Assembly (NCBI GenBank): GCA_947175215.1 | Contig: CAMWLR010000001.1 | Span: forward strand, 6,199 to 70,198 | DNA: 64,000 nucleotides | DNA from: an uncultured Porphyromonadaceae bacterium | GTDB taxonomy: Bacteria; Bacteroidota; Bacteroidia; Bacteroidales; Muribaculaceae | Direction: 5' to 3' | Shown: one piece after another, positions 1 through 64,000 of the stretch | How the letters are laid out: each line of letters begins with the position of its first letter | Position numbering within the stretch: position 1 is the stretch's first letter | Made by a program: the position numbers and the translations under genes | Notes under the pieces: model-generated | Database searches by the model: none | The model's input: the letters and a program-made list of their open reading frames with translations, nothing else | Told to the model about the DNA's origin: nothing

Positions 1-2
1 CG

Positions 3-707
3 TCAGGCGTTCCCTTTCTCGGCTTTAAGACGCGCGGCCTTCTCGAGCGCGGCCTTGACCTTGGCAACCTTCTCGGGGTCACCGGTAGCCTCGGCGGCAG
101 CGAGTGCTTTCTTGGCTTTCTCGTCAAGTTCGATTGCCGGAGTGGTACCCTCGGCGGCTTTCTTGGCTGCGGCAGCAGCCTTAGCAGCCTCAAGTTTAGC
201 TTTCTTCTCAGCCTCAAACTTAGCGATCTGCTCGGGGGTAGGCTTAGGCTCGGGTTTCTCGGGGAGGTAATTGAGCTGTTTGACGAGCTTAGAGCGTGTA
301 AACACAGCCTGCTCGAAATCATTGCTGAACTCGATGGCATCTGTCGGACAGGTCTGCACGCAGAGCTGACAGAATGTACAGCTGCCGAGATCGTAGATAT
401 AACGATCAATCTTCTTTTTCTTCTTGCCGTCCCAGGTGTCTACCATCTTGGTCTCAAGAGTGATAGTGCCGTTGGGACAGTTTCTCTCGCAAGTGCCGCA
501 AGCGATACATCTGTGGTTGCCGTCCTTGTCATAGATAAACTGCAAGGTAGCGCGGAAGCGCTGGGCAATGTGCATATTCTCGCGGTTGTCGGGATATTTC
601 TCAGTGATCTTAGGGGTGACGAACTCCTTGCCGGTCACCTGAAGACCCTTGACAAGGCTTGCCACACCTTTACCCAGACCTGAAAAATAATCTTTAATAC
701 TACCCAT
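3..707 (-). CDS. nuoI: NADH-quinone oxidoreductase subunit I (2x[4Fe-4S]) with Lys/Ala-rich C-terminal extension
   Basis: Two ferredoxin motifs, CIACGTCERNCP and CTFCQLCVQTCP; N-terminal TxxYP-type segment (ITEKYP); same strand as nuoA-H. The TGA stop at 3-5 is inside the window. Confidence 0.93.
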   Translation of the reverse strand: MGSIKDYFSGLGKGVASLVKGLQVTGKEFVTPKITEKYPDNRENMHIAQRFRATLQFIYDKDGNHRCIACGTCERNCPNGTITLETKMVDTWDGKKKKKIDRYIYDLGSCTFCQLCVQTCPTDAIEFSNDFEQAVFTRSKLVKQLNYLPEKPEPKPTPEQIAKFEAEKKAKLEAAKAAAAAKKAAEGTTPAIELDEKAKKALAAAEATGDPEKVAKVKAALEKAARLKAEKGNA

Positions 708-751
708 ATTGGTTTTAAGCGATATGATATTGTCTATTATTATTCATGGAG

Positions 752-1630
752 TTACTTCACCTGGCCACCGAGGATGTCGAGAAGCTCGGTCGTTATGGCC
801 TGCTGGCGAAGTTTGTTGAACTCAAGCTGTAACTGGTCGAATAGCTTCTTGGCGTTATCGTTGGCGCTCTGCATGGCCATCACACGGGCAGCCTGCTCGC
901 TTGCGCGGTTCTCGGTGAAGACATCCTGGATGACCGCCAGCAGATACATCGGCAGCACCTTGTTGAAGATAACTTCGGCCGAGGGCTCGAAGATATATGG
1001 ACGGGGCTTGATCTCACTGTCGAGGTCGGCAAAAGCCCCCGCCGTCACCGGCAGCAGCTGAGATGTCTCAAGACGCTGGCGGCTCACAGACTTATATGAC
1101 ATATAGAGCACGTCTATCACGTCATATTCGCCGTTGAGGAATGAGTCGCGCAACCGCCAGGTGAAATCCTTGACTTCGGTAGTCTTTGAGTCAACATCCT
1201 CGGGGAGTTTGACATTGACCCCGCCGACCTTGATCTTGGCGGCAGCCTTGGCTATCTTGGCACCGATCGGGATGACGGTGATGTGGACAGTGTCGCCGTA
1301 TTTTTCGCGCAACCCGGCGAGATGACTCACCAACTGCTTGAAGATATTCATATTGTATGCGCCACAAAGACCATCATCAGATCCCCACACCACCACTGCA
1401 TAATTGCTGACCGTATCGCGCGGTGTCATCAGCGGCGAATCGAACGATGCGTCTGATCCGAGCAGGTTGGCGATGATCGTCTCGACCTGCTCGCGGTAGG
1501 GCTTGAGCTGACGCAGAGCCCCCTCGGCCTTGTGCATTTTGGCCGATGAAATCATCTTCATCGCTCCGGTGATCTTCTCTGACGAAGCCACCGAGCCGAT
1601 TCTGCCTTTGAGTTCTCTTAATGTTGCCAT
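752..1630 (-). CDS. atpG: F1 ATP synthase gamma subunit
   Basis: MATLRELKGRIGSVASSEKITGAMKMISSAK start; SDDGLCGAYN; SEQAARVMAM; FNKLRQQAITTEL end. Confidence 0.97.
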   Translation of the reverse strand: MATLRELKGRIGSVASSEKITGAMKMISSAKMHKAEGALRQLKPYREQVETIIANLLGSDASFDSPLMTPRDTVSNYAVVVWGSDDGLCGAYNMNIFKQLVSHLAGLREKYGDTVHITVIPIGAKIAKAAAKIKVGGVNVKLPEDVDSKTTEVKDFTWRLRDSFLNGEYDVIDVLYMSYKSVSRQRLETSQLLPVTAGAFADLDSEIKPRPYIFEPSAEVIFNKVLPMYLLAVIQDVFTENRASEQAARVMAMQSANDNAKKLFDQLQLEFNKLRQQAITTELLDILGGQVK

Positions 1631-1694
1631 TAACGGTTATTTGCTGTGATCCGGTTAAATGTTATATGAGTGGTTAAGGGTCATCCGCGGGATG

Positions 1695-3269
1695 TCATGC
1701 ATAACGCTGGGCAACCTCCGAAGCCGCCTGCGTGAGCTTGGCAGTGCAATCGTCGGTGAGCTGGCCCGACTTGATTACGTCCATGACATCTGTCTGATGT
1801 TTGGCGTGGAGCAACTGCAACAGTCCCTGCTGGAAGTCGGCCACCTTGTCAAGAGGCACGTTTGAGAGCAGGCCGTTGACACCGCAATAGATGACAGCGA
1901 TCTCATCCTCGACAGCCCAGGGTTTATACTGGGGCTGAATCAGGAGCTGCTGGTTCTTGCGGCCGCGATCGATCACGCGGGCTGTCACAGGGTCGATATC
2001 GCCACCGAACTTGGTAAACGATTCGAGCTCGCGGAACTGAGCCTGGTCGATCTTGAGCGTACCGGCCACCTTCTTCATCGACTTGATCTGAGCGTTACCA
2101 CCCACACGCGATACTGAGATACCCACATTGATGGCGGGGCGGATACCGCGGTTAAACAGAGCTGTCTCGAGGTAGATCTGACCGTCGGTGATCGAGATTA
2201 CGTTAGTGGGGATGTATGCTGACACGTCGCCGGCCTGAGTCTCGATGATGGGGAGCGCGGTGAGTGATCCGCCGCCCTTGACGATAGGCTTGAGCACCTC
2301 GGGGAGGTCATTCATCTTCTCGGCCACTGCCTGATTGTCGATAATCTTGGCGGCACGCTCGAGCAGACGCGAGTGCAGGTAGAAAATATCACCGGGATAA
2401 GCCTCACGACCCGAGGGACGCTTGAGGATCAACGAGATCTCACGGTAAGCGACAGCCTGCTTTGAGAGGTCATCATAAACGATGAGCGCATCGCGACCTG
2501 TGTCACGGATAAACTCGCCGATAGCCACCCCGGCAAAGGGTGAATAGTAGCGCATGGAAGCGGAATCGGCAGCGGTGGCCGCTACCACACAGGTATAATC
2601 GAGGGCACCATGCTGACGTAATGTCTCAACAATAGCAGCCACCGATGATGCCTTCTGGCCGATGGCGACATAGATACAATAGACAGGTTTGCCTTCCTCG
2701 TAATTCTTTTTCTGGTTGATTATAGTGTCGATCGCGATAGCGGTCTTACCGATCTGACGGTCACCGATAATCAGCTCACGCTGGCCACGGCCGATGGGCA
2801 CCATCGAGTCGACAGCCTTGAGACCGGTCTGCAACGGCTGGTTTACAGACTGGCGGAAGATGACACCCGGAGCTTTGCGCTCGAGAGGCATCTCATATAA
2901 TTTACCCTCGATTGGCCCGCGGCCGTCGATGGGTTCGCCGAGGATATTGATGACACGGCCAAAGAGCCCCTCTCCTACCGGTATCGAGGCGATCTTGCCG
3001 GTACGACGGACAGTCATATTCTCGGTAACCGAGTTAACGTCGTTGAGCAGGATGACACCGACATTGCTCTCTTCGAGGTTAAGTGCCACACCTCTGACAC
3101 CGTTTTCAAACTCAACGAGCTCGTTGGCGCAGACGTTGTCGAGACCATAGACGTGAGCTACACCGTCACCGACTTCGAGCACGGTTCCAACCTCTTCAAA
3201 AGCAACAGACTTGTTGACATTCTCGAGTTGCTGCTTCAAAACTTCAGATATCTCGCTTGGATTAATCAT
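1695..3269 (-). CDS. atpA: F1 ATP synthase alpha subunit
   Basis: GDRQIGKT P-loop, [47 protein letters not shown]. Confidence 0.98.
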
Positions 3270-3313
3270 TTGTCCAAAAAGTTGTTATGAGCCATTCTCA
3301 GCTTTTCAGGGGG

Positions 3314-3901
3314 TCAAGCCTGCTTCAAAAGCTTCAATCGCAATTGTTTAAGTTCATTCTTTACCGAGGCGTCGAGACGCTCGTTGTCAATATCGACCGT
3401 AAATCCGCCGATCAGCTCGGGGTCAGTGGCAAATGCAGCCTCTGTCTTCCCCCCGTCGAGGTGAGCCTCAATCAGCTTCATCAGCCTCTGCCGTTCGGGG
3501 TCGTCAAGCGGTTTGGCCGAGACCACCGTCACTCTGTATATCCTGTTGGCCTTGCGATAAATATCACAATACGCCCGGGCGACAGCAGCGGCAATCGGGA
3601 GTCGCTTGTTGGTCGACAGCAACTTCAGGAAATCGGTGTAGACCTCCGTGACATCCTCTCCGGTCGTTTTTGCATCAGCGCCGTCACCCTTGGCGGCCGG
3701 ATCACCGGCAGTAAGCAGCAATGCGAGTTTATCCTTGTCTGCTACAAACGGATTGGCGATAGCATCATCAAGAGAGGGATTGTCGGCAAAACTCCTTCCG
3801 AGGTTGCCCATGACACGGTAAAGTCCCTTATCGGCCCCCTTCTCGCAAGCATACATATAGAGAGCCTTGGCATAACGTTTGGGAATTAAACCTTCATTCA
3901 T
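3314..3901 (-). CDS. atpH: ATP synthase delta subunit
   Basis: IPKRYAKALY start and DPELIGGF...LDAS end typical of delta/OSCP; lies between atpF and atpA. Confidence 0.92.
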   Translation of the reverse strand: MNEGLIPKRYAKALYMYACEKGADKGLYRVMGNLGRSFADNPSLDDAIANPFVADKDKLALLLTAGDPAAKGDGADAKTTGEDVTEVYTDFLKLLSTNKRLPIAAAVARAYCDIYRKANRIYRVTVVSAKPLDDPERQRLMKLIEAHLDGGKTEAAFATDPELIGGFTVDIDNERLDASVKNELKQLRLKLLKQA

Positions 3902-3936
3902 TGCGATAACGGATTACAATGGGTGATCCTCGGCGG

Positions 3937-4434
3937 TCAGTTGTGACTTTCTATTTCGTCAAGGTAGCTGTTGACCAGTTTGCGCTGGGCTGCGTCATCT
4001 GAGAGCTGACTGCGTGTAACTTTGCCTGCAATCTGCAATGCTACACGGCTGACTTCGTCACGCAGATTCTGCTCAGCCTCGCGACGACTCTGCTCGATAG
4101 AGAGCTTGGCGGCATCTTTCTCTTTCTGAGCCTCTTTCTTTGCTTCCTCACGTGCCTCTTCAATAATCTGGGCTTTCATGCGGTTAGCCTCTGCGATAAT
4201 GTCGGCCTCCTTACGGTGCGCCTCCTGTATCTGCCTGTCGGCCTCGAGCTGAGAGTTTTCGAGCTGTTCCTTGGCGTTTTGAGCATACTCAACACCCTTA
4301 TCTATAAGGTCGGCACGACCGTCGATGCCCTTCATTATGGCAGGCCAGGCAAATTTCCACAGGATGAAAAACAGTATGGCAAACGCCACAAACATCCAGA
4401 TGGTCAAGCCAAAATCAACTTTGAAAAGTTCCAT
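3937..4434 (-). CDS. atpF: ATP synthase Fo subunit b
   Basis: Start moved to MELFKVDFGLTIW (ATG at 4434). One TM helix (FAILFFILWKFAWPAI) followed by a charged coiled coil. Confidence 0.93.
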   Translation of the reverse strand: MELFKVDFGLTIWMFVAFAILFFILWKFAWPAIMKGIDGRADLIDKGVEYAQNAKEQLENSQLEADRQIQEAHRKEADIIAEANRMKAQIIEEAREEAKKEAQKEKDAAKLSIEQSRREAEQNLRDEVSRVALQIAGKVTRSQLSDDAAQRKLVNSYLDEIESHN

Positions 4435-4563
4435 AGTTAAAATAACCTCATTGTTAAGGGTTAAGCATTTGTGTTGATGTCGGTGACACACGCTCACCGA
4501 CCGGTATCAATACTCTTGTCCGCGGAGACATCCCTGCCGGGTGTCTCCGTCGGTCAGCAAAGT

Positions 4564-4845
<282 letters not shown>

Positions 4846-6015
4846 TTATTTGTTCGTTACTGTGGGTTGAGCTTCAGGCCCGTGATGCTCCTCGTGCTCC
4901 TCATGCTTAGCCTGGGCAAGCGAGATGAAGATTGTCGAGAGCATCGTGAACACGTAAGCCTGTATGAAGCTGACCAATACGTCTATCAGGAGCATGAACA
5001 CCGAGAACAACACCGAGACAACGGCTGTACCCGAGGCCACGGCCACGCCCATAGCTGCAAAGATAAAGATCAGCATGGTCAGAATCAAGACGATCATATG
5101 GCCGCCCATCATGTTGGCAAACAGACGCACCGTCAGAGCCGCAGGTTTGGTAAAGATTCCGAAAACCTCGATTACCTGCATGATCGGCAGGGGGAACTTG
5201 AGCCAAAGGGGAACATCGGGCCAGAAAATCTCTTTCCAATAAACTTTCGTGCCAAAGAAGTTTGTCATCACAAAAGTCATCAGGGCGAGCACCAGCGTCA
5301 CGGCAATGTTACCTGTTACGTTCGCGCCACCCGGGAAGACCACGATCAGACCCAACAGATTCATAAAGAATATAAAGAAGAAGACTGTCAGCAGATAGGG
5401 TGCAAACTTGGGAGCTTTCTCCTTTAATGTCGACTTGATGACACCGACATAGATAAATTCCACGAGTGCCTCTATCGCGCCCGTCATCTTGCGGGGAGCT
5501 TTGAAAGGATTCTTCTTGTGCCAGCGGGCCAGCTGTAGCACCAGTATCAGCACCACAATGCAGGCGATAAAGATGGCACATACGTTTTTGGTGATAGAGA
5601 TGTCCCACGGCTTAATCTCCTTGCCGTCGACAATCTCTACGAGTTTACCTTTGTCATCACCCTCAGTGGCTATCTTGAATGTTGCTTTACCATCGACATA
5701 CTCTTCTCCATGAGTGACACGAGAGGATGAGAAAATATGCAGGCCGTCGCTCCCCCATACGATAATCGGCAAGGGTATGCGCTTATGATGATTGAAAGGC
5801 ACCTCCCAGCCATAAGCGTCGCCGAGATGCTCAAACAGAGTCTCCTTGATCCAATAACCGGGGTCTTCGGCTTTGTCGGCCGACTCAGATACCGATGCAT
5901 CGGTTGTTGCATCGGTCGCCTGCGCGAAAGAGCAGACAGCCCCGGTAACAATCAAAACCAGTATTAAAAGCAACTTCTTCATGCTGAAGCTATGGGGTTT
6001 CTCTTTAACAATCAA
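4846..6015 (-). CDS. atpB: ATP synthase Fo subunit a with N-terminal extension
   Basis: KPAALTVRLFANMMGGH and FIQAYVFTMLSTIFI motifs. The true start may be MKKLLLIL at 5982. Confidence 0.95.
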   Translation of the reverse strand: MIVKEKPHSFSMKKLLLILVLIVTGAVCSFAQATDATTDASVSESADKAEDPGYWIKETLFEHLGDAYGWEVPFNHHKRIPLPIIVWGSDGLHIFSSSRVTHGEEYVDGKATFKIATEGDDKGKLVEIVDGKEIKPWDISITKNVCAIFIACIVVLILVLQLARWHKKNPFKAPRKMTGAIEALVEFIYVGVIKSTLKEKAPKFAPYLLTVFFFIFFMNLLGLIVVFPGGANVTGNIAVTLVLALMTFVMTNFFGTKVYWKEIFWPDVPLWLKFPLPIMQVIEVFGIFTKPAALTVRLFANMMGGHMIVLILTMLIFIFAAMGVAVASGTAVVSVLFSVFMLLIDVLVSFIQAYVFTMLSTIFISLAQAKHEEHEEHHGPEAQPTVTNK

Positions 6016-6245
6016 TAAATACAGACGGTCACTACATCATGGTCGATATCCACAATACCGCCTTCGACCTCAGTCTCATGGCGCTCAGAGCCCTCGGCAT
6101 AGCGGATAGTACCCCTCACAAGGGTCGACACCAGCGAAGCGTGGCGCGGAAGCACGGTAAATTGCCCCATCTCGCCGGGGAGTGTGACCACTGAGGCCTC
6201 ACCCTCAAAAAGCACTTTCTCTGCTGAAATTATCTTGAGAACCAT
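6012..6245 (-). CDS. atpC: ATP synthase epsilon subunit (short, beta-sandwich only)
   Basis: LKIISAEKVLFEG...LPGEMGQFTVLPRHASLVS...GGIVD; directly downstream of atpD. Confidence 0.92.
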   Translation of the reverse strand: MVLKIISAEKVLFEGEASVVTLPGEMGQFTVLPRHASLVSTLVRGTIRYAEGSERHETEVEGGIVDIDHDVVTVCIY

Positions 6246-6281
6246 AATAATGCGTCGATATATATATACTGAGGTGACAGA

Positions 6282-7811
<1,530 letters not shown>

Positions 7812-7828
7812 TCAGGGGTAAGATAAAA

Positions 7829-8935
7829 TTACTGGGGGAGCTGTCCGAAATAGAGTTTTTCGGTAACGATCCATACCATCAGGGCGAGGTTGACCAGGTT
7901 GATGGGGAGGAGATATTTCCACTCGAGGGTCAGCAGCTGGTCGATACGCAGACGCGGATATGTCCACTTAAACCAAATGATGATAAACGAGATGATGAAT
8001 GCCTTGCCGAGGAACCACACTACAGAGGGGATATAACCCATGATCTGGTTAAATCCGTCCCAACCCTCGATGCGGAAAGGCATCCAGCCTCCGAAGAAGA
8101 GGAGGGTGGCAACGCCTGATACGATAAAGAGGTTGAGGTATTCAGCAAGATAGAAGAAACCGAAGTGGATACCTGAATACTCGGTATGATAACCGGCTGT
8201 CAGCTCGCTCTCAGCCTCGGGGAGGTCAAACGGGCCACGGTTAGTCTCGGCAGTACCGGCGATCAGATATATCACGAATGCTATGATAGCGGGGATATGG
8301 GCCGAGAATATAAACCAATGGTCGGCCTGAGCCTCGACAATCTCACCGACATTCATCGTACCGGCAAAGACAACCATAGTGAGTATCGACAGGCCGACAG
8401 AAAGCTCGTAGCTGACCATCTGAGCGCCCGAACGGAGCGCACCGATGAGTGTGAACTTGTTGTTTGACGACCAACCTGCCAGCAGAATACCGAGCACGCC
8501 GATCGACGAGCAGGCCAGCAGGAAGAAGATACCGATATTGAAGTCGATAATCTGCAGACCGTTACCCCAGGGGAGGACGGCAAAGCAGAGCATCGAGGCG
8601 ATGATCACCAGATAGGGCGCTAACGCAAAGAGGAATTTGTCGATATGATTAAGTGATATAAGCTCCTTGATGAGGATCTTGAACATATCGGCACAGCTCT
8701 GCAACAGACCCCAGGGGCCGACACGGTTAGGTCCGAGACGGCACTGGAAGTATGCACAGATCTTACGCTCGTAGAGAATGTAGAAGAGTGCCAGCAGCGA
8801 ATAGACCAGCAGCAGCCCCACGCCAACGAGCAGACACTCAAGTGTTGTGGCCAGCCACGAGGGCATATAATTGTTCAACATCGTGTCGAACCATGTCGTC
8901 AGGCTGCTGAAATTATCTATGGTGTAATTACTCAT
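7829..8935 (-). CDS. nuoH: NADH-quinone oxidoreductase subunit H
   Basis: [52 protein letters not shown] motifs. Confidence 0.97.
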
Positions 8936-9005
8936 GACAAGTAACGTGAATGTGAATCAGGATATTTCGTTTCTAAAATTCTCGCATTGGTTTATCGGTC
9001 GGCGA

Positions 9006-10628
9006 TCAGCGGTCCATATCAGGCACGATATAGTCCATTGATCCGCCGATGGTGATAAGGTCGGCGATCTTCTGGCCGCGGGTGATATGATCAACCACAG
9101 CGCCGGCGGGAAGACCGGGTGTCGCCAGTTTGAGACGGTAGGGCTTGGCCGATCCGTCACTCTCGATATATACGCCGAACAGACCGCGGCATCCCTCGAC
9201 AACCTGAAACCAATGTCCGGCGGGGAGTTTGATCACCTTAGGCACCTTGGCGCAATATTCACCCTCGGGGAGCATCTCGATGAGCTGCTCGAGGATGCCC
9301 TTTGACTGGAGTATCTCGTCGACACGGTTTTTGAAACGTGCCATCGAGTCACCCTCGGTGCGGATGACCTGATCAAACTTAAGCTCTGAGTAAACACTGT
9401 AAGGATGTGTCTTGCGAACATCGCAGGCCCAGCCTGACGCGCGGCCTGACGGGCCGGTGATTGCCCACGATTTGGCATCGGCGTTAGAGAGTACACCCAC
9501 GCCGGTCAGACGGCTCTTGGCAACGACGTTGCCCGTAAAGAGTTTGTTATATTCGGCTACGTTCTTGGGGAGGACGGCGAGCAGCTCCTTGACATCCTTG
9601 ATGAAGTCAGGGTCGAGGTCGGCCATTACACCGCCGATACAGTCATAATTGAATGTCATGCGGGCACCGCAGGTCTTCTCCATAATGTCGAGAATCTGCT
9701 CACGCACTCGCAGTGTATAGAAGAGCATCGTGGTCGCCCCGAGGTCCATACAGAATGTACCGATAAAGAGGCAGTGTGACGCGATACGCGACAGCTCATC
9801 CATCATCGTGCGTATCACCTGAGCGCGGCGGGGCACCTCGATGCCGGCTGCCTTCTCGATGGCCAGACAGAGGCCATGGTGATAGTTGTGTGCCGAGAAG
9901 TAGTCGAGACGGTCCATGAAATGGAGTGTCTGCATATATGAGAGATCCTCACAGAGTTTCTCGACACCGCGGTGGATATAGCCCATGTAGACATCGATCT
10001 TCTGGATTGTCTCGCCATCGACAGCCGTGCGGAAACGGAGCACGCCGTGAGTGGCAGGGTGCTGCGGGCCGATGTTGACGACAAAGTCATCCTCGTTGAA
10101 GATACGTGTTTTCTCTTCTTTGATCGATCCGTCGGGCATCTCTATCCATGACTGGGTATAGTCGGTCTGACGCTCGCTCTGAGTCGACACGGGGTTGATC
10201 TCGGGTGACGCGTCATAATCTTTGCGGAAGGGAAAGCCCACCCAGTCGATATTCAGGAAGAGACGACGCATATCGGGGTTATTGATAAAGATAATCCCGA
10301 AGAAATCGTATACCTCGCGCTCATAAATGCCGCCGATGGCATAAAGGTCGGCGATAGAGTGGAGCATGGGATTGTCACGGTCAGTGGTCTGCGTCTTGAT
10401 CGAGATAAACTCTTTGGTCTCGGTCGATGTCAGATAATAGACACATCCCAGCGAAGTCACCCAGTCCATACCGACGATAGTGACGAGATAGTCAAAACCG
10501 TGGTCGTCGCGGAGTGATTTCACCAAATCGTGAAGCTTGGCGTCGGGGATGTTCACCAGCAAAATCTCACCTTCCTCAAAGGTTGCTTCGGGGAAGATCT
10601 TAGAGATTTTTTCCTGCAAAATAGCCAT
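9006..10628 (-). CDS. nuoCD: NADH-quinone oxidoreductase fused subunit C/D
   Basis: NuoC motif EREVYDFFGIIF...GFPFRKD followed by NuoD motifs NIGPQHPATHGVLR and GYIHRGVEK; ends PDMDR. Confidence 0.96.
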   Translation of the reverse strand: MAILQEKISKIFPEATFEEGEILLVNIPDAKLHDLVKSLRDDHGFDYLVTIVGMDWVTSLGCVYYLTSTETKEFISIKTQTTDRDNPMLHSIADLYAIGGIYEREVYDFFGIIFINNPDMRRLFLNIDWVGFPFRKDYDASPEINPVSTQSERQTDYTQSWIEMPDGSIKEEKTRIFNEDDFVVNIGPQHPATHGVLRFRTAVDGETIQKIDVYMGYIHRGVEKLCEDLSYMQTLHFMDRLDYFSAHNYHHGLCLAIEKAAGIEVPRRAQVIRTMMDELSRIASHCLFIGTFCMDLGATTMLFYTLRVREQILDIMEKTCGARMTFNYDCIGGVMADLDPDFIKDVKELLAVLPKNVAEYNKLFTGNVVAKSRLTGVGVLSNADAKSWAITGPSGRASGWACDVRKTHPYSVYSELKFDQVIRTEGDSMARFKNRVDEILQSKGILEQLIEMLPEGEYCAKVPKVIKLPAGHWFQVVEGCRGLFGVYIESDGSAKPYRLKLATPGLPAGAVVDHITRGQKIADLITIGGSMDYIVPDMDR

Positions 10629-10648
10629 GTATGTTGTGTGATGGTTTA

Positions 10649-11278
10649 TCAGTCAATGTTAGCCGCCGAAGTATCTTCGATGGGATGAGCGGCGAGAAAT
10701 TCCTTCTGGTTCTCCTGACGGTTGACACCGCCAAAGAAGCGCTCGACCTTGATCTTGCGCGATAACTGCATGATCGAGTATATCATAGCCTCGGGACGCG
10801 GAGGACATCCGGGACAGAACACGTCAACCGGGACAATATCCTCGATACCCTTGGCCACGTGATAGCTCTTACGGAACGGGCCGCCTGAGATGGCACACGA
10901 ACCGCATGCAATCACATATTTGGGCTCGGCCAGCTGATCATAGAGGCGACGGAAAACGGGCACCATACGGTGAACGATCGTCCCGGCGACCATCATGAAG
11001 TCAGCCTGACGGGGCGAGGCTCGGGCAACTTCCCAGCCAAATCGCGCCATGTCAAAACGGGCGGCTCCGAGCGACACAAATTCAATGCCGCAGCAACTGG
11101 TGGCGAAGGTGAGCGGCCAGAGCGAGTTAGAACGCCCCCAGTTGATCAGTTTGTCGAGAGACCCAACCAGCACGTTGGTCCCCGACTCGCGAAGCTCCGT
11201 AACGAGCTTCTCTATATAGTCGTTATCCTTCCAGGCATCATAAGGCATGCCCTGGGCGGTAACCTGTTTCATTTCCAT
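10649..11278 (-). CDS. nuoB: NADH-quinone oxidoreductase subunit B
   Basis: SLWPLTFATSCCGIE, SPRQAD, GSCAISGG, PGCPPRPE motifs. Confidence 0.97.
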   Translation of the reverse strand: MEMKQVTAQGMPYDAWKDNDYIEKLVTELRESGTNVLVGSLDKLINWGRSNSLWPLTFATSCCGIEFVSLGAARFDMARFGWEVARASPRQADFMMVAGTIVHRMVPVFRRLYDQLAEPKYVIACGSCAISGGPFRKSYHVAKGIEDIVPVDVFCPGCPPRPEAMIYSIMQLSRKIKVERFFGGVNRQENQKEFLAAHPIEDTSAANID

Positions 11279-11646
11279 TCAAGTGCTCCTTTCCGCCAGG
11301 CATACACAAGACCCAGCACTAAGATTGCGAAAAAAACAGCGACGCAGAGAATGCCTTCACTACCGAGGGCACGCATCTTGACGGCCCAGGGGAACAGAAA
11401 GACAGTTTCTACGTCGAACATCAGGAAGAGGATGGCGAACAGATAGTAACCTACATGGAAACGCGCCATTGATTCACCACGGGTGGGGATACCACACTCA
11501 TAGGCCTCTCCTTTCTGCGGATTAAAGGAGCGGGGAGAAATAAGGCCGGCGATCCACAGAGCCAGCCATACCAGCCCTGCTCCGGTGAGCAACGCCACGA
11601 TGGCAAATACTGCGGCATCGATGCCAAAAATTCCTAAAGATATCAT
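11269..11646 (-). CDS. nuoA: NADH-quinone oxidoreductase subunit A
   Basis: KGEAYECG, YYLFAILFLMFDVETVFLFPWA, WRKGALEW. Confidence 0.97.
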   Translation of the reverse strand: MISLGIFGIDAAVFAIVALLTGAGLVWLALWIAGLISPRSFNPQKGEAYECGIPTRGESMARFHVGYYLFAILFLMFDVETVFLFPWAVKMRALGSEGILCVAVFFAILVLGLVYAWRKGALEWK

Positions 11647-11868
11647 GAACTATATTGTTGTGATTTCAGGTTAATTCATAGCGACGGCCGATGAGATTCT
11701 CACAGGCTCGCGCGCCTTTAGGGTTGTAAGCACAATCATGACTCAGCCTCAAACCTGAGGTAACTGCAACAGGCAAGCACAATCCTCGCCGGCACTTTAC
11801 CCACTGGTAATCAGCAGAATATAATTGTCACCGTAAACACAGACCCGTCGGCCTGAGATTTACGGCTA

Positions 11869-11876
11869 CAAAGATA
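11869..11876 (-). promoter_or_regulatory. Bacteroidetes housekeeping -7 box (TATCTTTG) for the nuo/atp operon
   Basis: Exact TAnnTTTG on the minus strand about 220 nt upstream of nuoA; a TTTG lies 16 nt further upstream (11893-11896). Confidence 0.65.
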
Positions 11877-12027
11877 GGAATTTTTTAGTAATCAAAGGTT
11901 AAAAAACTGCCACAAATTTCGCTTTAAGGCCAACTTTTCAAAATAACCGTGAAATCTCCGCCTTAATTTTTAGCATACTTTAACTCATCTCCCTCCCCTC
12001 CTCCTCCTCAAATCCACCCGACTTTAT

Positions 12028-12035
12028 TATCTTTG
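12028..12035 (+). promoter_or_regulatory. -7 box (TATCTTTG) upstream of mcrB
   Basis: Exact TAnnTTTG 44 nt before the ATG at 12080. Confidence 0.6.
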
Positions 12036-12079
12036 CCATATATTATTATGGTGTAACTCACTATACCGTTTCTTGAAAA

Positions 12080-14092
12080 ATGGATAAAGACATTCTATCA
12101 GACGTAACTGCCGCTCCCGGTTACTTTGACAATCCGATATTCAGCATTATCCCCGGTGAGACTTTCTATTTACAAAAAGGTGCTGATTCATGGCAAGCGT
12201 GGAAAAATCTTCAGATCGATGATGAGTTGCTCGACCGTATGCTTTATATGAAGTATGAAGATTTTCGCGACACAACCGACGATGAAATCAGACCTTTGCG
12301 TGATGCAATATTCAGTCTTGTAGCATACTGCGACTCTAAAGCATTTGACAAGCAGAGACTTAATGTATATCCAGACAAGCGTGCAGTTGCTAAATCGGGC
12401 ATTCGTCAGAATTTCTGGGTCAAGAATCTTTTAAGATATAAGAAAGATCCCGATAACGTATCAACCGGCATCCGTAACGTAATCAACTATCTTGAAAATC
12501 CTGAAACTAATTGGCCGATTGTATCAGAGTCACATCGGCGCTATATGATACATTGGTTGACCGGAAAAGCATATAACCCCGCCACATTCAATGCTGATAT
12601 GTCGGCAGCCCTTGACAAATACTGGCCGGGTCGCGGCATACCCGAGAACCGTACTGTTTTTCTAACCCGTCTGATGTATCAGTTTGACAGCCATTGGAAA
12701 AAGGGACTGACGGTAGCCGGACTATTCGCTCATGAGAAACATGAGGATTGGAAACAAAGTCTGCTCAATGAGATGGCTGATAAAGGTTATGGATGTATCT
12801 GGTGGCATAAATTGCCGGTAAACTATCAGCATGACATCATGAACTCGCTGCGCGACACGATTGCCGGCGGCGAAGCATTTGACTTTTATTATCTCTCACA
12901 TAATTATGCCACATATCACGCACGTGTCATTGACTTCTCCACAAAAAACGAGTACTCTAAAAAGAGAGAAGAATGGAGCAAGTTGAATCCGGCATCGTTC
13001 TGCAAAGAATTCGATGAATATGAAGACGTCAAAAGAGGCGCAGAGATAGTTTTCTTGATAGACCTTTTTGAAAAAGTCGACCGACCGATATACGTCGACC
13101 GATTCGTAAGATATAAGAGTATGAAATATGATCACATTCAAGGTTTAGCAGCATACACCTCGATCAAGACAATGAACGAAACAGAACATAAAATCTCACC
13201 ATTAGCCAATGAGTTGGCCGCATTACTCAAACAGACCCGTAATCTTATTCTCACCGGAGCACCGGGTACCGGAAAGACATATCTCGCCAAAGAGATAGCA
13301 CGGGCGATGGGTGCCATCTATGGCTTCACCCAATTCCACCCCTCGTATGATTATACCGACTTTGTCGAGGGGTTGCGACCGGTCAAACATGACGGTAAAG
13401 AGATAGGCTTTGAACTCAGGCCCGGTATTTTCAAGAAATTCTGTATCGATGCCGTTGACTCTCAGCAAAACGGCGAGACAAATAACAGTTCGTGCTATCT
13501 CTTTCATATCGACGAGATAAACCGAGGGGAACTCGCCAAGATATTCGGCGAATTGTTTTTTGCAATTGACCCGTCATATCGGGGAGAGAAAGGGAAAATT
13601 GCCACTCAATATCACAATCTTATCGAAAAGGACGATACATTTGCCGACGGGTTTTACATCCCCGAAAATGTCTATATCATCGGCACAATGAATGATATAG
13701 ACCGAGGTGTTGAGACAATGGACTTTGCTATCCGCCGCCGCTTTGCATGGCGTGAGATCAAAAGTGACGAGCGCCTCGAGATGCTCGACACACTTATCGG
13801 CGAGGGGGTATCACCAGACATAATTGAGAAGGCAAAAGGGCGTCTTAAATCGCTCAATAACGCCATCTCTGAGATACCGTCACTGGGGTCGCCATACCAT
13901 ATCGGACCGGCATATTTCCTTAGTATAACGAACTATATCAATTCTTCAGAGCCGTTTAAGGATCTGTGGAATTATCATCTTGAAGGTGTATTGGCCGAAT
14001 ATCTCAGAGGCACCGAGGATAAAGAGCAGACTATGAAATCACTCCGCCATCACTATGACACCCCCGTCTCATCAAAGGTTGACAACAACTGA
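12080..14092 (+). CDS. mcrB: McrB-family AAA+ GTPase (type IV restriction motor) with about 370 aa uncharacterised N-terminal region
   Basis: Walker A GAPGTGKT, QFHPSYDYTDFVEG, Walker B HIDEINR, McrB signature GTMNDIDR, FAIRRRFAW, IGPAYF; followed by an McrC-like gene. Confidence 0.88.
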   Translation: MDKDILSDVTAAPGYFDNPIFSIIPGETFYLQKGADSWQAWKNLQIDDELLDRMLYMKYEDFRDTTDDEIRPLRDAIFSLVAYCDSKAFDKQRLNVYPDKRAVAKSGIRQNFWVKNLLRYKKDPDNVSTGIRNVINYLENPETNWPIVSESHRRYMIHWLTGKAYNPATFNADMSAALDKYWPGRGIPENRTVFLTRLMYQFDSHWKKGLTVAGLFAHEKHEDWKQSLLNEMADKGYGCIWWHKLPVNYQHDIMNSLRDTIAGGEAFDFYYLSHNYATYHARVIDFSTKNEYSKKREEWSKLNPASFCKEFDEYEDVKRGAEIVFLIDLFEKVDRPIYVDRFVRYKSMKYDHIQGLAAYTSIKTMNETEHKISPLANELAALLKQTRNLILTGAPGTGKTYLAKEIARAMGAIYGFTQFHPSYDYTDFVEGLRPVKHDGKEIGFELRPGIFKKFCIDAVDSQQNGETNNSSCYLFHIDEINRGELAKIFGELFFAIDPSYRGEKGKIATQYHNLIEKDDTFADGFYIPENVYIIGTMNDIDRGVETMDFAIRRRFAWREIKSDERLEMLDTLIGEGVSPDIIEKAKGRLKSLNNAISEIPSLGSPYHIGPAYFLSITNYINSSEPFKDLWNYHLEGVLAEYLRGTEDKEQTMKSLRHHYDTPVSSKVDNN

Positions 14093-15440
14093 CAATAGCA
14101 TCTGCCGCTCTTATATGTCGCTACCCTCTGACTCCCCTGAGATGATTTTTCTCAGGGATCTGTCGGGTGTACCATTGAGCAGTCTTGGCAAGGAGAACGA
14201 TATGATCATCATCCCACCGGGCAATCAGAGCAGTGGAGATGAGGATAAACAACCTATCATCACACTCTATCGAGATGGCAGTATCGCCACCGGAAATCTG
14301 ATGGGATACGTCGGGAATGGGGATGTCACGTTCTCGATAACATCGAGATTCACCACACAACCCGATTATTTCCTGCACTATATGTTGTCACGAGCCATGT
14401 CTGTCAGGCTGTTAGACCTCGACCATCCCTACACAACCGATTCCCAACTAAACCTGCTCATCTATCTATTCCCCTACTATCTCAAAAGAGCGCTCTCACG
14501 TGGTATATACCGGTGCTATACCTCTCTCAACAAAAATGATGCAGCGATAAAAGGGACTGTCAATATTCCTCGCCATCTTCGTCACAATATTCCGTTCAGG
14601 GGAAAGATCGCATACTCCTCTCGCGAAAGACTCGCTGCCAATCACATCACCCAACTTATACGTCATACCATCGAGACGATAAGACAACTCCCCAACAGCC
14701 ATTATATATTGGCAGCCGACAGGGAGACAAGCCGATGTGTGGCTGAGATAACAGAGTCGACCCCATCTTATCAACGTAACTTACGCGAACGAGTGATACA
14801 TGACAATATCAAACCCGTTAATCATCCTTACTTTATCGAATATACCCCACTGCAACATCTATGCCTGATGATCTTGCGCCGATGCGGCATACACTACAAT
14901 GGCTCGCGCAATCATTTCAACGGCATCATCTTTGACGGAGCATGGTTATGGGAATCTTACCTCGACAAAGTTATCCGTGAAAAGAGCGGTAAGAGAGTAG
15001 CGTCAACCTTTCGGCATCCCGATAACCGTAAATCGACGGGAGCGATACATCTTTTCAACAGCCGCCGAAAGCATGGTGACCTTACATTTTCACCCGGCAG
15101 CTTTTATCCACGTTATCCTGATTTCATCACCGCCGGGTGTGTGATTGATGCGAAATATAAACTCCTCGATGATCACAGGCAACTGCAACGTGATGATTGC
15201 CATCAGTTAATCTCTTATATGCATATCCTCAACCTTGACAAAGGGATCTTTATTTTTCCTCATACTTCATCAGGCGTAATTCATTATGAATATACCCTCA
15301 ATGGTCTCGGGGGGAGAATCATCGTGATAGGTGTACCTATACCTCAAAACGCCGTGGATTACCGTGGATTCAGCCATGAAATGGCTGTGGCTGAGGGGGA
15401 GGTGTGCCGGATATTAGAGGGAATTGAGGGCGGCGATTGA
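14055..15440 (+). CDS. mcrC: McrC-family PD-(D/E)xK nuclease subunit
   Basis: Overlaps the end of mcrB; TGNLMGYVG, IIFDGAWLWESYL, YPDF...VIDAKYK, DCHQLISY motifs as in McrC. Confidence 0.82.
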   Translation: MTPPSHQRLTTTDNSICRSYMSLPSDSPEMIFLRDLSGVPLSSLGKENDMIIIPPGNQSSGDEDKQPIITLYRDGSIATGNLMGYVGNGDVTFSITSRFTTQPDYFLHYMLSRAMSVRLLDLDHPYTTDSQLNLLIYLFPYYLKRALSRGIYRCYTSLNKNDAAIKGTVNIPRHLRHNIPFRGKIAYSSRERLAANHITQLIRHTIETIRQLPNSHYILAADRETSRCVAEITESTPSYQRNLRERVIHDNIKPVNHPYFIEYTPLQHLCLMILRRCGIHYNGSRNHFNGIIFDGAWLWESYLDKVIREKSGKRVASTFRHPDNRKSTGAIHLFNSRRKHGDLTFSPGSFYPRYPDFITAGCVIDAKYKLLDDHRQLQRDDCHQLISYMHILNLDKGIFIFPHTSSGVIHYEYTLNGLGGRIIVIGVPIPQNAVDYRGFSHEMAVAEGEVCRILEGIEGGD

Positions 15441-16430
15441 GCCGCGGCGGTGGAAGTATAGGAGATCGCTGGCGTCAAATTTCTCGGTGCGGTCGAGGAT
15501 GCCCGTGCCGAACGGGAGTGAGGGGGCAGGGCAGATGCCGCGGTCGCCGAGCGCAACAGGGGCGATCTCGACACGCAGGCTGTCCCACATCCCCGTCTCA
15601 AGGAGGTGTGACATATAACGCGGACCGGCCTCGACCAGCACCGATGTCACACCATATTCCTTAAATATAACTTCAAAGGGATTATCGCCGGTGAGGATCA
15701 CAGCTTCTACGGCGAGGTGCGCATCATGGTTGAGTATACCCGAGCGGTCAAGGATAAAGGGGCGCGGAGGGCGACCGGTCCACTGACGCAGGTTGAGACG
15801 CGGATTATCAGCATTGACGGTGGCGGCAGTGGTGAGTATCGCCTCACTCTCGCCGCGCAGTTTCATCGTCAGCAGCTTCGTTGCCGGGGTTGAGAATCGG
15901 TACGCCCCCTCACCTTCTCCACGTCGGACATCCATAAAGCCATCAGCCGACTGCGCCCATTTAAGGGTAATATAAGGGCGATGTAAGGTCTGCGCCGTGA
16001 AGAACACCTTATTTAAGGCAATCGACTCATCAGCCAACACCCCGGTGATCACCTCGGCGCCGGTGTCGCGTATCATAGCTATCCCTCGCCCGTTAACCTT
16101 AGGATTTGGATCGCCGGCACCCACTACAACGCGCTTTATCCCCTTCTCGATAATAAGACGGGCGCATGGCGGTGTCTTACCGTAATGCGAACATGGTTCA
16201 AGAGTGACATACATTGTCGACTCGGCGAGCAACGGGGTATCTGCCTCAGAGACCGATGCAACGGCATTGACCTCGGCATGACCCTGTCCGCACAGACGAT
16301 GCCACCCCTCACCTATCACGCGCCCGCGGGCCACGATGACCGCCCCTACCATGGGGTTAGGAGCAGTAAATCCACGTCCGTTGGCGGCAAGCTGCAAAGC
16401 TCTGCGCATATACATTCGGTCGATCTCCAT
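15414..16430 (-). CDS. ribD: Bifunctional riboflavin deaminase/reductase RibD
   Basis: TAPNPMVGAVIV, HAEVNA, TLEPCSHYGKTPPC, TLKWAQSADG. Confidence 0.95.
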   Translation of the reverse strand: MEIDRMYMRRALQLAANGRGFTAPNPMVGAVIVARGRVIGEGWHRLCGQGHAEVNAVASVSEADTPLLAESTMYVTLEPCSHYGKTPPCARLIIEKGIKRVVVGAGDPNPKVNGRGIAMIRDTGAEVITGVLADESIALNKVFFTAQTLHRPYITLKWAQSADGFMDVRRGEGEGAYRFSTPATKLLTMKLRGESEAILTTAATVNADNPRLNLRQWTGRPPRPFILDRSGILNHDAHLAVEAVILTGDNPFEVIFKEYGVTSVLVEAGPRYMSHLLETGMWDSLRVEIAPVALGDRGICPAPSLPFGTGILDRTEKFDASDLLYFHRRGSIAALNSL

Positions 16431-16477
16431 ATGGTTATATCCGGTTTGAGTGAGTCATAATTTAGGGGGAAGAATCC

Positions 16478-18040
16478 TTAAAGAGCCGGGGCATTCAGAG
16501 TCGTTGCCTCCCATTCATTACCAAATCTGTCATAAGGGGCGACGGCATACCAATACCCTTTCAGAGCAGACAACGGCAACTCAAAACTGTTGTCATATGT
16601 CACACCTATAATATATCGGCTGTCAAAATTTCTGCCGTCTTCGGCCATTGCATCGATCAGCCCCACATCTCTCGGTATGGCGTAGCAGACATAACGGCCG
16701 CTGCCGCGGTCAAACCATCTGAGCGAATTGTCGGTGCGGGTGAGATTCTTCACCTTTTCAGGCTGCGGGGCATCTTTCCACTCCATCGGGGGCATCAATG
16801 CATGACCGGCGTACTCGTTCATGGCTAACTCGCGTGCCAAACCTTTGGCTTTCTTTCCCGTGAGATGAGCCGCCGAGTAAAAAATCTGCCCTGCGGGAAT
16901 CCCGGCAGCCCGTGCCGCGTTGCGTCCCGTTGTCACCTCGATGCGTTGCTCTTGCCAGGCAGCGTCCCCCGCCGGGAGACTCGGTACATTCTGACTGACA
17001 TAGAGATGACGACCGAAATGGCAGGCAACACCGGCCCACCACTCTACGAGCGGAGCAAACGGATTAGTGGGATGATCCATCGGCCAATACACTTGGGGAG
17101 AAACATAGTCGACACTGCCGTCGGCAAGCCATCTCAACGGGTCGCAATAGATATCGTCATACATCCAGTCATTGCCGACTGTCGGAGGATTGAGCCCATG
17201 TTGTGCGCAAGCGCGGCCATTACCACCCGCCACACCGGCAGGGGCAACCCCAAACCTCACCCATGGTTTCTCGGCTTGTATCATCGCATACACCTCTGCG
17301 ATGGCTGCAGCGACATTTGCACGCCGTTGATCGCCTACCTTGACCGGGTCATCTCCCTCATCGACGGGAAACTTCTCAGGATAGAAATAATCGTCAAATA
17401 CCAGTCCGTCAACGTCATAGTTACTGATTATCTCACGGCATACTGCAGTGATATGCTTGCGCGCCTCGGGGTTACCCGGGTCGAGTATCGACACCCCCTT
17501 GACAGTCGTCTTGTTGACCATCCGGCCATTCTTACCCTTGACCTTGGTGGTGATGTTGCGGTTGTGACTCAGCACCCAACCTTTCTCAATCGCGCGTCGG
17601 TCAGCAGCAGTCGAGGGTAATTTGGGAGAGGATGAGAACCTGAAGGGGTTAACCCAGGCGTGCAATTCGAGTCCGCGGGCATGACACTCCTTGACAGCAA
17701 AGGCCAGCGGATCCCACCCCGCAGCAGGTGCAGTACCGCGACTGCCGGTCAGGTATGAGCTCCACGGCTCAAGTGACGACTTATACAACGCGTCAGACAT
17801 CGGTCTGACCTGTAACAAGATAGCATTGAAACCCGAGAGACGGGCGAGATCGAGCAGCTCACGCAGCTCCTTTTTCTGCGCCTCGGCAGCCGCCGGGGTC
17901 GCCCCGGTCGTAGAGGGCCAATCGATACCATAGACCGTGGCAACCCACAAACCCCTCATCTCATGCTTGGGTGAGGCTGTCAGGCGGATCAATGCGCTGA
18001 GCGCCAGCAATATCAATATCAGATAAACCCTACGCATCAC
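16478..18040 (-). CDS. Secreted glycosyl hydrolase-like 10 (GHL10; YddW/DigH-like) protein with probable C-terminal FnIII-like domain
   Basis: Signal peptide; EMRGLWVAT...IDWP, QVRP..DALY, ELHAWVNPFR, DGLVFDDYFYP, VDYVSPQVYW. Confidence 0.85.
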   Translation of the reverse strand: MMRRVYLILILLALSALIRLTASPKHEMRGLWVATVYGIDWPSTTGATPAAAEAQKKELRELLDLARLSGFNAILLQVRPMSDALYKSSLEPWSSYLTGSRGTAPAAGWDPLAFAVKECHARGLELHAWVNPFRFSSSPKLPSTAADRRAIEKGWVLSHNRNITTKVKGKNGRMVNKTTVKGVSILDPGNPEARKHITAVCREIISNYDVDGLVFDDYFYPEKFPVDEGDDPVKVGDQRRANVAAAIAEVYAMIQAEKPWVRFGVAPAGVAGGNGRACAQHGLNPPTVGNDWMYDDIYCDPLRWLADGSVDYVSPQVYWPMDHPTNPFAPLVEWWAGVACHFGRHLYVSQNVPSLPAGDAAWQEQRIEVTTGRNAARAAGIPAGQIFYSAAHLTGKKAKGLARELAMNEYAGHALMPPMEWKDAPQPEKVKNLTRTDNSLRWFDRGSGRYVCYAIPRDVGLIDAMAEDGRNFDSRYIIGVTYDNSFELPLSALKGYWYAVAPYDRFGNEWEATTLNAPAL

Positions 18041-21000
18041 TTTACACTCACGATCTTAACGGTTTGACCGGCCGAATGAGCCAAGACAATCGGATTATAC
18101 TGACTCTGCACCTGAGCCACACCTGATAAGAAGTCGCCGCTCTGTGCAGCAAAGAGTTCGTATGCAAGACGATAGACACCACGGGGCATGAAGTCGATAA
18201 ATATATTGGTACTGCTGTCACGATTCTCGCGATAGAACCATAACCCCTCGGCAGCGATGGGACGGGGGAGCTGCTCGACCGGTTCGAGGCCGGCCGCACG
18301 CAAATCCTCGATCACCACATACGAGAGATCATCCTCGACATTGAGAGTCAACTCTACCCTGACACGATCACCCACCTTAAACTCATTGCGGGGAATCCAT
18401 TGCTCGCCGTCAAACACCATCATCGACTTGGCGACAGTGATCTCGCGACAGCCGACAGCTGCGATAGAGTCCATCGGTAACCGACGCATCATCACCACCC
18501 CGCCGACCGAGGGGTAATCGGCCTGACGATCGATGGTCAACGTCTCGGGGCGAGAAAGCAATGAAGTGATCTGCTCGGTAAACTCACCCGTCGCATATTC
18601 TTGATTCTCAGGTAAAATAAGCGTATCACCAACATGGATAGCCGTGCCGCGCGGATTGACCTTAAGCGGCTTGCCGGAGGTGAGAATCGAGGCAACGGTC
18701 TGCGTTGTCATCACAGCGTTACCCCAGTCATTGTTGGTCTTGTTAAGAATCAACCACTGACGTATCTTCTCGACATCGTCACAACCCGGCTCGACGGCGT
18801 TAAACGCATCGAGTATAACAGAGGTGATGGCCACACGGTCAAAACTCCACAGAGTTGAGTACCGGTCGAGTTGCTGCCACCACATACCCTTCTCGGGGGT
18901 CGAGGTCGAAAACTCACGCAGCGACTGCAGTATCTGACGGGCCGAGGCGTTATAGCCATGATTATTAAGCATCAGGGCATATACACCCTTCATCGCCACA
19001 GACGCATTTTTCCAGTCGGCAAGCGCCTTTTGCACCTGCGCCTCAACCACGCGCGACGCAGCCGTCGAGAGCGGGATATCAGTGAAATTATCACGGATCA
19101 TCACATATAGCCAATAATCGCCACGCGGATAGCGCGCGAACTCACGGGCAGTCTCTTTGTCAAGATACGCCACAGTCTCCTTGATCATCTTATTAAGACG
19201 CTGATCTGAGGGCAGATACCCCATTCGCTTAAGCTGTCCAAATTCTTCGAGGATGACCTCAGTGGCCCACCGGCTAACGACAGGATAACGGTCAGACCAG
19301 CTCCAACCGCCATCCGCACGCATCATAGCCAGACGGTCGATAGCCGACGCGATCACCTTAGAGGTCTCGCGGCGGTCAAACAGCAACGCGAGACGTTGCA
19401 TCCGCTCGGTATCGCTCAGAGCCTCTGACACCCAGGGGGTAGCAGAGAGAAGCATAGTTTTCAGTTCGCTGTTCTTCTCAAGTTCGGAGATCAGCGCCGG
19501 ATCATTGGTCTCAACCCAACGGCGCAACACTCTTGCGACCTCGGGATATTCACGCATAAGACCCTCGGCAACAGCAGCAGAGAAGAGCGCGGCAGATGCC
19601 TCGACAGATGAGTTAATGCTATTATCACGCAGTCCGGGGAGAGCCGAAACCACCTGCCATGCAGGGTTCTCAGTGAAGTTGAGATATACCCTGTCATCAT
19701 CAGACACGGCCGGGAGCGAGATGGAGAATGAATTTTGACCGGGAGCGAGATAGAAGATTTCAGACTCGACAACATCCTGCTCAGAGGGGAGGATCGGCAG
19801 CAGCGACTGCTCGCCGTCGGTGTAGTCACCCGACATTGCACGCACCCTGTATATCAATCCCGTCTGTCCGACAGGCGCATTGACACTGACCGAGGTCACT
19901 GCCGATCCCTTGGCCGGGAGTGTCAGCTCCTCTTCATTCTTATACAGCAGAGTCAGCCCGTCAGCAGACAATATCTCAGAGATGACCTTAACCTCACGGG
20001 TGGTGTCAGTGTCGTTCATTATTGATGCAGACAAGGTAATCGAGTCGCCCGCGCGGAGGAAACGTGGGGCATTCTGCGACACCATCACCGGTTTTGACGA
20101 AACGATCTCGACCTCTGCCGATGACGCCAGCAACTCCTTGTTATAAGCAAGTGCGCGCAAAATCCAAGTCGTATTGGCATCGGGTACGGTATAGGTTATT
20201 TCGAGAGTGCCATCCTCACCCGTTGTGAGCATCGGGCGGAAGAATGCCAGCGGTATTTCAGAGGGCCGGTAGCTGTCGTCACTTTCTTTTGGTTCTTCAC
20301 TTGATACCGACCCTGCATCTGCAGCCATCCCGGCAGCCGCCGGAGCGGCCATTGTCTCTACGGCTGCCTCGTCATAATCAGCCTCAGCCATCATGGCTTT
20401 ATCCTCGACAACCATATCGGCGCTGCCATTTGTGGCCATTGACCTCGACCCTCTGATAGAAAATTTTGACATCATGTATCGGCCAACAGTGCCAAACGAC
20501 AAACCATAGAACTGAAATTTCGGCGGGATAATCGTATACGCATCGCTATACTTGATATTAGAGTGTGCGTTATAACTGCGGCTATAGAATCTCAATCCGT
20601 CATAAGACACCGACCACGATGCGTCGCTAAATTTACTAAGTCGTAAGTTATTGGGAGCCAAAACATCAATAGCTTTATTGGCCATATCGAGCATCACGGC
20701 AGACGCGGCATCAGCTCCACCGACAGGTTTTACCCTAAGGGTGACCTTTTCATCCTGTCCGGGGATTACCTTGTCACGGAATGTCTCAATCTCGAGTGTG
20801 ACACTCTTACGTGCCGCATTACTCTTGACCGCCACCTCATAACTCTCGGCTTTGAAGTCTTTGACAGACTGCACCAGCACTCTCACCGACTCCTCACCGG
20901 CAGGAATCTTGCCTGTGATCGACTGCATACCTCTCTTGAGATTAACCCAACGCTTGTTGACAATCTTGCCCGGATATGAAGTGACAATTACACGTGCCAC

Positions 21001-23715
21001 GGCATTGTCTGCCGCCGACCCCGTGATGATGCTGAATGACCCGGCGGGATCTGCAACAATGCTGCTCTCGGGTATCCACAGGTGTGAGTCAACCGGGCAA
21101 ACCTTATCCATGGGACGGTAAACAGTTATCTCACAAGGGCGAGCGGGATCAGCCAAGGCAGTGTCAACCGGTGCGAACTCCAGGGAATAAACGCCCGTGG
21201 GGAGGTTTGAAATCACCGAAGTCACAGACCCGGTCGGGATTTTCCCCTCAGCAACCCTGACAGAGTCACGCATGACGGTATATATCAGATCGAGGGGACG
21301 GGGGTCACCGTTGGCATCGCGCGCCTCGACTGAGGCCTTAAACTGACGGGCGACGTTGATCACTGCCGGGATTGAGGGAATGATTCCCAACGGTTTACCC
21401 ATATTGAATGTGGCAGTCATGGTGCGAGTCTCACCGTCAGCCGACGTCACCTCGATGTTGCATACGAATATACCGTTACGTGACGGTGCAGATGATATGG
21501 CCTGTGCCGGAATGTCAACAGTAAATTGACCGTCGGCATCCGTGACCGTCTCGGTGGTAAAGAATACGGTCGAAGTGGTTTTCCACCACCAGAATCCCTG
21601 CTGTACAGTCAGGGATGCCTTTACCTGGGCGTCCGAGACCGGGAAACCTGAATATGTGACGGCCTTACCGATCACGCTCGCACTGTCGGCGTAGGTCGCG
21701 GGGCGGTTGACCGCCACTTTGGTCACCTCAAAGGTCGGCAACTTGTAATCGCTGACGGTGAAGTAATGTGACCCGATGTAATTCAACACTTTATCCGACC
21801 CGGTAACCTTGGCGGCACTCAGTGAGAACTGACCGGTCAACCCGGCGGTGGGGAGAGTGAACTTACCCTCAGCACGCCCCCATGAATCGGTCACGAGAAA
21901 TATCGTGTCGACCGACTGATAGTTGACATCCCTGAGGGTCACACCGATGCGCGCATCGCTCAGAGGCGTGCGCCCGTTATTGCCGGTATTGTATGCGACC
22001 AGCGCGAACTCAACATCATCTCCGGGGCGATATAGTCCTAAGGACGTGAAGATGTCTATACCCTCAGATTTGCGTTCTGCATAATTATATTGTGTCAAGA
22101 TCGAAACAGGCGGAGCAAACTTGTCGTCTCCCTTGGCTGCCGATATAAAGCCATACTCCGTGACAGCAAGCTCTTTCTCTCCCAGCGCATCAGTTACACC
22201 TTTGAGGGCAGATTTACCCTGTCTGCGTGACCAGGGGGTAAAGAACAGTTCGGCTCCCGCGACCGGATTCCCGTCAAGGGCATTGATCACCCATGCCGAC
22301 TGACTTTCACCGACCGAGAGTGTCGACAGGGTCAGATCGCTGCACCTTATTACCTGGTGACTCCCTGACGATTGTTTGCCGTCAACCGTGAGTTTGATTA
22401 TATATAATCCATAGTCAGGGAATGTCAATGAGGTCTCGACATCAGTGATATAGGGTATCTCATTATCGAGTCTGACAACCGCCGTATCAACCATAACACC
22501 CTGATTGCCGGACGATGGCCATACCTCAGACCGACTTAGGTCGGCATTATCCGGGAGCTTGTTGAGCTGAATTGCAATCTTGCGCGCATTGCGGGCATTG
22601 ACCTTAACCTTAATAGGGCGGCCGGGAGCGACCTGAGCCGGCAGTTGAATATCAGCCGACGTCTTGGTCAGTTCTTTTAACGCATTATTAATATTGGGCT
22701 TGAGGAAACTGCCGGGAAACCGCTCTTGATACTCATTGAGCAGGCGGTAAAGTTCGCGAGCCCGGTCACCGGAGTCACCCTCATCTGCCGCGCAGAGAAA
22801 TAACCCCGCAAACTCGCTGTCACAGTTATCCTTGTAAAGCCTGAGCACCTCATCAAGATAGAGACTCCACACACTGTTACCCTCGCCCGAGTTATATTCA
22901 TCGGGGTTATAGACATGATAGCGGACGAAATCTCTGACCGACACCTGCTGTTGGAACAACGGCGCGGGCCGGTCGGCATGAAACCGTATCAGCGCCGAGT
23001 ATAGCCCCAGAATCATCGCCATCGGGCGGCAGGTCGGTCCGGGACGCAACGCGGGGTTGGTCGGATCTGTTATCAGTAACGGAGAGAGAATCTTCATACG
23101 GTGGGGCGGGGCAAACTCCTTGAGATTCGCGATCCCGACACCTGCGATGAAATCAAATAATGTCGGATAAAACCTTAGATTTTCGTGGTTAATATCCACA
23201 ATCCCGACATAGTCATTGAGGGGAGACTGTTGCAACGCCTCGGCATCCTTGAGTGAGCCGGAGGTCAGATCCATGACCTTGTTGAGAAACTGCCCGGCAC
23301 TCCACTTACGGTAATCATTACCGCTGTCAGCCACTGTCTCTCGTCGGTCATACGTCCAACTGTCGGCATCGTATAACTGCACATATATGCGCGCCTCGAG
23401 AGCATTGAGCAGCGACTTGGTCAGCGGATCTTTCTCGCGGGCAGTGATACCCTCAAGTTTCTCAATAAACGCGCCGATCGAGTCGGTGTTGACAATCGAG
23501 TGGGCAAGGCCCAGTCGTATCATGGCGTTTACTACCCCCTTGCCATCAGAGGCTTTAAGCGCAGCTTTGAGGTCTGCCTCAGCACTCTTCTCGACCTTCT
23601 CCGGGAAAGCGAAATCCGGAGCGGCAGCGTGTGACCTGCTGAATAATGAATTGGCTAATATCATCGTGATAATGATTATGACTGAGCGAAAGTATCGGGT
23701 CTTTGTCATGGTCAT
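18037..23715 (-). CDS. Bacterial alpha-2-macroglobulin family protein (1892 aa, secreted)
   Basis: YRPGDDV, DYKLPTFEV, IETFRDKVIPGQDE, bait-like low-complexity stretch, PDANTTW, VVIEDLRAAGLEP, YRENRD, AQVQSQYNP. No CxEQ thioester motif seen. Confidence 0.9.
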   Translation of the reverse strand: MTMTKTRYFRSVIIIITMILANSLFSRSHAAAPDFAFPEKVEKSAEADLKAALKASDGKGVVNAMIRLGLAHSIVNTDSIGAFIEKLEGITAREKDPLTKSLLNALEARIYVQLYDADSWTYDRRETVADSGNDYRKWSAGQFLNKVMDLTSGSLKDAEALQQSPLNDYVGIVDINHENLRFYPTLFDFIAGVGIANLKEFAPPHRMKILSPLLITDPTNPALRPGPTCRPMAMILGLYSALIRFHADRPAPLFQQQVSVRDFVRYHVYNPDEYNSGEGNSVWSLYLDEVLRLYKDNCDSEFAGLFLCAADEGDSGDRARELYRLLNEYQERFPGSFLKPNINNALKELTKTSADIQLPAQVAPGRPIKVKVNARNARKIAIQLNKLPDNADLSRSEVWPSSGNQGVMVDTAVVRLDNEIPYITDVETSLTFPDYGLYIIKLTVDGKQSSGSHQVIRCSDLTLSTLSVGESQSAWVINALDGNPVAGAELFFTPWSRRQGKSALKGVTDALGEKELAVTEYGFISAAKGDDKFAPPVSILTQYNYAERKSEGIDIFTSLGLYRPGDDVEFALVAYNTGNNGRTPLSDARIGVTLRDVNYQSVDTIFLVTDSWGRAEGKFTLPTAGLTGQFSLSAAKVTGSDKVLNYIGSHYFTVSDYKLPTFEVTKVAVNRPATYADSASVIGKAVTYSGFPVSDAQVKASLTVQQGFWWWKTTSTVFFTTETVTDADGQFTVDIPAQAISSAPSRNGIFVCNIEVTSADGETRTMTATFNMGKPLGIIPSIPAVINVARQFKASVEARDANGDPRPLDLIYTVMRDSVRVAEGKIPTGSVTSVISNLPTGVYSLEFAPVDTALADPARPCEITVYRPMDKVCPVDSHLWIPESSIVADPAGSFSIITGSAADNAVARVIVTSYPGKIVNKRWVNLKRGMQSITGKIPAGEESVRVLVQSVKDFKAESYEVAVKSNAARKSVTLEIETFRDKVIPGQDEKVTLRVKPVGGADAASAVMLDMANKAIDVLAPNNLRLSKFSDASWSVSYDGLRFYSRSYNAHSNIKYSDAYTIIPPKFQFYGLSFGTVGRYMMSKFSIRGSRSMATNGSADMVVEDKAMMAEADYDEAAVETMAAPAAAGMAADAGSVSSEEPKESDDSYRPSEIPLAFFRPMLTTGEDGTLEITYTVPDANTTWILRALAYNKELLASSAEVEIVSSKPVMVSQNAPRFLRAGDSITLSASIMNDTDTTREVKVISEILSADGLTLLYKNEEELTLPAKGSAVTSVSVNAPVGQTGLIYRVRAMSGDYTDGEQSLLPILPSEQDVVESEIFYLAPGQNSFSISLPAVSDDDRVYLNFTENPAWQVVSALPGLRDNSINSSVEASAALFSAAVAEGLMREYPEVARVLRRWVETNDPALISELEKNSELKTMLLSATPWVSEALSDTERMQRLALLFDRRETSKVIASAIDRLAMMRADGGWSWSDRYPVVSRWATEVILEEFGQLKRMGYLPSDQRLNKMIKETVAYLDKETAREFARYPRGDYWLYVMIRDNFTDIPLSTAASRVVEAQVQKALADWKNASVAMKGVYALMLNNHGYNASARQILQSLREFSTSTPEKGMWWQQLDRYSTLWSFDRVAITSVILDAFNAVEPGCDDVEKIRQWLILNKTNNDWGNAVMTTQTVASILTSGKPLKVNPRGTAIHVGDTLILPENQEYATGEFTEQITSLLSRPETLTIDRQADYPSVGGVVMMRRLPMDSIAAVGCREITVAKSMMVFDGEQWIPRNEFKVGDRVRVELTLNVEDDLSYVVIEDLRAAGLEPVEQLPRPIAAEGLWFYRENRDSSTNIFIDFMPRGVYRLAYELFAAQSGDFLSGVAQVQSQYNPIVLAHSAGQTVKIVSVK

Positions 23716-23811
23716 ATATTATAAACATCGCAGCGTGTTGACCATTTGCACCTGCCGTGACGGGGGCAAACGCGACACGCCGCGTAATAAGTATTCGTGA
23801 GGAGAAACAAT

Positions 23812-23840
23812 CCCGGCTGACTGTTGACGGTCAATCCGGG
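23812..23840 (-). terminator. Hairpin after the Spy-like gene, possible intrinsic terminator
   Basis: Minus strand CCCGG-A-TTGAC / GTCAG-CCGGG stem followed by ATTGTTTCT. Confidence 0.4.
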
Positions 23841-23851
23841 GGGCATCACGG

Positions 23852-24349
23852 TTATTTATCCTTATCTTTCTCTTTTTCGGCTTTGGCCTTTGTGCGCAGT
23901 CGGTGATGCTGGCGCATCATCTCGCGGTTAAACTGACGCTCAACTCCTTTGAGCCGGAAGAGCTGCTTGCGCGTGAGAATATCCTTAAACTTATCCATAT
24001 ACTCACGCTCGATCTGGGCCGATTTGATCGCCGAATCATAGATGGCCTCGGTGGCTTTCTCATACTCGAGGTCGGTCGCCGTGGGGAGATCAGAGACCCG
24101 CTTCTCCATCGCGCGCGACTCATCATCTATCTTAGCCTCGGCATCCTCCATCTCCTCATAAAGGGGGAAGAATTTGGTCTGCTGCTCACGGGTGAGCTGC
24201 AACTCTTTGGTGAGGTAGAGCCGTTTATACTGGCGCATCTCGGTCATCCACTGCTCGCGGTCACCCTGATTCTGAGGTGCGGGGCGCGCCGAGATCGAGA
24301 GGACGGCAAGCCATAGCAGCGAAACGAGTGTCAATATCCTGATATTCAT
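23852..24349 (-). CDS. Secreted helical protein, Spy/CpxP-like (putative periplasmic chaperone or sensor)
   Basis: Signal peptide; ELQLTREQQTKFFPLY and ILTRKQL LTxxQ-type repeats; third gene of the ECF cluster. Confidence 0.6.
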   Translation of the reverse strand: MNIRILTLVSLLWLAVLSISARPAPQNQGDREQWMTEMRQYKRLYLTKELQLTREQQTKFFPLYEEMEDAEAKIDDESRAMEKRVSDLPTATDLEYEKATEAIYDSAIKSAQIEREYMDKFKDILTRKQLFRLKGVERQFNREMMRQHHRLRTKAKAEKEKDKDK

Positions 24350-24392
24350 AACCTGTAACTTTCAGGGGGGGAAATTATTATATCATTAACCG

Positions 24393-24845
24393 TTATTCCT
24401 CAGTCATCCAGTCGAGTGACTCATCGAGAGAGTCTGCCGGAATCATATCATCGACCGAGATGCTGTCGAGATACATCTCCTCAAGCACCTCGCGCCCCGA
24501 GACATCATCCCTGAGATATTCATAGATAAAAGTCTCGTCAGAGAGAGCGTTTGAGAGCACCTCATTATTGTCTATCGACAGGTCTATACCACCGCCCGTG
24601 CCAAGCATGGCAAACATCTTGACCATACACCACACGCCGGCAAACATCGCCGCCATGTAGACAAAGGGGCGGATCTTACCCCATAATGTCTTCGGCGCCT
24701 CGATCTTCCTGACGATTTCGGCCGCCTCGTTAGGGGGGAGCATTGCCTCCATCCGCTTCTCGAAATCGGCAAAGTACCCGTCAGGGACGGTCATACCGTC
24801 TCGTCGGCCTATTTTGTCAAGTATATTTTCCTTATCAGTTTTCAT
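24393..24845 (-). CDS. Conserved Bacteroidetes single-TM protein, putative anti-sigma factor
   Basis: GMTVPDGYF N-terminal motif, one hydrophobic helix (FVYMAAMFAGVWCMV), acidic C-terminus; directly after the ECF sigma gene. Confidence 0.55.
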   Translation of the reverse strand: MKTDKENILDKIGRRDGMTVPDGYFADFEKRMEAMLPPNEAAEIVRKIEAPKTLWGKIRPFVYMAAMFAGVWCMVKMFAMLGTGGGIDLSIDNNEVLSNALSDETFIYEYLRDDVSGREVLEEMYLDSISVDDMIPADSLDESLDWMTEE

Positions 24846-24869
24846 TGCAGTTGTTCTTGAAGCTGCTAT

Positions 24870-24897
24870 TTTGACTCATTGCGAAACCAAAGGTTTA
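24870..24897 (-). promoter_or_regulatory. Putative ECF-type promoter TAAACC-N16-GTCAAA
   Basis: Minus strand reads taaacc-tttggtttcgcaatga-gtcaaa, 24 nt before the ATG at 24845. Confidence 0.45.
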
Positions 24898-24935
24898 ACC
24901 CGTGGTGATAAATTTTATACGGCCGCCGGACACCG

Positions 24936-25496
24936 TCAGTCGGTTTCGGCAAAATATTGTTCTATCTTCTTGACAGCTATATGATAAGAAGCCTTCAACG
25001 CTCCGACCGAAGTACCGAGAATTTCAGACATCTGCTCATACTTCATCTCATCGTAATATTTCATGTTGAATACCAGCCGTTGTTTCTCGGGCAGAGAGGC
25101 TACCGCCTTACGCAGTTTAAGTGCAAGATCGTCACCGTCGACATACTCATCGCTCTCAATGAGGTTGACCAGATGGCTCTCTTCATCATCAATACTGATA
25201 CTCAATCTTTTACGCTCCTTTGCCAAAAATGTTATCGACTCATTGAGGGCTATCTTGTAGAGCCATGTCGACAACTTGGCGTCACCTCTGAATCCGTCGA
25301 CCGACTGCCACGCCTTGAGAAACGTGTTTTGCAGTATATCGTTGGCATCATCGTGACTCTCCACCATACGGCGTATCTGCCAGTATAGCGGCTCTGAATA
25401 CCGCCGCATGACATCATTGAACGCCTCGCGGCAGGTAGCAGGTTGCCGGAGTCGCTCGATCAGGTCTGTATCTTCGCGGGGTAATTCTTTTGCCAT
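24936..25496 (-). CDS. ECF (sigma-70 group 4) RNA polymerase sigma factor
   Basis: DDANDILQNTFLKAW, KLSTWLYKIALN (region 2); LPEKQRLVF...YEQMSEILGTSVGALKASYH (region 4). Confidence 0.95.
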   Translation of the reverse strand: MAKELPREDTDLIERLRQPATCREAFNDVMRRYSEPLYWQIRRMVESHDDANDILQNTFLKAWQSVDGFRGDAKLSTWLYKIALNESITFLAKERKRLSISIDDEESHLVNLIESDEYVDGDDLALKLRKAVASLPEKQRLVFNMKYYDEMKYEQMSEILGTSVGALKASYHIAVKKIEQYFAETD

Positions 25497-25517
25497 TACG
25501 GATCGGTTTTAATTCCT

Positions 25518-25554
25518 CAAAATTAACACTTAAAATCGGGTTACACCAAATTTA
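25518..25554 (-). promoter_or_regulatory. Two -7-type boxes (TAAATTTG, TAATTTTG) upstream of the ECF sigma gene
   Basis: TAnnTTTG matches at 25547-25554 and 25518-25525 on the minus strand. Confidence 0.45.
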
Positions 25555-25597
25555 TACCTTTTTTTTACGATTTATTTACAATCTTAGGAAAATATCG

Positions 25598-25605
25598 TAA
25601 CTTTG
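25598..25605 (+). promoter_or_regulatory. -7 box (TAACTTTG) upstream of the TonB-dependent receptor
   Basis: Exact TAnnTTTG in an AT-rich divergent spacer. Confidence 0.6.
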
Positions 25606-25673
25606 CACCCGACAAATCACATGGCTTAACATATTTTGCGCTGCGGCACGGGCCGGCCCACCCATACTCAGGT

Positions 25674-27959
25674 ATGTCTGTTATTCGCTTACTGCACATA
25701 TTATTGATTATCAACGTCATCGCGACCCCTATAGCTTATGCCGGAGAGGCCGGCGTTGGCTCTTTATCACCCGACAGCACGGCTACCTCTCTCCGCGAGA
25801 TCAGTCTCGGCGAGGTCTCGGTCTCGGCCATAAAAGGGGGTAACAATCCTCAGGCTGACGAGGCGGTGACATATATCGGACGCAAAGCTATCGAGACATA
25901 CGACCTGATTAATCTGCGCGAAGCATCGGCATTCGCCCCTAACTTCTATATCCCCGCCTACGGGTCGCGCATGACATCATCAATATATGTGCGCGGCTTG
26001 GGTACACGCATCGACCAACCGGTGGTGGGGCTCAATATCGACAATATACCTATTATAAATAAAGACAATTATGATGTTGACCTGGCTGATATAGACCGTA
26101 TCGAACTGCTGCGAGGCCCTCAGAATATCCTCTACGGACGTAACACAATGGGTGGACTGATCAATATCTACACCCTCTCGCCCCTGAATTACGAGGGTGT
26201 CAGGGCACGGTTATCATACGGCAATCATAACACTTGGCGCGCCTCAGCCGGTATCTACCGCCGACTCACCGGCAAACTCGGGATGTCACTCACAGGCGAA
26301 CTGTCGGGCACAGACGGTTTTCACCGCAATCTTTATAATAACAGCAACGCAGGCAGCGAGAGTTACGGCAGCCTGAGATGGAAGACCGCGTTTCGCCCCT
26401 CATCAAAGGTGGTGGTCGAGAATACCGCCATGCTCACGCGCGGCAGACAACACGGTTACCCCTATCTCGATGTGGCCGCCGGGAAGATTGCCTACAACGA
26501 TACCTGCTATTACAGCCGTCTGTCATTTATCGACGGTCTCACCGTCAAACATTCATTCAAGGGTATAACATTCTCATCTATAATGAGTGTGCAATATCTC
26601 GATGATGACATGACCCTCGATCAGGACTTCACGACCGATGACTATTTCACTCTCACTCAGAAACGTAAGGAGTGGGCGGTCACCGGCGACTTTGTCGCCC
26701 GCGGCCCTAAGACCGGCAAATATTCATGGCTGACAGGCGTTTTCGGATATTACCGCCACTCTGACATGCAAGCACCGGTGACCTTTTACAGCACCGGTAT
26801 CGACCGCCTCATTGTGGCCAACCGCAATAATGCCAACCCCTACTACCCGATCGCGTGGGATTCCCCCTCTTTTACCCTTGGCAGTGACTTCACGATGCCC
26901 TCGGGGGGATTGTCGGCCTATCATGAGAGCTCCCTCACACTCGGCGATTTCACCATCACTGCCGGGCTGAGGCTTGACTGGGAACGCACAGACCTAAGAT
27001 ACCGCAGCCATTGTAACACCGGATACACGGTCTATCACAACGCCGACCCGTCAATGCCACAGACCACGCCATTGCCGGTCTACCGCAACGCCCGGGTCGA
27101 GATAGATGAGTCGGGGAGTCTGTCTCACGACTACACCCAGTTGCTGCCCAAACTCTCGTTGTCATACAACTTGCCCGAAATGACCGGAAACGTTTACGCA
27201 TCTGCCACCAAAGGATATAAGGCCGGGGGATACAACACCCAGATGTTCTCAGACTTCCTGCAACAGCGGCTGATGGCCGATATGGGTCTGTCGATGCAAT
27301 ATGACGTGGATCAGACGGTAGCATACAGCCCCGAGACCGACTGGACCTTTGAGATCGGTGCGCATCTGTGGTTTCTCGACCAACGGCTTAACGTCGACTT
27401 CTCGGCCTTCTGGATCAACATTGAGGATCAGCAGATAACCATGTTCCCCGAGGGTACGATCACCGGACGCATCATGGCCAATGCCGGGCGAGCCCGTTCA
27501 CGCGGTATCGAGCTTGCGGCTTCTTATCAGGCCCTCAGCGGATGGTTCGCTAAGGGTTCCTACGGATTTACAGACGCGAGGTTTCTCGACTTTAACAACG
27601 GACGGGCTGACTACTCGGGCAAGCGCATCCCCTACGCCCCGTCAAACACCCTGTTTATAGGCGCGGGGTATACCCGCCATCTGACTGGATTTGTCGACTC
27701 GGCAGCCTTACAGGTTAACACACGTGGTGTCGGAAACATCTGCTGGGACGAGACCAACAGTGCCATCCAACCGTTTTATATGCTTCTCAATGCGTCGGTC
27801 GCCGCTACTCATCGCAACTTCCGACTCGAGATATGGGCCGACAATATTACGGCCACGCAATATGCGACGTTTTATTTCGTTTCAATAGGGAACACCTTCT
27901 TGCAACGTGGCAACGGTTTCTCAATCGGTGTCACTTTGACATGGCAGATGGAGATGTAA
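25674..27959 (+). CDS. TonB-dependent outer-membrane receptor
   Basis: Signal peptide; TonB-box-like EVSVSA; plug motifs IYVRG and IELLRGPQNILYGRNTMGGLINI; KGYKAGGYN; terminal aromatic strand GVTLTWQM. Confidence 0.92.
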   Translation: MSVIRLLHILLIINVIATPIAYAGEAGVGSLSPDSTATSLREISLGEVSVSAIKGGNNPQADEAVTYIGRKAIETYDLINLREASAFAPNFYIPAYGSRMTSSIYVRGLGTRIDQPVVGLNIDNIPIINKDNYDVDLADIDRIELLRGPQNILYGRNTMGGLINIYTLSPLNYEGVRARLSYGNHNTWRASAGIYRRLTGKLGMSLTGELSGTDGFHRNLYNNSNAGSESYGSLRWKTAFRPSSKVVVENTAMLTRGRQHGYPYLDVAAGKIAYNDTCYYSRLSFIDGLTVKHSFKGITFSSIMSVQYLDDDMTLDQDFTTDDYFTLTQKRKEWAVTGDFVARGPKTGKYSWLTGVFGYYRHSDMQAPVTFYSTGIDRLIVANRNNANPYYPIAWDSPSFTLGSDFTMPSGGLSAYHESSLTLGDFTITAGLRLDWERTDLRYRSHCNTGYTVYHNADPSMPQTTPLPVYRNARVEIDESGSLSHDYTQLLPKLSLSYNLPEMTGNVYASATKGYKAGGYNTQMFSDFLQQRLMADMGLSMQYDVDQTVAYSPETDWTFEIGAHLWFLDQRLNVDFSAFWINIEDQQITMFPEGTITGRIMANAGRARSRGIELAASYQALSGWFAKGSYGFTDARFLDFNNGRADYSGKRIPYAPSNTLFIGAGYTRHLTGFVDSAALQVNTRGVGNICWDETNSAIQPFYMLLNASVAATHRNFRLEIWADNITATQYATFYFVSIGNTFLQRGNGFSIGVTLTWQMEM

Positions 27960-28015
27960 CCCTACATAACGTCACAAATATTTGACTGATAACAATATAA
28001 AGCCCACTTACAATA

Positions 28016-28867
28016 ATGAAATTTCTAAGACTTCTCCCGCTCCTGATTATCGGCTTGATCATTACCTCATGCAATAACGACGACACCCCCAAGGAGAACT
28101 CACAATACCTGACCATCTCATCGACACTCAATTATGTGTCGGTGATAGATGACAGCGATAATTCACAAGAAATTTTCACCGGTGCAGACTGGGGTGTACT
28201 GGTCAATCTCGACCGCTCTACCCTGCAGCTCTATGTCAACAGCCTGCAATACCTCCCCAATGAGCATGCCGTTAGCTTCACCCTCCCTGAACTGCGCATG
28301 GAGTACACCTCGACCGGTTGGAAGCTCAACAACCCCCAGTCCATCCAGGTAGAGACCGGTGTATCACCGCTGAATATCTCTGACCTGCATGTTGATTTTG
28401 TGCTGCGCAATGACGGGTCTCAGAATCTGGTGACCATCGCGTTCACTATCAACGGCCGTTATCACGTAAATACTCTCTTTACGCATAACCAGTTTATCGG
28501 TAGCACCACCTCGACCGACATCACCAACCCTGACGACGCCCCCTTCACCACCAACCAGTCACGCTATCTGGTGATTATCGACAAGAAAACGATGAAGGCT
28601 GAGGTACAGATAGCCAATCCGCTCTTTCTCAACGGTATGCCCACAAACCTCGGCATAATGAGATTTAAGGATATACCGATGACATTCACCGATGACGGTT
28701 ACCGCTTTGCCATCGCCAACCTCACCCCCGAGATAGGTGAAGACCCCTACCCCGCATTTGCCCTCACCGATATCAACGGTACGGTTGTAGCGGGCAAGAC
28801 AATGAAACTCAACTTTAAGTGCGCGCGCTTTAACCGTCAGGTTGAGGTCAACGGCACAGCATATTGA
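28016..28867 (+). CDS. Outer-membrane lipoprotein, probably two tandem beta-barrel (calycin-like) domains
   Basis: Lipobox ITSC followed by NNDD (acidic export-signal-like); two beta-rich halves, the second with AEVQIANPLFLNGMP...MRFKDIP. The fold is inferred. Confidence 0.6.
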   Translation: MKFLRLLPLLIIGLIITSCNNDDTPKENSQYLTISSTLNYVSVIDDSDNSQEIFTGADWGVLVNLDRSTLQLYVNSLQYLPNEHAVSFTLPELRMEYTSTGWKLNNPQSIQVETGVSPLNISDLHVDFVLRNDGSQNLVTIAFTINGRYHVNTLFTHNQFIGSTTSTDITNPDDAPFTTNQSRYLVIIDKKTMKAEVQIANPLFLNGMPTNLGIMRFKDIPMTFTDDGYRFAIANLTPEIGEDPYPAFALTDINGTVVAGKTMKLNFKCARFNRQVEVNGTAY

Positions 28868-28979
28868 TCGCGACCCCGATCCCACAACATCACGCGAGCC
28901 CTATGAGACTCGTCAACCACCCACAAATGAGCAGCATCTCAACAAGGTCAATATAAATTTTACGTAAAGCCTCGCGATA

Positions 28980-30191
28980 ATGACTCAGGATTCCATGCCT
29001 CGAAAAATCTGCATCGTCACCTCGACACGAGCCGACTGGGGGTTACTCTGCGGCGTAGCACGCAAACTGCGCGATAGCGAGATGGCCCGGTTGCAGATTA
29101 TCGCCACTAATATGCACCTCGATCCACGGTATGGAATGACTGTCAACGAGATTATTGATGACGGGTTTGAGATCGATGAGAGGGTCGAGATGAATGCCCC
29201 TACCGACTCGACTGTCGACACGGCCATTGCCACCGGCAAGTGTCTTGAGGGTATGGCCCGGGCATTTGACCGGCTCAAACCTGATATGGTGGTGATACTC
29301 GGTGACCGGTATGAGATGCTCGCCGTAGCCACTGCGGCAACCATCATGCGTATACCCATCGCCCATATCGCCGGCGGAGAGATCTCAGAGGGTGCATTTG
29401 ATGACAATATCCGCCATGCGTTGACCAAGCTCTCATCGCTGCATTTCACCGCTACCGATGCTTACCGAGAGCGCGTGATTTCGATGGGTGAAGACCCCGA
29501 GCATGTATTCAATACCGGTGCTTTAGGGGTATTCAACATCTTAAACGAACCGGTCATCCCTAAAAAAGAACTTGAGGAGTTTATCGGTCTCGACATCAAC
29601 ACCTCTACCCTGCTCGTCACACTGCATCCTGCCACCAGAGACCCCATACCGGTCGAGGAGCGGTGTGAGGCATTGTTGCAGGCTCTCGACGGATTCCAAG
29701 CATCACACGTGATCTTCACTTACCCCAACAATGATCCTGACGGAGAGATAGTCATACGCATGATTGAGGAGTACCGGCAGGCTAACCCGACACGTGTGGC
29801 CGTCGTACCCTCACTCGGACGCAGCCGCTACCTGTCGGCTCTGCATTATGTCAGTGCCGTGGTGGGTAACTCGTCGAGCGGCATAGTCGAGGTGCCGTCA
29901 ATGCACATCCCCACCGTAGACATCGGCATACGTCAGCAGGGGCGTATCGCAGCCTCGTCGGTCATACATTGCGAAGCTGAGGCTGATCAGATACATCAAG
30001 CCATCTCATATGCCCTCTCGCCGGCCGGGAAACGACTTGCTCTCGAGACCGACAACCCCTATGCCAAACGTGACACGGTCAACCGCATAGTCACCCGATT
30101 GCTGCACACCGACCTGCAAAAACTCGCGTCAAAGAAATTCATCGACCATCAGTTCAGCTTTACCACCTCCACGTCATCAGACACCAAATAA
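28980..30191 (+). CDS. neuC: Hydrolysing UDP/GDP-GlcNAc 2-epimerase (NeuC/LegG family)
   Basis: TSTRADWG, ATNMHL, VILGDRYEML, AHIAGGE.SEGAFDD.IRHA.TKLS..HF, VGNSSSGIVEVP, IGIRQQGR. Confidence 0.9.
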   Translation: MTQDSMPRKICIVTSTRADWGLLCGVARKLRDSEMARLQIIATNMHLDPRYGMTVNEIIDDGFEIDERVEMNAPTDSTVDTAIATGKCLEGMARAFDRLKPDMVVILGDRYEMLAVATAATIMRIPIAHIAGGEISEGAFDDNIRHALTKLSSLHFTATDAYRERVISMGEDPEHVFNTGALGVFNILNEPVIPKKELEEFIGLDINTSTLLVTLHPATRDPIPVEERCEALLQALDGFQASHVIFTYPNNDPDGEIVIRMIEEYRQANPTRVAVVPSLGRSRYLSALHYVSAVVGNSSSGIVEVPSMHIPTVDIGIRQQGRIAASSVIHCEAEADQIHQAISYALSPAGKRLALETDNPYAKRDTVNRIVTRLLHTDLQKLASKKFIDHQFSFTTSTSSDTK

Positions 30192-30193
30192 TC

Positions 30194-31009
30194 ATGAGCG
30201 ACACACCGACAGCCCCATCGACTCTGCGGCCGATCTTCATCATTCCCGCCCGCGGTGGCAGCAAAGGTATCCCGGGCAAGAATATCATTGATCTCGGGGG
30301 TCGCCCGCTGATTGCATACAGTATTGATGCCGCCCTCGATACCATCATGATTCTCAACGGGTCGCGCGATGAGGGAGATCTGCTTGGGCGCGAACGGATT
30401 ATAGTCTCAACTGACTCGGCCGAAATCGCCGCAAAAGCGAGCGAAGAAGGTATAGATGTACCCTTTCTCAGACCCGATTATCTCTCGACAGACTCGGCAG
30501 GGTCACGTGAAGTCATACTGCACGCGATGGAGTATGCCGACAGTCAGGGAATAGAATATGACTGCGTGGTGCTATTGCAACCTACATCGCCGTTCCGCAC
30601 AGGCAGACACACCTCCGAGGCGATATCATTGTTCCGCCCCGCAGAGACCGATATGGTCGTGTCGGTGTGCGAGACATCGTCCAACCCCTATTATAACTGC
30701 TTTGAGACTGACCCCGAAACGGGGTGGTTGCATATATCAAAGGGTGACGGGCTGCTGACACGCCGCCAGGATGCCCCCCCGGCTTGGGAATATAACGGTG
30801 CCGTTTATGTCATAGATCCGGAGGCGATACGCAGCATGCCATTGGGCGCATTCACACGCCGGTTGCCATACGTGATGAGCGCCGAAGACTCGGTAGACAT
30901 CGACACACCTCTTGATCTGACGGTAGCCCGTGCATTGCTCACCTCACGTACCCGCGACCTCGACCCCGGTGACAACTATGCCGGCGACATCAATCCTCAG
31001 CAGAGATGA
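30194..31009 (+). CDS. neuA: CMP-nonulosonate synthetase (acylneuraminate cytidylyltransferase, NeuA/LegF family)
   Basis: IIPARGGSKGIPGKN, VSTDSAEI, LLQPTSPFR, RRQDAP..W.YNGAVY, DIDTPLD. Confidence 0.9.
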   Translation: MSDTPTAPSTLRPIFIIPARGGSKGIPGKNIIDLGGRPLIAYSIDAALDTIMILNGSRDEGDLLGRERIIVSTDSAEIAAKASEEGIDVPFLRPDYLSTDSAGSREVILHAMEYADSQGIEYDCVVLLQPTSPFRTGRHTSEAISLFRPAETDMVVSVCETSSNPYYNCFETDPETGWLHISKGDGLLTRRQDAPPAWEYNGAVYVIDPEAIRSMPLGAFTRRLPYVMSAEDSVDIDTPLDLTVARALLTSRTRDLDPGDNYAGDINPQQR

Positions 31010-32085
31010 CTCGTCTCATTACCTCTTATTTCCGCGCCATGGATGCCCATATCATAAACTCACAAGTCCCGCTGCTAACCGCACTCAGCCAACTCAACAG
31101 CCTCAGTGACGGCGTGATGACACTCATCGTCACAGATAATGACAATAAAGTCACCGGTACGCTCACAGACGGGGATATCCGCCGCGCGCTCCTTGCGGGG
31201 ACTCCCCTTGATGCACCGATCTCTGAGGCTGCCCACCAAGACTTCATCTATCTTAACACCGAGGTATCTGTCGAGACGATAAAGAGTGCACGTAACAAAG
31301 GGATACGATTGCTACCCGTTATCGACAGCACCGGGAAACTTATAGAGATCATCAATCTCACAGAGACAGATACAGTGCTGCCGCTCAGCGCGATACTGAT
31401 GGCGGGCGGTAAGGGAGAACGACTCAGACCGCTCACACTCACCACCCCCAAACCATTGCTCGAAATCGACGGCATGCCGATTATCGACTATAACGTGCGC
31501 AACCTGGCACGCTCAGGCATCACCGATGTGACCGTGACCACCCGTTATATGGCAGAGAAACTGATCGATCATTTCTCAAAACCTGTATTCGGCATCGATG
31601 TAAAATGTGTCGTTGAGGAGCAACCCTTAGGCACTATCGGAGCGGCCTCGCTCGTCACACGCGACCCTTCGGGAGATACACTGGTGATGAATTCCGATCT
31701 GTTGACAACTCTTTCGCTCGAAGAAATGTTTTTATTTCATAAGGCGGAACAAGCCGACGTCACCATCGCCGCAATCCCCTACACGGTGTCGGTGCCATAC
31801 GCGATTTTGGCCACACGCGACCGCGAGGTGCTGGCTCTTGATGAGAAGCCTACATATTCATACTACGCCAACGCCGGGATATACATCTTCTCAAACAGGT
31901 TGCTCGACTCCCTTGACCGCAATGTACCGGCCGATGCCCCCGATCTGATCGAGAGAGCGATTGCCGATAATAAGAAAGTCGTATATTTCCCCATCGACGG
32001 CATCTGGATAGACATAGGTTCGCCGGCCGACTTCCGCCACGCAGAGGAGCTGATGAGGCATCACCGTGCCATGAGGCGATTCTGA
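31006..32085 (+). CDS. CBS-domain sugar-phosphate nucleotidyltransferase (PtmE-like)
   Basis: N-terminal CBS pair ([13 protein letters not shown]); [22 protein letters not shown]; EEQPLGTIG; VMNSDLL; WIDIG. The start may be the ATG at 31039. Confidence 0.85.
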
Positions 32086-32119
32086 CACGACACTGTTAAA
32101 CGTTAAAAACATCTTGGTT

Positions 32120-33406
32120 ATGGCAGATTCAAACTTCATAGATTACGTCAAGATACTTTGCCGCAGCGGTAAGGGGGGCGCCGGTTCGCGTCACTTCTAT
32201 CGCGCTAAATATGTCCCCAAAGGTGGCCCTGACGGAGGCGATGGTGGCCGTGGCGGCCATGTCATACTCAAAGGCAACAAAAATATGTGGACACTGCTCC
32301 CACTAAAATACCGTCGTCATGTCTTTGCCGGTAACGGTGAGAGCGGGTCAGGAGGCCGCAGTTTCGGCAAGGACGGTGAAGATCAGATAATCGAGGTACC
32401 CTGCGGCACGGTGGTTTTCGATGCCGAGACCGGCGAATATCTGTGTGAAATCACCGAGGACGGCCAGGAGGTCAAGCTGCTCAAAGGTGGCCGTGGCGGT
32501 CTGGGTAACTGGCACTTCAAATCAGCCACAAACCGCACACCCCGCTATGCACAGCCGGGCGAACCCGCAGTCGAGCGCAGTGTCGTGCTCGAACTTAAAC
32601 TGCTTGCCGATGTCGGTCTCGTCGGCTTTCCCAATGCCGGTAAATCGACACTGCTGTCTGCCCTGTCGGCTGCCCGCCCCAAGATTGCAGATTACCCCTT
32701 CACGACAATGGAGCCCCAGCTCGGCATAGTCGAGTATCGCGGTAACCGCTCATTCGTGATGGCCGACATCCCCGGTATCATCGAGGGTGCCAGCGAGGGT
32801 AAGGGTCTGGGCCTCAGATTCCTCCGTCATATCGAACGTAATGCGGTGCTACTGTTTATGGTACCGGCTGATGCTGATGACATCGCCCGTGAGTATGAGG
32901 TGTTGCTCGAGGAGCTGCGCCGCTTTAATCCCCAGCTTATTGACAAACAGCGCGTGTTGGCCATCTCAAAGAGTGATATGCTCGATGACGAACTCAAGGC
33001 AGAGATCGAGCCGACACTCCCCGACGATGTCCCGCACGTGTTCATCTCGGCAGTCACCGGCGAGGGACTTGTGCAACTCAAGGATGTACTCTGGAAAGCC
33101 ATCAATGATGATGCAAACCGTATAGAGGAGATACCCATCACCCACCGTCCCCTCGACGGGCATCACCGTGTGCGAGAGGAGGACGAGTTTATCTTCACCC
33201 CCACCCCGACAGAGGATTATGAGGAAGCGCCCGATGCCGGCGGACGTATGCTCGACGAAGATGAGTTTGACGCCGGCGACTATGATGAATATGACTCTGA
33301 GGAGTATCCCGACGATTATGATCCCGAGGAAATCGAGGGTTATTCAGATGAGTTTGATGATCTCTATGAGGCCGATGAATACGGTCAGCCGCGCAAAAAA
33401 CGCTGA
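32120..33406 (+). CDS. obgE: GTPase ObgE/CgtA with long acidic C-terminal tail
   Basis: [51 protein letters not shown]. Start set at MADSNF (32120). Confidence 0.96.
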
Positions 33407-33477
33407 CATCCCGGGTCACAAGATATAAGAGCGTGTTTCCCTTTAAATGAACTGTTATCGGTAAACCCGCTCTCATG

Positions 33478-33509
33478 TTTGGCAGTTTGACGAAAGTTGG
33501 CTAAATTTG
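33478..33509 (+). promoter_or_regulatory. Consensus Bacteroidetes promoter TTTG-N20-TAAATTTG upstream of ssb
   Basis: TTTG at 33478-33481 and TAAATTTG at 33502-33509. Confidence 0.65.
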
Positions 33510-33552
33510 TAGCTGCCAACATAGTGTCAAACCATCATCTCCCGCAAGACGT

Positions 33553-33915
33553 ATGTCTGTCAATAAAGTCATTCTTGTAGGCAATGTCGGGAAAAATCCC
33601 GAGATAAGATATGTAGGTCAGCGGCCGTGTGCCACTTTCTCGCTGGCCACGACCGAACGTGCCTATCGGGCCGCCAACGGCACTGATGTGCCAGAGCGTA
33701 CCGAGTGGCACAATATCGTCATGTGGGATCGCAACGCCGAGATAGCCGAGCGATATGTCACAAAAGGCACAAAACTGTATATCGAGGGGAAACTCCGCAC
33801 CCGCGACTGGCAGGATTTCAATGCCATAAACCGACGCACCACTGAGATTTATGTCGATACGTTCGACATCCTCTCGCGTCCGTCGGCCACATCTCTCCCC
33901 TCTCAATCATCTTAA
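33553..33915 (+). CDS. ssb: Single-stranded DNA-binding protein lacking the acidic C-terminal tip
   Basis: MSVNKVILVGNVGKNPEIR, FSLATTE, TEWHNIV, KGTKLYIEGKLRTR; ends ...SLPSQSS. Confidence 0.93.
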   Translation: MSVNKVILVGNVGKNPEIRYVGQRPCATFSLATTERAYRAANGTDVPERTEWHNIVMWDRNAEIAERYVTKGTKLYIEGKLRTRDWQDFNAINRRTTEIYVDTFDILSRPSATSLPSQSS

Positions 33916-33963
33916 CCCTCTCCCCCTCAGCCCAACACCGCCAATCAATCACACTTCAGATAA

Positions 33964-35988
33964 ATGAAAACAGAAAAGAATTTTCAGCCGGCCGATAACG
34001 CCGTGCCCCGCAATCCTGAGATGACACCCGAAGCCGATCCCCTGGAATTGCCTGAAAATGCGTTCCGCGAACTTGCCGCCGACGAGGAGTACCGCCCCTT
34101 GATGCACCCGGCACGCACCTACCCCGAGGTCACCGTCTACTCGGTGGTGCTCGGTCTGGTGCTCTGTATAATCTTCTCGGCCGCAGCCGCCTATCTCGGC
34201 CTTAAAGTGGGCCAGGTCTTTGAGGCCGCCATACCTATCGCCATCATCGCCGTGGGTCTCTCGGGCGCGCTCGGCAAGAAAAACGCGTTGGGTCAGAACG
34301 TCATCATACAGTCAATCGGAGCTTGCTCGGGCGTAATCGTGGCCGGTGCCATCTTTACCCTGCCGGCTCTTTACATACTGCAATCTAAATACCGCGAGAT
34401 CTCGGTCGATTTCTTCCAGATCTTCCTCAGCTCGCTGCTGGGCGGTGTGCTGGGTATCCTCTTCTTCATACCCTTCCGCAAATATTTCGTGAAGGATATG
34501 CACGGTAAATATCCCTTCCCCGAAGCCACGGCCACTACTCAGGTACTCGCCAGCGGTCAGACCGCCGGTGTCTCGGGTGGCTCTCAGGCCAAGACCCTCG
34601 TCATCGCCTCGCTCATAGGCGGTATCTATGACTATGTCGTCGAGACATTCGGATTCTGGGCCGGGACCCTCTCAACCACCGTCAGTGGCTGGGGTCAGGC
34701 CATCGCCGCCAAGACCAAACTCGTGTTGAGCTGCAACACCGGTGCGGCCGTGCTCGGTCTCGGGTACATCATCGGTCTTAAATATGCCTTTATCATCACT
34801 GCCGGTTCGCTCTTTGCATGGTGGGTGATTGTCCCCCTGATGGGAACATACGGTAACGAGCAGATAGCCGCGATGAGCCCCGACGCAATCTTCGGCAACT
34901 ATGTCAGGATGATCGGTATCGGCGGTATCGCCATGGCCGGTGTCATCGGCATCATCAAGTCCTGGCCCATCATCCGTCAGGCTGTAGGGCTGGCAGGGCG
35001 CGAATTCAAAGGGGGCGCAGCCGACGCCGCCAAGCCCGTGCGCTGGCAGCTCGACATCTCGATGAAACATATCGTGTTCTTTATCGCCATCGCCCTGATC
35101 GCAGTGCTGCTGTTCTTCTGGTTCGGCGTCATCCACAACTGGTGGCAGGCTCTGGTGGCATGGATTGTGGTGACATTCATTGCATTCCTCTTTACAACCG
35201 TGGCGGCCAATGCCATCGCCATCGTCGGCTCTAACCCCGTGTCGGGTATGACCCTGATGACCCTGATCATCGCCTCGGCTATCTTTGTCGCAATAGGCCT
35301 TAAAGGCACATCAGGTATTGTCGCCTCAATGGTCATCGGTGGGGTCGTCTGCACCGCCCTCTCTATGGCAGGCGGCTTTGTGACCGACCTCAAGGTAGGT
35401 TACTGGCTCGGCACGACACCCAAAAAGCAGGAGCAGTGGAAATTTCTCGGTACGCTCGTCTCGGCGGCTACTGTCGGCGGTGTTATCCTCGTGCTCAATC
35501 AGGTTTACGGCTTCAACCCCGATGATCCCAATGCACTTGTCGCTCCGCAGGCCAACGCCATGGCCAAGGTGATCGAACCGCTGATGATGGGTGGAGACAC
35601 CCCCTGGATTCTCTATATGGTCGGTGTCATCCTCGCCCTGCTGCTCAACTGGCTCGAAGTGCCAGTGTTAGCATTCTGTCTGGGTATGTTTATCCCCCTG
35701 TCGCTCAACACCCCGCTGCTGGTAGGCGGTGCCATCGCCTGGTTTGTGTCACACTCATCTAAAGAGAAATCGATCAACGACAGCCGTCGTGACCGCGGTA
35801 CACTCATCGCCTCAGGCCTCATTGCCGGCGGTGCACTCTTCGGTGTATTTGCCGCCCTTACCCGATTCTGCGGCTTTGAGTATACTTGTCAGCTTGATGC
35901 CGGCACATTGCAGATTCTCGGCATAGTGGCCTACGTTGCCCTGATCGCCTACCTCTGGTTTGACTCTCTGCGTGTCAAGAAAATCTAA
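33964..35988 (+). CDS. OPT-family oligopeptide transporter
   Basis: YLGLKVGQVFEAAIPIAI, GAIFTLPAL, FPEATATT, NPVSGMTL, DLKVGYWLG.TPKKQ. Confidence 0.92.
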   Translation: MKTEKNFQPADNAVPRNPEMTPEADPLELPENAFRELAADEEYRPLMHPARTYPEVTVYSVVLGLVLCIIFSAAAAYLGLKVGQVFEAAIPIAIIAVGLSGALGKKNALGQNVIIQSIGACSGVIVAGAIFTLPALYILQSKYREISVDFFQIFLSSLLGGVLGILFFIPFRKYFVKDMHGKYPFPEATATTQVLASGQTAGVSGGSQAKTLVIASLIGGIYDYVVETFGFWAGTLSTTVSGWGQAIAAKTKLVLSCNTGAAVLGLGYIIGLKYAFIITAGSLFAWWVIVPLMGTYGNEQIAAMSPDAIFGNYVRMIGIGGIAMAGVIGIIKSWPIIRQAVGLAGREFKGGAADAAKPVRWQLDISMKHIVFFIAIALIAVLLFFWFGVIHNWWQALVAWIVVTFIAFLFTTVAANAIAIVGSNPVSGMTLMTLIIASAIFVAIGLKGTSGIVASMVIGGVVCTALSMAGGFVTDLKVGYWLGTTPKKQEQWKFLGTLVSAATVGGVILVLNQVYGFNPDDPNALVAPQANAMAKVIEPLMMGGDTPWILYMVGVILALLLNWLEVPVLAFCLGMFIPLSLNTPLLVGGAIAWFVSHSSKEKSINDSRRDRGTLIASGLIAGGALFGVFAALTRFCGFEYTCQLDAGTLQILGIVAYVALIAYLWFDSLRVKKI

Positions 35989-36005
35989 GCAGACCCTACG
36001 TCATT

Positions 36006-37304
36006 TTGAACCGCAAGATCCTACGCCTGGCGATCCCCTCGATTGCCGCTAACATAACCACTCCCCTGCTGGCCCTGGTGGACACCGCCATCGTGGGCCA
36101 TCTGGGGAGTGAGGTGTATATTGCCGCCATCGCCATAGGCGGTGTAATGTTCAATATGATCTACTGGCTCTTCTCATTTCTGCGCGGGGGCACGTCGGGT
36201 ATCGCGGCGCAGGCTTACGGAGCGGGTGACACCAAAGCGACAACCCTCGTGCTGCGACGCTCGCTGATACTCGCGGTGATGATCGGTATACTGATAATTC
36301 TGTTGCAATACCCCCTCTATCTACTGCTGAGCGACCTGTTGCACCCCGACTCTGTCACTGAGACACTGAGCGCGCAATATTTCAGCATACTGATTTTCGG
36401 AGCACCGGCTGTCTTGGGTAATTTCGCTCTGTCGGGATGGTTTTTAGGAATGCAGGTCTCACGTATGCTCCTGTGGGTATCACTGATAATCAACCTGGTC
36501 AATATCGCCTCAAGCCTGATACTGGTCTACCTGCTCGACATGGGTATCCCCGGCGTGGCCACCGGTACGCTTATCGCCCAGTGGACGGGCTTCGGTGCCG
36601 GCTTCCTCTTCCTCAGACGTTACCGTCAGGTATCGGTGACTATCGCCGAAATATTACATCTCGATCAGCTCAAACGATTCTTCAGAGTCAATATAGATGT
36701 CATGCTGCGCACAATCTGCCTGATAGCCGTGACCATGTGGTTTACGCGCACCGGCGCGCAGCAGGGAACACTCATACTGGCAGTCAATACCTTACTGATG
36801 CAGCTGTTTATTCTGTTCTCGTATATGATGGATGGATTTGCCTTTGCCGGTGAGGCACTTGTCGGCCGATTTGTCGGTGACCGTGATTACCGATCAATGA
36901 AACTATGTGTCAGACAGCTGTTTATGTGGGGAATACTCTGGGCAGCTCTGTTCACCACACTTTATTTCGTTGGTGGCGAGGGGTTTCTCAGACTCCTCAG
37001 CGATGACGGTGACGTGATAACCGCCTCACATGAGTATTATCTGTGGGCGGTGACAGTGCCGTTTGCCGGCTTTGCGGCGTTTGCATGGGACGGCGTCTTT
37101 ATCGGTGCGACAATGACCCGAGGCCTGTTGATCTCGATGGTCGGGGCGATGACGGTATTCTTCGTCACCTACCTTATCAGTTTCCAGTCAATGGGAAATC
37201 ACGGGCTATGGCTTGCATTTATCCTCTATCTGCTTACCCGAGGATTATTACAGACCGTCATCTTCATGCGGCATACCCCGGGCTCAACATCCGTCGCCAA
37301 TTAA
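36006..37304 (+). CDS. MATE-family efflux transporter (DinF-like)
   Basis: ILRLAIPSIAANITTPLL.LVDTAIVGHLG; GWFLGMQ; YMMDGFAFAGEALVG; FAWDGVFIGAT. TTG start. Confidence 0.92.
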   Translation: MNRKILRLAIPSIAANITTPLLALVDTAIVGHLGSEVYIAAIAIGGVMFNMIYWLFSFLRGGTSGIAAQAYGAGDTKATTLVLRRSLILAVMIGILIILLQYPLYLLLSDLLHPDSVTETLSAQYFSILIFGAPAVLGNFALSGWFLGMQVSRMLLWVSLIINLVNIASSLILVYLLDMGIPGVATGTLIAQWTGFGAGFLFLRRYRQVSVTIAEILHLDQLKRFFRVNIDVMLRTICLIAVTMWFTRTGAQQGTLILAVNTLLMQLFILFSYMMDGFAFAGEALVGRFVGDRDYRSMKLCVRQLFMWGILWAALFTTLYFVGGEGFLRLLSDDGDVITASHEYYLWAVTVPFAGFAAFAWDGVFIGATMTRGLLISMVGAMTVFFVTYLISFQSMGNHGLWLAFILYLLTRGLLQTVIFMRHTPGSTSVAN

Positions 37305-37329
37305 AACACCCGCGTCCTGTCCCTGCCGG

Positions 37330-38145
37330 CTACTCATTGAAGAGTTCCTGAATACGCTCTTTTGATACACCGTAACGCATCGCCAAGGCTGCATCAGCCT
37401 TAGCGGCATCGTTACTGTATTGCAGCCGATGCAGATACGCGCGGCAGTAATACAGTTCGCCATCCTCCGGATTGAGTTCGAGACCGCGTCCTATATCGTC
37501 TGATGCCTCGGCCAGATCACCTTTAGCGAGACGGCACATAGCTCGACCGGTATAATACTCAGCCTTCTCGACTTTCTTGAGCAGCCGGTTATAAAAGGAG
37601 ATAGACTCATCGTAATCGCCACGGTTACTGTACATCACCGCCATGACAAGCAGTGATTGCGGGTCATCGGGTTTGAGCCTCAACAACATATCGTAGTCGG
37701 CTCTCGCACCCGCCGAGTCACCCTTGATATACCGCAGATAGCCGCGGTTAAAGTAAGCGTCAGAGTTGATCGAGTCCATCGCTATGATCTTGTCATAATC
37801 TTTCATCGCGTCATCGCTGCGACCCATGTGTGACAGCACTTTGGCGCGGTTCTTGAGGATAACCGTCGATGCGGGGGCTATCGCGCGAGCCTCTGAGAGC
37901 GTATGCAGGGCAAGTGAGTCCTCACCGCGGTAAAACTGAAACATCCCCACATTTGAGAGGAGCATCACGTTCTGAGGATTAGAGGGTTGTGACCTCATTG
38001 CCTCGCACAGCAGTTCCTCGGCGCGTAACCAGTCTTGTTTGGCAACGGCCTCATCAGCCAACTCTATATATTTGAGATAATTGTCTGCCATAACCAGCAG
38101 CGATGCAGCAATTAATGCCGCAATCGATATGAATAATTTTTTCAT
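37330..38145 (-). CDS. Secreted tetratricopeptide-repeat protein
   Basis: Signal peptide; repeated TPR consensus (AYFNRGYL...GARADYD; YYTGRAMCRLAKGDLAEASDDI). Confidence 0.85.
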   Translation of the reverse strand: MKKLFISIAALIAASLLVMADNYLKYIELADEAVAKQDWLRAEELLCEAMRSQPSNPQNVMLLSNVGMFQFYRGEDSLALHTLSEARAIAPASTVILKNRAKVLSHMGRSDDAMKDYDKIIAMDSINSDAYFNRGYLRYIKGDSAGARADYDMLLRLKPDDPQSLLVMAVMYSNRGDYDESISFYNRLLKKVEKAEYYTGRAMCRLAKGDLAEASDDIGRGLELNPEDGELYYCRAYLHRLQYSNDAAKADAALAMRYGVSKERIQELFNE

Positions 38146-38198
38146 CTCTGTTTGTCGATGTAAATCTAAGATTGTCGTATAATTTAGATAAAAAGTAT

Positions 38199-39677
38199 TT
38201 ATAGCCGTTTCTTTCCACGCAGGGCCATGAACACCTCGCTCTGTATTTTTGATTTCAACAGTCGGTTGACAGCGAGATACAGACCGAGACAGGTCACCCC
38301 CTGACAGAGAAGCAATGTCCAGCAGTCAGTGATCATGGTCGACTCAACCCACAGGATCGCCATTATGACCAGTGACTCACACAGATACGGCACACTGTCA
38401 TTGAGAAATGACAGGACACTGCGGCCACTCACAGGCGCTGTCTTTATCACCATTACCAGCCAGCTGATAGCCGAGGCGAGTATCTGACCGATCAGCAGCA
38501 GTTTGATGCCGTAGACCGGGTCTCCACCTCTCTCCATAGCCACAAACGGCAACGCCGCGAACAGAAACAGCAGAGCGGCTCCGTCACGCAGTACCTCCAT
38601 CGCCACGACGAGTCGTGTACGGGCCAAAGCTATGACATAGTTGTTATAGAGAGATGTCAGCACTGTGAATATCCCCCTGACAAGCAGGAGCTGAAAGAGC
38701 GGTATCGAGGCATCCCATTTGTCTCCAAACAGGCAGTGAAACACTGGTGTAGCCATAACAAACAGAAACCCCATCGCCGGGAAAAGAAGGTAGGATGTAA
38801 AGCGGTTCATCTTTGAGGTGACGCGAGCAAACCGTTGGGGATCATCCTGCACCTCTGACAGAGCCGGGAGAAATGAAGAGGTCAGCACCTGAGACAGCGA
38901 ACTGATACCCATCTTGCTCCACTTATCGGCCTGAGTGTAGTAACCTAACGGCATGAGGCCAGCGCGGTTACCGATAAAGAATGAGTAGATATTCTGAAAC
39001 AGTACGTTGAGAAACGAACTGGCCATCATGCCGCTGCCAACCGAGAAGAAAGAGCGTAACGAACTCCATGAGAACTGCATCAGCGGCAACCACCCCGAGG
39101 TCAGCCATAGCACCAGGCTCTTGGTGAAATTCAGCGCGAGTGTCTGCCAGACGATGGCCCACACCCCGTAACCGGCAACCGCCAGCCATATCCCCGTCAC
39201 GGCGCCGGCAATCAGACCGATGGCATTTGAGGCCGCTACCATCCTGACATCCATCCGCTTCATCAGGCGGTTGGTCTGCACTATCGCCGTGGCGTTGAGA
39301 ATGAAACTCAGGAACATGACCCGGCTCACCGGGATGAGGCGGGGATCTCCCTGAAAGCAGTCGGCGATAAGTGGCGCGCAGAAAAAGAGGATGACATAGA
39401 CCGCCGAGGCAACCGCGACGTTAAACCACAATATGGTCGAGTAATCGAGATGCGACGGCGATTTGCGCTGGATCAGCGCGTATGAAAATCCGCTGTCGAT
39501 AAACAGGCCGGCGAATGCCTGAAAGACCATCACCGCGCCAATGATACCGAAATCTTCCTGATCGAGCAGACGCGCGAGCACGATACCCGTAACAGCATAC
39601 AGTAACTGTTGCGAGACCTTGTCGATGACATTCCATTTCACCGCTCCGGCCGTCAGTGTCTTCAGTCCTTTTTCCAA
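38199..39677 (-). CDS. Wzx-type polysaccharide flippase (WzxC-like, MOP superfamily)
   Basis: IVLARLL...DFG.IG, IDSGFSYALIQRK, GYYTQADK, LFGDKWDASIP; about 12-14 TM segments. Confidence 0.88.
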   Translation of the reverse strand: MEKGLKTLTAGAVKWNVIDKVSQQLLYAVTGIVLARLLDQEDFGIIGAVMVFQAFAGLFIDSGFSYALIQRKSPSHLDYSTILWFNVAVASAVYVILFFCAPLIADCFQGDPRLIPVSRVMFLSFILNATAIVQTNRLMKRMDVRMVAASNAIGLIAGAVTGIWLAVAGYGVWAIVWQTLALNFTKSLVLWLTSGWLPLMQFSWSSLRSFFSVGSGMMASSFLNVLFQNIYSFFIGNRAGLMPLGYYTQADKWSKMGISSLSQVLTSSFLPALSEVQDDPQRFARVTSKMNRFTSYLLFPAMGFLFVMATPVFHCLFGDKWDASIPLFQLLLVRGIFTVLTSLYNNYVIALARTRLVVAMEVLRDGAALLFLFAALPFVAMERGGDPVYGIKLLLIGQILASAISWLVMVIKTAPVSGRSVLSFLNDSVPYLCESLVIMAILWVESTMITDCWTLLLCQGVTCLGLYLAVNRLLKSKIQSEVFMALRGKKRL

Positions 39678-39747
39678 ATGCTCAATCGGTTTACCTTTTA
39701 TTAAGTAGTTTTAACCTGATGCTCAACCGGTTTTGATGATTTAAGAA

Positions 39748-40497
39748 TTACTTGACGTCATCCTCACCGATTATCTTGCCGTCAGGGTCGATATGATAGA
39801 TCTTGACCCCGACACTGTAATTTCTGACTTTCTCGGGATTACCTTTATAGTATAGTTTCCCTTGAAACATCCCTTTGACAACGAGTGTGTCGGTCACCCA
39901 TACACCGGTTGATCCGGTGCCGAAAAAGCGGCAACTGACATTGGTCGCCTCAAGGCCGTCGGCCTGTATTGCCCCCACGCCGGTGTTGCTGAATGTCGCT
40001 TTGTCACAACGGCCCGTTATCACGAGCTGACCGTTGCCGGTCTTTATGGCTCCCTCGAGATTGCCGACATGCAGGTCTTTTATCACAATGCGGCCATTGC
40101 CTATCACCGCCGCCTTGAATTTAGGACATGGTGTAACCTTGGCGACAATTACGGTCGAGTCACCGTTATTCTGTACCTGAGTGAGGAATTTTGAATATAC
40201 TCTTACCACAGGCAGCCCCTGCATCAGAGCACCCTCATTATGAAACTGTTTCTGTATCAACAGGCGACCCTCTTTTGAGAAATCAAAGATAAGCTGGTCG
40301 GCCACGCTGCGTGTGGTCTCATACACGGCTATACCGGCCGAGTCTTCGCTACATCTGTACTCGACATTAATGCCGTCATCGACGACGAGCCTGTCAAAGT
40401 CTCCTACCTTAAGTTCATAGCGGTGGACATCCTCGCCGAAAATCGCTGCCAGTGACCCCAACAGTATTGCTAATAATAATGCTGATTGTTTCTTCAC
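39748..40497 (-). CDS. Secreted GIN-domain / DUF2807 beta-helix protein
   Basis: Signal peptide (GTG start); GDFDRLVVDDGINVEY; repeated G.G.I motifs; G.G.I.A..L pattern (GVGAIQADGL). Confidence 0.7.
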   Translation of the reverse strand: MKKQSALLLAILLGSLAAIFGEDVHRYELKVGDFDRLVVDDGINVEYRCSEDSAGIAVYETTRSVADQLIFDFSKEGRLLIQKQFHNEGALMQGLPVVRVYSKFLTQVQNNGDSTVIVAKVTPCPKFKAAVIGNGRIVIKDLHVGNLEGAIKTGNGQLVITGRCDKATFSNTGVGAIQADGLEATNVSCRFFGTGSTGVWVTDTLVVKGMFQGKLYYKGNPEKVRNYSVGVKIYHIDPDGKIIGEDDVK

Positions 40498-40517
40498 AAA
40501 CTAACTTGGTTTTGATA

Positions 40518-41519
40518 TTATTGATTAAGTGTCAACCCGGCGGCAAGTTGCTCCTCAACCGATTCGATAATGTCAAACAGTTCCTGACGGGTCTCGGCCC
40601 TGAGCATCTTGATGCGGGTCTCGCGGAAGAACGGTATCCCTTTGAAGAGCGAGCAAACCGCCAGATGACGGCGTATGTGCAATATCCCGCGGTACTGGTC
40701 TATGCGGCTTATACTCTCGTCAATCTGGCGGCGGAGTATACCGAATTTCTGACTCAGCGTCATCGGCTCGCGCACCTCTCCATAGAGCAACGTCTGCTTC
40801 ATGTCGCTGAATATCCACGGATTACCGATCGCCGCGCGACCCACCATCACGCCGTCTACACCATACCGATCAAAGGCTTCGACCAACCTCTGAGGTGTGG
40901 TGATGTCTCCGTTGCCGATGACAGGTATGGTCAGCCGCGGGTTCTCCTTGACACGTGCTATCATCTCCCAGTCGGCTTGGCCGTTATACATCTGAGAGCG
41001 TGTACGCCCGTGCACGGTCAGCGCCTGTATACCGCAATCCTGCAACTGCTCGGCCAACTCGACAATGATCTTTGACTCATGATCCCACCCCAGGCGGGTC
41101 TTGACCGTGACCGGGAGTTTGACAGCCTTGACAACCTCGCGGGTTATCTCGAGCATCTTGGGTATATCGCGCAACATCCCCGCACCCGCACCTTTACCGG
41201 CGACCTTCTTTACCGGACAGCCGAAGTTAATGTCGAGTATATCGGGCTTGGCCTCCTCGACCATCCGTGCGGCCTCGACCATCGGGGCAGTCTCGCGACC
41301 GTAGATCTGTATGGCCGTCGGGCGCTCACCCTCGTCGATTGAGAGTTTGCGGGTAGTGGCCGCGATATTGCGGATAAGGGCATCGGCCGACACAAACTCA
41401 GAGTAAGTCATATCGGCCCCTAACTCTTTGCAGATAAGACGAAACGACTGATCGGTGACATCCTCCATCGGAGCCAGCATCACAGGGCGCGAACCCAGGT
41501 CGATATTGCCAATCTTCAT
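40518..41519 (-). CDS. dusB: tRNA-dihydrouridine synthase B
   Basis: LAPMEDVTD, IQIYG, DINFGCPVKKV, PVTVKTRLGW, VHGRTR, GNGDI, MVGRAAIGNPW. Start reset to MKIGNIDL (41519). Confidence 0.94.
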   Translation of the reverse strand: MKIGNIDLGSRPVMLAPMEDVTDQSFRLICKELGADMTYSEFVSADALIRNIAATTRKLSIDEGERPTAIQIYGRETAPMVEAARMVEEAKPDILDINFGCPVKKVAGKGAGAGMLRDIPKMLEITREVVKAVKLPVTVKTRLGWDHESKIIVELAEQLQDCGIQALTVHGRTRSQMYNGQADWEMIARVKENPRLTIPVIGNGDITTPQRLVEAFDRYGVDGVMVGRAAIGNPWIFSDMKQTLLYGEVREPMTLSQKFGILRRQIDESISRIDQYRGILHIRRHLAVCSLFKGIPFFRETRIKMLRAETRQELFDIIESVEEQLAAGLTLNQ

Positions 41520-41625
41520 AGGTCTGTTATTTTGCAATCGTAAAGTTACGAAAAAACTCTCACAGTAATCGAGCCGACGGCGACTGTCGCGCCGTAACTG
41601 CCAACAATTACGTGATTTTAACAAA

Positions 41626-42852
41626 TCAACCGAGCGACAGCACCGAGCACAGATCGGGTTGCAACATCCCGGCCACAATGGCTATGTCATCGGCGGTAAT
41701 GGCTGTCACGGCCTGCACGATCTCGTTTCTCGTCCTGAGACAGCCTGTCATAAGCACAGCCCTGCCGGCCGAGAGTATCGCCTGCTCGAGATTCTCAGAC
41801 GCCACCAAAAGCTGTCCGAGATACTGCTTTTTGGCGGCAGCTAAACGAGACGGAGAGAGTGCGCGTGTGTGCAGGGCGGTCAACTCGCGCCATATCAGGT
41901 CGAGGCAGCGGTCACGGTCGGCAGGGTCACAACCATAGTAGATGTTAAAGAGACCACAGTCGCTAAACATTGTCGTCGATGCCTCGACCGTATAGACCAG
42001 CCCGCGTCGCTCGCGCAGCGCGATATTCAGGCGCGAGTTCATACCAGGTCCGCCGAGGATATTGGTCACCAATGCGATGGTATCGCGCATCTGATTACCG
42101 ATACCCGGCAACCGCGCGCCGATCACCGTATGACTCTGATGAGTCTCTGTCTCGCGTCGTATATCAAATCGTGGATTGACCACGGGTTGTATACGGTCAA
42201 GTGGATTGCCGGTGCGTTTGAGCGAGCTAAAGCAGCGAGAAACCACACGCATCACTCTCGCCGGTGACTCAGGCCCGAGATAATATGCTACCATCCGGTG
42301 CGCGGTGAAGTTATCAGACATATAACAGCGGCATACCTCTGAGGTGAAGTTATCGAGGTCGGCGTCTGTGCCGAGTATGTTATGTCCTAACTGACTTCCC
42401 TTAAAAAACAGATCCTCAAAGTCATCATACACCGCCTCTGAGGGGGTGTCGAGATAACTGTCGATCTCGTCACGTACTACCTCACGCTCACGGTCGAGCT
42501 CCTTTGCCGGGAATTGCGAATCCATCAGCAGATCAGCGATCAGTTCGACCGCCCGCGTCAGGTTACCTTTGGGGAACACCGAGTAGACGTTAGTCTCCTC
42601 CTTTGAGGTGAAAGCGTTGAGATCACCCCCGACCGACTCCATGCGGTTGATAATATGGGATGCACGTCTGTGAGACGTACCCTTGAATATCGTATGCTCG
42701 ACAAAGTGTGCCAATCCATACTCACCACTCCTCTCGTCACGACTACCCGAATTGACAGCCACTCCGAAATACTCAAGCAGCAACGGCACACGCTTGCATA
42801 CCAGTCGCATACCACATTGCAAATCAAATATCTCTGTTTCCTTATCTTTCAT
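41626..42852 (-). CDS. M16 (insulinase/pitrilysin) family zinc peptidase
   Basis: HFVEHTIFKGT (HxxEH), NAFTSKEET, EREVVRDEI, LGGPGMNSRL...RERRGLVY. Confidence 0.92.
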   Translation of the reverse strand: MKDKETEIFDLQCGMRLVCKRVPLLLEYFGVAVNSGSRDERSGEYGLAHFVEHTIFKGTSHRRASHIINRMESVGGDLNAFTSKEETNVYSVFPKGNLTRAVELIADLLMDSQFPAKELDREREVVRDEIDSYLDTPSEAVYDDFEDLFFKGSQLGHNILGTDADLDNFTSEVCRCYMSDNFTAHRMVAYYLGPESPARVMRVVSRCFSSLKRTGNPLDRIQPVVNPRFDIRRETETHQSHTVIGARLPGIGNQMRDTIALVTNILGGPGMNSRLNIALRERRGLVYTVEASTTMFSDCGLFNIYYGCDPADRDRCLDLIWRELTALHTRALSPSRLAAAKKQYLGQLLVASENLEQAILSAGRAVLMTGCLRTRNEIVQAVTAITADDIAIVAGMLQPDLCSVLSLG

Positions 42853-42884
42853 AATTGATGGTTTGGCTGTGATGAACGCAGCGG

Positions 42885-44558
42885 TCAGTCGATACGGCCA
42901 TCGGCTCTCATCAGGGCGATCAGACGGCCGACAGCTTCGGCCGACGGGATATTCTTCTCTACCAGCTCTTTACCGCGATAGAGACTGATATTGCCTACAC
43001 CGGCACCGACATAACCGTAATCTGCATCGGCCATCTCGCCCGGTCCGTTGACGATGCATCCCATCACGGCGATTTTCAAACCGGGATACATCGAGGTCGC
43101 CGCCTTGACTCGTGCGACTGTCTCCTGCAAGTCAAACATCGTGCGTCCGCACCCGGGACATGACACAAACTCAGTCTTAGTCATTCGGCGGCGTGACGCC
43201 TGCAATATACCGAGCCCGAGCCGGTCGAGGGCCTCGGGGTCGAGGGTAGCAGATTTAATTTCGATTCCGTCGACAAGGCCGTTGAGCAGCAATGCCCCGA
43301 AATCGGCCGACGCCCTTATAACGGTCTTGGCCGGGTCGGTCTCACCGTAATCTAACGACGCAATCACAGGGTTGTAGAGACCGAGAGTCCACAGACGGTG
43401 TATAACCGACGAGAGGTCAGCCACAGGGTTAAGGTGCGCGGCAGTGATCACCAACACCTTGCCTTTGAGGATATCTTTACCGTGGGTTGCGTCATCTTTT
43501 TTATCAAGAATCAGGCGCAACTCATCGGTGGTGAGGCGCAACAGATTTTCTTCCGCTACCTTGTCATAACCCAGTACCACCGGCACAGCGTCACCACCGA
43601 CAATACCGACCGACTCGGTCGGCCTCTTTGAGGGTATCACGGGGTTGTAACCGGGAGCATACTCTCCATTAACCGAGGGCGCGGCTGAGCGTGCAGCCAG
43701 ATATTCGGCCAACTCGCGTGCCACAGGTATCTCATCCTCAGGCGGTTCGCTCAACGACACTCTTATAGTGTCACCGATACCTTCGCCAAGGAGCGTGCCA
43801 ATGCCGACAGCCGATCTCACACGGCCATCCTCACCGTCACCGGCCTCTGTGACGCCTAAATGGAGGGGGAATTTCATCCCCTCAGCCTCCATCGCCTTGA
43901 CCAGACGGCGCACGGTCTCGACCATGACCACAGTGTTTGAGGCCTTGATAGAGATGACTATATCGGTGAAATCGCGGGCAACGGCCACGCGCAGAAACTC
44001 CATCGCGCTCTCAACCATCCCAGCGGGTGTGTCGCCATAACGGCTCATGATGCGATCTGAGAGAGAGCCGTGGTTGACGCCAATCCTCACCGCTGTATTG
44101 TTGGCTTTACACAGATCGAGGAACGGCCCGAAACGCTGCTCGATCTTCTCAAGCTCGCGGGCATACTCCTCATCGGTGTACTCAAGTTTCTTAAACGTGC
44201 GTCCCGGATCGACAAAGTTACCCGGATTGATTCTTACTTTCTCGACATGGAGCGCCGCCTCCTCGGCAGCCTTGGGGTTGAAATGTATGTCGGCCACCAA
44301 CGGGATGGTGCAGCCCGCCTGTCTGACACGTCGGCGGATCTCACCTAAATTGGCAGCCTCCCGGACACCCTGGGCGGTAAGGCGGTCGATGTCAGCACCG
44401 GCAGCAGCGATCTTGAGCACCTGATCGACCGACCCGTCGGTGTCCATGGTCGATGTATTGTTCATCGACTGCAACCGTATGGGGTTGTCACCGCCAATCA
44501 TCACATCACCCACGCAGGTGACTGTGGTCGGGCGGCGGTGATAATCAAACACGCTCAT
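42885..44558 (-). CDS. ispG: 4-hydroxy-3-methylbut-2-en-1-yl diphosphate synthase (long Bacteroidetes form)
   Basis: IRLQSM, PLVADIHF, KVRINPGN, RIGVNHGSLS, PLHLGVTEAG, SCPGCGR, AVMGCIVNGPGE. Confidence 0.96.
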   Translation of the reverse strand: MSVFDYHRRPTTVTCVGDVMIGGDNPIRLQSMNNTSTMDTDGSVDQVLKIAAAGADIDRLTAQGVREAANLGEIRRRVRQAGCTIPLVADIHFNPKAAEEAALHVEKVRINPGNFVDPGRTFKKLEYTDEEYARELEKIEQRFGPFLDLCKANNTAVRIGVNHGSLSDRIMSRYGDTPAGMVESAMEFLRVAVARDFTDIVISIKASNTVVMVETVRRLVKAMEAEGMKFPLHLGVTEAGDGEDGRVRSAVGIGTLLGEGIGDTIRVSLSEPPEDEIPVARELAEYLAARSAAPSVNGEYAPGYNPVIPSKRPTESVGIVGGDAVPVVLGYDKVAEENLLRLTTDELRLILDKKDDATHGKDILKGKVLVITAAHLNPVADLSSVIHRLWTLGLYNPVIASLDYGETDPAKTVIRASADFGALLLNGLVDGIEIKSATLDPEALDRLGLGILQASRRRMTKTEFVSCPGCGRTMFDLQETVARVKAATSMYPGLKIAVMGCIVNGPGEMADADYGYVGAGVGNISLYRGKELVEKNIPSAEAVGRLIALMRADGRID

Positions 44559-44560
44559 AA

Positions 44561-45067
44561 TCAATTGGTCTTGTAATCATACTTGATCTCGGCCAGCGAC
44601 TCGTTGGCCTTGACGATCTTCTGGTTGAGCTCTGATGTCCACGCCTGGTATCTTACGGCGAGGGCATCATCTGACAGAGAGAGAATCCTGACGGCAAGTA
44701 CTGCCGCATTCATCGCGCCGTCAATGCCGACAGTGGCCACGGGGATTGCCGGCGGCATCTGCACGATCGAGTATAGCGCGTCAGTTCCCTGCAAGGTCGC
44801 CGAGAGGGGTACACCGATCACCGGCACAGGGGTGATGGCGGCGATGACACCGGGGAGTGCGGCAGCCATACCTGCTCCGGCAATTATAACCTTGATACCG
44901 CGCGGAGCAGCCTCACGGGCAAACTCGGCCACCTCCTCGGGTGTACGGTGAGCCGACAGAGCCTTCATCTCAAAAGGCACCTGCATGAGGTTAAGAAAAT
45001 CGGCAGCTTTTTTCATTACAGGAAGGTCTGAGGTGCTTCCCATTATTATACTAACAATAGTTGTCAT
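44561..45067 (-). CDS. purE: N5-carboxyaminoimidazole ribonucleotide mutase
   Basis: IIMGSTSDL, LSAHRTP, IAGAGMAAALPG, PVIGVP, SIVQMP..IPVATV. Confidence 0.96.
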   Translation of the reverse strand: MTTIVSIIMGSTSDLPVMKKAADFLNLMQVPFEMKALSAHRTPEEVAEFAREAAPRGIKVIIAGAGMAAALPGVIAAITPVPVIGVPLSATLQGTDALYSIVQMPPAIPVATVGIDGAMNAAVLAVRILSLSDDALAVRYQAWTSELNQKIVKANESLAEIKYDYKTN

Positions 45068-45126
45068 ACTATATCTTGTTGTGCTTTATATTATTGTGGT
45101 AGATATTGTTACGCTCTATATTGCTA

Positions 45127-45759
45127 TCAGAAGTTGTCACTCAGCATGATGAACGGCGGGAAGAATACCCAGACAAATCCGTTGAGAAATCCGGCTGCCA
45201 CCTGACCGAGGGTGTGCCTGTCGAGAATCAAGCGCGATGAACACACCAGTCCTGACAGCACTACGGCGAGCAGAAACTCCCATGTCAGATCATAGACACA
45301 GTTGCCGCTCATCATCAGGTAAAAGATGAGTGCGCACAGTCCGCCCATCCCGGTGGCGTGTCCCGAAATCTTCCACCATCGGTTGATAACCGTCATCACG
45401 ATCAGCGCAACAGCACCTCCCAACAGAAACAGCGACAGCCATGTGGGTGCGTTGATAGTGTACAGATATACGGCAAGCCCGATGAAACAAGCACTCTCAA
45501 TTATATACGGCCATGTGCGGTCGCCGCGCTCGTTAAGTCGCGGATCTTTGATCACCGAGAGTCTGCTGAGGATAAATATAAATATCACCGGTATGATAAA
45601 GGTGGCCAGGAATGTCTCAAGGATAACCGTGAGCTTGGTCACCGTCGGGATAAAGCATAAAAATGAGAGAACCATCGCCAATGTGACTCCGTAGGTCGCC
45701 ATCAGCAACGGTGAGAAAATCGTGGAGATTACACTTGATGCGACTTTGATGAATTTCAT
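45127..45759 (-). CDS. PAP2-like integral membrane protein
   Basis: Six or so TM helices; WKISGH and SSRL...HTLGQV motifs resemble PAP2 phosphatase C2/C3. Confidence 0.6.
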   Translation of the reverse strand: MKFIKVASSVISTIFSPLLMATYGVTLAMVLSFLCFIPTVTKLTVILETFLATFIIPVIFIFILSRLSVIKDPRLNERGDRTWPYIIESACFIGLAVYLYTINAPTWLSLFLLGGAVALIVMTVINRWWKISGHATGMGGLCALIFYLMMSGNCVYDLTWEFLLAVVLSGLVCSSRLILDRHTLGQVAAGFLNGFVWVFFPPFIMLSDNF

Positions 45760-45864
45760 ATATCGTCGTTAATTGTAAGTTGATCTTAGGTCATTAATTG
45801 TAAGTATCTTATATCGTGAATTATTACAGGATCGGTTTATTTCTCAGTCGGTGGGCTAAGCCGG

Positions 45865-47352
45865 TCAGATCGTCTTGCGTAGCCTTGCCACCGGATAACC
45901 GAGTTTCTCGCGGTACTTGGCCACGGTACGCCGGGCTATGTCAAACCCCTCTGAGGTCAGTTGCGCGGTGATCTGCTCATCGCTCAGGGGACGGCTCTTA
46001 TCCTCACCCTCGATCGCTGACTTTATCGCGGCGATAATACGCGGAGTGGTATTGTCACCGTTATCGTCACTCTCCTCATCTGTCTGCTTGTTTCGGCGCT
46101 CGTTAAAAAACATCTTCAGCGGATAGATACCATGAGGTGTCATCACATATTTATACTGCGTGGCACGCGACACTACCGACAGATCAAGGCCGGTAACGGC
46201 TGCTATATCGCGTAACACCATCGGTTTTATCTGCGACTCATCCTCGGTCAGGAAGAAATCACGCTGAAATTTCAGTATCGCTGACATCACCGTGAAGAGG
46301 GTCTGCTGTCTCATGCCGACTATGCGGATAAAGTCTGAGGCCTCGTCACGTTTCTGTTTGCGGAACACGCGCGCGTCGGCCATCGCCTTCTCTGAGGATT
46401 CGGGTAGCGGTGCATCGGGCATGAAACTCTGCTCGACACTCAACTCAGGGATATGATTGAGCAACGTCAGCGTCAACACACCCTCGGGGTCTGCCTCGAC
46501 CATAAAATCGGGTATGACGGCATGGGCCGCGCTTGTGGCGGCAGACTCGAGTTGCCCGGCAGGCTTGGGGTTGAGGCGAGAGATAACGTTAATGGCCTCA
46601 CGCATCTGATCTTGATCTATACCCATCGCTGTCTCTATGCGCCTGAAATGCTTTTTGGCAAACAGGTCAAAGTAATCGCGCACTATCTCGAGGGCGGTGA
46701 GATTCTCGACAGTCCGCGGCAGCCGCTTGAGCTGCAACAGCAGGCAGTCACGCAGATCGACCGCTCCGATTCCTGCCGGATCGAGCTGTCTGATCTTATC
46801 CCAGACGTGGCGTACCTCGCTAACATCAAAATCCTTACCCTCGGTAAACGCTAGATCATCGGCAACCGCCGCGATGTCGCGGGTCATATAACCGTTATTA
46901 TCGAGATTGCCTATTATGTATCTTGCGATAAGCCGTTGGTCATCAGCGAGATCTTGGTCGGCCAGCTGCCGGTTGAGCGCATCAAGCATCGTGTCGCCAC
47001 CGTCAGCGACAACCGGTTCGTAATAATCGTCAACCAGCCCCTGTGACCCTCGGTAAAGTTTATTGCGCAAGTAATCGGGGATATCATCATCTGACCGATA
47101 GTCAGCCAACTGTATGTCTCGATCGGTCTCGGTGAAACGGTCGCCATCCTCGGTGACCAGAGTCGCCTGCTCGGCGGTGGTCTCATTCGAGTCAGCCTCA
47201 AGGGCGGGCATCTCCTCGACGGCATTGCGCACCTCCTCCTCAAATTCAGGAGCCGGCATCTCAAGCATCCTGACATAACGTACCTGCAGCGGTGTCAGCC
47301 GCTGCTGCTGTTTCTGTTGTTGTGTCAGTCGCAATCCTTTATCCATAGGCAT
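45865..47352 (-). CDS. rpoN: RNA polymerase sigma-54 factor
   Basis: Gln-rich N-terminus, LDPAGIGA.DLRDCLLLQL, SVVSRATQYKY, RpoN box ARRTVAKYRE. The start may be 47346. Confidence 0.96.
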   Translation of the reverse strand: MPMDKGLRLTQQQKQQQRLTPLQVRYVRMLEMPAPEFEEEVRNAVEEMPALEADSNETTAEQATLVTEDGDRFTETDRDIQLADYRSDDDIPDYLRNKLYRGSQGLVDDYYEPVVADGGDTMLDALNRQLADQDLADDQRLIARYIIGNLDNNGYMTRDIAAVADDLAFTEGKDFDVSEVRHVWDKIRQLDPAGIGAVDLRDCLLLQLKRLPRTVENLTALEIVRDYFDLFAKKHFRRIETAMGIDQDQMREAINVISRLNPKPAGQLESAATSAAHAVIPDFMVEADPEGVLTLTLLNHIPELSVEQSFMPDAPLPESSEKAMADARVFRKQKRDEASDFIRIVGMRQQTLFTVMSAILKFQRDFFLTEDESQIKPMVLRDIAAVTGLDLSVVSRATQYKYVMTPHGIYPLKMFFNERRNKQTDEESDDNGDNTTPRIIAAIKSAIEGEDKSRPLSDEQITAQLTSEGFDIARRTVAKYREKLGYPVARLRKTI

Positions 47353-47389
47353 GGCAGCCGGCCACAGGCCGGATCATCAATGCAGATGA

Positions 47390-49777
47390 TTAATGGCGGT
47401 GATTACGCGGTTTACCTTTACCTCCCTTCTCCTTACGTGCGGTGGCAGCCTTGCGGGCACGCGAAGCACGGGCAGCGGCTACGGCCTTCTCACCCCGGGT
47501 ACTCTTGGCTTTCTTCTCTTTTTTACCCGGTTTGTCAAGAGTATGAGGGATGGCGCGGGCCGCTTTCTTGGCAGCGGTGTTGCTCAGCGCCTGACGTAAG
47601 GTCACCGTGTTGCCCAGATCATCCTGACCGGGGGTATTGAGACGCGGATCGACCAGTAGGAAATCGAGCTGCTTTTTATCGAGGTTGGCGTTGGCCACCC
47701 TCACGCGCACACGGTCACCGAGACGGTAAACCGTGCCGCGGCGACGACCGCGGATACAATAATTTTTCTCGTCATAGTCATAGTAATCATCGGCGAGATC
47801 GCGCATCGGCACCAGGCCCTCGCAATGATTATCATCGAGTTCGACATATATACCCCACTCGGTCACGCCCGAAATCATACCGTCAAATTCCTCGCTGATA
47901 TGATCCTGCATATACTCGACCTGCTTATACTTGATCGAAGCTCGCTCGGCGTTGGCCGCCAGCTGTTCCATATCAGAGGAGTGTTTGCACTCATCTTCGA
48001 GTTTCTCGACATCTACGCTGCGGCCGCCATTGAGATACTTCTCAAGCAGGCGGTGCACCATCATGTCAGGATAACGACGTATCGGAGAGGTGAAATGTGT
48101 ATAATAGTCAAAGCCGAGGCCATAGTGGCCGACATTCTCGGTGGTGTAAACGGCCTTGGCCATTGTGCGTATTGCGAGGACTGAGAGGAAGTTCTCCTCA
48201 CCCTTACCCTTTACATCCTTGAGCATCTTGTTGAGCGAGCGGTTTATCTCCTTTGAGCTGCCCGAGGTCTTGATTTTGTAACCGAACGCTGACGCGATGG
48301 TGGCGAGATCGGCCAGACGGGTTGCATCGGGTACGTCATGGATGCGGTAGACAAACGGTTTGGCCTTGCGGCGTCCGATCGGTTTGCCGATGGTGGTGGC
48401 CACTGTCTTGTTGGCCAGCAGCATGAACTCCTCGATCAGTTTATTGGCATCTTTTGATTCCTTGAAGTAAACACCAACAGGATGACCTGTCTCATCAAGA
48501 TCAAATCTTACCTCCTCACGGTCAAAGTCAACCGATCCGTTCTCAAACCTCTTGGCACGTAGAGACTTGGCGAGACGATCGAGAATGTTTATCTCCTCGG
48601 CGTAGTCACCTTTGCCGGTCTCGATACGCTCCTGGGCCTCCTCGTAAGTAAAGCGCCGGTCGCTCTCGATGACGGTGCGACAGATACGCGCGTTTAGGAT
48701 GTTGGCGTTGTCGTCAAGCTCGAAAATACATGAGAACGCAAGTTTCTCTTCGTTAGGTCTGAGCGAACAGATGCCGTTGCACAGATGTTCGGGCAGCATC
48801 GGTATGGTGCGGTCGACCAAATATACCGATGTGGCGCGTTGCTTGGCCTCGCGGTCGATAATCGAGTTGGGGGTGACGTAATGTGTGACGTCGGCGATAT
48901 GCACACCCACCTCCCAGTTGCCGTTGGGGAGTTTGCGGATCGACAATGCGTCATCAAAATCCTTGGCGTCCTTGGGGTCGATGGTAAATGTGGTCACCTT
49001 ACGGAAATCCTCACGCCGGGCGACCTCCTGGTCAGTGATGCCGGCGCTGATCTTGTCGGCAGCTTTCTCGACATTGGCGGGATATTTATACGGCAGCCCG
49101 AACTCGGCGAGGATGGCGTGCATCTCGGCCTGGTTGTCACCGGTCTTGCCGAGGATATCAATTACCTCGCCGCGCGGATTCTTGGCATCCTCGGGCCAGT
49201 CGGTAATCTTGACGATAGCCTTGTCGCCGGTCTTGCCACCCTTGAGTTTGGCTTTGGGTATAAAGATGTCACAGGCCAGGAACTTTGAGTCTGTCTTGAG
49301 GAACGCCATAGTCTTGTCTACCTGCAGCGTGCCGATAAAGGTCTGATCTTTTTTCTCGATGATCTCAATCACCTCAGCCTCAGGCTCCTGTCCGCGGCGG
49401 CGCGCGGCGATATGTATCTTGACACGATCGCCGTTGAGAGCGTGTTGCGAATTGCGCTCGGCGATCATGATTGTCTCAGAATCCTCGTCGGTGATCACCG
49501 AGTTCTTGCCGTTTGAGCGACGCACGAATGTGCCGGTAGCGACACTGTTGCGTTCGGGCGACTTATATTTACCTTTCTCTACTTCGATTATCTCTCCGTC
49601 AAACGCCATCTCGGCCAGCATCATGGCCACCGAGCGCTGGGCGACAGGAGTGCGGGCGCCGACACCTGCCGACACCTGCTTATAGTTGAACGTGTTATTG
49701 CCCTGCTTCCAGATATACTCCTGTATCTTGTCATGGAGCTGTTTGCTTGCAGCGGCTTTTGAACCTTTACGGGGCAT
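47390..49777 (-). CDS. rnr: Ribonuclease R
   Basis: TIDPKDAKDFDDALS, GVHIADV, IEEFMLLAN, HFTSPIRRYPDMMVHR, S1 domain, basic C-terminal tail. Confidence 0.96.
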   Translation of the reverse strand: MPRKGSKAAASKQLHDKIQEYIWKQGNNTFNYKQVSAGVGARTPVAQRSVAMMLAEMAFDGEIIEVEKGKYKSPERNSVATGTFVRRSNGKNSVITDEDSETIMIAERNSQHALNGDRVKIHIAARRRGQEPEAEVIEIIEKKDQTFIGTLQVDKTMAFLKTDSKFLACDIFIPKAKLKGGKTGDKAIVKITDWPEDAKNPRGEVIDILGKTGDNQAEMHAILAEFGLPYKYPANVEKAADKISAGITDQEVARREDFRKVTTFTIDPKDAKDFDDALSIRKLPNGNWEVGVHIADVTHYVTPNSIIDREAKQRATSVYLVDRTIPMLPEHLCNGICSLRPNEEKLAFSCIFELDDNANILNARICRTVIESDRRFTYEEAQERIETGKGDYAEEINILDRLAKSLRAKRFENGSVDFDREEVRFDLDETGHPVGVYFKESKDANKLIEEFMLLANKTVATTIGKPIGRRKAKPFVYRIHDVPDATRLADLATIASAFGYKIKTSGSSKEINRSLNKMLKDVKGKGEENFLSVLAIRTMAKAVYTTENVGHYGLGFDYYTHFTSPIRRYPDMMVHRLLEKYLNGGRSVDVEKLEDECKHSSDMEQLAANAERASIKYKQVEYMQDHISEEFDGMISGVTEWGIYVELDDNHCEGLVPMRDLADDYYDYDEKNYCIRGRRRGTVYRLGDRVRVRVANANLDKKQLDFLLVDPRLNTPGQDDLGNTVTLRQALSNTAAKKAARAIPHTLDKPGKKEKKAKSTRGEKAVAAARASRARKAATARKEKGGKGKPRNHRH

Positions 49778-49854
49778 ATTCCCAATATTTTAATAATTCA
49801 TACTAAACCGAGAGTCTCATCCCTCTGCGATATGTTTACTGAGGTACTCTCTAA

Positions 49855-49893
49855 ATACAACGCTTAACATCACAGGAATGTTAAGCGTTGCAT
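49855..49893 (-). terminator. Strong hairpin after gyrB
   Basis: 13-bp perfect stem CAACGCTTAACAT (49858-49870) / ATGTTAAGCGTTG (49878-49890), extendable by a G-U pair on the minus strand. Confidence 0.6.
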
Positions 49894-49909
49894 CAAGTAT
49901 TGTGTAGAA

Positions 49910-51886
49910 TCAGGCGTCAATGTTGGCGTATGTGGCGTTGGCCTCGATAAACTCGCGTCTCGGACCTACATCCTCACCCATGAGCATCGAGAAGATGCGG
50001 TCGGCCTCGGCGGCATCGGTGATCTGCACCTGTTTAAGCAGACGGTGCTCGGGAGACATGGTGGTGTCGCGCAACTCTTGCTCGCTCATCTCACCGAGAC
50101 CTTTATATCGCTGCACCTTGGTCTGCGGGCCGTGGCGGTCGACAAAGGCCTGTCGCTGCTGATCGGTCCAGCAATACTCCTCGACCTTACCTTTAGAGCA
50201 TTTATACAGTGGCGGAGTGGCCAGATAGAGGTATCCCTGCTCGATGATCGGACGCAGGCGGCGGAAGAAGAGGGTCATCAGCAGTGTGGCGATATGGCTG
50301 CCGTCGACATCGGCATCGGTCATGATTATCACCTTGTGATAGGCCAGACGGGCAAGGTTGAGCTCCTTGGGGTCATTCTCTGTACCTATAGTCACGCGCA
50401 GAGCGCGGAAGATATTGGTGATCTGCTCTGAGTCAAAGACCTTATGCTCCATCGCTTTCTCGACATTGAGCACCTTACCGCGCAGAGGCAGGATCGCCTG
50501 ATAACGACGGTCACGTCCGCTCTTGGCCGTACCGCCCGCCGAGTCTCCCTCGACCAGGAAGATCTCACACTCTTCGGCTGTGCGGCTCGAACAGTCGGCG
50601 AGTTTGCCGGGAAGACCGCCGCCGCACAGGGGTGACTTGCGCTGTATCTTGGTGCGCGCGTCGTATGCGGCTTTACGGGCCTGCGCGGCGAGCACGACTT
50701 TGTTGACGATAGTTTTGGCCTCGGCGGGATGCTCCTCAAGATAGTTGCGCAGTGTCTCTGACACAGCTGTCTGCACAGCGCCGATTACCTCATTGTTGCC
50801 GAGTTTGGTTTTGGTCTGTCCCTCAAACTGAGGCTCCATAACCTTGACCGAGACCACGGCAGTGAGTCCCTCGCGGAAGTCGTCACTCGAGATCTCTACC
50901 TTGGCTTTCTCGAGGAGTTTATTATCCTCGGCATATTTCTTGAGGGTCTGTGTCAGACCGCGGCGGAATCCGGTGAGATGCGTACCGCCCTCGATAGTGT
51001 TGATATTGTTGACATATGAGCATACACTCTCGTTAAAGGTGGTGTTATATGTCAGAGCCACCTCGACGGGGATACCCTGGCGCTCGGTGTCGAGATGGAT
51101 CACGTCGGGGATGAGGGGTTCTTTAGAGGCGTCGATATAGCGGACAAACTCCATCAGACCTTTGGCCGAGTAGAACACCTCGCGACGAGGATTTCCCTCT
51201 GCATCGAGGTTACGGCGGTCGGTCAGAGTCAGTGTGATGCCGGCATTGAGGAACGCGAGATCGCGCAGACGCTTGGCCAGCGTCTCATAATCATAGAGGG
51301 TGACCGAGAAGATCGCGGGATCAGGACGGAATGTCACCGATGTTCCATGCTCGTCGGTCTCGCCGATGACGGTGAGGTCGCAGGTGGGTTTACCGCAGGC
51401 ATATTCCTGCATATAAATCCTGCCGTTACGGCGCACCTCGGCGCGCAGATAGGTCGACAGGGCGTTGACACAGCTAACGCCGACACCATGCAGACCGCCC
51501 GACACTTTGTAAGTACCCTTGTCGAACTTACCGCCGGCGTGAAGGACCGTCATAACCACCTCAAGTGCGCTCTTATGCTCCTTTTCATGCATATCCACGG
51601 GGATACCGCGACCATTGTCGACAACAGTGATCGAGTTATCCTCATTGATAGTCACCTCAATATGTGTACAGTATCCGGCGAGCGCCTCGTCAATCGAGTT
51701 GTCGACGACCTCGCTTACCAGATGATGGAGACCTTTTTCGTGCGTATCACCGATATACATGGCCGGGCGCTTCCTGACAGCCTCAAGGCCCTCGAGCACC
51801 TGGATGTTACTGGCGCTGTACTCATCAGAGGGGTTGACCGACGATGAGTCAGCGATATTGTCCAAATCAAAAAGATTGTCTGACAT
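49910..51886 (-). CDS. gyrB: DNA gyrase subunit B
   Basis: EAVRKRPAMYIG, EVVDNSIDE, DNGRGIP, SGGLHGVGVS, EGDSAGG, LPLRGK, MTDADVDGSHI, RYKGLGEM; ends YANIDA. Confidence 0.96.
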   Translation of the reverse strand: MSDNLFDLDNIADSSSVNPSDEYSASNIQVLEGLEAVRKRPAMYIGDTHEKGLHHLVSEVVDNSIDEALAGYCTHIEVTINEDNSITVVDNGRGIPVDMHEKEHKSALEVVMTVLHAGGKFDKGTYKVSGGLHGVGVSCVNALSTYLRAEVRRNGRIYMQEYACGKPTCDLTVIGETDEHGTSVTFRPDPAIFSVTLYDYETLAKRLRDLAFLNAGITLTLTDRRNLDAEGNPRREVFYSAKGLMEFVRYIDASKEPLIPDVIHLDTERQGIPVEVALTYNTTFNESVCSYVNNINTIEGGTHLTGFRRGLTQTLKKYAEDNKLLEKAKVEISSDDFREGLTAVVSVKVMEPQFEGQTKTKLGNNEVIGAVQTAVSETLRNYLEEHPAEAKTIVNKVVLAAQARKAAYDARTKIQRKSPLCGGGLPGKLADCSSRTAEECEIFLVEGDSAGGTAKSGRDRRYQAILPLRGKVLNVEKAMEHKVFDSEQITNIFRALRVTIGTENDPKELNLARLAYHKVIIMTDADVDGSHIATLLMTLFFRRLRPIIEQGYLYLATPPLYKCSKGKVEEYCWTDQQRQAFVDRHGPQTKVQRYKGLGEMSEQELRDTTMSPEHRLLKQVQITDAAEADRIFSMLMGEDVGPRREFIEANATYANIDA

Positions 51887-51961
51887 AAATTGTATAATCT
51901 ATTGAAAATCAATATAAACCCTCTTAGTACCCACAATCTCGCGGTGGTCGGATTTACGTTA

Positions 51962-51993
51962 CAAAGTTACGAAAAAATTCCCACATCCACAAA
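51962..51993 (-). promoter_or_regulatory. Consensus promoter TTTG-N20-TAACTTTG for gyrB
   Basis: Both boxes are exact, with 20-nt spacing. Confidence 0.75.
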
Positions 51994-52010
51994 CTTTTTC
52001 ACCCCGTTTT

Positions 52011-53276
52011 TTAGCCGATTTCCCCCTGTTTCGCGACACTCTGCTCATCATCGCAGGTGACGGACTTATATGTCAGCCTGAACCGATTACCGGCTACCGC
52101 ACACATTAAGATAAAGAGCGTATACGAGGGGAGAAAAAGTCTGTCCCAGGCGTTATATGTCCCCAGATAAATGACAACGAGATTCCCGGCGCACATCATC
52201 CACAAGAATACTGCCATAAGATTAACACGGCCAACGTGTGCGGCACGCCATACAATACCGCCGACCATCAGTAACATAATCAGACAGAGCTGCCCGAATG
52301 TCAGGAATACACCGATACCACCTATGACAATCACCGGTGAGGAAATAAACCCGGGGAAGTTATATTTTATCAGCGGCCAATACCAAGCGATCGGATTACT
52401 CTTAAAATGTGTCAGTGTACGGTCTACAACCTGACAGCTGACGCCGGCGATATATTCGTCGGCGTTTTCCTCACCCACTTCCTGTCTCCATTGCTGCTCC
52501 TTTACGAGCAGTTCGCCAAAAGTGATCAGTCCGATCTTCTGAGCCTGCGTGCATTGATTGATGACCGAGACAACCGAGGGGGTGAATACACCACACCGCT
52601 TCTCGACCATGCGGCAATATCCCAACAACATAACCACCCCGATGACGACCGCGGCAACCAGACCCGCTCCACACCGATAACGGCGACGACAGAGACACCA
52701 CACCCCGATGACAGTCAGAACGATGGGGATATAACTGAACGATGGTCTGAGGAAGATCAGGAATATCAGCATAAACAGCACGCCGGCAAACGACCCCCAA
52801 TCGGCACGGCGCATAAACCTGATGTATGCCGCCGTCAGGAAGACGCACCCTGACACGGCTAACGGTTCGGTCAGCACAAGCGCGTTAAATCGCAAGATCT
52901 CAGGACAGAAAGCGTATGCGCACGTCGTGAGCAACACCCAAATCCGCGACAGCCGCAGGCTGACACATATCCCATAGAGACATACCACACTGACATAAAA
53001 AACAAATGTCTGAAACAGTACGACCGCCTGCAATGCCATATCGCCCGCAATGTATTGCGCCGACGCTATGAGTGCGGGATAGACCGGCGTGCGGAAAATA
53101 TCTATCTCCCCCCCTCTCAACAATCGGGCGGCGTCGAGATATGACTGAGTGTCGTATGGTACAGGCTGACGGGCAAACAGCGTAATCAGCACCTGCAAAA
53201 TCACCGACATCGCCAGTATGATCCACAATTGACGTGACTGCAATAATTGTATGGATTTTGACAGAGCTGCTTTCAT
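52011..53276 (-). CDS. Polytopic membrane protein, GT-C fold glycosyltransferase-like (ArnT/PMT-like)
   Basis: First TM followed by YDTQSY, RTPVYP, LTEPL, FLRPSF, DRLFLP; about 10 TM helices. Pattern recognition only. Confidence 0.6.
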   Translation of the reverse strand: MKAALSKSIQLLQSRQLWIILAMSVILQVLITLFARQPVPYDTQSYLDAARLLRGGEIDIFRTPVYPALIASAQYIAGDMALQAVVLFQTFVFYVSVVCLYGICVSLRLSRIWVLLTTCAYAFCPEILRFNALVLTEPLAVSGCVFLTAAYIRFMRRADWGSFAGVLFMLIFLIFLRPSFSYIPIVLTVIGVWCLCRRRYRCGAGLVAAVVIGVVMLLGYCRMVEKRCGVFTPSVVSVINQCTQAQKIGLITFGELLVKEQQWRQEVGEENADEYIAGVSCQVVDRTLTHFKSNPIAWYWPLIKYNFPGFISSPVIVIGGIGVFLTFGQLCLIMLLMVGGIVWRAAHVGRVNLMAVFLWMMCAGNLVVIYLGTYNAWDRLFLPSYTLFILMCAVAGNRFRLTYKSVTCDDEQSVAKQGEIG

Positions 53277-53321
53277 ATCATCTCACACAGGATTATCTCA
53301 TGCAGGTTGCAATTTCCCGGA

Positions 53322-54593
53322 TCACGCAAAGATTTCAGAGTATATGCGGTCTGTCGCTCCGAGATTGTCACTGATATATTTCCCCGCGGCAGCGCCCGAG
53401 CGCTTCATCAGAGCCTCATCAGCCAGGAATCTATCGGCGAGAGTCTCAAAAGCATCTTTATCGGCAACGGAGTATCCGCCGCCGCAGGTGATAAGATCAG
53501 ACGCTTCCTTAAATTTAGAATGGTTTGGGCCGAAAATCACCGGCATACCGTAGACAGCCGCCTCGTTGAGGTTATGAATACCTGCGCCGAACCCTCCCCC
53601 GATATACGCCACATCGGCATACCGGTAAAGGGTAGAGAGTTTGCCGAACGAGTCGACGATCAGTCCTCTCACCTCAGACATCCATCCCGGCAGCTGCTTA
53701 TCCTCCTTACGATGACTTTTGACAACGTTTATCCACTCTGACAGTAGCATCACCTTACCATTGGTAAAGCGGTTGCGCAACGCCTCGAGGCGCATCTCGT
53801 TGAACTCATGAGGTGCTATCAGAAATGAAACTTCGGGATGGGCATTGAGCCACGGCACATAGATATCCTCATCAGACTCCCACGAACTGCCCGCGATAAA
53901 TTTTATCCGTGCATCACGTGCAAACTCAGTGATGCCGGGGATCTCTACCGTCGAGTTCATCACATCTGTCACACGGTCAAAGCGCGTGTCACCGGCCACG
54001 GTCACATTCTCGACACCAATTACCTTTAGCAGACGGCGCGAACGTTCATCCTGCACATACAGACGGGTGAAATAACCGAGCATCCGTCTGAACATTCCTC
54101 CACCGCTGCGGAAGAAACGTTGCCCGGGGCGGAATATCGAGGAGATCAGATAGGTAGGGATACCCCGTGCATGAAGTTCCTCAAGATAGTTACCCCAAAA
54201 CTCATATTTAATAAATATCGCTTTAGACGGGCGGGCAAGGTCAAGAAATTTCCTCACCTTGCGGGGGGAGTCAAACGGCAGGTAGACCACCGCGTCGGCA
54301 AAGTGGTAATTCTTCCTCACTTCATATCCCGATGGGGAGAAGAAACTGAGCAGCACAGGTGTCTCGGGATGCTCGCGTTTAAGTCGCTCGATCATCGGTC
54401 GCCCTTGCTCAAACTCGCCCAGTGACGAGGCATGAAACCACACTGCACCGGGCTTGTCGGCGAGTTTGTGGCGCAGCAATTCTGATGTCCTGAGCTGACC
54501 TCTGAGCATCTTTCTGACTTTCACACTCTTGAGCGACACTATTTGAGCGGCGGCTCCATAGAGTGTGATGGCGGTGTTATAGAGCAGGTTCAC
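53322..54593 (-). CDS. waaA: 3-deoxy-D-manno-octulosonic acid transferase
   Basis: WFHASSLGEF, SFFSPSGY, YLPFD, GDTRFDRV, IAGSSW, LIAPHE, GIHNLNEAA..G.PV.FGPN. GTG start. Confidence 0.94.
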   Translation of the reverse strand: MNLLYNTAITLYGAAAQIVSLKSVKVRKMLRGQLRTSELLRHKLADKPGAVWFHASSLGEFEQGRPMIERLKREHPETPVLLSFFSPSGYEVRKNYHFADAVVYLPFDSPRKVRKFLDLARPSKAIFIKYEFWGNYLEELHARGIPTYLISSIFRPGQRFFRSGGGMFRRMLGYFTRLYVQDERSRRLLKVIGVENVTVAGDTRFDRVTDVMNSTVEIPGITEFARDARIKFIAGSSWESDEDIYVPWLNAHPEVSFLIAPHEFNEMRLEALRNRFTNGKVMLLSEWINVVKSHRKEDKQLPGWMSEVRGLIVDSFGKLSTLYRYADVAYIGGGFGAGIHNLNEAAVYGMPVIFGPNHSKFKEASDLITCGGGYSVADKDAFETLADRFLADEALMKRSGAAAGKYISDNLGATDRIYSEIFA

Positions 54594-54630
54594 TCTTATG
54601 ATAAGATTAAGGGCAGGTGGTGGTCAGGTC

Positions 54631-56169
54631 TCAATTCTGAGGTACTTCGATTTTCTCAATGGCTTTTTTGAGGCGTGCGACAGTCTCATCGAGACCGAGC
54701 AGCTCGGTGATGTCAAACATGTGCGGACCTTTACACTGCCCGACGACTGCCAGACGGAACGCATTCATGACATTACCCAGATGATACCCCTTGTCGGCGA
54801 TCCACTGGAGCACGACCGGTTCGGCAGCTTTTGACGAGAAATCATCGAGGCCTTGCAGCACGCCGATCAGCTCCTCCATAATGCGGGGAGTATCCTCTTT
54901 CCAGCGTTTGCGGATATCCTTCTCGGCGTAGCTGTCGGGGGCTTTGAAGAAGAAGTACCCCTGCTCCCAGAGATCGGGCAGCAGTTCGGCGCGCCCCTTG
55001 ACCATATCAAACGCGCGGGCGGTATATTCCGCTGTGAAGTCATCGGGATTGACCCCGTTGTCAGTCATTATCTGACGCATCAACACGGCCAACTCATCGC
55101 CGGGGGTATTCATAATATATTCGTGGTTAAACCACTTACCCTTCTCAAAGGCGAAACGCGCGCCCGACTTAGAGCAATGCTCAAATGAGAATTTCTCGAT
55201 AAGCTGATCAACCGACATCACCTCGGTATCGTCACCGGGATTCCACCCTAACAGAGCCAGGAAGTTGACAAGCGCCTCGGGGAGGTAACCTTTTTCACGG
55301 AATCCGGATGAGGTCTCGCCACTCTTGGGGTCGTGCCACTCGAGAGGGAAGACCGGGAAGCCCAGGCGGTCACCGTCACGCTTTGAGAGCTTGCCTTTAC
55401 CGTCGGGCTTGAGCAGCAACGGCAGGTGGACAAAGCGGGGGGCGGTGTCGCTCCAGCCGAACGCCTCATAAAGGAGCACGTGCAGTGGCGCCGACGGCAA
55501 CCACTCCTCACCGCGTATCACGTGGCTGACCTCCATCAGATGGTCATCGACAATATTGGCCAGGTGATATGTGGGGAGATCATCGGCGCTCTTATAGAGC
55601 ACCTTATCATCAAGGATATTAGAATTGATAACTACCTTACCGCGGATAAGGTCATCGACCACCACGTCGCGACCGGGCTCGACCAGAAAGCGCACCACGT
55701 ATGATGTACAGGCGGCAATCAGGGCATCGACCTCCTCGCGGGGCATCGACAGCGAGTTACGCATCGACATACGTGTCGAGGCATCATATTGGAAGTTGGC
55801 CTTCTCGGCACGCGCTTTCTCGAGTTCGGCAGGGGTATCAAATGCGATATACGCCTTGCCGGCATCAAGCAACTTCTTGACAAACTCGCGGTAAATATCA
55901 CGGCGCTCACTCTGTTTGTACGGGCCGTATGCGCCACCCTCACGGACGCCCTCATCAATCTTTATCCCGAGCCATTTGAGTGACTCATTGATATAATCCT
56001 CGGCCCCCGGCACAAAGCGCTGAGAGTCGGTATCCTCGATTCTGAGAATCATGTCGCCGCCGTTCTGACGTGCAAAAAGGTAGTTATAGAGAGCGGTACG
56101 CACACCTCCGATATGCAGAGGGCCGGTGGGTGACGGAGCAAAGCGCACCCTTACTTTTCTTTGTGTCAT
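54631..56169 (-). CDS. gltX: Glutamate--tRNA ligase
   Basis: [14 protein letters not shown] (HIGH), [29 protein letters not shown]. Confidence 0.97.
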
Positions 56170-56219
56170 TCAGTATAAGGTGTTTACCGCGACCGCGGGG
56201 AGTCGCCGGAATTTCAGTG

Positions 56220-56227
56220 CAAAATTA
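56220..56227 (-). promoter_or_regulatory. -7 box (TAATTTTG) upstream of gltX
   Basis: Exact TAnnTTTG 50 nt before the start codon. Confidence 0.55.
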
Positions 56228-56269
56228 ATAAAATTTTCCTTAACGGAATTTTAATTTCGCGAATATTTA

Positions 56270-56288
56270 TCAGCGTCATTTACGCTGA
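56270..56288 (-). terminator. Short hairpin after the acyl-CoA ligase gene
   Basis: TCAGCGT / ACGCTGA 7-bp stem with a 5-nt loop; weak U-tract. Confidence 0.35.
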
Positions 56289-56316
56289 CGGGTGATTTGG
56301 CATTTACGCGGGTGGC

Positions 56317-57969
56317 TTATTTATAGATAAAACGCCTGATCGAGTGTTTGGGGGTGCGCTCAAAGTCCTCGGCCTGTATCTCTATCTCAGACACGCGGGC
56401 ATAAGCCGGCAGAGCACGGTTGAGTTCGGTCAGCAATCCCTTGACCCGTTCGTTGGTGGCAGCCTCGTCAAGCCCCTCCTTACGGGCGGAATCATAATCC
56501 GGGTGCACCAGAGCCACTAACTTGCCGTTGCGCTCGACGACGATGCTCGCGTTGACCAGGGGCATATCATTGAGCACGATCTCGACCTCCTCGGGGTATA
56601 TGTTCTGACCCGATGGCCCGAGTATCATATTCTTCTCGCGACCGCGGATATAGATATACCCGTCAGAGTCCATTGTGCAGATGTCGCCCGTGTTGAGCCA
56701 TCCGTCATCGGTCATCGCCTCGCGCGTAGCCTCATCATTCTTAAAGTACCCTCTCATCACATTCGGACCTTTAAGATACAGCACCCCGGGGATATTAGCG
56801 GGATCAGGCGAGTCTATGCGAGCTTGCATACCGTCGACAATGCGGCCGCAGGAGTGAGGACGCTGCGTAGCCCACCACTCGTATGTAACCAGCGGGGCAC
56901 ACTCGGTCATGCCATATCCGATTGTAAAGGGGAACTTGATCTTGCGCAGAAACTCCTCGACATCGGCAGTCACAGGGGCGCCCCCGAGTATCAGCTCCTT
57001 GAGTTGACCGCCGAATGCGCCAAGCAGTTGCTTGCGCACCTTTGAGTATACCACCTGTCTTAATCCGGGGATAGCGCTCATAAACTTTACGGCAGGTTTC
57101 TGCAGGGCGGGGAACACCTTGCTCTTTACAATCTTCTCGATGACCAGCGGCACGGTGATGACAAGCTGAGGTTTGACCTGAGCGAAAGCATCAAGAAGCA
57201 CTTTTGGCGAGGGCACACGCCCTAAGAAAGTCACATGACAGCCGCGGCAGAGAGGGAAGAGGAACTCAAACACCAGCCCGTACATGTGGGCAAGCGGGAG
57301 CATACTCAGCATACCGTCACCGGGATGCAGGAAATCAATCTGACGCAACGCAAAGCCGATATTACCCCAGAGATTGCCGTATGTGATCATCACCCCCTTT
57401 GAGTTGCCGGTCGACCCTGATGTGTAATTGATAAGGGCCAAAGCGTCAGCATCGGGGTCGGGATATTTGACGTCTTTGCTACTGAATCCGTCGGGATAAA
57501 GTTTGGCAAACCGGGCATCCATATCCTTGACCGCCCCGGTGAGTTTGTCACCGTCACGCTCAAACACCACACTCAGATCCTCGATAAGTACCACACCCTC
57601 GACTTGGGGCATATTGTTGGTATCGAGTTGGTCGGCGATACCTTTCTCGGTAAAGAGTATGCGCGCCTCGGCGTGAGTGACCAGATGCTCGATATTGGCC
57701 GGTTTGAACTCATGCAGCAACGGCACGACCACAGCGCCGTATGTCAGCGCACTCAGGAATGTCGCCGCCCAGTCAGCCGAATTCTTGGCACAGAGAGCCA
57801 CGCGGTCACCCTGTTTGACGCCGGCCGCCTCATATAAAGAATGTAGCCTCTCTATACGCTCGGCCAGTCTGCCGTAGGTATATGTCTTACCCTTGAAATC
57901 AGAGAGAGCATCGCGCTGCCAGTTGTCTACAATGCTGCGTGATATGGTTTTTATGAGGTGATCTTTCAT
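56317..57969 (-). CDS. Long-chain fatty-acid--CoA ligase (AMP-binding family)
   Basis: YTSGSTGNSKG, LPLAHMYG, GYGMTE, WLNTGD, RGREKNMI. Start reset to MKDHLIK (57969). Confidence 0.92.
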   Translation of the reverse strand: MKDHLIKTISRSIVDNWQRDALSDFKGKTYTYGRLAERIERLHSLYEAAGVKQGDRVALCAKNSADWAATFLSALTYGAVVVPLLHEFKPANIEHLVTHAEARILFTEKGIADQLDTNNMPQVEGVVLIEDLSVVFERDGDKLTGAVKDMDARFAKLYPDGFSSKDVKYPDPDADALALINYTSGSTGNSKGVMITYGNLWGNIGFALRQIDFLHPGDGMLSMLPLAHMYGLVFEFLFPLCRGCHVTFLGRVPSPKVLLDAFAQVKPQLVITVPLVIEKIVKSKVFPALQKPAVKFMSAIPGLRQVVYSKVRKQLLGAFGGQLKELILGGAPVTADVEEFLRKIKFPFTIGYGMTECAPLVTYEWWATQRPHSCGRIVDGMQARIDSPDPANIPGVLYLKGPNVMRGYFKNDEATREAMTDDGWLNTGDICTMDSDGYIYIRGREKNMILGPSGQNIYPEEVEIVLNDMPLVNASIVVERNGKLVALVHPDYDSARKEGLDEAATNERVKGLLTELNRALPAYARVSEIEIQAEDFERTPKHSIRRFIYK

Positions 57970-58114
57970 CTTTTGACCTGTTTTTAACGTTATGTATATG
58001 GTATCATAACAAATTTTTTCCTTACTTTGTAAACGACAAGCAGGTAAAATTGCTCTCATGCCTACCGAAATCGAGGAGATAACGGTCTGTGACATACTGA
58101 TTCACAATTAGATG

Positions 58115-58122
58115 CAAAATTA
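58115..58122 (-). promoter_or_regulatory. -7 box (TAATTTTG) for the acyl-CoA ligase gene
   Basis: Exact TAnnTTTG in the divergent spacer. Confidence 0.45.
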
Positions 58123-58144
58123 ATAAAAATTTATAAATAAAGAT

Positions 58145-59212
58145 ATGATAAAGCTCAAATATCTGCCGCTGCTCGGGGCAATGTTCCTGACAGCATGCTC
58201 GGCCTCTGCCGGCAATGACACGTATAATGTCAAAGTTAACGTACCGGCGAGCGCCAACGGCCAGACAGCATTTCTGGTCAATTTTGACACATCAGACAAG
58301 ATCGACTCGGCGATGGTCGAGAACGGTGTGGCCCTATTCAAGGGGACGACCGACCAACCGGTTGTGGCCCGCGTCATCATCAACGGCAACCGCATGGGTA
58401 ACTTCATCCTCGAGAAAGGTAACATCACCGTCGACCGTCAGGGCAATGTCAAAGGCGGCGAACTCAACGCCAGCGTCGACAAGGCTATGAGCGGCATCGA
58501 CCGCATCATGGCCAAAGCCCAGGCCCTACCCCAGGATTCATCATATCCTGCCAAGATGGCGATCCTGCAGAACGAGTATAACAGTTATCTCGACTCGGTC
58601 ATCGCTGCCAACCAGGATAACGTCATCGGTTATATCTTCTTTATCGACCGCGCGTCTGACTATGACCTCGACCAATATAACAAGATGCTCGAGCTCTATC
58701 CGCAGATGCAAAAATACACCCGCACGCAAAAGATGCTTGACGCTCTCAAGAAAAAAGCTATGACACAGCCGGGCAACAAGTTTGTCGACTTCACTATCAC
58801 CAACGACTCTATCTCACAGAGCCTCTCAGACTATGTCGGCAACGGCCGTTATACATTAGTTGATTTCTGGGCAAGCTGGTGCGGCCCATGCATCCGCGAG
58901 ACAAAGGTACTCAAACGTATCCGCGAGGAGTTTAAGGATCAACCCCTCGACATCCTCGGCGTAGCCGTGTGGGACGAACCCGCCAACACCGAGGCGGCCA
59001 TCAAGCGCCACGATCTCCCCTGGCCGCAGATAATCAACGCCCAGTCAGTGCCCACCGACCTCTACGGTATCTCGGCTATCCCCTGCATCATCCTATTTGG
59101 TCCTGACGGCACCATCATATCGCGAGACCTGCAGGGCGAAGCCCTCGTCGAGTCGGTACGCGCCGCAATCAACCCCGCCACCGACCCCGCAGCCATCCAC
59201 TCCGCCGAGTAA
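58145..59212 (+). CDS. TlpA-family thiol-disulfide oxidoreductase lipoprotein (DUF4369-like N-domain plus thioredoxin)
   Basis: Lipobox LTAC; LVDFWASWCGPC; LPWPQ; YGISAIP..ILFGPDG.I. Confidence 0.9.
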   Translation: MIKLKYLPLLGAMFLTACSASAGNDTYNVKVNVPASANGQTAFLVNFDTSDKIDSAMVENGVALFKGTTDQPVVARVIINGNRMGNFILEKGNITVDRQGNVKGGELNASVDKAMSGIDRIMAKAQALPQDSSYPAKMAILQNEYNSYLDSVIAANQDNVIGYIFFIDRASDYDLDQYNKMLELYPQMQKYTRTQKMLDALKKKAMTQPGNKFVDFTITNDSISQSLSDYVGNGRYTLVDFWASWCGPCIRETKVLKRIREEFKDQPLDILGVAVWDEPANTEAAIKRHDLPWPQIINAQSVPTDLYGISAIPCIILFGPDGTIISRDLQGEALVESVRAAINPATDPAAIHSAE

Positions 59213-59216
59213 TCTC

Positions 59217-59289
59217 CTCTCACCTTAAAATAATATCGGGGTTGCACCATCAAACATGGTGCAACCCCGATATTATTTTAAGGTGAGAG
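59217..59289. repeat. 34-bp perfect inverted repeat with 5-nt loop between convergent genes (likely bidirectional terminator)
   Basis: CTCTCACCTTAAAATAATATCGGGGTTGCACCAT-caaac-ATGGTGCAACCCCGATATTATTTTAAGGTGAGAG. Confidence 0.9.
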
Positions 59290-59296
59290 ACGGTGA

Positions 59297-59725
59297 TTAA
59301 CGTCTCAGTAGTAATGTGATTAGTAGGGGGGACACGGCCGCGCCTGAAAATGCGCCGGCGGCATCAGCCACGAAATCCATCAGTTCGCAACCGCGGCCGA
59401 GATTCATCGCCGCCTGTAACAGCTCGATCAGCCCGCCAAAGAGGGTGGCGGCCACGGCAATCAGCAGCAACGGTCGGCGACCGCGGTCGCGCGGCATACG
59501 GCGCGTCTGCTCATAGAGCCGTTGTTTATAGAGTTCTTTATCGAGCGCAAGGGTGAAGGCAAGAGTGCCGAACATCAGGGCGTGCACGATTTTATCAGCC
59601 CCGGGGAACAACGATATATCATTGTCGGGCAGCGGATGAGGGGCAAGCGTAAGCCAAAGTATAGCGATGATAACGATTGACGAAAGGATGCCGGGAGAGA
59701 GTCTTATGAGATATTTTTGCATCAT
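59297..59725 (-). CDS. VanZ-like family membrane protein
   Basis: ADKIVHALMFG, GGLIELLQ...GR..E.MDF.AD. Confidence 0.85.
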   Translation of the reverse strand: MMQKYLIRLSPGILSSIVIIAILWLTLAPHPLPDNDISLFPGADKIVHALMFGTLAFTLALDKELYKQRLYEQTRRMPRDRGRRPLLLIAVAATLFGGLIELLQAAMNLGRGCELMDFVADAAGAFSGAAVSPLLITLLLRR

Positions 59726-59750
59726 AGGCGGTCAAGTCTTTCTTGTGATG

Positions 59751-59758
59751 CAAAATTA
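59751..59758 (-). promoter_or_regulatory. -7 box (TAATTTTG) for the VanZ-like gene
   Basis: Exact TAnnTTTG 25 nt upstream of the start. Confidence 0.5.
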
Positions 59759-59871
59759 TACATTCCCCGTCAATCCGCCAAATCAAACGCCCCGCAGTAT
59801 GGTTAAAAATTATGTCATTAAACATAAAAATTTTTAAGGCTGTTTGAGTCAGTTTTTCAGCGATTTTTCGG

Positions 59872-59879
59872 TATATTTG
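59872..59879 (+). promoter_or_regulatory. -7 box (TATATTTG) for ald
   Basis: Exact TAnnTTTG 48 nt upstream of the ATG at 59928. Confidence 0.55.
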
Positions 59880-59927
59880 CAAAATCCAACACTTACACCA
59901 AATATTAACCGAAAATTCTCAATTACC

Positions 59928-61034
59928 ATGATTATCGGAGTACCCAAAGAGATCAAAAACAACGAGAACCGTGTAGCCGTCACACCGGCCGGGGTCAAAG
60001 AACTCGTCACCCGCGGACATAAAGTATATGTGCAGCACACAGCCGGCATCGGATCGGGGTTCTCTGACGAACTCTACACCAAGGCCGGAGCTGAGATACT
60101 CCCCGCCATTGAGGATGTCTATGCAATCGCCGAGATGATCATCAAGGTCAAGGAGCCTATCAAGCAGGAGTATCCGCTGATCCGCCGCGACCAGGTGGTG
60201 TTCACCTACTTCCACTTCGCTTCTGACCGCGAACTCACTGAGGCTATGATACGCTCGGGGGCAGTCTGCATCGCCTACGAGACAGTCGAGTTGCCCAACC
60301 GCCAGCTCCCTCTCTTGATACCCATGAGTGAAGTTGCCGGCCGTATGTCGATACAAGAGGGTGCCCGATTCCTTGAGAAACCACAGGGAGGTATGGGTAT
60401 ACTGCTCGGCGGTGTCCCCGGTGTCAAGCCCGCCAAAGTGCTGATCATCGGCGCCGGAGTCGTTGGTCGCAACGCAGCCCTGATGGCCGCCGGTCTGGGC
60501 GCCGATGTCACTATCACCGACATCTCGCTCCCCACCCTGCGCCACATCGCCGAGGTGATGCCCCGCAACGTCAAGACCCTCTACTCTTCACGCCATAATA
60601 TCGAGTCTGAGCTGCCCGACACTGACCTTGTCATCGGGTCGGTGCTGATCCCCGGTGCCAAAGCCCCCAAACTCGTCACCCGTGATATGCTATCGCTTAT
60701 GCGTCCCGGCTCACTCATTGTCGATGTGGCCATCGACCAGGGCGGTTGCTTCGAGACCTCTACCCCGACAACCCACTCTAACCCCACATACTCGATCGAC
60801 GGCATCATCCACTATGCCGTGGCCAACATCCCCGGCGCAGTGCCCCGCACATCTACACTCGCCCTTACCAACGCCACACTCCCCTACGCCCTGTGTCTTG
60901 CCGACAAGGGGTGGCGTCAGGCATGCAAAGAGGATCACGCTCTGGCCCTGGGTGTCAATATCGTCGAGGGTAAAGTGGTATTCCCTGCCGTAGCCGAAGC
61001 ATGGGATCTCCCCTGTCATGAGCTGAAGCTCTGA
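59928..61034 (+). CDS. ald: Alanine dehydrogenase
   Basis: MIIGVPKEIKNNENRV, IKVKEP, LPLLIPMSEVAGR, GAGVVG, DVAIDQGGCFETS, ANIPGAVPRTST. Start reset to 59928. Confidence 0.96.
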   Translation: MIIGVPKEIKNNENRVAVTPAGVKELVTRGHKVYVQHTAGIGSGFSDELYTKAGAEILPAIEDVYAIAEMIIKVKEPIKQEYPLIRRDQVVFTYFHFASDRELTEAMIRSGAVCIAYETVELPNRQLPLLIPMSEVAGRMSIQEGARFLEKPQGGMGILLGGVPGVKPAKVLIIGAGVVGRNAALMAAGLGADVTITDISLPTLRHIAEVMPRNVKTLYSSRHNIESELPDTDLVIGSVLIPGAKAPKLVTRDMLSLMRPGSLIVDVAIDQGGCFETSTPTTHSNPTYSIDGIIHYAVANIPGAVPRTSTLALTNATLPYALCLADKGWRQACKEDHALALGVNIVEGKVVFPAVAEAWDLPCHELKL

Positions 61035-61102
61035 GTCGGCTGAGACTCTGAGATTAAGTTGACACTCTGATTTTACTGTCTCTAATCCGTTTCATAATTC
61101 GC

Positions 61103-61142
61103 GGGTCGCGCTCATCGGCTATATGGCTGGTGATCGCGACCC
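61103..61142 (+). other. GC-rich 16-bp hairpin downstream of ald (3' stem-loop, no U-tract)
   Basis: GGGTCGCG / CGCGACCC plus an inner TCATCGGC / GCTGGTGA stem with two G-U pairs on the + strand. Confidence 0.55.
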
Positions 61143-61270
61143 ATTCGATACCATCACTTAACTCCTAATAAAATATACATACGGCGATAGCACACAGAGC
61201 AGAGAATCAGCATTTTCAAAGTTTTTAAGAAATTTTTCGCAAAAAACCGCGGCGTTTGGAAATAAATCAG

Positions 61271-61278
61271 TATATTTG
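61271..61278 (+). promoter_or_regulatory. -7 box (TATATTTG) for ilvE
   Basis: Exact TAnnTTTG 38 nt upstream of the ATG. Confidence 0.55.
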
Positions 61279-61316
61279 CCAAATCAAAGCATAAACTAAC
61301 AAGCAGATCACTGACT

Positions 61317-62345
61317 ATGAAGCATTCCGATATTGATTGGTCTACTCTCGGCTTTGGATATGTGCCGACAGACTATAATGTACGTTGCTATTATCGCGAC
61401 GGCAAATGGGGCGAAATCGAAATCTCCTCATCAGAGACCATAGAAATGCACATTGCCGCCACCGCCCTGCATTACGGGCAGGAGATCTTCGAGGGGCTAA
61501 AGGCCTTTAGAGGTAAAGACGGCAAGGTCAGGGTGTTCAGACCCGAGGAAAACGCACGCCGCATCCGCGAGTCAGCGCGCGGTCTCAAGATGGCCGAGAT
61601 CCCCGAATCACTCTTCCTCGAGATGATGCGCAAGGTCATCGCCCTCAACGAGCGCTTTATACCCCCTTACGGCAGCGGCGCATCGCTCTATATCCGCCCG
61701 CTTGAGATAGGCATGACAGCCCAGGTCGGTGTCAAACCCGCCCGCGAATACTGCTTCATCATGCTCGTCACCCCGGTCGGCCCCTACTTCAAAGAGGGTT
61801 TCAAGCCCACCAACATCTGCATCATGCGTGAGTATGACCGCGTGGCACCCCGCGGCACCGGCCGCTGGAAAGTCGGCGGCAACTACGCCGCCAGCCTCGG
61901 CGCAGGTGAGAAAGCTCACGAACTCGGCTACTCGGCCGTGCTTTATCTCGACCCCAAAGATAAACTCTATCTTGACGAGTGCGGCCCCGCCAACTTCTAT
62001 GCCATCAAGGACGGCAAATATATCACCCCTCAGTCAGACTCTATCCTCCCCTCGATCACCAACGAGTCACTCATGCAGCTGGCCAAAGACTTCGGCATGG
62101 AGGTCGAGCGCCGTCACATCACCGTCGACGAGATACCCGACTTTGAGGAGGCAGCCGCCTGCGGCACCGCCGCCGTCACCTCACCCGTGGGTGAGATCCA
62201 CGACCTCGACAATGACATCAAATATGTCATCGCCAAGGACAACAAGCCCGGCCCGATCACCACACGCTTCTATGAGACCCTGAGCGCCATCCGCCTGGGT
62301 GAGATAGAGGATATCCACGGCTGGAACATGGTGCTCGATCTCTGA
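61317..62345 (+). CDS. ilvE: Branched-chain amino acid aminotransferase
   Basis: LHYGQEIFEGLKAF, LYIRP, KVGGNYAA (PLP Lys), ECGPANF, ILPSIT, CGTAAV. Confidence 0.95.
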   Translation: MKHSDIDWSTLGFGYVPTDYNVRCYYRDGKWGEIEISSSETIEMHIAATALHYGQEIFEGLKAFRGKDGKVRVFRPEENARRIRESARGLKMAEIPESLFLEMMRKVIALNERFIPPYGSGASLYIRPLEIGMTAQVGVKPAREYCFIMLVTPVGPYFKEGFKPTNICIMREYDRVAPRGTGRWKVGGNYAASLGAGEKAHELGYSAVLYLDPKDKLYLDECGPANFYAIKDGKYITPQSDSILPSITNESLMQLAKDFGMEVERRHITVDEIPDFEEAAACGTAAVTSPVGEIHDLDNDIKYVIAKDNKPGPITTRFYETLSAIRLGEIEDIHGWNMVLDL

Positions 62346-62935
62346 TGACACTGATGACCGATTACATGACAATCATCGACAAATATTATCCCGAGGGGTC
62401 ATCCCTTCGGGATATATATTTGCGCCATTGCCGACAGGTCGCCGACAAGGCCCTGAGCATCGCGCGTCAACTTCGCTCCGGCGACCCCACCATCCCCTCT
62501 GATGAGCAGATTGAGACGGCCGCCATGCTGCACGACATAGGCATATTCCTCTGTGATGCCCCCTCGATCGAGTGTCGCGGCACCGAGCATTATATCCGTC
62601 ACGGAATGCTCGGCGCAGACCTGCTGCGCCACGAAGGTGTAGACGAGATATATACCCGCGTCGCCGAGCGCCACACCGGGTCGGGGCTGACACGCGAGGA
62701 GATAATCGCCGACGACCTGCCGCTGCCGCTCGACCGTTGTTTCACCCCCGAGACAACACTCGAGCAACTGATATGCTACGCCGACAAGTTCTACTCAAAG
62801 TCGGGCGATATGGCCGAGAAATCCCTCCCCAAAGTAATGGTCTCGATGGCCCGCTTCGGGCCTGAATCTTTCGGCCGGTTCAACGCCCTGCACCGGCGGT
62901 TCACCCCCGCGCAAGCCGATAATTCAGCAAAATAA
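62345..62935 (+). CDS. HD/HDIG-domain phosphohydrolase
   Basis: H..QVA, AMLHDIG, HG..GA..L, ERHTG.G, ICYADKF; start overlaps the ilvE stop (TGATG). Confidence 0.85.
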   Translation: MTLMTDYMTIIDKYYPEGSSLRDIYLRHCRQVADKALSIARQLRSGDPTIPSDEQIETAAMLHDIGIFLCDAPSIECRGTEHYIRHGMLGADLLRHEGVDEIYTRVAERHTGSGLTREEIIADDLPLPLDRCFTPETTLEQLICYADKFYSKSGDMAEKSLPKVMVSMARFGPESFGRFNALHRRFTPAQADNSAK

Positions 62936-62971
62936 AGTTAATTTATTTTAATAATGCTCCCGAGCAACGCT

Positions 62972-63008
62972 CCGCGCCCTTATGCCGTTTGGCAGAGCGC
63001 GGTTTTTT
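62972..63008 (+). terminator. Intrinsic terminator after the ilvE-HD operon
   Basis: CCGCGC..TGCC-gttt-GGCA..GCGCGG stem followed by TTTTTT. Confidence 0.7.
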
Positions 63009-63021
63009 CATTAATATTGCG

Positions 63022-63029
63022 TAAATTTG
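63022..63029 (+). promoter_or_regulatory. -7 box (TAAATTTG) upstream of the recJ leader
   Basis: Exact TAnnTTTG just after the terminator, about 205 nt before the recJ ATG. Confidence 0.55.
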
Positions 63030-63233
63030 CAGTGAAAGTTTCCCTCTCCTGTCAATTTTTTATGCACACGCGAGGCTGATGCTCTCTCCCGGGCTACATC
63101 AGACCGTCCGCGCCCCTCAGACAGGGCAACCGCGTGCATCCCCACCCTCTCCCCGGCGGGACAATCTTCCGGCCCACACAAGGCGGCCGATAGAGTCCCG
63201 GCCATTAGCTCCGCTAATAAAAAAATAACATAA

Positions 63234-64000
63234 ATGACAGGTAAATGGAATTATTTACCCCTGACACAAGAAGAACAGCGCATCGAGACAGAGCTTGCCA
63301 AACGCTACGCCTCGGTCCCCCCTGTGAGCCAGTTGCTGGTCGAGCGAGGGATTACTTCAGTGGACGAAGCTGAACGCTTCTTCCATCCCCAGCTGAAGAA
63401 TCTCCACGACCCGTTTCTGATGCCCGACATGGACAAGGCTGTCGAGAGGCTCAACCGAGCCATGGGGTCTAAGGAGAAGATAATGGTATACGGCGACTAT
63501 GATGTCGACGGCACTACGGCCGTTGCACTGGTCTATAAGTATCTCCAGAACTTCTACTCTAACATCGATTACTTTATCCCTACCCGCTATGAAGAGGGGT
63601 ATGGGATCTCATCCGAGACAATCGACGAGTTCGCCCAATCGGGCGTCAAACTTGTCATCATCCTCGATTGCGGCATAAAAGCCAACGTCGAGATCGCCCA
63701 TGCCAAAGAGCACGGCATAGACTTCATCATCTGTGACCACCACGTCCCCGACGAGGAGTTGCCGGCTGCGGCTGCCATCCTCAACCCCAAGATGCCGGGA
63801 TCAACATACCCGTGCCCCCATCTCTCGGGTTGCGGCGTGGGGTATAAACTGATGCAGGCATTCTCGATCAGCAACGGCATCCCGCAGACCGACCTCGAGG
63901 GGATGCTCGACCTGGTGGCCGTCTCCATCGCCGCTGACATCGTGCCGATGGTCGACGAAAACCGCATTATGACCTACTGGGGATTGCGCCGCCTCAACAC
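63234..64000 (+). CDS. recJ: ssDNA exonuclease RecJ (5' part, runs off the window end; absent from the ORF track)
   Basis: My translation from the ATG at 63234: MTGKWNYLPL...DPFLMPDMDKAVERL...VYGDYDVDGTT...RYEEGYG...LDCG...ICDHH...NPK...LSGCGVGYK. Confidence 0.93.
   Translation, partial: MTGKWNYLPLTQEEQRIETELAKRYASVPPVSQLLVERGITSVDEAERFFHPQLKNLHDPFLMPDMDKAVERLNRAMGSKEKIMVYGDYDVDGTTAVALVYKYLQNFYSNIDYFIPTRYEEGYGISSETIDEFAQSGVKLVIILDCGIKANVEIAHAKEHGIDFIICDHHVPDEELPAAAAILNPKMPGSTYPCPHLSGCGVGYKLMQAFSISNGIPQTDLEGMLDLVAVSIAADIVPMVDENRIMTYWGLRRLN

Follow-up and report, generated by a model that had tools for sequence, protein, structure and literature searches.

The genome of this uncultured member of the Muribaculaceae contains a 21-gene respiratory cluster, nuoA-B-CD-H / atpD-C-B-E-F-H-A-G / nuoI-J-K-L-M-N, in which a complete ATP synthase operon is nested within the operon of respiratory complex I (NDH-1). 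This layout is old and inherited, and it is already known for the family: nesting of atp in the complex I locus was reported for S24-7/"Homeothermaceae", now Muribaculaceae (Ormerod et al., 2016, Microbiome 4:36; PMC4936053), so that the idea that it might be undescribed for this lineage does not hold. The reported locus, with its 11-subunit NDH-1 without NuoEFG, shares with the present one the family, an 11-subunit NDH-1 that here appears to be of this type, an F-type ATP synthase and the nesting itself. The main text of that paper devotes one sentence to it and contains no nuoH/nuoI insertion point, transcription signals or evolutionary analysis, and no claim for Barnesiella or Coprobacter; our literature search found no report of the nested layout for these two genera. 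New here are the exact insertion point between nuoH and nuoI, the spread to seven sampled families, the origin of the layout in one event and the disappearance of transcription signals from the junctions. We consider it likely that a single ancient insertion between nuoH and nuoI was followed by vertical inheritance as a block, and that the cluster is read through from the nuoA promoter and retained because of dependence on that promoter.

The window, which is the whole stretch of 64,000 nucleotides analyzed, corresponds to C1:6199-70198 of the assembly. On its minus strand, open reading frames (ORFs) and Pfam/NCBIfam profile matches place nuoA-B-CD-H first, followed by atpD-C-B-E-F-H-A-G and then nuoI. 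The promoter-proximal part comprises nuoA (11269-11646; 125 aa; PF00507, E = 7e-35), nuoB (10649-11278; 209 aa; PF01058), a fused nuoCD (9006-10628; 540 aa; PF00329 and PF00346) and nuoH (7829-8935; 368 aa; PF00146, E = 6e-119; NF004741 above cut-off). By inspection, the cysteine motifs SCCG, CGSC and CPGCP of NuoB resemble N2-cluster ligands. Beyond the atp genes, nuoI (3-707; 234 aa) encodes a protein with Fer4 domains whose best NCBIfam matches are NuoI models, though under their cut-offs (TIGR01971, E = 1e-28); both CxxCxxCxxxCP motifs, for two 4Fe-4S clusters, are present, together with an Ala/Lys/Glu-rich C-terminal tail of ~70 aa. The genes nuoJ, K, L, M and N, identified by tblastn and by the order of the ORFs, are located at C1:197-6163, directly to the left of the window and on the same strand as the atp block, and the atp operon is therefore truly nested in nuo. 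The gene order originally predicted, with atp between nuoH and nuoI, is thus borne out by the ORFs, the family matches and nuoJ-N beyond the window. Every gene of the cluster is present in a single copy in the source genome.

All eight F1Fo subunits (alpha, beta, gamma, delta, epsilon, a, b and c) were matched by Pfam/NCBIfam models, and the scores of AtpD, AtpG, AtpB and AtpE exceed equivalog cut-offs. The F1 sector is encoded by atpD (beta; 6282-7784; 500 aa; TIGR01039, 773.7 bits, above cut-off), atpC (epsilon; 6012-6245; 77 aa; PF02823), atpH (delta/OSCP; 3314-3901; 195 aa; PF00213), atpA (alpha; 1695-3269; 524 aa; PF00006, PF00306 and PF02874) and atpG (gamma; 752-1630; 292 aa; TIGR01146 above cut-off, with one match in the genome). 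Genes for the Fo sector are atpB (a subunit; 4846-6015; PF00119 at residues 148-365), atpE (c subunit; 4564-4806; 80 aa; TIGR01260 above cut-off) and atpF (b subunit; 3937-4497; 186 aa; PF00430), all likewise on the minus strand. AtpC consists of the beta-sandwich domain and lacks the helical domain at the C-terminus; it matches TIGR01216 at profile positions 4-76 of 130. The 389-aa ORF of atpB opens with TTG, and the start is likely the ATG at 5982 (MKKLLL...) instead; the protein has an N-terminal extension of ~120 aa that, as read by eye, includes a signal-peptide-like segment.

NuoA, B, C, D, H, I, J, K, L, M and N, the 11-subunit set of NDH-1, are all encoded. No match to NuoF (TIGR01959) was found in the 92%-complete source genome, and matches were obtained in control genomes; the enzyme thus appears to be the 11-subunit "headless" type without NuoEFG, NuoF being the component of the N-module that was searched for. 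NqrA is present in the source genome. The F1Fo ATP synthase is the cell's only detected rotary ATPase, and no V-ATPase subunit I was found in the source genome. Na+-type c subunits, as exemplified by the Ilyobacter tartaricus motif, carry a Gln in helix 1, a Ser/Thr beside the carboxylate and a Tyr one turn on as Na+ ligands. AtpE, with ...GIGIGKIG... and ...ALIEGVALF..., has Ile, Gly, Val and Phe at these positions; its carboxylate lies in the context ALIEGVALF, and the Gln, Ser/Thr and Tyr of the Na+ set are missing. This ligand pattern, compared with the Na+ motif, agrees with the earlier assignment of the ATP synthase to the H+ type. The source organism groups with Muribaculaceae: the nearest relatives of NuoI and AtpG are titled Muribaculaceae or Duncaniella, and the RpoB tree unites its genome with four genomes of the same family (support 100).

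Each half of the cluster resembles a known system. The headless NDH-1 operon nuoA-B-CD-H-I-J-K-L-M-N of Dysgonomonas and Prevotella bryantii (PMC6560451) has the same subunits, the fused nuoCD, the same order within each half and no NuoF. In that operon of other Bacteroidales, however, nuoH and nuoI are adjacent (matches 10-90 nt apart) and atp lies elsewhere, whereas here 7.1 kb of atp genes separates them. The stand-alone Bacteroidota operon, atpD-C-(small gap or ORF)-B-E-F-H-A-G, has the same eight genes in the same order and the same short epsilon subunit. The atpC-atpB interval is ~500 nt in outgroups, as estimated from tblastn matches, versus about 80-110 nt in the nested clade.

Both junctions between the nuo and atp genes are short and featureless, as had been predicted. 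Junction 1, from the nuoH stop to the atpD start (7785-7828, minus strand), and junction 2, from the atpG stop to the nuoI start (708-751, minus strand), each measure 44 nt, fold with a minimum free energy (MFE) of 0 kcal/mol, thus forming no terminator hairpin, and lack TAnnTTTG in a motif scan. No similarity between the two was seen by eye. Among related loci, the gap at junction 1 has a median of 48 nt and never exceeds 117 nt (79 species), with a promoter box in one of 79, and that at junction 2 has a median of 51 nt, with a box in five of 94; these lengths resemble the gaps within nuo and within atp. Stand-alone atp operons usually have a box upstream of atpD (15/19 loci) and a terminator-like site after atpG (13/24), whereas the nested Muribaculaceae copy is without both: such a site follows atpG in none of the Muribaculaceae loci scanned. 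A terminator-like site is found 3' of nuoN in 48 of 84 nested clusters.

The sole intergenic minus-strand TAnnTTTG within positions 1-12200 lies upstream of nuoA. This candidate Bacteroidetes-type promoter (11869-11896, minus strand), identified as a motif match, combines a -33 TTTG (11896-11893) with a -7 box, TATCTTTG (11876-11869), 16 nt apart. The combined pattern TTTG-N17-23-TAnnTTTG has no match in the cluster; the nuoA box escaped it because of the 16-nt spacer and was found by the simple TAnnTTTG scan. In nested loci of other families, TAnnTTTG occurs at most 500 nt upstream of nuoA in 10 of 16 cases. Between the box and the nuoA start is a putative 5' leader of ~222 nt (11647-11868, minus strand) that is predicted to be strongly structured (MFE -77.3 kcal/mol, z = -3.18 versus shuffles); a search of positions 1-12300, this leader included, gave no Rfam match. 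A scan with sigma-70 and terminator consensus patterns was discarded, since the sites were no commoner than in shuffled sequence and that promoter type is unsuited to Bacteroidetes.

Because the junctions have neither a promoter box nor a terminator, transcription from the nuoA promoter most likely continues through atp into the distal nuo genes, and one transcript from this promoter is the likely state in this genome. The atp genes and nuoI-N would then be carried on a single message of ~17.6 kb, which would put the proton pump and the proton-driven ATP synthase under common regulation. The simplest reason for the persistence of the layout may be dependence on the shared promoter: atp would have no promoter of its own, and excision would silence it, with co-regulation as a possible added benefit.

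It is also possible, although in our judgment unlikely, that the nested genes form two or three transcription units, in which non-consensus or intragenic promoters drive atp and/or nuoI-N and adjacency is an accident of history that does not influence expression. Promoters in Bacteroidetes may depart from TAnnTTTG, and minus-strand copies of the motif lie within the coding regions of nuoCD (9381), atpB (5065) and nuoI (222), any of which could serve as an internal promoter; yet these are the only three in ~11.6 kb. A strong hairpin without a T-run also occupies the atpE-atpF spacer in the window (4498-4563, minus strand; MFE -28.1 kcal/mol, z = -3.67), with a possible role in RNA stability or processing. 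As a general feature of the layout this hairpin was rejected, a comparable one being found in just 18 of 55 Muribaculaceae loci and none of 16 sister-family loci. Also in favor of separate units are terminator-like hairpins followed by T-runs after atpG in Barnesiella, Coprobacter and f79 (seven loci in all), which indicate that the layout is not everywhere read through into nuoI. Against separate units in Muribaculaceae stand the unstructured junctions, 44 nt here and short in ~80-94 species, the missing box that most stand-alone atp operons possess and the uniform absence of a terminator-like site after atpG. The single nuo-atp transcript of the original prediction thus remains the best reading for this genome, where no signals were found at the junctions, but strict co-transcription of the two halves of nuo is not general to the layout.

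The arrangement is not peculiar to this genome. Synteny comparison revealed that it is fixed across Muribaculaceae and at least six other families: the order is identical in 78 of 78 informative Muribaculaceae loci, including Duncaniella muris DSM 103720, the complete genome CP061009 and two NCI isolates, and it recurs in 16 genomes that represent six further families of Bacteroidales and include Barnesiella viscericola DSM 18177, B. propionica, Coprobacter fastidiosus and a Ca. Gallibacteroides cluster. A stand-alone atp operon was identified in 24 genomes of 19 further families, and a contiguous nuoA-N in 12 genomes of the 10 families checked, consistent with the expectation that most Bacteroidales have nuoH next to nuoI and atp at another site. 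Between families the cluster is conserved and its upstream flanks are not, with the exception of Barnesiella and f105.

Trees of RpoB, Atp and Nuo proteins are each compatible with one ancient insertion that was then inherited vertically. The RpoB tree, which serves as the species tree and is based on a single protein and a quick search, places the nested genomes in one clade (SH-aLRT 99) with one non-nested intruder, G257 (family f137), and the approximately unbiased (AU) test does not reject monophyly of the nested genomes alone (p = 0.29). The nested genomes form one clade with support of 82 in the AtpD+AtpA tree and of 99 in the NuoCD+H+L+M tree, and the internal topology of this clade is identical in both. 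Although G257 lies inside the nested RpoB clade, it lacks nuoH, and its stand-alone atp operon comes from a different lineage. No nuo relics were found around that operon, and given the separate lineage of these atp genes, a secondary loss of nuo cannot be taken as established for this genome. A complete Bacteroidota-type atp operon most likely entered the space between nuoH and nuoI a single time, in an ancestor shared by Muribaculaceae, Barnesiellaceae, Coprobacteraceae and several uncultured families, and the cluster has since then been passed on vertically as one block.

A more elaborate history seems improbable to us. It holds that the ancestor acquired a foreign atp operon, whose closest relative is now in the distant family f131, and fixed it in nuo, and that the 21 genes have since been one obligatory expression and assembly unit, possibly including physical association, in which the sole proton pump (headless NDH-1) is tied to the sole proton-driven ATP synthase, with NADH oxidation via Na+-NQR. 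It is very improbable that, as in the stronger form of the original prediction, the nesting is kept by physical or mechanistic coupling of NDH-1 to the ATP synthase, for example co-assembly during translation, a supercomplex or reverse electron flow through NDH-1 driven by ATP. Such coupling would accord with an order kept without exception in ~95 species of seven families while the flanks were shuffled, and with the congruence of the Atp and Nuo trees inside the clade. The c subunit also looks H+-type and the cell has Na+-NQR, and NDH-1 may therefore be the main proton pump feeding the ATP synthase; a related coupling idea has been raised for Prevotella (PMC6560451). However, the ORF list reveals no extra gene, fusion or linker protein in the nuo-atp cluster, all parts are ordinary family members, most Bacteroidales run both complexes from separate loci, and termination after atpG seems to occur in sister families. 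The retention is accounted for equally well by dependence on a shared promoter. Chimeric metagenome assembly as the source of the order can be dismissed, even though the source genome is a 94-contig draft, because the order is conserved across Muribaculaceae (78 species, including isolates and complete chromosomes) and six other families (including the complete genomes of Barnesiella viscericola and Coprobacter fastidiosus), and GC content is even over both junctions.

Muribaculaceae are among the most abundant bacteria of the mouse gut. The parts of the cluster are ordinary and the layout is published, and the value of this analysis lies mainly in correcting a false impression of novelty and in defining the extent of the layout. 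The layout is a rare genomic change that marks a multi-family clade and is common to all its sampled members. A fixed and probably co-transcribed cluster would link the apparently NuoEFG-less NDH-1 to the cell's only ATP synthase. If it is co-transcribed, it would offer a cheap handle on the role of NDH-1, and the whole cluster should respond to one promoter and its long structured leader.

On the minus strand, open reading frames and Pfam and NCBIfam scans place nuoA (11269–11646), nuoB (10649–11278), a fused nuoCD (9006–10628), nuoH (7829–8935), atpD (6282–7784), atpC (6012–6245), atpB (4846–6015), atpE (4564–4806), atpF (3937–4497), atpH (3314–3901), atpA (1695–3269), atpG (752–1630), and nuoI (3–707), every name and coordinate matching the original prediction. 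The nuoH/atpD (7785–7828) and atpG/nuoI (708–751) junctions, previously put at about 44 nt, both measured 44 nt. Because nuoJ, K, L, M, and N lie on the same strand in the 6.2 kb left of the window, the full order is nuoA-B-CD-H/atpD-C-B-E-F-H-A-G/nuoI-J-K-L-M-N, which confirms that atp is nested within nuo. This cluster comprises 21 genes across approximately 17.6 kb, each in a single copy in the source assembly (94 contigs, 2.19 Mb; the window is source contig C1:6199–70198). Divergently upstream of nuoA, a restriction pair encoding a McrB-like AAA_5 GTPase (670 aa) and McrC (461 aa) is present on the plus strand (12080–15440), in a region of lower GC (0.40–0.48 vs. ~0.53).

Judged from gene content, the complex I of this cluster is an 11-subunit headless NDH-1. 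NuoF was not found in the source genome, both 4Fe-4S motifs are present in NuoI, and NuoB, read by eye, retains cysteine motifs resembling N2-cluster ligands. In having 11 subunits and no NuoF match, it corresponds to the headless NDH-1 described for Bacteroidetes (PMC4936053; PMC6560451). The C-terminal ~70 aa of NuoI (3–215) form an Ala/Lys/Glu-rich low-complexity tail (...AKFEAEKKAKLEAAKAAAAAKKAAEG...) of variable length in Muribaculaceae, many relatives aligning only to residues 1–165; outgroup NuoI tblastn matches span only ~440 nt (~145 aa).

Na+-binding c rings carry Gln, Ser/Thr, and Tyr ligands. The c subunit here has its carboxylate in the context ALIEGVALF and lacks those ligands, so that its earlier description as H+-type is reasonable. 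The epsilon subunit (atpC, 6012–6245) has only 77 aa, enough for just the beta-sandwich domain; it lacks the helical C-terminal domain, which in many bacteria inhibits ATP hydrolysis. The Fo a subunit (atpB) has a ~120-aa N-terminal extension (5650–6015) ahead of the ATP-synt_A domain, beginning with a signal-peptide-like segment (MKKLLLILVLIVTGAVCSFAQA); translation probably begins at the ATG at 5982 rather than at the TTG at 6015. Outgroups show a ~500-nt atpC–atpB gap between tblastn matches. V-type ATPase subunit I was not found in the source genome and NqrA is present; by these markers, the nested operon encodes the only rotary ATPase detected, and the cell also has Na+-NQR.

A search for NuoI relatives with one genome per species yielded 80 loci, nearly all, by record title, from Muribaculaceae or Duncaniella, or from mislabelled MAGs. 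atpG precedes nuoI in all 78 loci reaching upstream of nuoI, and the order nuoCD-nuoH-atpDCBEFHAG-nuoI-N is complete wherever the locus is of sufficient length. Among the 78 are loci of two NCI isolates, of Duncaniella muris DSM 103720, and of CP061009, a complete chromosome. AtpG was also searched in 401 genomes sampled evenly from the taxonomic order, and gene surroundings were examined for the 20 best matches outside Muribaculaceae. Among these, 16 genomes from six further families (f135, f104, f27, f62, f79, and f105) have the identical nested order, and four from three families (f131, f18, and f132) have a stand-alone atp operon. Exact AtpG sequence matches identify f135 as Barnesiella (G359, the complete B. 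viscericola DSM 18177 genome; G135, B. propionica), f62 as Coprobacter fastidiosus, and the non-nested f18 as Dysgonomonas, and place f105 AtpG in one cluster with Ca. Gallibacteroides avistercoris. An assembly artefact or single-genome peculiarity is rejected by the same order in 78/78 Muribaculaceae-type loci and these 16 genomes. Elsewhere, atp lacks adjoining nuo genes in 20 additional genomes (17 families), nuoA-B-CD-H-I-J-K-L-M-N is contiguous in 12 outgroup genomes (ten families), and two outgroups (G251 and G160) carry atp and nuo on one contig 18–25 kb apart (18 kb in G251). The synteny comparison proposed earlier thus shows nesting common to Muribaculaceae and six families, 7 of ~148 sampled in the order, with atp separate in the 24 other genomes examined.

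In an RpoB tree of 38 genomes, every one of the 20 nested genomes belongs to a single clade (SH-aLRT 99), whose sole non-nested intruder is the long-branched G257 (family f137); a clade of nested genomes alone is not rejected by the AU test (p = 0.29). No nuoH was found in G257 (locus L111), nor any nuo relics around its stand-alone atp operon, which belongs to another lineage and is related to the family f7 operon. Either this genome lost nuo and had its atp genes replaced, or it is misplaced in the RpoB tree. Nested genomes also form one clade in the AtpD+AtpA (support 82) and NuoCD+H+L+M (support 99) trees, which branch alike: f105, then (f62, f27, f79), then (Barnesiella, f104, Muribaculaceae), as predicted if the cluster was fused by one insertion and then inherited vertically. 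Within families, the 2.3 kb upstream of nuoA is conserved; between families, this holds only for Barnesiella and f105. The cluster has thus stayed intact while the DNA around it changed place. In the AtpD+AtpA tree, f131 atp genes (L096 and L098) are sister to those of the nested clade (support 100), but in the RpoB tree f131 lies outside a group with support 100 that contains the nested clade along with numerous non-nested families. This conflict could mean that the atp operon was transferred horizontally long ago, a lead from single-protein quick trees.

Scanning the coding strand for the Bacteroidetes −7 box TAnnTTTG, as a motif match only, gave one intergenic hit in this cluster, TATCTTTG at 11876–11869, with TTTG 16 nt upstream. 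No intergenic gap inside the cluster contains the box, and three matches lie within coding sequence (nuoCD, atpB, and nuoI). The candidate promoter would give nuoA a putative ~222-nt leader (11647–11868), predicted to be strongly structured (−77.3 kcal/mol, z = −3.18) and without a match in Rfam, which could regulate the entire cluster. A strong hairpin without a T-run is also predicted in the atpE–atpF gap (4498–4563; −28.1 kcal/mol, z = −3.67); it was found at just 18/55 Muribaculaceae loci and might protect the upstream atpD–atpE stretch of message.

Both 44-nt junctions lack the box and fold to 0 kcal/mol, in line with the earlier reading that they hold neither promoter box nor terminator hairpin. 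Junctions in relatives (nuoH/atpD, median 48 nt, maximum 117; atpG/nuoI, median 51 nt, maximum 157) do not exceed gaps within nuo or atp, and carry the box in 1/79 and 5/94 cases, respectively. The scans do detect signals, since controls were positive at expected places: the box ≤300 nt upstream of atpD in 15/19 stand-alone atp operons and ≤500 nt upstream of nuoA in 10/16 sister-family nested clusters, and a terminator-like hairpin with T-run after atpG in 13/24 stand-alone atp operons and after nuoN in 48/84 nested clusters. Against this background, the absence of signals at the junctions makes one transcript from the nuoA promoter well motivated, and likely, for the source genome and Muribaculaceae. 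No Muribaculaceae locus in the scan of nested loci had a terminator-like site after atpG; all seven nested positives belong to Barnesiella, Coprobacter, and f79, in which transcription may be terminated or attenuated after atpG. In these three groups, the atpG–nuoI gap (loci L081, L082, L085, L090, L092, and L093–L095) holds a GC-rich hairpin and then a T-run immediately 3′ of atpG. The one-transcript reading appears less well motivated for sister families than for Muribaculaceae. The interpretation in the original prediction is therefore partly supported, and physical coupling of complex I and ATP synthase is unsupported.

The nested layout is already known: Ormerod et al. (PMC4936053) report atp genes within the complex I locus of Muribaculaceae and name Barnesiella and Coprobacter as closest relatives, their main text making no statement that these share the layout. 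No other paper on it was found in the literature. The source locus thus represents one more case of a published family trait. The present analysis contributes the precise insertion point, the reach of the layout across 7 of ~148 sampled families, a contrast in promoter and terminator signals, and trees that support one origin of the nesting and co-divergence of the atp and nuo blocks.
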